A DNA stretch of 32,000 nucleotides, from assembly GCF_042660085.1 (NCBI RefSeq), contig NZ_JBHSTI010000008.1, positions 1,209,876 to 1,241,875 on the forward strand. The letters run 5' to 3'. Both the position numbers and the translations under genes were made by a program. The DNA is from Longivirga aurantiaca. Lineage in GTDB: Bacteria; Actinomycetota; Actinomycetes; S36-B12; CAIYMF01. The stretch's first letter is position 1. Every line of letters starts with the position of its first letter. Below, piece by piece: positions 1-32,000 of this stretch. A model generated the notes under the pieces. It saw nothing but the letters and a program-made list of their open reading frames with translations, ran no database searches and was not told where the DNA came from.

Positions 1-313
1 GCGTCTCGAGGAGCCCACGCAGCAGGCCGTAGTGCAGGCGGGTGAAGAACTCGTTGCGGATCTTCCAGCCGAACCCGCTCGCCACCCAGGTGAGGAACAG
101 GATCGTCAGGCCGACGACCTCGAGGCCGAGGTAGACGATCGCGAAGCCCAGCACGCGCAGCGGCTTGAACCACGGGGGGAGCGCGAACGACACGAGCACC
201 AGCAGCAGGAGGATCCAGGGGATCGCGAACAGGATGAGCCACACCCCGAAGAACCACACGAGCGGCGCGACCACGATCCGACGGAGCCAGTACGGCGGCA
301 GCCAGAGGTTCAT
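1..313 (-). CDS. integral membrane protein, N-terminal part (gene continues past the left edge)
   Basis: Own translation; absent from the ORF track because there is no stop in the window. ATG at 313..311 gives MNLWLPPYWLRRIVVAPLVWFFGVWLILFAIPWILLLLVLVSFALPPWFKPLRVLGFAIVYLGLEVVGLTILFLTWVASGFGWKIRNEFF... Several hydrophobic helices and G/C-rich third positions. Starts 12 nt downstream of the patatin stop on the same strand, so probably one operon. Confidence 0.55.
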   Translation of the reverse strand, partial: MNLWLPPYWLRRIVVAPLVWFFGVWLILFAIPWILLLLVLVSFALPPWFKPLRVLGFAIVYLGLEVVGLTILFLTWVASGFGWKIRNEFFTRLHYGLLRGLLET

Positions 314-325
314 CACGTCCCCCAG

Positions 326-1357
326 TCAGCCGGTGATTCCGAGGTCGGCGAGGTAGGCGGTCGACGCGTTGCGCGCGGCCGCGATCCGCTCCGGGATCCG
401 GCTGGTGTCGCGGTACCCGAGCGAGGCGCGCTCGTTGTAGCGCGGCGCCGTGCCCCCCGTGGGCAGCACGTGCACCTCGAGCTCGCCCTGGCTGCGTGCG
501 AGCGAGGCGGTGAAACGGGCGCGCCGCGCGACCTCGAAGGCGACCAGGCCGACCTCGAGCGGGTTGGTGGCGGGGGAGAGCGGCTGCTCGACCCGGCCCA
601 CCTGCAGCACGAACACCCGCTCGGCCCCCGCCTTGCGGGCACGGTCGAGCGGGATCGAGTTGACGATGCCGCCGTCGATGAAGTGCTCGCCGTCGATCTC
701 GTACGCCGGGAAGAGCCCGGGCACCGCCGAGGACGCCAGCACCGCCGGCACGATCGGCCCGGAGGTGAACCAGTGCTCGGCCGCCCGCTCGATCGACGCA
801 GCGCAGCACATGAACGGCACCTGGAGGTCCTCGATGAGCGTCACGGTCAGGTGCCGCTCGACCAGCACCTGCAGCGCCTTGTGGCCGTAGAGGGCGGTGC
901 GGGTGCGCCACGCGGTCCGGGTGACGGTCTGGGCCCGCTCGAGCCACGAGCCCGAGAACGGGCCCTCGTCGGCGTCGGACCAGAGCGCCTCGAGCCGGTC
1001 GACACCCGCCATCGTCGGGTCGTCGGCGACGAGCGCGCCGTTGGCGGCCCCGATCGACGTGCCGATCACGAGGTCGGGCCGCACGCCCGCCTCGACGAGC
1101 GCCCGCAGCATCCCGACCTCGGCGGCGCCGAGCAGTCCGCCTCCACCGAGGACGAACGCCGTCCGCGGCCGCTGCGTCGGCGGCTGCGCGTGGGGCTCCG
1201 AGGTCACCCCGGCATCGTGGCACGCCGTACCCCGTGTGGCGCGTGTGACGCCGGAGCCCAGCGGGGCGCAGGTGGGGGAGGTTCCTCCACAGGCGCTCAC
1301 GACGGGTGGCACAGGGCGGGTCCGATCCCTACCGTCGTGTCGTGCGGTCCCCGTCAC
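326..1357 (-). CDS. patatin-like phospholipase family protein
   Basis: 343 aa ORF. Glycine-rich loop FVLGGGGLLGAAEVG, nucleophile elbow GTSIG (GxSxG) and downstream IDGGIVN (DGG Asp motif) match the patatin Ser-Asp dyad layout. The N-terminal ~50 aa are low complexity, so the true start may be the in-frame GTG at 1207. Confidence 0.85.
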   Translation of the reverse strand: MTGTARHDGRDRTRPVPPVVSACGGTSPTCAPLGSGVTRATRGTACHDAGVTSEPHAQPPTQRPRTAFVLGGGGLLGAAEVGMLRALVEAGVRPDLVIGTSIGAANGALVADDPTMAGVDRLEALWSDADEGPFSGSWLERAQTVTRTAWRTRTALYGHKALQVLVERHLTVTLIEDLQVPFMCCAASIERAAEHWFTSGPIVPAVLASSAVPGLFPAYEIDGEHFIDGGIVNSIPLDRARKAGAERVFVLQVGRVEQPLSPATNPLEVGLVAFEVARRARFTASLARSQGELEVHVLPTGGTAPRYNERASLGYRDTSRIPERIAAARNASTAYLADLGITG

Positions 1358-2217
1358 GGGCCTCGGCAGGACGCCGTCGCCGTCACATCCGGCCCCTCAC
1401 CCGCATCGCGGCTCTCGCCCTGGCCGCCCTGACCTGCACGACCGCACCGGCCCTCGTCACGACGGGCCCGGCGCACGCCGTCGACGTGATCGGCGACGAC
1501 GGCTCCGACATCTACACCGGCACCGGCGGGGTGGTCTTCCCGTCGTCCACCTGGCGCGGCGACGAGACCGGTCGGTCGGACGCCGCGGCCTGCGACGGCT
1601 GCACCTGGAGCATCACCGCGTTCTGCACCCGAGCCGACTTCGACCTCGGCAGTTGCACGGCGAGCCACCTCGACTGCCCGGCCGACCTCATCCGGGTGCG
1701 CGTCTGGCTGGCACAGCCGGGGGAGCCGCGCCGGTTCGTCGGCGCAGCGTGCATCGGGGGTACGCCGCCGCCCACCAGGACGGAGATCGGGGCCGCCGTC
1801 CGCGAGGCGGCGTCGCAGGCGCTGCCTGCCCTCCGTGCGGGGGCGCAGCCGGCCGACGGCGCTCTGATCGGGGTGCCGGCCGTGTTCCGCACCGGTCAGC
1901 CCGTCGGAGGGCTCGTCGGCGCCGATCTCTCGCTGCTCGGCCTCGACGTGCGCCTCGACGCCCGCCCGCGCTGGTGGTGGGCCTGGGGCGACGGCGGCAG
2001 CAGCTGGACGGCATCGCCGGGCGGCCGGTGGCCCGACGCCTCGGTCGCCCACACCTACCGCGCGCTCGGGGCCCAGACGGTCCGGGTCACGGCGGTGTGG
2101 CGCGGCAGCTACGTCGTGGAGGGGCTCGGGCCGTTCCCGGTGCCCGGAGACCCGCTCACGCAGGACGACGTGATCACCGTCGACGTGCGCGAGGCGCGCG
2201 CGCTGCTCGTGGGCTGA
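1306..2217 (+). CDS. secreted Cys-rich protein with C-terminal PKD-like repeat, function unknown
   Basis: Signal-like segment RIAALALAALTCTTAPALVTTGPAHA. Cys cluster CDGCTWSITAFCTRADFDLGSCTASHLDCP. C-terminal WGDGGS...AHTYRALGAQTVRVTAVW resembles the PKD signature (WxFGDG ... HxY ... G.Y.V.L.V). Start uncertain: GTG 1342 is also possible and would remove the overlap with the divergent patatin gene. Confidence 0.6.
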   Translation: MAQGGSDPYRRVVRSPSRASAGRRRRHIRPLTRIAALALAALTCTTAPALVTTGPAHAVDVIGDDGSDIYTGTGGVVFPSSTWRGDETGRSDAAACDGCTWSITAFCTRADFDLGSCTASHLDCPADLIRVRVWLAQPGEPRRFVGAACIGGTPPPTRTEIGAAVREAASQALPALRAGAQPADGALIGVPAVFRTGQPVGGLVGADLSLLGLDVRLDARPRWWWAWGDGGSSWTASPGGRWPDASVAHTYRALGAQTVRVTAVWRGSYVVEGLGPFPVPGDPLTQDDVITVDVREARALLVG

Positions 2218-2223
2218 GCCGGG

Positions 2224-3063
2224 TCAGCGGGGCACGGAGGACACGGCGCCGACGAGAGGCCCGCGGGCGGTGGTCGCGCCGAGCTCGAGCGCGAGGTCGA
2301 GGTCGGCCTGGGTCGAGACGCCGACGGCGAGGACGGCGGCACCGGCGTCGCGTCCGGCGTCCAGGAGGCGGCGCGAGGCCACCTCGTCCCGGTGCGGGCG
2401 CGACACGTCGACCTGGACGTACGCCGGACGCAGCGTTCCCATCATCGATTCGGCCGTCGCCGACGCGTTCGTGCCGGAGACGTCGGCCACGACGAGGTGC
2501 CAGCCCCAGCCGGTCATCTCCTCGGCGGCCGCCTGCAGCCGGGTGAGGTCGGCGAAGGCGTCCTCGTGCAGCTCCGCGCAGATGTTGAGGGCCCGCCGGC
2601 CGCGCAGCCAGGCTACGGCCAGCCGCGGGGGGCACGCGCCCCCGAAGGTCTCCGGCTCGGGCGTCAGGTGCAGCTCGCCGGTGAGGCCGGCGTCCATCGC
2701 GACGTCGAAGGCGTGGCAGCGGAACGCCCAGTCGAGCCGCTCGACGAGGCCGAGGCTGCTCGCCTGCTCCAGGAGGCTGAGGGTGTCCGCCACATCCGTG
2801 CCGGGAGCACCGCGGCCGACTGCCTTCCAGCCCACGAGCGGGCCGGACGCCGGCGTCGGGCCGTCGAGCCGGCGGACGGGGGAGAAGTCGGGACCGAGCA
2901 GGGAGGGCTCGGCGATCAGCTGCTCCACCTGCTCGCGCACGCGCCTGTTGCGGTCCAGCCCCGCGGACAGGATCTCCGAGGGCCGGGGATGCGGTGCGGG
3001 GGCCCCGGCACGTCCGCTCGCGGGCAGGCCGGAGGAGGCGCGCGCGGGCGGAATGAGCGTCAC
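2224..3063 (-). CDS. stand-alone EAL-like domain protein with degenerate catalytic motifs
   Basis: 279 aa, GTG start. Its blocks are collinear with the EAL fold: FSPVRRL...GWKAVGRG (cf. FQPI...EALxR), ICAELHED (cf. E-x-x-E), HLVVADVSGT (cf. ALDDFGTG), YVQVDVS (cf. lKiD), LAVGVSTQADLDLALELGATTARGP (cf. EGVE...QG). Several catalytic positions are substituted. Confidence 0.6.
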   Translation of the reverse strand: MTLIPPARASSGLPASGRAGAPAPHPRPSEILSAGLDRNRRVREQVEQLIAEPSLLGPDFSPVRRLDGPTPASGPLVGWKAVGRGAPGTDVADTLSLLEQASSLGLVERLDWAFRCHAFDVAMDAGLTGELHLTPEPETFGGACPPRLAVAWLRGRRALNICAELHEDAFADLTRLQAAAEEMTGWGWHLVVADVSGTNASATAESMMGTLRPAYVQVDVSRPHRDEVASRRLLDAGRDAGAAVLAVGVSTQADLDLALELGATTARGPLVGAVSSVPR

Positions 3064-3181
3064 CTACAAGTCGTCGGCACCATCGGCGTCGTCTTGAGCG
3101 CATCCCGCCTCCGGGCGTACTACGTTCCGGGTGCGGGCGGCGATGGAGCCGCCGGCACGTGCACGCGCCGAGGAGGAACGC

Positions 3182-3592
3182 ATGGGTGGCATCGGGAGCC
3201 CGATCGTGGTCGGGTACGTCGAGACGCCGGAGGGCCAGGCAGCCCTGGATCGCGCGGTCACCGAGGCGCAGCAGCGCAGCGCCAAGCTCGTGGTCATCAA
3301 CTCGCAGAAGGGCGGCCGGAGCCTCAGCCCCGAGCACGCCGTCGAGGTGGACGACGAGATGAACGCCCTCCACTCCCGGCTGCACGAGATCGGCGTCGAG
3401 CACGAGGTGCGCCAGCTCGTCCGGGGCAGCGACCCGGCGGAGGACCTCATCGCCGTCGCCGACGAGGTGGACGCCGACATGATCGTGATCGGCCTGCGCC
3501 GCCGGACGCCAGTCGGCAAGCTGATCATGGGCAGCAACAGCCAGACGATCCTGCTCGACGCGAGCTGCCCGGTCCTCGCCGTCAAGGCGTAG
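3182..3592 (+). CDS. universal stress protein (UspA family)
   Basis: MGGIGSPIVVGYVETPEGQAALDRAV...ADMIVIGLRRRTPVGKLIMGSNSQTILLDASCPVLAVKA is the typical USP C-terminal G-x2-G-x9-G(S/T) ATP-binding-type motif. ATG 3182 is preceded by AGGAGGAA; the upstream in-frame extension to 3131 is unlikely. Confidence 0.85.
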   Translation: MGGIGSPIVVGYVETPEGQAALDRAVTEAQQRSAKLVVINSQKGGRSLSPEHAVEVDDEMNALHSRLHEIGVEHEVRQLVRGSDPAEDLIAVADEVDADMIVIGLRRRTPVGKLIMGSNSQTILLDASCPVLAVKA

Positions 3593-3670
3593 CCGCACTC
3601 CTGGTCGAACCGGTCACATCCGCATCACCGCGAGGTCGGTGACGGGCGCGCGGAGACGTACCGTGGGCGG

Positions 3671-4273
3671 GTGACGACGTCGACGACCGGCCCCGCACCC
3701 CGCTCGCTCTCCCTGTGCTTCGACGTCCGGGGCGATGCCCTCCTCGCGCGCGACCCGTTCGCGCTCGTGACGGGCATGCTGCTCGATCAGCAGATGCCGA
3801 TGGAGCGGGCGTTCCTCGGGCCGTGGAAGCTGGCCGAGCGGATGGGCACGACCGAGCGGCTCGACGTCGCGCGGATCGCGGCGTACGACCCCGAGGAGTT
3901 CGCGGCGCTCGTGTCGGCACCGCCTGCCGTGCACCGGTTCCCGGGCTCCATGGCCGGCCGCATCCAGGGCCTCGCCCGCCACGTGGTGGTCGAGTACGCC
4001 GGCGACACCGCGGCCATCTGGCGCTCGGTGCCGTCGGGCGACGCTCTCTACCACCGGCTCCTCGACCTGCCGGGGTACGGCGACCAGAAGGCGCGCATCC
4101 TCCTCGCCCTCCTCGGCAAGCAGTTCGAGGTGCGCCCGCGCGGCTGGCGCGAGGCGGCGGGCGCCTACGGCGAGGCCGGCTCGACCCGGTCCGTCGCCGA
4201 CGTGACCGACGCCGTGAGCCTGGCCGCGGTCCGGTCGTCCAAGCAGGCGGCCAAGGCGGCCGCTGCGCGCTGA
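3671..4273 (+). CDS. HhH-GPD-type base-excision DNA repair family protein
   Basis: 200 aa. [41 protein letters not shown] and [20 protein letters not shown] (helix-hairpin-helix-like) match my memory of the actinobacterial HhH-GPD-type family. Not verified by search. Confidence 0.65.
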
Positions 4274-4461
4274 GCGGACACCGGGAACGCCCCCACCCCC
4301 GCGGCTCGTCCCACCACCGCCGCGCGGAGCGCCCCCGCCGGTCGGGGGGAATGTCCGGGCCGTGTCACAATGTTCACCGGACGCCCCTTGCGCTCCGCCT
4401 CACCTCGCACGCCCCGGTGACCCCTGGATGCGTGCCCGCCCGCCCGACGAGAGGTTTGTTC

Positions 4462-5928
<1,467 letters not shown>

Positions 5929-5944
5929 TCCAGCGCCGTTCGCT

Positions 5945-5977
5945 GCTGAGACCCGTTGCTGCGCAGCGGGTCTCAGC
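5945..5977 (+). terminator. stem-loop 17 nt after the sigA stop (likely intrinsic terminator, no U-tail)
   Basis: Perfect 11-bp inverted repeat: gctgagacccg (5945-5955) / cgggtctcagc (5967-5977), with an 11-nt loop. Confidence 0.6.
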
Positions 5978-6015
5978 GCTTGAGCCCGCGAACCGGACGG
6001 GTCGGTTCCGGCTGG

Positions 6016-6720
6016 ATGGTCGATCTGCGAGCCCTCCGACCCGACCTCCCGCCCACCGTGCTCAACGGCCCGCTGGGAGCGCACCGCACCGCGGACTGGT
6101 TCACAGCCGACCTGGGCGACCTCTCCCGGGTCGCGGACCGAGCCGGGTGCCGGATCAACGACGTCTACCTCGCTGTCATGGCCGGCTGCCTGCGGAATGT
6201 CCTGATCGACAGGTCGGAGCTCGAGGCGACCACCCGCGTACGGGTCCTGGTGCCGGTGTCCATGCGCCGGAGCGCGTCCGACCTGCGCGCCGGCAACCTC
6301 GACGCGGCGTTCTTCATCGATCTCCCGGTGCACCTCGAGTCGCCGCGGGCGATTCTCGACGACATCGCACGGCAGACGAGCGGAGCCAAGGCAGCCGGCG
6401 ACCCGCTCGCGACGGAGCAGCTCCTGCGCGCCGGTGACCTCGTACCCGTGCCGCTGCTCGATCGCGGCCCGGGCCTACGTGCGCCCGGCCAGGCACGGGT
6501 GAACTTCGTGGCGTCGGACGTCCGCGGGCCGAGCGAGCCGCTGGAGCTGTGCGGTCGACCGATCCGCGACATCGTGCAGTGCCTGCCGCTGGCGCTCGAC
6601 GTGCGGGTCACGAGTGCGCTCGTGTCGTACGCCGGCCGCGCGGTCGTCTCGGTGACTGTCGACCACGCGGTCTCGCCCGATGCCTCGACCCTGACCCCGC
6701 CGGTCGGTGACAACCGCTAT
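6016..6720 (+). pseudogene. 5'-truncated wax ester synthase/diacylglycerol acyltransferase (WS/DGAT) C-terminal-domain remnant
   Basis: LNGPLGAHRTADWFTADLGDLSRVADRAGCRINDVYLAVMAGCLRNVL...VLVPVSMRR...AGNLDAAFFIDLP...VNFVASDVRGPSEPLELCGRPI...VSYAGRAVVSVTVDHAVSPDAS is collinear with the WS/DGAT C-terminal domain. The N-terminal catalytic HHxxxDG half is absent. There is no native stop: the frame reads through to 7260, across the next gene. Confidence 0.6.
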
Positions 6721-6785
6721 CGGTCGTGCCCTTCCACGGCTAGCATCCGTCGTCATCCAGCGACGTTCGCTGGCCAGGAGGCCCC

Positions 6786-8351
6786 ATGCCGGAGTCCATC
6801 AGTCGTCGACGATTCCTCTCAGGAGCGGCGGCGGTCGCTGCGGGGGTCGCCCTGTCGGGTCCGCTGCCCGCGGCCTCCGCTGCGCGCCGCCGGAGCCGCG
6901 TCGTGGTCCTGGGCGCCGGGCTCGCCGGCCTGGCAGCGGCGTACGAGATCAAGAAGGCCGACCGCTCCGTCGACGTGGTCGTGCTGGAAGGACAGAACCG
7001 CGTCGGCGGTCGCGTCCTCACTGCCCGGACCGACAGCGACGGCGTCCCGTTCGCCGACGGCCTCCACGTCGAGCTGGGCGCGCATCGCATCCCGAGCAAC
7101 CACGACCGGACCCTCGGCTACATCAGGGAGCTGGGCCTGGACTCTCAGGTCGTGCCCTTCCAGGACGTGCTGCCGGACGGTTCGCCGAGTCGCCGGAAGT
7201 TCGTCCTGCGCGATACGGCGTTCTACTCCGACGAGCCCTTCCCGGACGTCCTCGAGCTGACGCCCGACGAGCGTGCCGACGTCTACGCCGGGTACTGGTA
7301 CTACGAGACGCGCTTCGTGAGCGGTCAGCGACCGCCCTCGGGGAGCAACATGCTCGGCAGGATCGTCGTGCCGCGCTTCGCCGCGACCGACTGGCCCTAC
7401 GGCCGCAGCGACCGTGCCTCGGTCGACGCGTGGAACAGCATCACCCTCGAGCAGTTCCTGGCGGGCAACGGCGCCAGCGCCGACTGGATCCGCTTCTACA
7501 AGGCGGAGAACGGCTCGGAGCCGTCTGAGATCGCGGCGCTCCCGTGGCTCGCCCAGGACGTGCTGCATGCCAAGTGGTTCGACACCTTGTACCTGCAAGG
7601 TGGTCTGGACCAGATCGCTGACGGGCTGGCGGCACGGTTGACCGCGGCCGGGGTGCCCATCCGGCTGGAGCACGAGATCCTCTCCGTCACAGCCGGCCCA
7701 TCGTCGACGAGCGTGCTCTACCGCGAGCCCTCGGGCGCACTGCGCAGCATCGAGGCTGCGCGCGTCGTGTGCGCGCTGCCGTTCTCCGCCCTGCGCTACC
7801 GCGGCGTCGACCTGTCCGGCGCAGGTCTCACGGCACAGAAGCGGTATTGGATCGACAACCTCCCCATGGTCGCCTCGGCGCGGGTCGCCCTGCAGTCAAG
7901 CACCCGGTTCTGGAACAGCGAAGGTCTCGAGGGTCTGCACCTGGTCGGTACGGACACCGCTCTCGAGCGGATCTGGCACTCCACCAGCACGCAGCCGGCG
8001 GGCAGCGGCATCCTTCAGGCCTACCTCCAGTCCGAGAGCGCGCGCAACGCCCCGGCCACGGGGACCATCGACTGGTTCGCGCAGCAGCTGGCCGGCGTGC
8101 TCCCGCAGGTGGCGGGAGGCGGAGGCTGGAACGGCCAGGGCGCCGCAAAGCTGTGGCACCTCGATCCGTGGGTTCGCGGTGCGTGGGCGTCGCCCGGCCC
8201 CGGCGACCTGGTCGAGGGCTTCCATGTCTGGGGTCGCCCCGAGGGCCGAATCCACTTCGCCGGGGAGCACACGTCGTTGTTCATGGGCTGGATGCAGGGT
8301 GCGCTCGAGTCCGGGCAGCGGGCATCGGCCGAGGTGTTGGCCGCCCTCTGA
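6786..8351 (+). CDS. Tat-exported flavin-dependent amine oxidase family protein
   Basis: 521 aa, GGAGG 5 nt before the ATG. Twin-arginine signal SRRRFLSGAAAVAAGVALSG...AASA. Dinucleotide fold VVVLGAGLAGLAAAYEI...VVVLEGQNRVGGRV and C-terminal IHFAGEHTS are typical of flavin monoamine/L-amino-acid oxidases. Confidence 0.85.
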   Translation: MPESISRRRFLSGAAAVAAGVALSGPLPAASAARRRSRVVVLGAGLAGLAAAYEIKKADRSVDVVVLEGQNRVGGRVLTARTDSDGVPFADGLHVELGAHRIPSNHDRTLGYIRELGLDSQVVPFQDVLPDGSPSRRKFVLRDTAFYSDEPFPDVLELTPDERADVYAGYWYYETRFVSGQRPPSGSNMLGRIVVPRFAATDWPYGRSDRASVDAWNSITLEQFLAGNGASADWIRFYKAENGSEPSEIAALPWLAQDVLHAKWFDTLYLQGGLDQIADGLAARLTAAGVPIRLEHEILSVTAGPSSTSVLYREPSGALRSIEAARVVCALPFSALRYRGVDLSGAGLTAQKRYWIDNLPMVASARVALQSSTRFWNSEGLEGLHLVGTDTALERIWHSTSTQPAGSGILQAYLQSESARNAPATGTIDWFAQQLAGVLPQVAGGGGWNGQGAAKLWHLDPWVRGAWASPGPGDLVEGFHVWGRPEGRIHFAGEHTSLFMGWMQGALESGQRASAEVLAAL

Positions 8352-8835
8352 CGGAGTCGATACTGTCGGCCGCGCCTGCAGGATCAGCCCGCCAGGGTTG
8401 GCCACTCACCTCTGCTCGACAGTTCGACGCAGCCACCATCGCTGCTCTCCGTCGCGACCCTGTGACGCACCGTCGATGCTGGCGTCGACAGAGCAGGGCG
8501 CAGCGCCATGCCGCACGGGAGGCGGGCCACAAGCCGGCGCACCTTCCTCCCCGAAAGCCACCGTCGCCCAGGAGCCGGTCCGTGATCCGTCCGACCCGTC
8601 GTGCCCGTCGTCCGCTTCTTTATCGAGAGCCGTAACCGGCGGATCGCTGATTAAGCAGCCAACCTAGGGCCGTAGCAGCGAGGCGTGACGCGCCTACTAG
8701 CTGGGCCTGTGCAAGCCCTTCCGCGGACACGCATCGAATAGCTCCGTCGATTGCTGTAACTGAAGTCCGTGACCTTCTTGATGGAATCGGCCCACACTGA
8801 GGTCAAGAGGATGACCGCGGACTCAGTCCAGGATA

Positions 8836-8922
8836 GTGACGCGCACAGCGCGGCCCACGCCTGCGTGATCCGTTGCCGCGCACAGCGTTCAGCCGTTCCT
8901 GGTGCGCGACTACCTGGACTAG
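8836..8922 (+). pseudogene. heavily decayed copy of the sigA 3' end (remnant A)
   Basis: Blocks shared with sigA in the same order: gtgacgcgc (8836-8844), ctgcgtGatcc (8861-8871 vs ctgcgtcatcc), cagccgttcc (8890-8899), and an identical 16-mer cgcgactacctggact (8905-8920 = sigA 5911-5926). A stop codon follows at the same position (TAG vs TGA). Indels and an in-frame TGA break the reading frame. Confidence 0.6.
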
Positions 8923-9102
8923 GAGACAGGAACGAAATCAGTCGAACCCCTTGCGTAGCAGGAGGTTTCGTCGTTTCATCACATCAGGGTTGCCTCGCAC
9001 AGCGCTCTCTCCCTGCACATGTAGGTTGAGGCGCAGCTTTCCGAGCCGGCTGGGTCGCGAGCCGGAGAGTCTTCCGAGCCCGCCAACTCCGGGTCGGCAC
9101 GG

Positions 9103-10704
9103 CTAGCGCGACCCGCGCCGCTCGTCGGCCAACGCCCGTTCTTGGGCCACGTGCGCGACTGCCGCCGCCGCGGATGGGTGCCCAGCCACGAAGACCGTGA
9201 AGTCCAGTCGGGAGATCGCGAAGGTGGTCAGCTCGCCCACGGCGGTGACCGTTGCGGTGCGTGGGACCTGGCGCAACAGGGCCATCTCGCCGAAGCCGCT
9301 TCCCGGCCCGAGTTCGGCGACCATCGTGCCGTTCCGGCTGACCCGAGCACGACCCGACATCACCACGTGGAAATCGTCGCCGACGGCCCCCTGCACCATC
9401 ACGTCCTCGCCATCGGCGAACGTCCGCTCGACCCCGACGGCCGCGAGGTGGTCCACCGCGGCCAGCGGAAGGGAGTCCAGTTGGCGACACTCGCGGAGGG
9501 CAGAGACGTTGTCGCCGGGAATGAGCCGGGTGTCGAGCCGGCGGGCCCACGGAATGCTGCCCGCGGCAAGCGTCACGAGCACGCATCCCGTGAGCCCCAA
9601 CGAGGGACCGACGCCGAACTTCGGGACCGCCAGGCCGGCGACCAGGGAACCGATGGTGACACCCAGGACGAGGATCACTTCGAACGCGGCGAATGCTCGT
9701 CCGAGGATGGTGGGAGGGATCACCCTGGCGACCAGGGTGAATGCCCCGACGTCAAGCACCGCGTTGCCTACTCCGATGATGGCGAATCCGAGGTAGCCGA
9801 CAGCCGGCACGGTCAAGAAGCCGAGGGCAACCATCGGAAGCCCCCAGAGAGCCACGCCCACTGCAACGGCTCGGCTGATGCGCGTCGAGGTGACAAGTGC
9901 GGCCGCGGCCGCACTGCCTGCCAGGCCTCCCACACCCATCATCGCCGTCAACCAACCGACGCCTGGGTCGCCCTGTCCGAATGTGTCGACCGCGAGGACG
10001 ACCACGGCGATGAGGAGCACCCCGCGGGCGAATGTCTGCACGAACACCAGCGCGATGAGAGGTGGCTCCTGGAGCAGGGCGCGCAGGCCCACGCCGAACT
10101 CCCTGATCGCGGAAGCCAGCGTCATAGCGCTGCCGGGGTCACCGGGGGAAGTGACGTCGTGGATGCGGCGGACAGCAACCGCGGCTGCCCCCACCACGAC
10201 CGCCGCCAGCGCCAGGCCCAGTGGTGGCGGGCCAACCACGAGTAGCACTCCGGCGAGCACGGGTCCTGCCAATGTACCGGCGCTCTCAGCGAACGCCGAG
10301 GCGGCGTTGGCCGCTGTCAGCTGCGCCGGGCTGGTGGCCAGGTGCGGAAGCAGTGCACCGCTCATGGGCCGGTGCGTACTGAACAGGACCGAAGCGAGCC
10401 CTCCGACGAGCAATACCGCCATCGGCGCTCCTGCGACCAGGAAGGCCGCGGCCAGAGCCAACAGGCCGGACCGCGTCGCGAGGACGGCTGTCAGCCAGCT
10501 CTCCCGCCGACCCCGATCGGACCACCCGATGACGACAGGCGTGACGATGAGGGCCGGCACAGCTCGCAGGATCGAGAAGCCGGCGAGCAGCCCGGGACCG
10601 CCGACCTCGTAGGCCACGACCAGCAGCACGACCAGCGACGCAGTCTCGGCGATGACCGACAAGCCCCAGGCCAGCACCGACCATCGGAGACTCGGCACCG
10701 CCAT
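9103..10704 (-). CDS. MFS transporter fused to a C-terminal cyclic-nucleotide-binding domain
   Basis: About 12 hydrophobic helices, then LRECRQLDSLPLAAVDHLAAVGVERTFADGEDVMVQGAVGDDFHVVMSGRARVSRNG...LGPGSGFGEMALLRQVPRTATVTAVGE (the CAP/cNMP-binding signature FGE.ALL...PR.AT). The track start at 10734 is TTG; ATG 10704 (MAVPSLRW) after GAGG is preferred. Confidence 0.8.
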   Translation of the reverse strand: MAVPSLRWSVLAWGLSVIAETASLVVLLVVAYEVGGPGLLAGFSILRAVPALIVTPVVIGWSDRGRRESWLTAVLATRSGLLALAAAFLVAGAPMAVLLVGGLASVLFSTHRPMSGALLPHLATSPAQLTAANAASAFAESAGTLAGPVLAGVLLVVGPPPLGLALAAVVVGAAAVAVRRIHDVTSPGDPGSAMTLASAIREFGVGLRALLQEPPLIALVFVQTFARGVLLIAVVVLAVDTFGQGDPGVGWLTAMMGVGGLAGSAAAAALVTSTRISRAVAVGVALWGLPMVALGFLTVPAVGYLGFAIIGVGNAVLDVGAFTLVARVIPPTILGRAFAAFEVILVLGVTIGSLVAGLAVPKFGVGPSLGLTGCVLVTLAAGSIPWARRLDTRLIPGDNVSALRECRQLDSLPLAAVDHLAAVGVERTFADGEDVMVQGAVGDDFHVVMSGRARVSRNGTMVAELGPGSGFGEMALLRQVPRTATVTAVGELTTFAISRLDFTVFVAGHPSAAAAVAHVAQERALADERRGSR

Positions 10705-11086
10705 CACGGCGCGCAGCCTCACGCCGCGACCCAAGCACGGTCCGTCGATGTGGTGGGCCCCATCCGGCAGAGCCTGCCCTACCGCGGCGCGCTGCGCGGC
10801 CTATGGCCTGAGACGCGCCGCAGGCACGAGACCGGGTGGTGGCCTGACAGGGCACGCTCGGCTAGCAGCTGGGCTCCAACCGCCCGGTGCAACCTGATGC
10901 TGGAGACCCTGGGCTACCCGGATGCGCCTGGGGGCGATCGAGGCGGCCGGTGTCCCTTCTAGGTATTGCACCGCACAGCTCTCGCTGATCCCGTGAGGCA
11001 CAATCCCTTTCGCACTGCGCTCAGGCGTCCGGAGTGCGCGACCAGTTGGGCTGAGCACCTCAGCCGATCACCCTGCAGCAGTCACG

Positions 11087-11118
11087 CTGAAGCCCGCTGC
11101 CCCGGCAGCGGGCTTCAG
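11087..11118 (-). terminator. GC-rich hairpin overlapping the stop of the 11115-11597 gene
   Basis: ctgaagcccgctgc (11087-11100) pairs with gcagcgggcttcag (11105-11118), a 14-bp perfect stem with a 4-nt loop. No U-tail. Confidence 0.5.
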
Positions 11119-11597
11119 CCGTCTGCGAGACGGGCCAGGGAGTCGATGACGAAGGCGCGGTAGTCCGCCACCGCGACGAACGGCGCGCCGTCGGCTTCCG
11201 CGCGGGCGAGGACCTCGTCCGCTGCTGCGCCGGCGCGGAGCCCCGCATAGAGGTAGGCGACAGCCGAGGCGCGCGGCCCGGAGCGGCAGGTGATCAGGAC
11301 CGGGCGTGGAAGTTCGTCCAGCGCTGCAACCTGTTGACGGGCCAGGTCGAGGTCGAGCACCCGCGGCGGATCCGAGATGACGTTCGCCGAGCTCCCCACC
11401 ACGGCGACGACGTCGTCGTCGTAGCTCATGCCGCCCTCCATCCTGGCGAACTCGTCCCCGCACAGGAAGAGCCAGAACCGTGCGCCGAGGGACTCGACGA
11501 GCCCTTCAGGATCCGTCACCGCCCCGTGGTCGTATGCGATGTGGTCGGGGAGTGGGAAGTCGCTCACGTGGGCACCGCTCTCGCCCCGCGGGCTCAC
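11115..11597 (-). CDS. hypothetical protein with Cys-loop motif CRSGPRAS (phosphatase-like/sulfurtransferase-like, DUF442-type?)
   Basis: 160 aa, GTG start, strongly G/C-biased third positions along the whole ORF. PVLITCRSGPRASAVAYLYAGL resembles the CRSGxR(S/A) active-site loop of DUF442/PTP-like domains. The functional call is weak. Confidence 0.5.
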   Translation of the reverse strand: MSPRGESGAHVSDFPLPDHIAYDHGAVTDPEGLVESLGARFWLFLCGDEFARMEGGMSYDDDVVAVVGSSANVISDPPRVLDLDLARQQVAALDELPRPVLITCRSGPRASAVAYLYAGLRAGAAADEVLARAEADGAPFVAVADYRAFVIDSLARLADG

Positions 11598-12131
11598 CAG
11601 GGCTCGCGGCTTCCACGAAGATGGGGGCGGCCGGCGGCGGGGGCCACAGTCTCGACGGGCAACGCGTCCTGGTGCACTGTGCCGACGACCGCGTGAGCCA
11701 CGCCGACTCGGCGTTGATCACCGTGCCGGTCGGTCCACCGCGTGGGGATCGGCGTCGCAGTACCTCGCCGGCACAGCGATGGCGTACGCCACGTGCCCCG
11801 ATTCGCGCTCGCCTTGGTGGCGCTCTGGTGCCCCGCGCAGCGTTCCCCAGGGTCCGGGTCGTGGTGCCGCGAACGCCTTCCCTCATGGTTCGAGCCGGGA
11901 GTAGCGTCGCGCCACTGCCATGGGCCGAGGCGTTGGGGCCATCGTGGGGCGGTGGTCACTCCTGACAGCGGGGGTTGTTCTGTCGCTGACAGTCTGCGCG
12001 CCGTGGTGGGAACCACCAGCCTGCAGGCTGATCAGCAGCACATCGACCGTACGTGCGTGTCGGCGCACAAGTCGGCCTCGATCACGGCCCTGACTCCAGA
12101 TCTATCGCGTTTCACCACGTAAGGAGCGTCC

Positions 12132-13487
12132 ATGCTGCAGGAAGCGATTCAGGACCTTCGAGGCCGGACGCGCGGTGAGGTCATCGAGCCTGCTGGCGGC
12201 GGGTACGAGGCGGCTCGCGAGGCCTACAACGCGATGGCGTCGGGACGCCCGGTGGTCATCTTCCGGCCCGCGGACCTGACCGACATCGTGACCGCGGTGA
12301 GGTGGGCAGCTGGTTCGGATCTCCCGATCGGTGTCCGCGGCGGTGGCCACAGCGTCGCCGGCCACTCGTCCCCGGACGGGGCGCTCCTCGTCGACCTGTC
12401 CCGGTGGCGGGGGGCGACGGTCGATCCCGCCACGAGGACGGCGGATGCGCTCGCGGGTTCGCGCTTGATGGATCTCGACGCCGCGACCTTCGCGTACGGC
12501 CTGGCCGCGCCGTCCGGCACGTTCATCGACACCGGTATCGGCGGCCTGACCCTGAGCGGCGGGATCAGCTGGCTCCTGTCGTCGGAGGGGTACGCGTGCG
12601 ACGCGCTGATCGGCGCCCAGCTCGTGACGGCGGACGGCGACGTCCTCGAGGTCGACGAGGAGCACGAGCCCGAGCTGCTCTGGGGCCTTCGAGGCGGTGG
12701 CGGCAACTTCGGGGTGGTGACCCGCCTGAGGTACGCACTGACGGAGGTCCCCGCGATGTTCGGCGGTCGCCTCCGCTTCCGGGGCAGCTCCCTGCGCGAT
12801 TCCATCCTTCGGACCTTCGAGGTCGAGGCCTCTGCGCCGGACGAGCTCGTGCTGGCGATGGTCGCCTGGCGCGCCGAGGATGGCTCGCCGTCGATCTCGG
12901 TGAACGTCGGGTGGCGCGGCGACCCGGAGAGCGGCATGGCTGCCGTTAGTGCGCTCGCGACACATCCGGCCTGCTACGAGTCCGATCTCAAGCCGATGAA
13001 CTGGCTCCAGCAGCAGACGCTGTACCAGCCGATCCCCTTCGGGCTCCGGCAGTACTGGAAGGGCCATCTCATCGGGCAGCTGGACGAAACCCTGGCCGAC
13101 GCCCTGATCGCGTCCGCCTCGGAGGCGAGCGACGAGTCGTTCGCGCTCGTCGAGCTCATCCATGGCAGGGCTCATCGCATTCCCGAGTCGCACGCCGCTT
13201 TCGGAGGGCGCAGCGCGGTCGCGAACGTGACGGCGCTCGCGATCTGGGAGGACGCGGCCGACGACGCGGCCGAGATCGCCTGGGCGCGCCGGTTCGCCGA
13301 TCGCGTCTCGCCGCTCTCGTTGCGAGGAGGGGGCTACCTCAACTACCCCGAGATCGACCAGACGGCGAGCCGGGTCGCAGCCGCGTATCCACCGGACTCG
13401 TGGGCTCGACTTCGAGGGCTCAAGCGGCGCCTCGATCCGCACAACCGCTTCCGCTTCAACGCGAACATCCCGCCCGCGGACGCCTGA
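12132..13487 (+). CDS. FAD-binding (PCMH-type) oxidoreductase with BBE-like C-terminus
   Basis: 451 aa, AAGGAG before the ATG. RPVVIFRPADLTDIVTAVRWAAGSDLPIGVRGGGHSVAGHSS is the FAD_binding_4 signature, including the GGGHS His used for covalent FAD in BBE-like enzymes. The C-terminal YLNYP...RLDPHNRFRFNANI is a BBE-domain ending. Confidence 0.85.
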   Translation: MLQEAIQDLRGRTRGEVIEPAGGGYEAAREAYNAMASGRPVVIFRPADLTDIVTAVRWAAGSDLPIGVRGGGHSVAGHSSPDGALLVDLSRWRGATVDPATRTADALAGSRLMDLDAATFAYGLAAPSGTFIDTGIGGLTLSGGISWLLSSEGYACDALIGAQLVTADGDVLEVDEEHEPELLWGLRGGGGNFGVVTRLRYALTEVPAMFGGRLRFRGSSLRDSILRTFEVEASAPDELVLAMVAWRAEDGSPSISVNVGWRGDPESGMAAVSALATHPACYESDLKPMNWLQQQTLYQPIPFGLRQYWKGHLIGQLDETLADALIASASEASDESFALVELIHGRAHRIPESHAAFGGRSAVANVTALAIWEDAADDAAEIAWARRFADRVSPLSLRGGGYLNYPEIDQTASRVAAAYPPDSWARLRGLKRRLDPHNRFRFNANIPPADA

Positions 13488-13648
13488 GGCATACGACCGC
13501 CTCCGACGGCAGCCACGCCGCGAGCAGCTGGGTCGCGTGCGTCTGCCGGCGCGCGACGTGACAACCTCCGTGGCTAGCCTGATGGCGGAGTGACTGGCTG
13601 CAGGCGAGTCTCCGGTGGGCGGTTGGCCGCTCCACGGGGAGGCGTGCC

Positions 13649-14617
13649 ATGCGATACAGCATCCGTACCTGTCTTGCCGTTCTTGCCACGGCTCTGGTGA
13701 TGTCAGCGTGCGGCTCAGCCACGTCGGACGGGAGCAGGAGCCCGTCCGCAGAAGCGGACATCTCCTTCTCCAACCCGACGGCGGGCCCGCTGCCGACCTA
13801 CGCGACCATCGAAGAGCTGACGACCGCGCTGTCGCCCGACTGCCGATGGGTCATCCAGCACAACGACACCTCGACGCCGGACAGCGCCTGGTGCGAGCCC
13901 GAGTCGCTCGACGTCGCGCTGTCCCGCGATGGGGACGTGATGACGGTCGAGAGGGTCGCCACATTCCTCGGCGAGCCGAACGAGGTCTGCGAATGGTGGG
14001 GGATGCTCGTGCTCGGCTACTCGCTCACCCGCACAGGCGGGAGCGAGCTGTACTCAGCCGCCGGCGTCACCCCGACCGACCTGCCCGAGGTCACGTCGTC
14101 GGTGGAGACTCCGGGCGGCATCGTGTACGGCGGCAACTGGTGGACGACGTACGGCACCGCGGCTGACGGGCAGCGCCTCAGCGGCGCAACCGGCGGATTC
14201 CTCATCCCGGCTCCGTCGGGCTGCTCCAGCGAGTCGGCGGCCCCCGCCACCAGCAGCGCCGCTCAGCCGGCCGACTGCTCGAGCGGGTCGATCGAGTTCC
14301 TGGAGGCGCTGGTGACGCACGGGCTGTCGGGCGTGTCCGTCGAGACGGTCGAGGGCCGCGGGCCCCGGATGATGGACAGCGCCACGTGCATGTCCGACTA
14401 CATCGCCCTCGCGGATGCAGCGTCGGTGGAGTCCGCCCTCACGGCGTATCTCACGTCCCTCGGTTACACCCTCGCCCAGGACCTGACCAAGGCCGACTAC
14501 ATCACGATCGTGGTCGGCACGGCCAAGGACAGGCCCAGGGTCGAGCTCCAGCTCCCTGTCGCGGCCGAGGGGTCCTCGGATCACACACCGTTCGAGGTCC
14601 TGGTGGCCGACGGGTGA
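13649..14617 (+). CDS. lipoprotein, function unknown
   Basis: MRYSIRTCLAVLATALVMSACGS carries a lipobox (L-V-M-S-A-C). GGGGAGG precedes the ATG. No recognisable domain. Confidence 0.7.
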   Translation: MRYSIRTCLAVLATALVMSACGSATSDGSRSPSAEADISFSNPTAGPLPTYATIEELTTALSPDCRWVIQHNDTSTPDSAWCEPESLDVALSRDGDVMTVERVATFLGEPNEVCEWWGMLVLGYSLTRTGGSELYSAAGVTPTDLPEVTSSVETPGGIVYGGNWWTTYGTAADGQRLSGATGGFLIPAPSGCSSESAAPATSSAAQPADCSSGSIEFLEALVTHGLSGVSVETVEGRGPRMMDSATCMSDYIALADAASVESALTAYLTSLGYTLAQDLTKADYITIVVGTAKDRPRVELQLPVAAEGSSDHTPFEVLVADG

Positions 14618-14704
14618 CCGTGCCCTCGAGGACGACCTCGGGTCGGGCCCCCCGCGGTCCGCCGGAGGGTCGCCGAGCGCCACCGCGCGGACGAGGATGG
14701 GGGC

Positions 14705-16018
14705 ATGGCACCCGCCACGACCTCGGTGATCCGCTCGGCCCGGATTGCGGCGCTTGTCGCGGCCCTGACCGCGCGTTCCGCCGTGACTGCCGTCCGCGCC
14801 CGGGTGGATCCCGACCCGGCCCGGCTGCGGCGCGAGGCACGCGCTGCCAACGCCGAGGCCCTGCGCTCCACGCTGGGCGGCATGAAAGGCGGCGCGCTCA
14901 AGGCGGGCCAGCTGCTCTCCACCGTCGACTCGCTGTTCCCGCCCGATCCCGACCGCACGTGGACCGAGGCGCTCACCTCCCTGCAGGAGTCCAACCCGCC
15001 CCTGGCGTGGAACGAGGTCGAGCCGCTGCTGCACCAGGGCCTGGGAGGGCGCTGGCGCGAGCGGCTCGTCGAGGTCGACGAGGACGCGGCGGCCGCGGCT
15101 TCGCTCGGCCAGGTGCACAGAGGGACGTGGTGCGACGGTCGCGCGGTCGCGGTGAAGGTGCAGTACCCGTTCGCGAGGCAGGCGCTCATGAGCGACCTCG
15201 GCGCTCTGTCGATGTCGTTGCGGGTGGCCGGCGCGGTGCTGCCCGGCCTCGTGGCGGCACCGCTCGTCGACGAGCTGCGCGTGCGCGCGGCCGAGGAGCT
15301 CGACTACGTGCACGAGGCGACGGCGCAGCGGGCGGTCGCCACGGCGTTCGCCGGGTCGGAGGAGTTCGCCGTGCCCGACGTCGTGGAGGTCGGCGGCGGT
15401 GTGCTGGTGAGCGAGTGGCTCGAAGGCCGTCCGCTGGTGTCGGCGGTGGACGACGCCGACCTCGACCGGGCGCGCATCGCTGAGCGCTACCAGCGCTTCG
15501 CGCTGCTCGCCCCGGCGCTGAGCGGGTGGCTGCACGCCGACCCGCACCCCGGGAACTTCCGGATCACGCCCGACGGCCGGCTCGGTGTCCTGGACTTCGG
15601 CGCGGTGGTGCCGATGCCCGACGGTCTCCCCACGGCGTTCGGGCGGCTGGTGCACACGTTCGCCGACGAGACCGACGACGCATCGGCGCTCGACGCGCTG
15701 CGCGAGTTCGGGCTCGTCCGCGCCGGGCGCACGGTCGACGTCGCGAGCCTGCGCTCGGTCATGTCGCCGTTCGGCGAGCCCGCGCGCCACGACACCTTCC
15801 ACTTCTCGCCGGAGTGGCTGCGCGCCTGCTTCGCCCGCGACGACGCCGCACGCGACCCCGACTACACCGCGGCGCTCGGCCTCGACGTGCCCGCCGAGCA
15901 CCTCATGACCCAGCGCGTCTGGCTCGGTCTGATCGGCGTGCTGTGCCGTCTCGACGTGACGGTGCCCGTGCGGCCGGTCCTCGCCGAGCTCCTCCCCGGC
16001 TTTCAAGCAGCTCGGTGA
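14705..16018 (+). CDS. ABC1/UbiB-family atypical protein kinase
   Basis: 437 aa. KAGQLLSTVD (KxGQ motif), AAASLGQVHRG (Ala-rich loop), VAVKVQYP, and HADPHPGNFRI...LGVLDFGAV (catalytic and DFG-like motifs) are typical of the ABC1/ADCK/UbiB family. Confidence 0.85.
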   Translation: MAPATTSVIRSARIAALVAALTARSAVTAVRARVDPDPARLRREARAANAEALRSTLGGMKGGALKAGQLLSTVDSLFPPDPDRTWTEALTSLQESNPPLAWNEVEPLLHQGLGGRWRERLVEVDEDAAAAASLGQVHRGTWCDGRAVAVKVQYPFARQALMSDLGALSMSLRVAGAVLPGLVAAPLVDELRVRAAEELDYVHEATAQRAVATAFAGSEEFAVPDVVEVGGGVLVSEWLEGRPLVSAVDDADLDRARIAERYQRFALLAPALSGWLHADPHPGNFRITPDGRLGVLDFGAVVPMPDGLPTAFGRLVHTFADETDDASALDALREFGLVRAGRTVDVASLRSVMSPFGEPARHDTFHFSPEWLRACFARDDAARDPDYTAALGLDVPAEHLMTQRVWLGLIGVLCRLDVTVPVRPVLAELLPGFQAAR

Positions 16019-16258
16019 TCAGCCGCACGCAGGTCCTGCGCGACGGACACGGTGCTCGACGCCGACCCGCCGCGGTTCCGGGACGGCGTCGCCGTGCGCC
16101 GCACGGGCCGACGGGACAAGGTCGTCGGCGGCCTCCTCCCGCAGCCGCGCATCGCCCGTAGCGTCGGCGAGACTCGCGGCTGCCTGGCGGTCACGCTGGA
16201 GGTGGGCCACGAGCGTGCGGCTCCGGACGCTCGACCCCGTCACCGCCGGAGGTGCGCC

Positions 16259-16756
16259 ATGAGTGACGTCCCCAACGGACCCGTGCTTCACCAGGACCAC
16301 CCGACGCTGCGGGTGATCGGGCACGCCGCAGCCGTGATCGGCGGGGGCATCGTCCTGATCTACGCGGCCCTCGGCCTCTACACGGGTGTCCTCCTTGCGA
16401 TCAGCCACACACTCGGCGCCGGGAGTGTGACCCAGCTTCCCGGGCTGCTCTTGAGCATCGTCATGCTGGGCTGGCTGATGATCGTCGGGCTGCTGACCGT
16501 GCTGGCGCTACGCCGCTGGCCGCGCAGCCTGGGCACGGCCGCGTGGCTCGCCGTACCGACGGCCAGCATCCTGCCGCCGATCACGATCGCCCTCGCCGAG
16601 CAGCCTGCGTGGCTGCTGCTCGCGGTCTGCGCCGTCATCGTCGCTCCGGTCCTCTGGCTCATGCATCGCAGGAACCAGCCGTGGGAGCAGCTGCTCTCTG
16701 TGGCCTGGGTGGCTGTCGCGCTGGGCGCGTTGGTGCTGCTCGGCGTCGACGTCTGA
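16259..16756 (+). CDS. small polytopic membrane protein, function unknown
   Basis: ATG 16259 after GGAGG ([15 protein letters not shown]...), then four or five hydrophobic helices. The upstream part of the 234-aa track ORF is Arg-rich and unlikely to be coding. Confidence 0.6.
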
Positions 16757-17045
16757 CGGCGCTGACGGGATCGTCGATCGGCCCACGGCACCGGAGGGCC
16801 GACCGCAGCGTGGGTCAGCCGCGATTCGCAGTGAGGCTGATGCACCGTTCGTGGCCGGCCACCGCCGTGCTGCAGGGACCACCGCGGGTCGGCTTCCAGA
16901 TCTTCCGCCGCCTCGGCGACGGGTGAATCGAGTCCATGGTGGAGGTCTGGACTCACCTGCAGTCCTCCTTCGACCCGGACGAGATCCGCATCGGCTGACG
17001 AGGCATCACACGGGACGGTTAGTTGCGCCACCGGAGTGGACTCGA

Positions 17046-17198
17046 GTGGCGAGCGCAGTTGGCCTCGCCGACGGCCAGCCCGAGACCCTCGACGAGATCG
17101 GCACGGTCTACGGCGTGACGCGCGAGCGCATCCATCAGATCGAGTCCAACACGATGTCCACGCTGCGTCATCCCAGCCGTTCCCAGGGACCGCGCGAC
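17046..17198 (+). pseudogene. copy of the sigA 3' end lacking the gene body and native stop (remnant B)
   Basis: 17070-17198 aligns without gaps to sigA 5788-5916 with 10 mismatches in 129 nt (hand count): [42 protein letters not shown] vs [42 protein letters not shown]. Weaker gapped similarity runs back to ~17046 and none is visible upstream. The antisense track ORFs 17019-17411 and 4165-6333 share the mirror-image peptide. Confidence 0.85.
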
Positions 17199-17250
17199 GC
17201 AGTGGTCTGCTTCATCTCTGGCTGGGATGCCTGCGTCGTAGTCTGCGGTC

Positions 17251-17628
17251 ATGAAGCACCCCGTACGCGCTGCGATCGAGGCCCGTGACATCGACGCGCT
17301 CGTGGCGCTCCTCGCTGACGACATCGTGTTCAACAGCCCCGTGGCCTTCCACCCCTTCACCGGCCGGGCCACCGTCGCGGAGGTGCTGACCAACGCGATG
17401 GAGGTCTTCACCGACTTCGTCTACGTCGACGAGCTCGCCGGCGACGACACGCACGGCCTCGTCTTCACCGCCCGCGTCAACGGCCGAGCCGTTGAGGGGC
17501 TTGACCACCTCCGCTTCGACGAGGCCGGTCTCGTCTCCGAGTTCACGGTGATGGTGCGGCCGCTGTCCGGCGTCATCGCCCTTGCCGAGGCGATGGCCCC
17601 GCGGGTGGCCCACCTCGCGAAGGGCTGA
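17251..17628 (+). CDS. SnoaL-like / NTF2-fold protein
   Basis: 125 aa. [39 protein letters not shown]...[20 protein letters not shown] is the typical SnoaL_2/NTF2-like pattern. Confidence 0.7.
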
Positions 17629-17859
17629 TCACCCACGGGTGACGCCGCGGATGCACAGCGATCCTGGGCGGCGACGGCCTCAGCGGGGGACCGGACGAAG
17701 GCCGTCCTGGGAGAGGGGCGTCGGTGCCGCACCGGCCGTGAGCACCTCATCCCTGCAACGGCTCGGGATCCTGGAAGTCGCGCGCGACGTGGTGGTCGGG
17801 GGCCACACTCGAGGTGGCTCGTTGAGTCGCGGTCCCGTGATCGTCCCGAAGGAGTGCTC

Positions 17860-18807
17860 ATGATCAGACAGCCTGTGAAGGTGGCGGTCGTGCAACGGCC
17901 GCCCGTCCTGCTGGATCGAGACTCCACCATGAAGGCCGCTGTCGAGGCGGTGCACGAGGCCGCTGACGCCGGAGCCGGCCTGGTGGTCTTCCCCGAGACC
18001 TACATCCCGGGATACCCGGTCTGGATCTGGTCGTTGCGTCCCGGAGGCGACTTCGGGCTCAGCCAGGGCATCCATGCCCAGCTGCTGGCCAACAGCATCG
18101 ACCTGTCCACCGACGACCTCGCATCGCTGCAGCAGGTGGCGGCCGAGCGGAGCGTCGTCGTCGTCTGCGGAGTCCATGAGCGGGAGGGCTCGTTCAGCCG
18201 GGCGACGATCTACAACACGTTGGTCACCATCGATGCTGACGGCACGATTCTCAACCGGCACCGCAAGCTCGTGCCCACCAACCCGGAGCGGATGGTGTGG
18301 GGGCAGGGCGACGCCTCCGGGCTGCGCGTCGTCGACACGCCGTTCGGACGGCTGGGCGGCTTGATCTGCTGGGAGAACTACATGCCCCTGGCCCGGTACA
18401 CGTTGTACGCCGAGGGCATCCAGATCTACATCGCCTCCACCTGGGACAGCGGAGACGCCTGGCTCGCCTCCATGCGCCACATCGCTTCCGAGGGCCGCTG
18501 CTGGGTCATCGGATCCGGCTGCGCCCTCGCGACCCGTGACATACCCGAGAGCTTCCCGTCGCGAGAGATGCTCTTCGAGGGCCAGGACGACTGGCTCAAC
18601 CCGGGTGACTCGGTGATCGTCGCCCCCACTGGACACGTCGTTGCCGGACCGCTCCACCAGGAGTACGGGATCCTGTACGCCGACATCGACGTCGCCACGG
18701 CGAGCACCGAGCACCGCACCCTCGACGTGGCCGGGCACTACGGACGACCCGACATCTTCTCGCTCACGGTGGACCGCTCGCCGCAACTGCCCATTCATAT
18801 CCAGTAG
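17860..18807 (+). CDS. nitrilase (carbon-nitrogen hydrolase superfamily)
   Basis: Catalytic triad contexts: VVFPETYIPGYP (Glu), NRHRKLVPT (Lys), GGLICWENYMPLAR (Cys). ATG 17860 sits 5 nt after GAAGGAG; the track start 17854 is GTG. Confidence 0.9.
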   Translation: MIRQPVKVAVVQRPPVLLDRDSTMKAAVEAVHEAADAGAGLVVFPETYIPGYPVWIWSLRPGGDFGLSQGIHAQLLANSIDLSTDDLASLQQVAAERSVVVVCGVHEREGSFSRATIYNTLVTIDADGTILNRHRKLVPTNPERMVWGQGDASGLRVVDTPFGRLGGLICWENYMPLARYTLYAEGIQIYIASTWDSGDAWLASMRHIASEGRCWVIGSGCALATRDIPESFPSREMLFEGQDDWLNPGDSVIVAPTGHVVAGPLHQEYGILYADIDVATASTEHRTLDVAGHYGRPDIFSLTVDRSPQLPIHIQ

Positions 18808-18832
18808 AGCCGATCGGTCGACGGGCTGCCGG

Positions 18833-20095
18833 TCAGGCTCGCTCGAGGTCGGACAGCAGACGGGCTGCCACGGCGCGCAGGTCGTCACTCACCTGGAGCA
18901 GCGCGTCCTCGCCGCACGCGGGGTGCTGCTCGGCGGCGTACGTCGCGAGGTCCTCGAGCCGTTCGGCGAAGCGGATCCAGGCGGCACGACGGTGCGGGAG
19001 GAGGAAGCTCGCGCGGTAGGGGAGCTGGAAGTTGGCCCCCGCCGTGGCACCCGGATGCTCGGGTCCTACAGGCAGACGGGCGAGCAGCAGGCCGAGCGGC
19101 TTGATCGCCTTGAACATCAGGTCCACCGCGGAGTCGGCGAGCGTCGCCCGCTGCTCGGCAGTCTCGTGCCCGAACGCGAAGTACCGCGCGATCATCTGCA
19201 GCAGCAGCTCGTAGACCGCGTTGAACAGGTCCGAGCAGGCGCCCGTGGCCGGGTCCGTGATGAAGAAGTCCGGCTCGATCCCTTCGACCGCCCGCATGCC
19301 CGCCGCAAGGACCGGGTGCACCGGGTCGAACCCGGGGTCGGCCGCGGTCATGAGGAGGTACTCCTCGCGAACGGCGAGGAAGCGACCGAAGTGGGCGTCG
19401 CTCCAGTCGCCGGTAGCGCCCTCTCCCTGCTCGACGATGCGCTCGAGCGCGGCCTGCGCCTCCTTCAGGTTCGTGATCGGGCCCAGGCTCGGCCAGCCGA
19501 ACGCGGACTCGTCGGCCTGATGGAACCCCGGGCCGATGAAGAGCCGGTCCTCGCCGAGCTTGCTCGCGAGGTTCGCGAGACCTGCTGCGCACGACCTGTA
19601 GAGGTGCCCGACGGTCGCGAACTCCTGACCACGGGGCACGATCTCGTCCGCTCGCATCTGCTCGAGCGGCTCCCCAGCAGGCTCGAACCCCTCGGCGTCG
19701 GCGTGCTCCACGCCATCGGGACGCTCGAGGTAGACGAAGTGGTCCAGGGCACGCGTGCCGAACGGCAGCAGCCGCAGCTGCACGCCGGGCGGATACCCCT
19801 GTGCCTGGTGCGGGAGGTGCGGGCGGCTTACGAACGGTGCCGAGCCGACGGCGGCGAGAAGGTTCTGGACCACCGCCCAGTGCAGCATCTCCTCGCCAGC
19901 GATCCTGAGGATCACCGAGCGCCATCGCTCCACGGCTTCCGCCTGCGCGTCGTCGAGCCCGTCCTCGGCGGACTTCAAGCTGAATGCGGCGTAGAGGTAC
20001 TGGCACATGAGGGCGTGCTCGAGCTCGGCACCCTGCGAAAGCAGGTACGTGAGCTCCTTGCGGTTCTCGACCGTGATCTCGGGCAAAGCCTCCAC
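18833..20095 (-). CDS. ferritin-like domain protein, function unknown
   Basis: NRKELTYLLSQGAELEHALMCQYLYAAFSLK...ERWRSVILRIAGEEMLHWAVVQNLLAAVG matches my memory of the Ferritin-like (PF12902-type) N-terminal signature. Start uncertain: GTG 20095 or GTG 20146. The rest of the 655-aa track ORF is antisense to the LLM gene. Confidence 0.7.
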   Translation of the reverse strand: MEALPEITVENRKELTYLLSQGAELEHALMCQYLYAAFSLKSAEDGLDDAQAEAVERWRSVILRIAGEEMLHWAVVQNLLAAVGSAPFVSRPHLPHQAQGYPPGVQLRLLPFGTRALDHFVYLERPDGVEHADAEGFEPAGEPLEQMRADEIVPRGQEFATVGHLYRSCAAGLANLASKLGEDRLFIGPGFHQADESAFGWPSLGPITNLKEAQAALERIVEQGEGATGDWSDAHFGRFLAVREEYLLMTAADPGFDPVHPVLAAGMRAVEGIEPDFFITDPATGACSDLFNAVYELLLQMIARYFAFGHETAEQRATLADSAVDLMFKAIKPLGLLLARLPVGPEHPGATAGANFQLPYRASFLLPHRRAAWIRFAERLEDLATYAAEQHPACGEDALLQVSDDLRAVAARLLSDLERA

Positions 20096-20255
20096 GAGGC
20101 CGAAGGTAGACCCCTCGCCCAGCCCGCGGAAGGTAGTCGCGCGCACGACGCTTGCCAGCCGCGTGCGCGATCCGATGCGAGGTGCCGCGCTCGGACGTTC
20201 CTGATGCGCGACGGCCTCGACCGGCAGGCACGCCCGACGACCGGCGCGACCCGGT

Positions 20256-20274
20256 GCACTGCCACGGGCAGTGC
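20256..20274. promoter_or_regulatory. perfect 8-3-8 palindrome in the divergent ferritin-like/LLM intergenic region (candidate operator)
   Basis: gcactgcc-acg-ggcagtgc. It lies about 160 bp from the ferritin-like start and about 190 bp from the LLM start. Confidence 0.25.
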
Positions 20275-20464
20275 GCTGTGCGGATGTCGGTATCGAGCTC
20301 GCACGGCGGTCCAGGCCGAGAGGTCGCCGTGGCGTCGGCGTCGCGCCCGAGCCTCCCCTGTGCCGTCCCGGAGACCGCTCGGGGTGAGCAGGCGTTGGCT
20401 GCCGAGAGTGCCGGCGGTGTGGAACGATGCGGGCTTCGCGGTTGCGGTCTGGAGGTGCGGACCA

Positions 20465-21496
20465 GTGGTGGGAGCGGCCTCTGCAGACGTGCCCATCGGG
20501 ATCGGCTTCACGCCGTTCGAAGACCGCCTCGATGTCATCGAGCGTGTCACGCGGCACGCCGAGGAACGCGGCCTGGCGTTCGTCTCCGTCGCGGAGGCCA
20601 TGAGTCTGGCGGCACCGCTCGTGCTTGCCCGACTTGCGGCCGTCACGAGCCGGATCGGTCTGACAACAGGCGTGCTGTCGGTGTGGGGGCGTACGCCGGC
20701 CACCTTGGCCATGACCGCGGCGGAGCTGCAGCGGCAGTCGGACGGACGCTTCGTCCTCGGTCTGGGAGCCGGGACGGCCCCCATCGCCGAGGGCTTCCAC
20801 GGGAATCGATGGGAATCGCCGCTGGGACGCTTGCGCTCGACGTGCCTCGCCGTGTCAGCGCTGCTGCGCGGGGAGCGGCTTCCAGACCCTCCGAGCCACG
20901 CGCGACCGCTGGCGCTCGCCAAGCCGCCTGACACGAAGGTGCCGCTTGCGCTCGCCGCCATCACCGATCCCAGCATCCGACTTGCGGGCGAGCTTGCCGA
21001 CCAGTGGCTGCCCTTCCTGCTGCCACCTTCGGCGCTGGACCGAGGCGGAGAGCAGTTGAGGGCGTCCGCTGTTCGGCATGAGCGATCGACCGTGCCGACG
21101 GTGACGGCCGCTATCCCTGTCGCCATCGCGGAGGACGAGGCGACCGCATCGACCATCGCCGCCCGATGGCTCGTGACGTACTGCACGCGCATGGGGCCCG
21201 TCTATCCTCGCGTTCTGCGCGAGAACGGCTACGGCTCCGAGATCGACGCGCTGCTGGAGGCGAGCAGCGATCCTCGCACTCCCGTTCTGCCTGCCGCTGC
21301 CGAACGGCTGGCACGCGACGTGCTCGTCTTCGGCGCCCACGGCGACATGCGCGAGGTCCTCGCCCGCTGGCAGCAGCACGCCGACCAGATCACCCTGGTG
21401 GTTCCGTTCGCCAGCCAGCTCGACGATCTGCTGGTTCTCGTCGACCACGCGGTGACGCCGAGACCGCCCACGCGTCGCGGAGGTCTCTGCGGGTGA
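20465..21496 (+). CDS. LLM-class (luciferase-like) flavin/F420-dependent oxidoreductase
   Basis: VPIGIGFTPFEDRLDVIERVTRHAEERGLAFVSVAEAM...WGRTPATLAMTAAELQRQSDGRFVLGLGAG is the typical LLM TIM-barrel signature. GTG 20465 sits 9 nt after GGAGG. The upstream 600 codons of the 951-aa track ORF are antisense shadow. Confidence 0.8.
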   Translation: MVGAASADVPIGIGFTPFEDRLDVIERVTRHAEERGLAFVSVAEAMSLAAPLVLARLAAVTSRIGLTTGVLSVWGRTPATLAMTAAELQRQSDGRFVLGLGAGTAPIAEGFHGNRWESPLGRLRSTCLAVSALLRGERLPDPPSHARPLALAKPPDTKVPLALAAITDPSIRLAGELADQWLPFLLPPSALDRGGEQLRASAVRHERSTVPTVTAAIPVAIAEDEATASTIAARWLVTYCTRMGPVYPRVLRENGYGSEIDALLEASSDPRTPVLPAAAERLARDVLVFGAHGDMREVLARWQQHADQITLVVPFASQLDDLLVLVDHAVTPRPPTRRGGLCG

Positions 21497-21625
21497 GCCG
21501 CATCTGAGCTGCTCCTTGCTGCGTGTCGGCCGCGCGGGGACTGCACGAGCCTGGACGCGCCGGAGGCGTCCGCGATTCTCGGTGACACCTGCCCTTCCGC
21601 GGCCGTGCTGGAGGACGATGCAGGT

Positions 21626-22954
21626 GTGTGCGACACCTTTGCTGCCATGGCCGACGCCACGGCCGACGGGTCGGTGATCCTGGCCAAGAACAGCGACCGC
21701 GAGCCGAACGAGGCGCACGAGGTGATGCTCGTGCCCGCGGCCGAGCACGCGGACGGCGCGCGCCTGCGCTGCACCTACCTCGAGATCCCGCAGGTGCGCC
21801 GCACCCACGCCGTGCTGCTCGCCAAGCCGTACTGGATCTGGGGCGCCGAGATGGGCGCGAACGAGCACGGCGTCGTCATCGGCAACGAGGCGGTGTTCAC
21901 CAAGGTCCCGCACGAGGACGCCGACGGGCTCGTCGGCATGGACCTGCTGCGGCTCGGCCTCGAGCGGGCCGAGAGCGCCGAGGAGGCCGTGCAGGTCATC
22001 ACGTCCCTGCTCGAGGCGCACGGGCAGGGCGGAAGGTGCGGGCACACGTCCGACATGCGCTACGACAACGGGTTCCTCGTCGCCGATCCCCGCGAGGCGT
22101 GGGTGCTCGAGACCGCGGGACGCGAATGGGGCGCGCAGCGCGTGGCGACCACCCGCTCGATCTCCAACGCGATCACCCTCGGACGCGACGCCGACCTGGT
22201 GTCGAGCGGGCTGGTGAGTCGAGCCGTCGAGCGGGGCTGGTCGCGCAGTCCCACCCAGTTCGACTTCGGCCGCGACTACTCCGACTTCCTCTACACGCGC
22301 TTCAGCGACGCGAAGGCACGGCAGTGCCGCACGTCGGATCGTCTCCGGGAACAGAGGGGGCGCATCGACGTCGCCTCGGCGGTCGCCCTCCTGCGCGACC
22401 ACGGCGACGTCGGACCCGGCTGGTCGCCGGCGGGCCGCCTGCTCGGCCAGACGGTGTGCGCCCATGCGGGGTCCGGGCCGGTGCGCGTGAGCCAGTCGAC
22501 CGGCTCGTGGGTCTCCCACCTCGCCGCCGACGGCACCTTCACGCACTGGGTCACGGCAACGTCCGCGCCGTGCACCTCGGTCTTCAAGCCGGTGTGGTTC
22601 GACGGCGGGCCGCCCAGCACCGGCCCTCAGCCGCAGAGGCGGTACGACCGCAGCACCCTCTGGTGGCGGCACGAGGACCTGCACCGCGCCACCCTCGCCG
22701 ACTACCCGACCCTGCATCCGCTCTACGCGGACGAGATCCTCGCGCTCGAGGCACGCCTGCGTGACGAGGCGGCCACTGCCGCGACACCTGACCAGCGCGC
22801 CGACGTCTCGCGCTCGGCCTTCGCCGAGGCCGCCTCCGCCGAGGAGCGCTGGACAGCGTCCGTCCGTGCCCGCGCCCGTCGCGCGTCGCCCCCCGGGCTC
22901 TACGGCCGAGCGTGGCGAGGCTTCGACCGCGCGGCGTCCCGCCCTGTCCCGTGA
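21626..22954 (+). CDS. N-terminal-Cys Ntn hydrolase, peptidase C69/secernin-like
   Basis: Start GTG 21626 after GGAGGA gives M-CDTFAAM...DGSVILAKNSDREPNEAHEV. This is the N-terminal Cys nucleophile plus the (F/L)AKNSDR.PNE motif characteristic of C69/secernin-type Ntn hydrolases. Confidence 0.7.
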   Translation: MCDTFAAMADATADGSVILAKNSDREPNEAHEVMLVPAAEHADGARLRCTYLEIPQVRRTHAVLLAKPYWIWGAEMGANEHGVVIGNEAVFTKVPHEDADGLVGMDLLRLGLERAESAEEAVQVITSLLEAHGQGGRCGHTSDMRYDNGFLVADPREAWVLETAGREWGAQRVATTRSISNAITLGRDADLVSSGLVSRAVERGWSRSPTQFDFGRDYSDFLYTRFSDAKARQCRTSDRLREQRGRIDVASAVALLRDHGDVGPGWSPAGRLLGQTVCAHAGSGPVRVSQSTGSWVSHLAADGTFTHWVTATSAPCTSVFKPVWFDGGPPSTGPQPQRRYDRSTLWWRHEDLHRATLADYPTLHPLYADEILALEARLRDEAATAATPDQRADVSRSAFAEAASAEERWTASVRARARRASPPGLYGRAWRGFDRAASRPVP

Positions 22955-22985
22955 ACCGCCGCACCGACCCGCTGGGAGCGCCCCG

Positions 22986-24254
22986 ATGAGCACGCGCGAC
23001 GACTCTGACCGGCCGACCCGCGCCGAGGTCCTCGACCTGGCGGAGCGCTACGCGTGCCCGAACCGGGTTCGCACGCTCAGGGCCCTCGGTGTCGACCTCG
23101 TCGTCGGGGCGCGTGAGGGGTACCGGCTCTGGGACCTCGACGGACGCGAGTTCCTCGACCTTCACCTCAACGGCGGCGTGTTCAACCTGGGGCACCGCAA
23201 CCACGAGCTGGTGGCCACGCTCGTCGACGCGCTGCAGACGCTGGACATCGGCAACCACCACTTCCCGAGCGTCGAGCGGGCCCTGCTGGCCCGCGACCTC
23301 GTCGAGCTGACTCCGGGGATGAGGTACGCCGTGTTCGCCAGCGGCGGCGGCGAGGCGGTCGAGGTCGCGCTCAAGAGCGCCCGTCGCGCCACCGGTCGAC
23401 GACGCATCGTGTCCGTGAGCGGCGCCTACCACGGTCACACGGGGCTCGCGCTCGCGGCGGGCGATGAGCGCGCCGCCGCGTCCTTCCTGTCCGAGGGGGC
23501 GCCCGGCGAGTTCGCCCACGTGGGCTTCGACGACCTCGCCGCGATCGAGCGCGAGCTGGCGTCGGGCGACGTCGCGGCCGTCGTGCTGGAGACCGTCCCC
23601 GCCACGATCGGCTTCCCGCTCCCGTCGCCGGGCTACCTCGCCGGCGTGCGGGACCTCTGCGACGCAGCCGGGGCCCTCTACGTCGCCGACGAGGTGCAGA
23701 CGGGGCTCGGCCGCACGGGGGAGCTCTGGGGCGTGCAGCGCGAGGGCGTCGTCCCCGACGTGCTGGTGTGCGGCAAGGGGCTCTCCGGCGGGCTGTATCC
23801 CATCGCCGCCGCTCTGCTCTCCGAACGTGCGGGCGCCTGGCTCGAGGAGGACGGCTGGGCGCACATCTCGACGTTCGGCGGCGCTGAGGTCGGGTGCCGC
23901 GTGGCGCGCGAGGTGCTCGCCATCACCGACCACCCGGCGACCCGCGGCCATGTGCGCGGGCTCGTCGACCGGTTCGCCGACGGGCTGGCGGGCATCCGCG
24001 ACCGATACCCCGACCGGCTGGTCGAGGTGCGCCAGACGGGCCTGGTGATCGGCCTGAGGCTCTCGCACCCTCAGGGCGGCATGCTGCTCACCAAGGCGCT
24101 CTACGACCGTGGGGTGTGGGCGATGTTCGCCGGCTTCGATCCCTCCGTCCTGCAGGTCAAGCCGGGCCTGCTGCTCGACGCCGCGACGGCCGAGCTCGCC
24201 CTGGAACGGCTGGACGACGCCGTCTCGTCCCTGCCTGCGGGGACCGCGGCGTGA
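22986..24254 (+). CDS. class III PLP-dependent aminotransferase-fold enzyme (omega-amine/putrescine aminotransferase-like)
   Basis: GYRLWDLDGREFLDLHLNGGVFNLGHRNHELV, SGGGEAVEVALKSAR, YVADEVQTGLGRTGELWG and VLVCGKGLSGGLYP (PLP Lys) are the class III aminotransferase motifs. ATG 22986 follows GGGAG. Confidence 0.85.
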   Translation: MSTRDDSDRPTRAEVLDLAERYACPNRVRTLRALGVDLVVGAREGYRLWDLDGREFLDLHLNGGVFNLGHRNHELVATLVDALQTLDIGNHHFPSVERALLARDLVELTPGMRYAVFASGGGEAVEVALKSARRATGRRRIVSVSGAYHGHTGLALAAGDERAAASFLSEGAPGEFAHVGFDDLAAIERELASGDVAAVVLETVPATIGFPLPSPGYLAGVRDLCDAAGALYVADEVQTGLGRTGELWGVQREGVVPDVLVCGKGLSGGLYPIAAALLSERAGAWLEEDGWAHISTFGGAEVGCRVAREVLAITDHPATRGHVRGLVDRFADGLAGIRDRYPDRLVEVRQTGLVIGLRLSHPQGGMLLTKALYDRGVWAMFAGFDPSVLQVKPGLLLDAATAELALERLDDAVSSLPAGTAA

Positions 24255-25195
24255 GAGGGGCGCCCGCGGAGGCCGAGGAGGTGCTGCGCTCCCTGGAGAA
24301 CCGGCTCGATCCGGCGCAGCCCGAGAAGGCGGGCGGGCTCCAGGTGCTCGGCTACGGCGAGGTGTCGGCGTGCCTGCGCCTCGACGGTCTCGACGGGTGG
24401 ATCGTCAAGCGGATGTCGGGATTCGCCGACGAGCCGGCTGCGCGCGCGTACGCCTCGCTCGTGGACGACTACCTCGTCAGGCTCACCGCGCGCGGCGTGA
24501 GCGTCGTCGAGACGCACGCCCTGCTGGTGCCCCGCCCCGGCCGACCGCCTGTCGTCGCCCTGCTGCAGCCGATGCTGCCCAGCGAGTCCCTCGGGCACCG
24601 GCTGCTCGTGCGTGCTGACGACGCCGTTGTCGCCGACGCCGTCCACCGGGTGCTCGCGACCGTCCTCGCCCTCCACCTCGCCGGTACGGAGGACGCCGAC
24701 GGGCTCGAGGCCGCCGTCGACGGGCAGCTGTCGAACTGGTCGTTCGCGGAGGCCGAGGCGCCCGTCCTCGTCGACGTGGGAACGCCGTTCATGCGGCGGG
24801 CCGGCCGGCACCTGGTCGACATCGCGTGGCTCGAGCGGCCCATCCCGCCGGGGCTGCGCGCGTACTACCACCGAAGGGCCCTCGTGGGCGCCTACCTCGA
24901 CGACTACTACGACCCCCGCACGGTCGCGCTGGACCTGCTGGGCAACTTCCACAAGGAGGGCCGGCCCGACCGGATCCCGCTCGGCATCGACATCGTGAAC
25001 CGATGGCTGGTCGACCACCGCGACGCTCTCGGCGAGCGGGCGCCGTTGAGCGGGGTCGAGGTCGAGTCCTACTACCGCTCCGATGCCGACCTGCTCGCCC
25101 TGTACCTCCGGCTCCGGCGCGCTGACCGGTTCCTGCGCACCCGGGTCCTCCGCCGGCCCTACGACTTCATCCTCCCCGGCCACGTCCGACGCTGA
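24251..25195 (+). CDS. uncharacterised protein with protein-kinase-like motifs
   Basis: GTG 24251 overlaps the aminotransferase stop (GTGA). Motifs in kinase order: LGYGEVSACL (Gly-rich loop), WIVKRM (Lys), AVDGQLSNW (D-x4-N), VLVDVGTPF (DxG). No family could be assigned with certainty; possibly a DUF6206-type protein. Confidence 0.55.
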   Translation: MRGAPAEAEEVLRSLENRLDPAQPEKAGGLQVLGYGEVSACLRLDGLDGWIVKRMSGFADEPAARAYASLVDDYLVRLTARGVSVVETHALLVPRPGRPPVVALLQPMLPSESLGHRLLVRADDAVVADAVHRVLATVLALHLAGTEDADGLEAAVDGQLSNWSFAEAEAPVLVDVGTPFMRRAGRHLVDIAWLERPIPPGLRAYYHRRALVGAYLDDYYDPRTVALDLLGNFHKEGRPDRIPLGIDIVNRWLVDHRDALGERAPLSGVEVESYYRSDADLLALYLRLRRADRFLRTRVLRRPYDFILPGHVRR

Positions 25196-25337
25196 CGGCC
25201 GCGAAAAAACTGCCCGTCCAGGGAAGTCCTCGGCGCGCGATCTCGTCGGTCGCGGGTCTACCGTGGCAGATGTACGAGGTGCTCCGCCGCTCCTCTGCAG
25301 GCCGGGGCACGTGCCGCGACCGGCGAGAGGCGGCGTC

Positions 25338-25985
25338 ATGGAACTGGTCTACGTCAATCCTGAGAAGTGCATCGGCTGCCTCCAGTGCGAGCTCGCCTGC
25401 GCGGTCGAGCACTCGACATCCCGCAACGTCGCCTCCGCATGGGCGGAGCAGCCCGTCCCACGGACGCGGATCCACGTCGTGCCCGGCCCGGTGGCCGGAT
25501 CCGCGTATCCGGCCCGGTGCCGTCACTGCGACCCGGCGCCCTGCGTGCAGGTCTGCCCCACCGGGTCCATGGCACGCGACGAGAGCCACGACGTGGTCGT
25601 CGTCGACGTCGAGACGTGCATCGACTGCGCCATGTGCGCGATGGTCTGCCCGTTCGATGCGCTGACCTACCACCCCGTGGCGGCCTCGGACGGTGAGCGC
25701 ACCGTCGCGGTGAAGTGCGACGGCTGCATCGAGCGGCTGCGTCGGGGCGAGCAGCCGGCGTGCGTCGAGGCCTGCAAGGTGGGCGCGCTCGTGTACGGCG
25801 ACATCAACGATCTGGCTGCGCAGGGTCGGCTGCGCCAGTCCGGACTGGTCCTCGCCGCGGTGACGGCGGCCGAGGCCGAGGAGGACGCGCGTAGTGGGGG
25901 GCCGGTCGCCGCGTGGCGCGCCTGGGGCGCGTCGGCGGCGAACGTCGTCGCAGCAGCAGCACGAGCCGAAGGAGCCGCACGATGA
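25338..25985 (+). CDS. cooF: CooF-type ferredoxin with four [4Fe-4S] binding motifs
   Basis: CIGCLQCELAC, CRHCDPAPCVQVCP, CIDCAMCAMVCP and CDGCIERLRRGEQPACVEAC. The stop overlaps the cooS start (ATGA at 25982-25985). Confidence 0.85.
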   Translation: MELVYVNPEKCIGCLQCELACAVEHSTSRNVASAWAEQPVPRTRIHVVPGPVAGSAYPARCRHCDPAPCVQVCPTGSMARDESHDVVVVDVETCIDCAMCAMVCPFDALTYHPVAASDGERTVAVKCDGCIERLRRGEQPACVEACKVGALVYGDINDLAAQGRLRQSGLVLAAVTAAEAEEDARSGGPVAAWRAWGASAANVVAAAARAEGAAR

Positions 25986-27910
25986 GCACGATGCAGCGCA
26001 GGGACCCGCGGACGATGAGCATCGCCTCGGACGCCCAGCAGATGATCGAGGTCGCGAGGTCCGAAGGCATCGAGACCGTGTGGGACCGCCTGGAGGCCCA
26101 GCAGCCGCAGTGCGGCTTCTGCGTCCTGGGCGTGAGCTGCCGCAACTGCGCCATGGGGCCGTGCCGAGTCGACCCGTTCGGCGCGGGCCCGCAGAAGGGT
26201 GTGTGCGGGGCCGGAGCCGACGTGATCGTCGCCCGCAACCTCGGCCGCACCATCGCCGCCGGCTCCTCGTCGCACTCCGACCACGGGCGCGACATCCTCG
26301 AGGTGTTCGCCGCGACGGCCCACGGAGAGACGACGGGCTACCGCATCCAGGACGTGGGCAAGCTGACGCGGCTGGCGGCCGAGCTCGGAATCCCGACCGA
26401 GGACCGGACGACGACACAGGTCGCCGTCGACCTAGCGGACCGGCTCATGGATGACTTCGGCACCCGGCGCGCATCGTTGTCCTTCGTGGAGAGGTCGCCG
26501 AAGCCCCGCCAGGAGCTGTGGGACCGGCTCGGCGTGACACCGCGCGGCATCGACCGGGAGAACGTGGAGATGCTGCACCGCACTCACATGGGCGTGGACA
26601 ACGACCCCGTCAACATCCTGCTGCACGGGCTCCGCACGAGCCTGGCGGACGGCTGGGGCGGATCGATGATCGCCACAGAGCTCTCCGACATCATGTTCGG
26701 CACCCCGTCGCCGGTGATGTCGACGGTGAACCTGGGCACGCTGAAGCCCGGCTGGGTGAACATCGCCCTCCACGGGCACAACCCGATGCTCTCCGACGTG
26801 ATCGTGCAGGCGGCGGAGGACCCGGCGCTGGTCGACCGCGCACGGGAGCTCGGTGCCGAAGGCATCAACCTCGTGGGCCTGTGCTGCACCGGGAACGAGC
26901 TGCTCATGCGGCGCGGCGTCCCGATGGCGGGCAACCACCTCATGCAGGAGCTGGCCATCATGACCGGCGCCCTGGAGGCGATGGTCGTCGACTACCAGTG
27001 CATCATGCCGTCCGTCACGGACGTGGCGCGGTGCTACCACACGGTCGTCATCTCGACCGCGGACAAGGCCAGGTTCCCGGGCGCGGTCCACGTGTCCTTC
27101 GACCCTGGCCGGGGCCTGGAGATCGGGCGGGACATCGTGTCCCGGGGCGTCGAGGCGTTCGCCAACCGCAACCCCGACCGGGTCCGCATCCCCGACGAGC
27201 CCGTGGAGATCATGGCCGGCTTCTCGGTCGAAGCCATCCTCGGCGCGCTCGGCGGCACGCCGGCGCCTCTGGTCGAGGCGATCGCCGATGGACGCATCCG
27301 CGGGGCCGTGGGAGTCGTGGGCTGCAACAACCCCAAGATCACCCAGGACTACGGACACGTCACCCTCACCCGTCGGCTGATCGAGAACGACATCCTCGTC
27401 CTCGTCACCGGGTGCGCAGCGGTCGCCAACGGAAAGGCCGGTCAGATGGTGCCCGCGGCTGCGTCCCTGGCCGGGCCCGGCCTGCGCGCCACCTGCGAGG
27501 CGCTGGGGATCCCGCCCGTCCTGCACATGGGCTCGTGCGTCGACAACACCCGCATCCTGGTGCTGGCCGCGGCGCTCGCAGACCACCTGGGCGTCGACAT
27601 GAGCCAGCTGCCGCTGGCCGGTGCCGCCCCCGAGTGGTACTCGGAGAAGGCCGTGGCCATCGGTGCGTACGTGGTGGCGAGCGGCATCACGACGGTGCTC
27701 GGCGTCGACCCGCCCATCCTCGGGAGCGCAGCCGTCACGGGGCTGCTCACGAGCGGGCTCGACGACGTGGTCGGTGCCAAGTTCGCGGTCGAGGCGGACC
27801 CGGAGAAGGCCGCGGTGCTGATCCGCCGCCACATCGAGGGGAAGCGTGCCGCGCTCGGTCTCCCTGCGCACGACCTCGACCAGATCAGGGAGCCGGTGGC
27901 GACGGCATGA
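25982..27910 (+). CDS. cooS: anaerobic-type Ni,Fe carbon monoxide dehydrogenase catalytic subunit
   Basis: 642 aa. B/D-cluster region QCGFCVLGVSCRNCAMGPCR...GVCGA. Acid-base His in SSHSDHGRD. C-cluster ligand contexts are all present: ALHGHNP, GLCCTGNE, DYQCIMPS, VVGCNNP, VTGCAA, MGSCVDN. Conserved Lys in WYSEKAVAIG. Confidence 0.93.
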   Translation: MSTMQRRDPRTMSIASDAQQMIEVARSEGIETVWDRLEAQQPQCGFCVLGVSCRNCAMGPCRVDPFGAGPQKGVCGAGADVIVARNLGRTIAAGSSSHSDHGRDILEVFAATAHGETTGYRIQDVGKLTRLAAELGIPTEDRTTTQVAVDLADRLMDDFGTRRASLSFVERSPKPRQELWDRLGVTPRGIDRENVEMLHRTHMGVDNDPVNILLHGLRTSLADGWGGSMIATELSDIMFGTPSPVMSTVNLGTLKPGWVNIALHGHNPMLSDVIVQAAEDPALVDRARELGAEGINLVGLCCTGNELLMRRGVPMAGNHLMQELAIMTGALEAMVVDYQCIMPSVTDVARCYHTVVISTADKARFPGAVHVSFDPGRGLEIGRDIVSRGVEAFANRNPDRVRIPDEPVEIMAGFSVEAILGALGGTPAPLVEAIADGRIRGAVGVVGCNNPKITQDYGHVTLTRRLIENDILVLVTGCAAVANGKAGQMVPAAASLAGPGLRATCEALGIPPVLHMGSCVDNTRILVLAAALADHLGVDMSQLPLAGAAPEWYSEKAVAIGAYVVASGITTVLGVDPPILGSAAVTGLLTSGLDDVVGAKFAVEADPEKAAVLIRRHIEGKRAALGLPAHDLDQIREPVATA

Positions 27911-28737
27911 CCGAAATGCGGCCAGCGCCACTGCGCGTCGTGGTCACCGGCAAGGGCGGCGTCGGCAAGACGACCCTCACCGCTCTCGTCGGGCGACAGC
28001 TCGCGCGGTCGGGTCAGAGGGTGCTCCTGGTGGACGCCGACGAGCAGATGAACCTCGGCCGCACCCTCGGGCTGCCGCCGGCCGCATGCCGCGCCGTCGT
28101 GCCGCTCTCGCGCCAGGACGACTACATAGCGGAGACGGTCGGCGCGCGGCCCGGCGAGAGCGGCGCCATGCTCCGGCTCAACCCCGACACCTCCGACGCC
28201 GTCGCGCGGTTCGGGATCGATGGACCCGACGGCGTCCGGCTCCTCGTCATGGGCGGGCTGCGCGCCGCGGGCGGCGGTTGCCTGTGCCCCGAGCACTCGT
28301 TGCTCAGCGCGGTCGTCGCAGGAGTCGGCCGTGAGCACGCGGACGTCGTGCTGATGGACACCCACGCCGGCGTCGAGCATTTCGGCCGGGCCCTTGCCCG
28401 CGGGTTCGACAGGGCCCTGGTCGTGACCGACCCGTCGGCGAACGGCGTCGCCGTCGCCCTCGAGACCGCACGCCTGGCGAGGGATCTCGGGATCCCGCGC
28501 ATCATGCTCGTGGTCAACCGTGCCCGCTCGTCCGCCGACGGGGATCGGGTGGAACGGCTCCTCGCGGACGAGGGCGGATTCCGTTTCGAGTCGGTGACCG
28601 TGCTGCCCTGGGACGACTCCGTGCTCGACTCGGACCCGTCCGTCGGCGCCCTCGTCGACGGTGCGGGCCGCCTGGCCGCGTCCACGGCCCCACTGCTCGC
28701 CGGGTGGCTCACGCCCAGGAGGGAGCTCGTGACATGA
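27907..28737 (+). CDS. cooC: CODH nickel-insertion accessory ATPase
   Basis: P-loop VVVTGKGGVGKTT, metal-binding CxC motif GGCLCPEH, MinD/ParA-type fold. The ATG overlaps the cooS stop (ATGA 27907-27910). Confidence 0.88.
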   Translation: MTEMRPAPLRVVVTGKGGVGKTTLTALVGRQLARSGQRVLLVDADEQMNLGRTLGLPPAACRAVVPLSRQDDYIAETVGARPGESGAMLRLNPDTSDAVARFGIDGPDGVRLLVMGGLRAAGGGCLCPEHSLLSAVVAGVGREHADVVLMDTHAGVEHFGRALARGFDRALVVTDPSANGVAVALETARLARDLGIPRIMLVVNRARSSADGDRVERLLADEGGFRFESVTVLPWDDSVLDSDPSVGALVDGAGRLAASTAPLLAGWLTPRRELVT

Positions 28738-29984
28738 GGACCGTCATCATCGGTACCGGACCCGCGGGGATCACCGCGGCCGAGGTGCTCCGGCGGCACG
28801 ATCCCGACGCCGACCTCGTCCTCGTGACGACGGAGCACGAACCCCCGTACTCGCCGCCGGCGATGGCCGACCACTTCCTGACCGGGCGCCGTGCGGGCCT
28901 GTTCTGGAAGGGCGAGGACGTCTGCGAGCGATGGGGCGCCACAGAGTTGCGCGGGGTCCAGGCGGTGTCGGTCGACACGAGGGCGCACGAGGTCGCGCTG
29001 TCGGACGGCCGATCGCTCGACTACGACTCGCTGCTGATCGCGTCGGGCAGCAGGCTGCACGCGTCGCTTCCCGGCAACGAGCTCAGCGGCATCCACGACT
29101 TCAAGTCGCTGGACGCTGCACGGCGGATCCTCGGCGGCGTCCGGGACGGGAGGGTACGACGCGTCCTCGTGGTCGGGTCGGGGTTCATCGGCGTCGAGCT
29201 CGCCCTGCTGCTGAGCGATCTCGGCGTCCACGTGACCGTCCTGGGCCGGCGAGGCTGGGTGATGCCGCGGGTGCTCGACCCCGACACCGCCGCCGTCGCC
29301 GAGCGCGCGATCCGCGCTCGCGGTGTCCACCTCATGCTGGGGGTGCCCGCTTCCGCCTTCGTCGGCGACGAGACGGTCGAGGGTGTAGAGCTGGCCGACG
29401 GAACGACCCTGCGCGCGGATGCGTTCGTGGCCGCCACGGGCGTCAAGCCGCACATCGAGTTCCTCCACGACTCGGACGTCGCGACCGACTGGGGCGTCCT
29501 GGTCGACGATCGGATGCGCACCACAGCGCCCGACGTCTACGCAGCGGGGGACGTGGCCGAGGCATCCGACCGGATGACCGGCAATCGATACGTGCATGCG
29601 ATCTTCCCCAACGCGGTCGCGCAGGCCACGGTCGCGGCTCTCAACATCCTCGACCGGGACACGGCCTACGCCGGAGCAGAGTCGATGAACAGCCTCAAGC
29701 ACCTCGGGATCCCGCTGGTGTCCATCGGTGACATGGAGGGCGAGGACCGGCTGCAGTGGCGGTCCGGGGACGCGCTGCGGACGGTGTGGCTGACCGACGG
29801 CCGGATCGTGGGCGCACGGCTCGCGGGAGAGATCTCCGGTGCCGGCGTCTACCGATCCCTGATGCTGCGGCGCGACGACGTGCGACGGTTCGGGCGGCGA
29901 CTCGTCGAACCCTCGTTCGGCAGCGGGGATCTCGCGCTGACCGCCCTCATGCCCGACCTTGCCCGGAGCGCCCGGGTGGCCTGA
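28734..29984 (+). CDS. FAD-dependent NAD(P) oxidoreductase, pyridine nucleotide-disulfide oxidoreductase fold (CODH-associated FNOR type)
   Basis: MRTVIIGTGPAGITAAE (FAD GxGxxG), VLVVGSGFIGVELA (NAD(P) GxGxxG), VYAAGDVA. The ATG overlaps the cooC stop (ATGA 28734-28737). Confidence 0.8.
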   Translation: MRTVIIGTGPAGITAAEVLRRHDPDADLVLVTTEHEPPYSPPAMADHFLTGRRAGLFWKGEDVCERWGATELRGVQAVSVDTRAHEVALSDGRSLDYDSLLIASGSRLHASLPGNELSGIHDFKSLDAARRILGGVRDGRVRRVLVVGSGFIGVELALLLSDLGVHVTVLGRRGWVMPRVLDPDTAAVAERAIRARGVHLMLGVPASAFVGDETVEGVELADGTTLRADAFVAATGVKPHIEFLHDSDVATDWGVLVDDRMRTTAPDVYAAGDVAEASDRMTGNRYVHAIFPNAVAQATVAALNILDRDTAYAGAESMNSLKHLGIPLVSIGDMEGEDRLQWRSGDALRTVWLTDGRIVGARLAGEISGAGVYRSLMLRRDDVRRFGRRLVEPSFGSGDLALTALMPDLARSARVA

Positions 29985-30007
29985 CCCCGGGCGGCCGTGC
30001 GCATCCC

Positions 30008-30766
30008 TCAGGCGAGCACGGACGAGACCGCGCGGTTCGCGACCGACAGGCTCGTCCACGTCCGCAGCCGCAGCTGCCCGACCTGCGCGTCGTCGATCCG
30101 GTCGCACACCCAGTCCCAGTGCAGGGAGCACCAGTCGCCGACGGCGAGGGGACGGGCGAGCGCGGCCCCGTCGAGGGAGGTGATCACCCGCTCGACGCGC
30201 TCCGGCCCGAGCGCGAGCCGGCGACCGTCCCACACCAGCGGCTGGGACGTCACGTCGGCGCAGCCGACGCCGAGAGCCTCGACGCGTCCCCAACGGATGC
30301 GGCACCGGTCCAGCACGCGGAGCGGCGCGTCGACGACGCCCGTCCTGAGCAGCCCCACGAAGGGGTAGACGCCCAGGACGTGGAAGCTGTGGTGCGGCTG
30401 CGCACCCCGGATCGCGGCGTCGGCCAGGGGCGACCAGGCACGGCCGAGGCGAGGGCGGAAGCGCTCCTCGAGCGAGCCGGCCATGAGGTGGAGAGGCACG
30501 TGGTCCAGCAGGCTGTTGCCGATCCAGTACGCCTCCACCACATCGGCGTCGCACGGGTCTGCGATCCCGTTGGCGTGAGCGATGAGCTCGAGGTACGGCC
30601 AGGCGCCCTCGAACGTGCGCAGCGTGGCGCGCAGGTCGCCGTCGACGGCGCCCGCGGCCGTGCGCCCCAGGAGCGCGGCGGGGTCGTCGGCACCGCAGTA
30701 GCCCAGCTCGTTCGGCGGGTACGCGTACCGCGCGAACAGCAGCTCTCCGGGCACCCGACCGGTCAC
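30008..30766 (-). CDS. conserved hypothetical protein (DUF6390-like) with a HypC-like C-terminal segment
   Basis: GTG 30766 overlaps the stop of the upstream EamA gene (GTGA). N-terminal LLFARYAYPPNELGYCGADD. C-terminal PLAVGDWCSLHWDWVCDRIDDAQ parallels the HypC motif GDWLLVHCGLALARLTESE of the neighbouring hypC. The rest of the 480-aa track ORF overlaps the EamA gene out of frame. Confidence 0.65.
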   Translation of the reverse strand: MTGRVPGELLFARYAYPPNELGYCGADDPAALLGRTAAGAVDGDLRATLRTFEGAWPYLELIAHANGIADPCDADVVEAYWIGNSLLDHVPLHLMAGSLEERFRPRLGRAWSPLADAAIRGAQPHHSFHVLGVYPFVGLLRTGVVDAPLRVLDRCRIRWGRVEALGVGCADVTSQPLVWDGRRLALGPERVERVITSLDGAALARPLAVGDWCSLHWDWVCDRIDDAQVGQLRLRTWTSLSVANRAVSSVLA

Positions 30767-31683
30767 ACGGCCACCTCGCGCGTCCGCTGCCGCGCGGGCG
30801 CCCACATCAGGGCGCCCCCGGCCAGCACGAGCAGCAGCCATCCCGTCTGCGGTGCGAGCGGGACGCCCTGGACGGCGGTGGCGAGCACGGCGGTTATCAC
30901 CGCGCCGACGACGAGGATCGCCGTCACATCGACGGCCTGCGCGCGCGCCAGTGCGGCGAACCAGGTGGAGACGTAGCCGGCGAGGATCGCACCGGTGAGC
31001 AGGACCCAGCCCCACTGCGACGCCGACCACGACAGCACGGCGCCGAGCTCGCCCCGTGCGACGGACCACAGGATCAGCACGACGCTGCCGAGGCCCATCC
31101 GCGCGAGAGCGACAGTCCACGACGACAGGTCGGCCAGGAGCCGCTTGGCGAGCACGACCTCCACCGCCCAGAGCAGGGTCGCGCCGAGCACGAGCGCCTG
31201 GCCGGTGCCCACCAGGGCGGAGACGCCCCCGGCGAGACCCACCTGGCCCACGACGAGCAGCACGATGGCCAGCAGGTGCCAGACGCCGAGCCGCTCGCCC
31301 AGGATCGGGACGGCGAGCAGCGCCACCCAGATCAGCAGCGTCTTGTGGAGGAAGGCGGAGTTCGTGGAGGACGCCCGTGCCAGTCCTTCGAAGAAGAGCA
31401 CGAAGGCGACCGCGCCGCCCAGGACGCCCACGGCGGCCAGTCCCCACCACTGGGCCGCGCTCGTGGGCCGGGTGAGCGGCAGCCGTCCGCGGCGTCCGGC
31501 CGCGGCCCCGATCGTCGCGGCCAGGGCGAGCAGCACGACCAGCGACACGCCGTTCTTCGCCGTGGTGTACAGGGTCGCGTCGCCGACGGCCTTGACGCCG
31601 TACCCGTTGAGGAAGACGGCGAAGCCGCTGATCACGGCGGTGGCGAGGGCGAGGAGCAGCCCGGTGCTGCGGCGTTCGGTCAT
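30763..31683 (-). CDS. EamA/DMT-family transporter
   Basis: About 10 hydrophobic helices in two similar halves, about 306 aa. ATG 31683 overlaps the hypC stop (ATGA). The N-terminal 26 codons of the track ORF are Arg/Ala-rich and overlap hypC. Confidence 0.7.
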   Translation of the reverse strand: MTERRSTGLLLALATAVISGFAVFLNGYGVKAVGDATLYTTAKNGVSLVVLLALAATIGAAAGRRGRLPLTRPTSAAQWWGLAAVGVLGGAVAFVLFFEGLARASSTNSAFLHKTLLIWVALLAVPILGERLGVWHLLAIVLLVVGQVGLAGGVSALVGTGQALVLGATLLWAVEVVLAKRLLADLSSWTVALARMGLGSVVLILWSVARGELGAVLSWSASQWGWVLLTGAILAGYVSTWFAALARAQAVDVTAILVVGAVITAVLATAVQGVPLAPQTGWLLLVLAGGALMWAPARQRTREVAV

Positions 31684-31901
31684 GACGGCACCTCCGAGTC
31701 GCGGAGGCGGAGCGCCTCGTGCGCCTCGGACTCCGTGAGCCGCGCGAGCGCGAGCCCGCAATGGACGAGCAACCAGTCGCCGGTGGCGACCGGGTCGGTC
31801 AGCGTCAGCAGCGAGACCGACGTCTCGCGCTCCCCGCTACGGACGAGCACGGCGCCGTCGGCGGGGGGAGCCGCCACCTGGCACAGGGTCCCGAGGCACA
31901 T
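31680..31901 (-). CDS. hypC: [NiFe]-hydrogenase maturation chaperone, HypC/HupF family
   Basis: MCLGTLCQV... has the essential N-terminal Cys2 (MCLG(I/T)P-type). ...ATGDWLLVHCGLALARLTESEAHEAL is the HypC C-terminal signature. 73 aa. Confidence 0.85.
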   Translation of the reverse strand: MCLGTLCQVAAPPADGAVLVRSGERETSVSLLTLTDPVATGDWLLVHCGLALARLTESEAHEALRLRDSEVPS

Positions 31902-32000
31902 CACCGACCACCGCCCCCGAGCGCATCGAGCGCAACTCGCGCAGCGTCGTCGGCTGCGCCCAGGACCGCGCTGGAGAGCCCGGCCCCGGCTGCCATGTCC
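31901..32000 (-). CDS. 3' end of an upstream CDS in the hyp operon (identity unknown; gene continues past the right edge)
   Basis: Own translation of the minus strand: ...DMAAGAGLSSAVLGAADDAARVALDALGGGGR*. The stop TGA (31903-31901) overlaps the hypC ATG by 1 nt (TGATG). Confidence 0.45.
   Translation of the reverse strand, partial: DMAAGAGLSSAVLGAADDAARVALDALGGGGR

Follow-up and report, generated by a model that had tools for sequence, protein, structure and literature searches.

Phospho-lyases with a class III aminotransferase fold have been documented (PMC8154272). In the AGXT2L-type representatives (ethanolamine kinase/ETNPPL, hydroxylysine kinase/PHYKPL and the bacterial fused PRK06148 proteins), a kinase is coupled to the class III enzyme, as in the locus described here, but that kinase is of the APH family. 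The same two-step logic of kinase and PLP enzyme is common to this locus and to the RMM/AAUM pathway of Mycobacterium and Rhodococcus, which relies on an APH-type (S)-1-amino-2-propanol kinase (6ef6) and a class III 'aminotransferase', a candidate aminopropanol-phosphate phospho-lyase. The RMM/AAUM system has shell proteins, an aldehyde dehydrogenase, a permease and a short-chain dehydrogenase, all of which the present operon lacks; a non-shell 'permease-AT-kinase' form exists too. For the RMM organelle, a conversion of aminoacetone to propionyl-CoA has been proposed (PMC8156839).

The operon lies in a 32,000-nucleotide stretch of the Longivirga aurantiaca genome, hereafter the window, and its features are collected in Table 1. 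On balance we lean towards a reading in which it combines an amino-alcohol kinase with an O-phospho-amino-alcohol phospho-lyase, the amidase supplying the substrate, in a short catabolic or salvage route. Reading of the sequence and of the translations upheld the arrangement described initially, three co-directional genes with a short gap and then an overlap. The start of gene 1 was placed at 21605 in the list of open reading frames and at 21626 by comparison with homologues; the latter is taken as the true start because the start codon immediately precedes a Cys codon in 40 of 41 homologues. On the + strand between 21300 and 25500 no terminator-like site was found, the promoter/terminator scan being uninformative at 72% G+C, and a search upstream of the operon for a riboswitch or other RNA returned none.

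Table 1. Coordinates of the operon features, counted from the first nucleotide of the window.
Feature	Position	Strand	Description
Gene 1	21626..22954	+	442 aa; start GTG; predicted cytoplasmic Cys-Ntn amide hydrolase, C69/secernin type
Gene 2	22986..24254	+	422 aa; start ATG; class III PLP-fold; candidate O-phospho-amino-alcohol phospho-lyase
Gene 3	24251..25195	+	314 aa; start GTG; DUF6206, predicted small-molecule (amino alcohol) kinase
GGAGGA, Shine-Dalgarno-like	21610..21615	+	10 nt before the gene 1 GTG; read from sequence
Spacer between genes 1 and 2	22955..22985	+	31 nt; contains GGGAG upstream of the gene 2 ATG; read from sequence
GTGA stop/start overlap of genes 2 and 3	24251..24254	+	4 nt; read from sequence

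The product of gene 1 had been called a hydrolase with an N-terminal Cys, and the start/Cys adjacency, the Pfam matches and the fold all bear this out. It matches Peptidase_C69 (4.6e-12, 46 bits for a cut-off of 23) and, as second family, the C45 family AAT (1.4e-8). The N-terminus reads M-C-D-T-F ... AKNSDREPNE, with Cys directly after the GTG-encoded residue as in C69 cysteine dipeptidases and animal secernins, and Cys2 is the predicted N-terminal nucleophile after Met removal. All of 30 sequences compared share C2, D3, T4, K21, N22, S23, R25 and N28, and the motif following the Cys is secernin-like. An AF2 model (pLDDT 88) gave as top Foldseek match the dipeptidase 5iau of L. farciminis, a PepD-like C69 enzyme (E 9.5e-18), the likeness extending over the full-length fold (TM 0.71). 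The Ntn alpha-beta-beta-alpha fold and the N-terminal Cys thus assign the protein to the Peptidase C69/Cys-Ntn hydrolases. It falls outside the C69 dipeptidase equivalog NF033678 of NCBIfam (45.3 bits, cut-off 250), and it differs from the C69 cysteine dipeptidases in sequence (~15% identity) and in operon context, which points to an amide formed from an amine and not to a dipeptide. The animal secernins are close structural cousins of this hydrolase.

The family of gene 2 (AT) adjoins DUF6206 in 72 of 76 loci, which together represent at least 8 phyla (Actinomycetota, Thermodesulfobacteriota, Fidelibacterota, Myxococcota, Binatota, Hydrogenedentota, Pseudomonadota and Lentisphaerota), and in 19/20 unbiased Actinomycetota loci collected independently with the DUF6206 Pfam model. 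The pairing of these two genes is obligate. The hydrolase, though often present, is an optional accessory and not part of the core. Its gene lies beside the pair in 49 of the 76 loci, so that co-localisation of all three families does recur, and an Ntn amidase is often attached to the DUF6206 module in this way, unlike in RMM/AAUM. The three-gene unit originally proposed thus holds for the AT and DUF6206 genes; as a core member the hydrolase did not stand.

Under another reading, the hydrolase stands beside the pair by chance or in certain lineages only and does something unrelated, for instance as a dipeptidase, so that genes 2 and 3 alone form the functional unit. We regard this as possible, though doubtful. 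It would agree with the adjacency of the hydrolase in just 2 of the 20 unbiased Actinomycetota loci, with its absence from 22 of the 26 DUF6206-positive genomes among 401 Actinomycetota, and with distant homologues that stand alone in genomes devoid of the AT-DUF6206 pair, which count against an amidase-fed route. The secernin-like homologues of DUF6206-negative genomes have neither an AT nor a kinase nearby and are for that reason uninformative on the module. Against a chance association, the 49 adjacent loci span five phyla and four arrangements, and one inherited gene order would hardly account for upstream, divergent and downstream placements. When the locus itself lacked the hydrolase, the gene was encoded elsewhere in 4 of 5 such genomes.

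No transporter, regulator or dehydrogenase emerged as a fourth partner of the module, the commonest Pfam family occurring 6 times among the 127 nearest neighbours. The absence of a conserved aldehyde dehydrogenase, transporter or regulator beside the module is unusual for a catabolic route and weighs against that reading. The LLM oxidoreductase gene upstream, suggested initially as a further member, was discarded, being missing from the flanks of the trio even in the same-genus genomes (G004, G024) and in other close loci; ferritin-like, CN-hydrolase and cooF/cooS genes were likewise absent from these flanks. A literature search found no paper describing the three-gene module.

Gene 2 encodes a class III aminotransferase-fold protein (Aminotran_3, PF00202, 4e-69, 233.7 bits) in which the PLP-binding residues equivalent to GabT K268, D239, Q242 and T297 are all present. 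The carboxylate-binding set is lost, R398 being replaced by Q, E211 by T and R141 by H, with an additional His-His motif, and Q/T/H occupy these positions in 39-42 of 42 sequences. Gene 2 thereby departs from the 2-oxoglutarate/pyruvate-dependent class III transaminases of the PatA, ArgD and GabT types, defined by Arg398, Glu211 and Arg/Lys141. Its placement relative to characterised transaminase subfamilies was inside none of them, every NCBIfam match being far below its cut-off. The resemblance to putrescine aminotransferase noticed at first holds at the level of the fold and goes no further: PatA/YgjG is the closest sequence match of solved structure (190 bits) and falls within an unresolved group adjoining the gene 2 clade, but it retains R398 and E211, both missing from gene 2, which scores 215 against the 612-bit cut-off of the PatA model. 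The same three positions are also replaced in kinase-fused or kinase-adjacent AGXT2L-like proteins, by K/S-C/V-N instead of Q/T/H; these proteins form a separate class III branch, the outgroup in our trees.

Elsewhere in the genome there is an RMM/AAUM microcompartment locus (permease, AT, ALDH, BMC shell genes and APH kinase), and a comparison of its kinase with the aminopropanol kinase of known structure, 6ef6, gives E 6e-92. The AT of this locus is 51% identical to gene 2, within the 51-55% found for RMM/AAUM enzymes of the subfamily, and the link between the two is a new observation. In the phylogenetic tree, 42 DUF6206-linked and 15 APK-linked enzymes formed one clade (SH-aLRT 100), with PatA, ArgD, GabT and AGXT2L-like enzymes outside, and the APK-linked enzymes were nested inside the DUF6206-linked ones (AU p 0.034). 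Two kinase families therefore alternate as partner of one PLP-enzyme subfamily, and on this tree gene 2 has a common ancestor with the enzyme whose partner is the characterised aminopropanol kinase. The DUF6206 module is spread over many phyla; the APK-linked branch, as sampled, is actinomycete. By clade and signature, gene 2 belongs to the RMM/APK-linked candidate phospho-lyase subfamily; its adjacent partner is a DUF6206 protein, and no APK homologue was found in the locus. The loss of the carboxylate-binding residues and the clustering with aminopropanol-kinase-linked RMM enzymes make the phospho-lyase paradigm, put forward in the original prediction, the best fit, and gene 2 is most likely not a transaminase but a candidate phospho-lyase. 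To our knowledge, no enzyme of the gene 2/RMM clade has been biochemically shown to be a phospho-lyase, which counts against this assignment.

The same succession of kinase and PLP-dependent elimination might act on a larger hydroxylated amine, for example an amino sugar, a sphingoid base or a derivative of a hydroxylated amino acid, which the Ntn hydrolase would release from its N-acyl form. This we judge rather unlikely. The nearest structural neighbours of the DUF6206 protein do include the sugar kinase NahK and WaaP/Kdo kinases, relatives of the Cys-Ntn hydrolase include ceramidase-like and acyl-amide hydrolases, and the aminopropanol system already present in the genome argues for another substrate here. 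Opposed to this, the active-site signature (G50, HH, G112, H141, T211, Q398 and K400) is identical in gene 2 and in the RMM-locus AT, K400 being a trait of the gene 2 subclade that matches the aminopropanol-linked enzymes, and the conserved surroundings include no gene for sugar transport or processing.

We find it improbable that the operon is biosynthetic, with a small phospho-amine metabolite as its product. In that case gene 2, as a true aminotransferase, would make an amine that is then phosphorylated and/or acylated, the Ntn protein serving as a C45-type acyltransferase. The best sequence matches of gene 2 are indeed transaminases (PatA, ArgD, PigE), the founder of the C45 family is an acyltransferase, and the missing downstream catabolic genes would suit a self-contained unit. 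However, the residues binding the keto-acid/amino-acid co-substrate are lost in gene 2, its closest relatives reside in catabolic microcompartment loci next to aldehyde dehydrogenase, and the Ntn fold matches a hydrolytic C69 dipeptidase across its full length.

The kinase-like motifs pointed out in the third protein proved to belong to a kinase fold. Gene 3 is a member of DUF6206 (PF19709, 2e-18, 66.9 bits for a gathering threshold of 30.4), a family of 685 clusters at 50% identity among 1.84 billion representatives, for which a literature search on 'DUF6206' found no paper. Its AF2 model (pLDDT 91.5, pTM 0.89) matched many kinases in Foldseek with probability about 1.0, and in VIA 50 of the 50 listed chains were kinases, with Z 9-11 across 190-230 residues; all top matches in both were protein-kinase-like kinases. 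The Gly-rich loop G34-x-G36-E37, the beta-3 K53, D157...N162 and the metal-binding D175 follow the canonical order on the expected secondary-structure elements and vary little or not at all among 98 sequences (G36, E37, K53, D157, N162 and D175 being strictly invariant), so that the predicted bilobal fold and the motif order both place the protein among the protein-kinase-like (PKL) enzymes. Whereas the RMM/AAUM kinase is an APH protein, gene 3 represents a different and very divergent family: it has no match to Pfam APH, its likeness to 6ef6 (Z 9.9) is at fold level only, and a PDB sequence search with DUF6206 gave no meaningful homologue. The structural matches also comprised amicoumacin kinase (Z 10.7) and NahK; the likeness of DUF6206 to Bud32, Rio and WaaP equals or exceeds that to amino-alcohol kinases, which counts against an amino-alcohol substrate. 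The model nevertheless suggests that gene 3 is probably an ATP-dependent small-molecule kinase with an amino alcohol as substrate class. That DUF6206 would instead be a protein kinase or a regulatory pseudo-partner controlling or modifying the PLP enzyme is very improbable: Bud32 is the top VIA match (Z 11.1) and a large share of the structural matches are Rio kinases and protein kinases of eukaryote type, but a biochemically characterised small-molecule kinase replaces DUF6206 in the derived clade, the protein is minimal, without extra domains or fused forms, and enzymes of successive steps typically show such a strict 1:1 pairing in operons. Among longer DUF6206 proteins no fusion was found, eight representatives having N-terminal extensions without a Pfam domain; a single BKACE-DUF6206 chimera seems to result from two genes called as one.

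In the kinase and phospho-lyase route that we favour, the gene 1 amidase would optionally cleave an N-acyl or aminoacyl conjugate to liberate the amino alcohol, and the DUF6206 kinase would phosphorylate its hydroxyl with ATP. Gene 2 would then form an external aldimine with the amine and eliminate phosphate, and hydrolysis of the enamine/imine would release an aldehyde, ammonium and phosphate, an EC 4.2.3.2-like activity. The leading substrate candidates would be ethanolamine or a 1-amino-2-propanol-like compound. Since two further kinase/class III pairs are encoded in the genome, the RMM/AAUM one and an AGXT2L-type kinase/phospho-lyase-like pair (C8:2184986-2187333), the substrate here is probably not aminopropanol itself. 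A diamine, also envisaged at first, is unlikely because the kinase requires a hydroxyl group. Taken together, the co-localisation, the kinase fold and the phospho-lyase paradigm of the initial module reading were retained; the LLM gene, the hydrolase as core member and the diamine were not.

More tentatively, and with some doubt on our part, DUF6206 and its PLP partner could represent an ancestral pan-prokaryotic, B12-independent breakdown of amino alcohols of the ethanolamine/aminopropanol type, from which the RMM signature enzyme was recruited later by a kinase swap, with the secernin-like hydrolase as an amino-alcohol amidase. If true, this would tell for the first time on what class of physiological substrates the secernin/C69-like family acts. 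The module as read here would provide a function for DUF6206, a domain of unknown function, and one for a large group mis-annotated as 'aminotransferase'. It would also explain the origin of the RMM/AAUM microcompartment signature enzyme and imply a B12- and oxygen-independent use of amino alcohols as nitrogen/carbon source in streamlined freshwater actinobacteria, sulfate reducers, Fidelibacterota and others. As regards ethanolamine, a search of the Longivirga genome for EutB gave no hit. Among the 401 Actinomycetota, the 18 EutB-positive and 26 DUF6206-positive genomes showed zero overlap, which is not significant because chance would give no more than about 1.2 shared genomes. In each of two genera, one species has EutB and another has DUF6206, an observation that is suggestive only.

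Translation and direct reading of the sequence confirmed the organization first described for the trio, with three genes on the plus strand, a 31-nt gap between genes 1 and 2 and a GTGA overlap between genes 2 and 3. Shine-Dalgarno-like purine runs precede genes 1 and 2. A scan of the three proteins against NCBIfam brought no model to its cut-off. The window has a G+C content of about 72% and belongs to an actinobacterial assembly of 3.67 Mb in 71 contigs. Downstream, the cooF-like/CODH cluster starts 142 nt past gene 3 with no terminator predicted in between; this neighbourhood is not kept in relatives. Upstream, minus-strand genes lie divergent from the LLM oxidoreductase gene, and none of these upstream genes is linked to the trio elsewhere.

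Coordinates of the features discussed (window positions, or positions on contig C8 of the same genome, G000)
Feature	Position	Strand	Description
Gene 1 (Ntn)	21626-22954	+	GTG then Cys, 442 aa; Pfam Peptidase_C69 (and C45)
Gene 2 (AT)	22986-24254	+	422 aa; Pfam Aminotran_3
Gene 3 (K)	24251-25195	+	314 aa; Pfam DUF6206
Upstream genes	17251-21496		SnoaL-like gene, carbon-nitrogen hydrolase and ferritin-like gene (minus strand); divergent LLM oxidoreductase
Carbon-nitrogen hydrolase	17854-18807	-	
LLM oxidoreductase	20465-21496		
Downstream cluster	25338-29984		cooF-like 4Fe-4S protein, Ni-CODH/prismane-family protein (586 bits), pyridine-nucleotide-disulphide oxidoreductase
Gene 2 paralogue	C8:853396-854607		51% identical to gene 2
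Locus L120, outside the window	C8:850001-859600		Complete RMM/AAUM-type microcompartment locus: acetamidase/formamidase-family gene, amino-acid permease, class III AT, aldehyde dehydrogenase, BMC shell genes, unknown gene, APH kinase orthologous to 6ef6
Locus L094, outside the window	C8:2184986-2187333		APH-like kinase beside AGXT2L-like (PRK06148-type) enzyme

To study the conservation of this grouping, a profile was built from 22 DUF6206 homologues, which led to the recovery of 80 loci (contigs, one genome per species) whose neighbours were assigned by tblastn and ORF clustering. DUF6206 had the AT gene as its neighbour in 72 of 76 loci, and the Ntn gene lay inside the locus in 49 of 76. The arrangements included AT>K> (23 loci), AT>K>Ntn> (18), Ntn< AT>K> (15) and Ntn>AT>K> (6), the last being that of the window (> and < denote gene orientation). 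DUF6206 loci were found in Actinomycetota, Thermodesulfobacteriota, Fidelibacterota, Myxococcota, Binatota, Hydrogenedentota, Pseudomonadota and Lentisphaerota, with an adjacent Ntn gene in five of these eight phyla. To avoid a bias toward close relatives, 401 Actinomycetota genomes were searched with the Pfam DUF6206 model, which detected the family in 26. Twenty of these loci were fetched, and 19 carried an adjacent AT gene, in either order, encoding a protein 40–50% identical to gene 2; at the remaining locus the contig ends. An Ntn gene was adjacent in only 2 of the 20. Carriers of the pair include a cultivable species, Nocardioides taihuensis CGMCC 4.7318 (locus L034). Ntn homologues were encoded elsewhere in four of five genomes whose DUF6206 locus is without one, and more distant homologues also stand alone in genomes devoid of the AT-DUF6206 pair. 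Among the 127 nearest flanking genes scanned with Pfam, no family was seen more than six times, and no dehydrogenase was linked to the module. Comparison of same-genus genomes indicated that only the three genes are common to them, the LLM, ferritin-like, nitrilase-like and CODH genes not being shared. On these adjacency counts and this comparison, the core of the module is the AT-DUF6206 pair, which the Ntn hydrolase often accompanies as a mobile accessory. The original prediction of a three-gene unit thus holds for the pair, and for the hydrolase as an optional member; the LLM oxidoreductase, which it was suggested might belong to the unit, is not part of it.

Kinase-like motifs had been noticed in the third protein. 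Its AF2 model was confident (pLDDT 91.5, pTM 0.89), and the top matches in Foldseek and in an exhaustive VIA search were all protein-kinase-like kinases, which argues for the predicted fold. VIA Z scores were 11.1 for Bud32, 10.7 for both amicoumacin kinase and a putative APH, and 9.9 for the aminopropanol kinase 6ef6; NahK, WaaP, Rio and the choline kinase LicA were also matched, and the ESM Atlas gave Kdo/WaaP kinases (TM 0.52–0.58). Ten residues (G36, E37, K53, R54, D157, Q159, N162, D175, T178 and P179) do not vary across 98 DUF6206 sequences, down to about 30% identity, and map where the loop, strand-3, catalytic-loop and DFG-like residues would be expected. The family is of moderate size (685 clusters at 50% identity) and nearly always consists of stand-alone proteins of about 310 aa. 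In a single 392-aa protein of the representative library (P0135), a truncated DUF6206 is combined with half of a beta-keto acid cleavage enzyme (BKACE) domain; this is probably a merged gene call, and BKACE is a possible neighbour of DUF6206 in some lineage.

The closest solved relatives of gene 2 are PatA, PigE and ArgD. In class III transaminases, R398 with its Glu211 switch (GabT numbering) holds the carboxylate group of the co-substrate, be it a keto acid or an amino acid. Alignment of the gene 2 family with E. coli GabT, PatA and ArgD revealed that the equivalents of K268, D239, Q242, T297, H139 and E206 are kept, whereas R398 is replaced by Q, E211 by T and R141 by H. Position 50 is an invariant Gly in the family, which also has a His-His motif at about positions 78–79. 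Since both carboxylate-binding residues are replaced, an ordinary transamination cycle is unlikely for gene 2. The same three residues are likewise lost in the kinase-fused or kinase-adjacent AGXT2L-like proteins of the genus, but their replacements are K, S/C and V/N.

Whole-genome tblastn identified a gene 2 paralogue on C8 which is surrounded by an amino-acid permease, an aldehyde dehydrogenase, BMC shell genes and an APH-family kinase matching PDB 6ef6 ('microcompartment-associated aminopropanol kinase', APK) with an E value of 6e-92. This is an RMM/AAUM locus, a type whose signature enzyme is an aminotransferase (PMC4207490) and for which conversion of aminoacetone to propionyl-CoA has been proposed, as credited in PMC8156839 to Mallette and Kimber (2018). 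The active-site signature of this RMM enzyme is exactly that of gene 2, K400 included. We fetched 20 actinomycete loci around APK orthologues, including 12 RMM loci with shell genes and 4 shell-less permease-AT-kinase loci, and a gene 2-type AT was found in 16/16 of these. A maximum-likelihood tree was computed from 71 sequences, with AGXT2L-like proteins as outgroup. In it, 42 DUF6206-linked and 15 APK-linked enzymes formed a single clade (SH-aLRT 100, stem 0.67) that excluded PatA, ArgD, GabT, nine other G000 paralogues and the outgroup. Within this clade the APK-linked enzymes are a monophyletic group (100) that falls inside the DUF6206-linked radiation, where they share a 29-row subclade (100) with the gene 2 protein. 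Constraining the DUF6206-linked rows to one clade cost 60 log-likelihood units (AU p 0.034), although this group was chosen with the tree already in view. Therefore, two kinase families alternate as partner of one PLP-enzyme subfamily. One of them, APK, has a known amino-alcohol substrate, and this alternation makes the best available case for DUF6206 as a probable amino-alcohol kinase and for gene 2 as an enzyme that would act on the phosphorylated product.

Work of the 1970s on Pseudomonas and Erwinia described amino-alcohol kinases acting together with phospho-lyases, and such activities have also been described in animals, for ETNPPL and PHYKPL. Phospho-lyases do exist within class III (PMC8154272). 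In the proposed route, the Ntn enzyme, where present, would hydrolyse an amide conjugate to a free amino alcohol, DUF6206 would phosphorylate it, and gene 2 would catalyse PLP-dependent 1,2-elimination of the phospho-ester to yield an aldehyde, ammonium and phosphate. The L094 pair is the third kinase/class III pair of G000, and occurs as a fused 1,019-aa form in several same-genus genomes. As G000 also has the RMM system and this AGXT2L-like/APH pair, the specificity of the window module probably differs from theirs. Ethanolamine would be an attractive substrate, since EutB was not found in G000. None of the 401 Actinomycetota genomes has both EutB and DUF6206, a complementary pattern that is statistically uninformative. 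In genera g129 and g135, one species has EutB and another the DUF6206 pair (G249/G176 and G316/G436, respectively).

Our literature search found no paper mentioning DUF6206. The module may be classed with the kinase plus candidate class III phospho-lyase type, from which its new kinase family and its additional amidase set it apart. New in this analysis are the RMM paralogue in the same genome, the signature common to both enzymes, the nesting of the APK-linked enzymes and the unbiased estimate of the hydrolase as optional.

As for the hydrolase itself, the best match of the gene 1 model (pLDDT 88) was a full-length one to the L. farciminis C69 cysteine dipeptidase (E 9.5e-18, TM 0.71), followed by bile-salt hydrolases, penicillin V acylases and isopenicillin N acyltransferase. 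Cys directly follows the start codon in 40 of 41 homologues, and the N-terminal 30 residues are near-constant across phyla. In long-read MAGs (L007, L012, L013, L016-L018, L025, L029, L051) the Ntn gene is broken into at least two frames, as is the AT gene in some cases; this may reflect assembly indel error or accessory-gene decay. A Peptidase_M28 gene lies directly 3' of the Ntn gene in Fidelibacterota and unclassified bacterial MAGs (L049, L052, L070, L074); M28 matched 5 of the 127 flanking genes, and its presence might point to an amine derived from a peptide-like conjugate.
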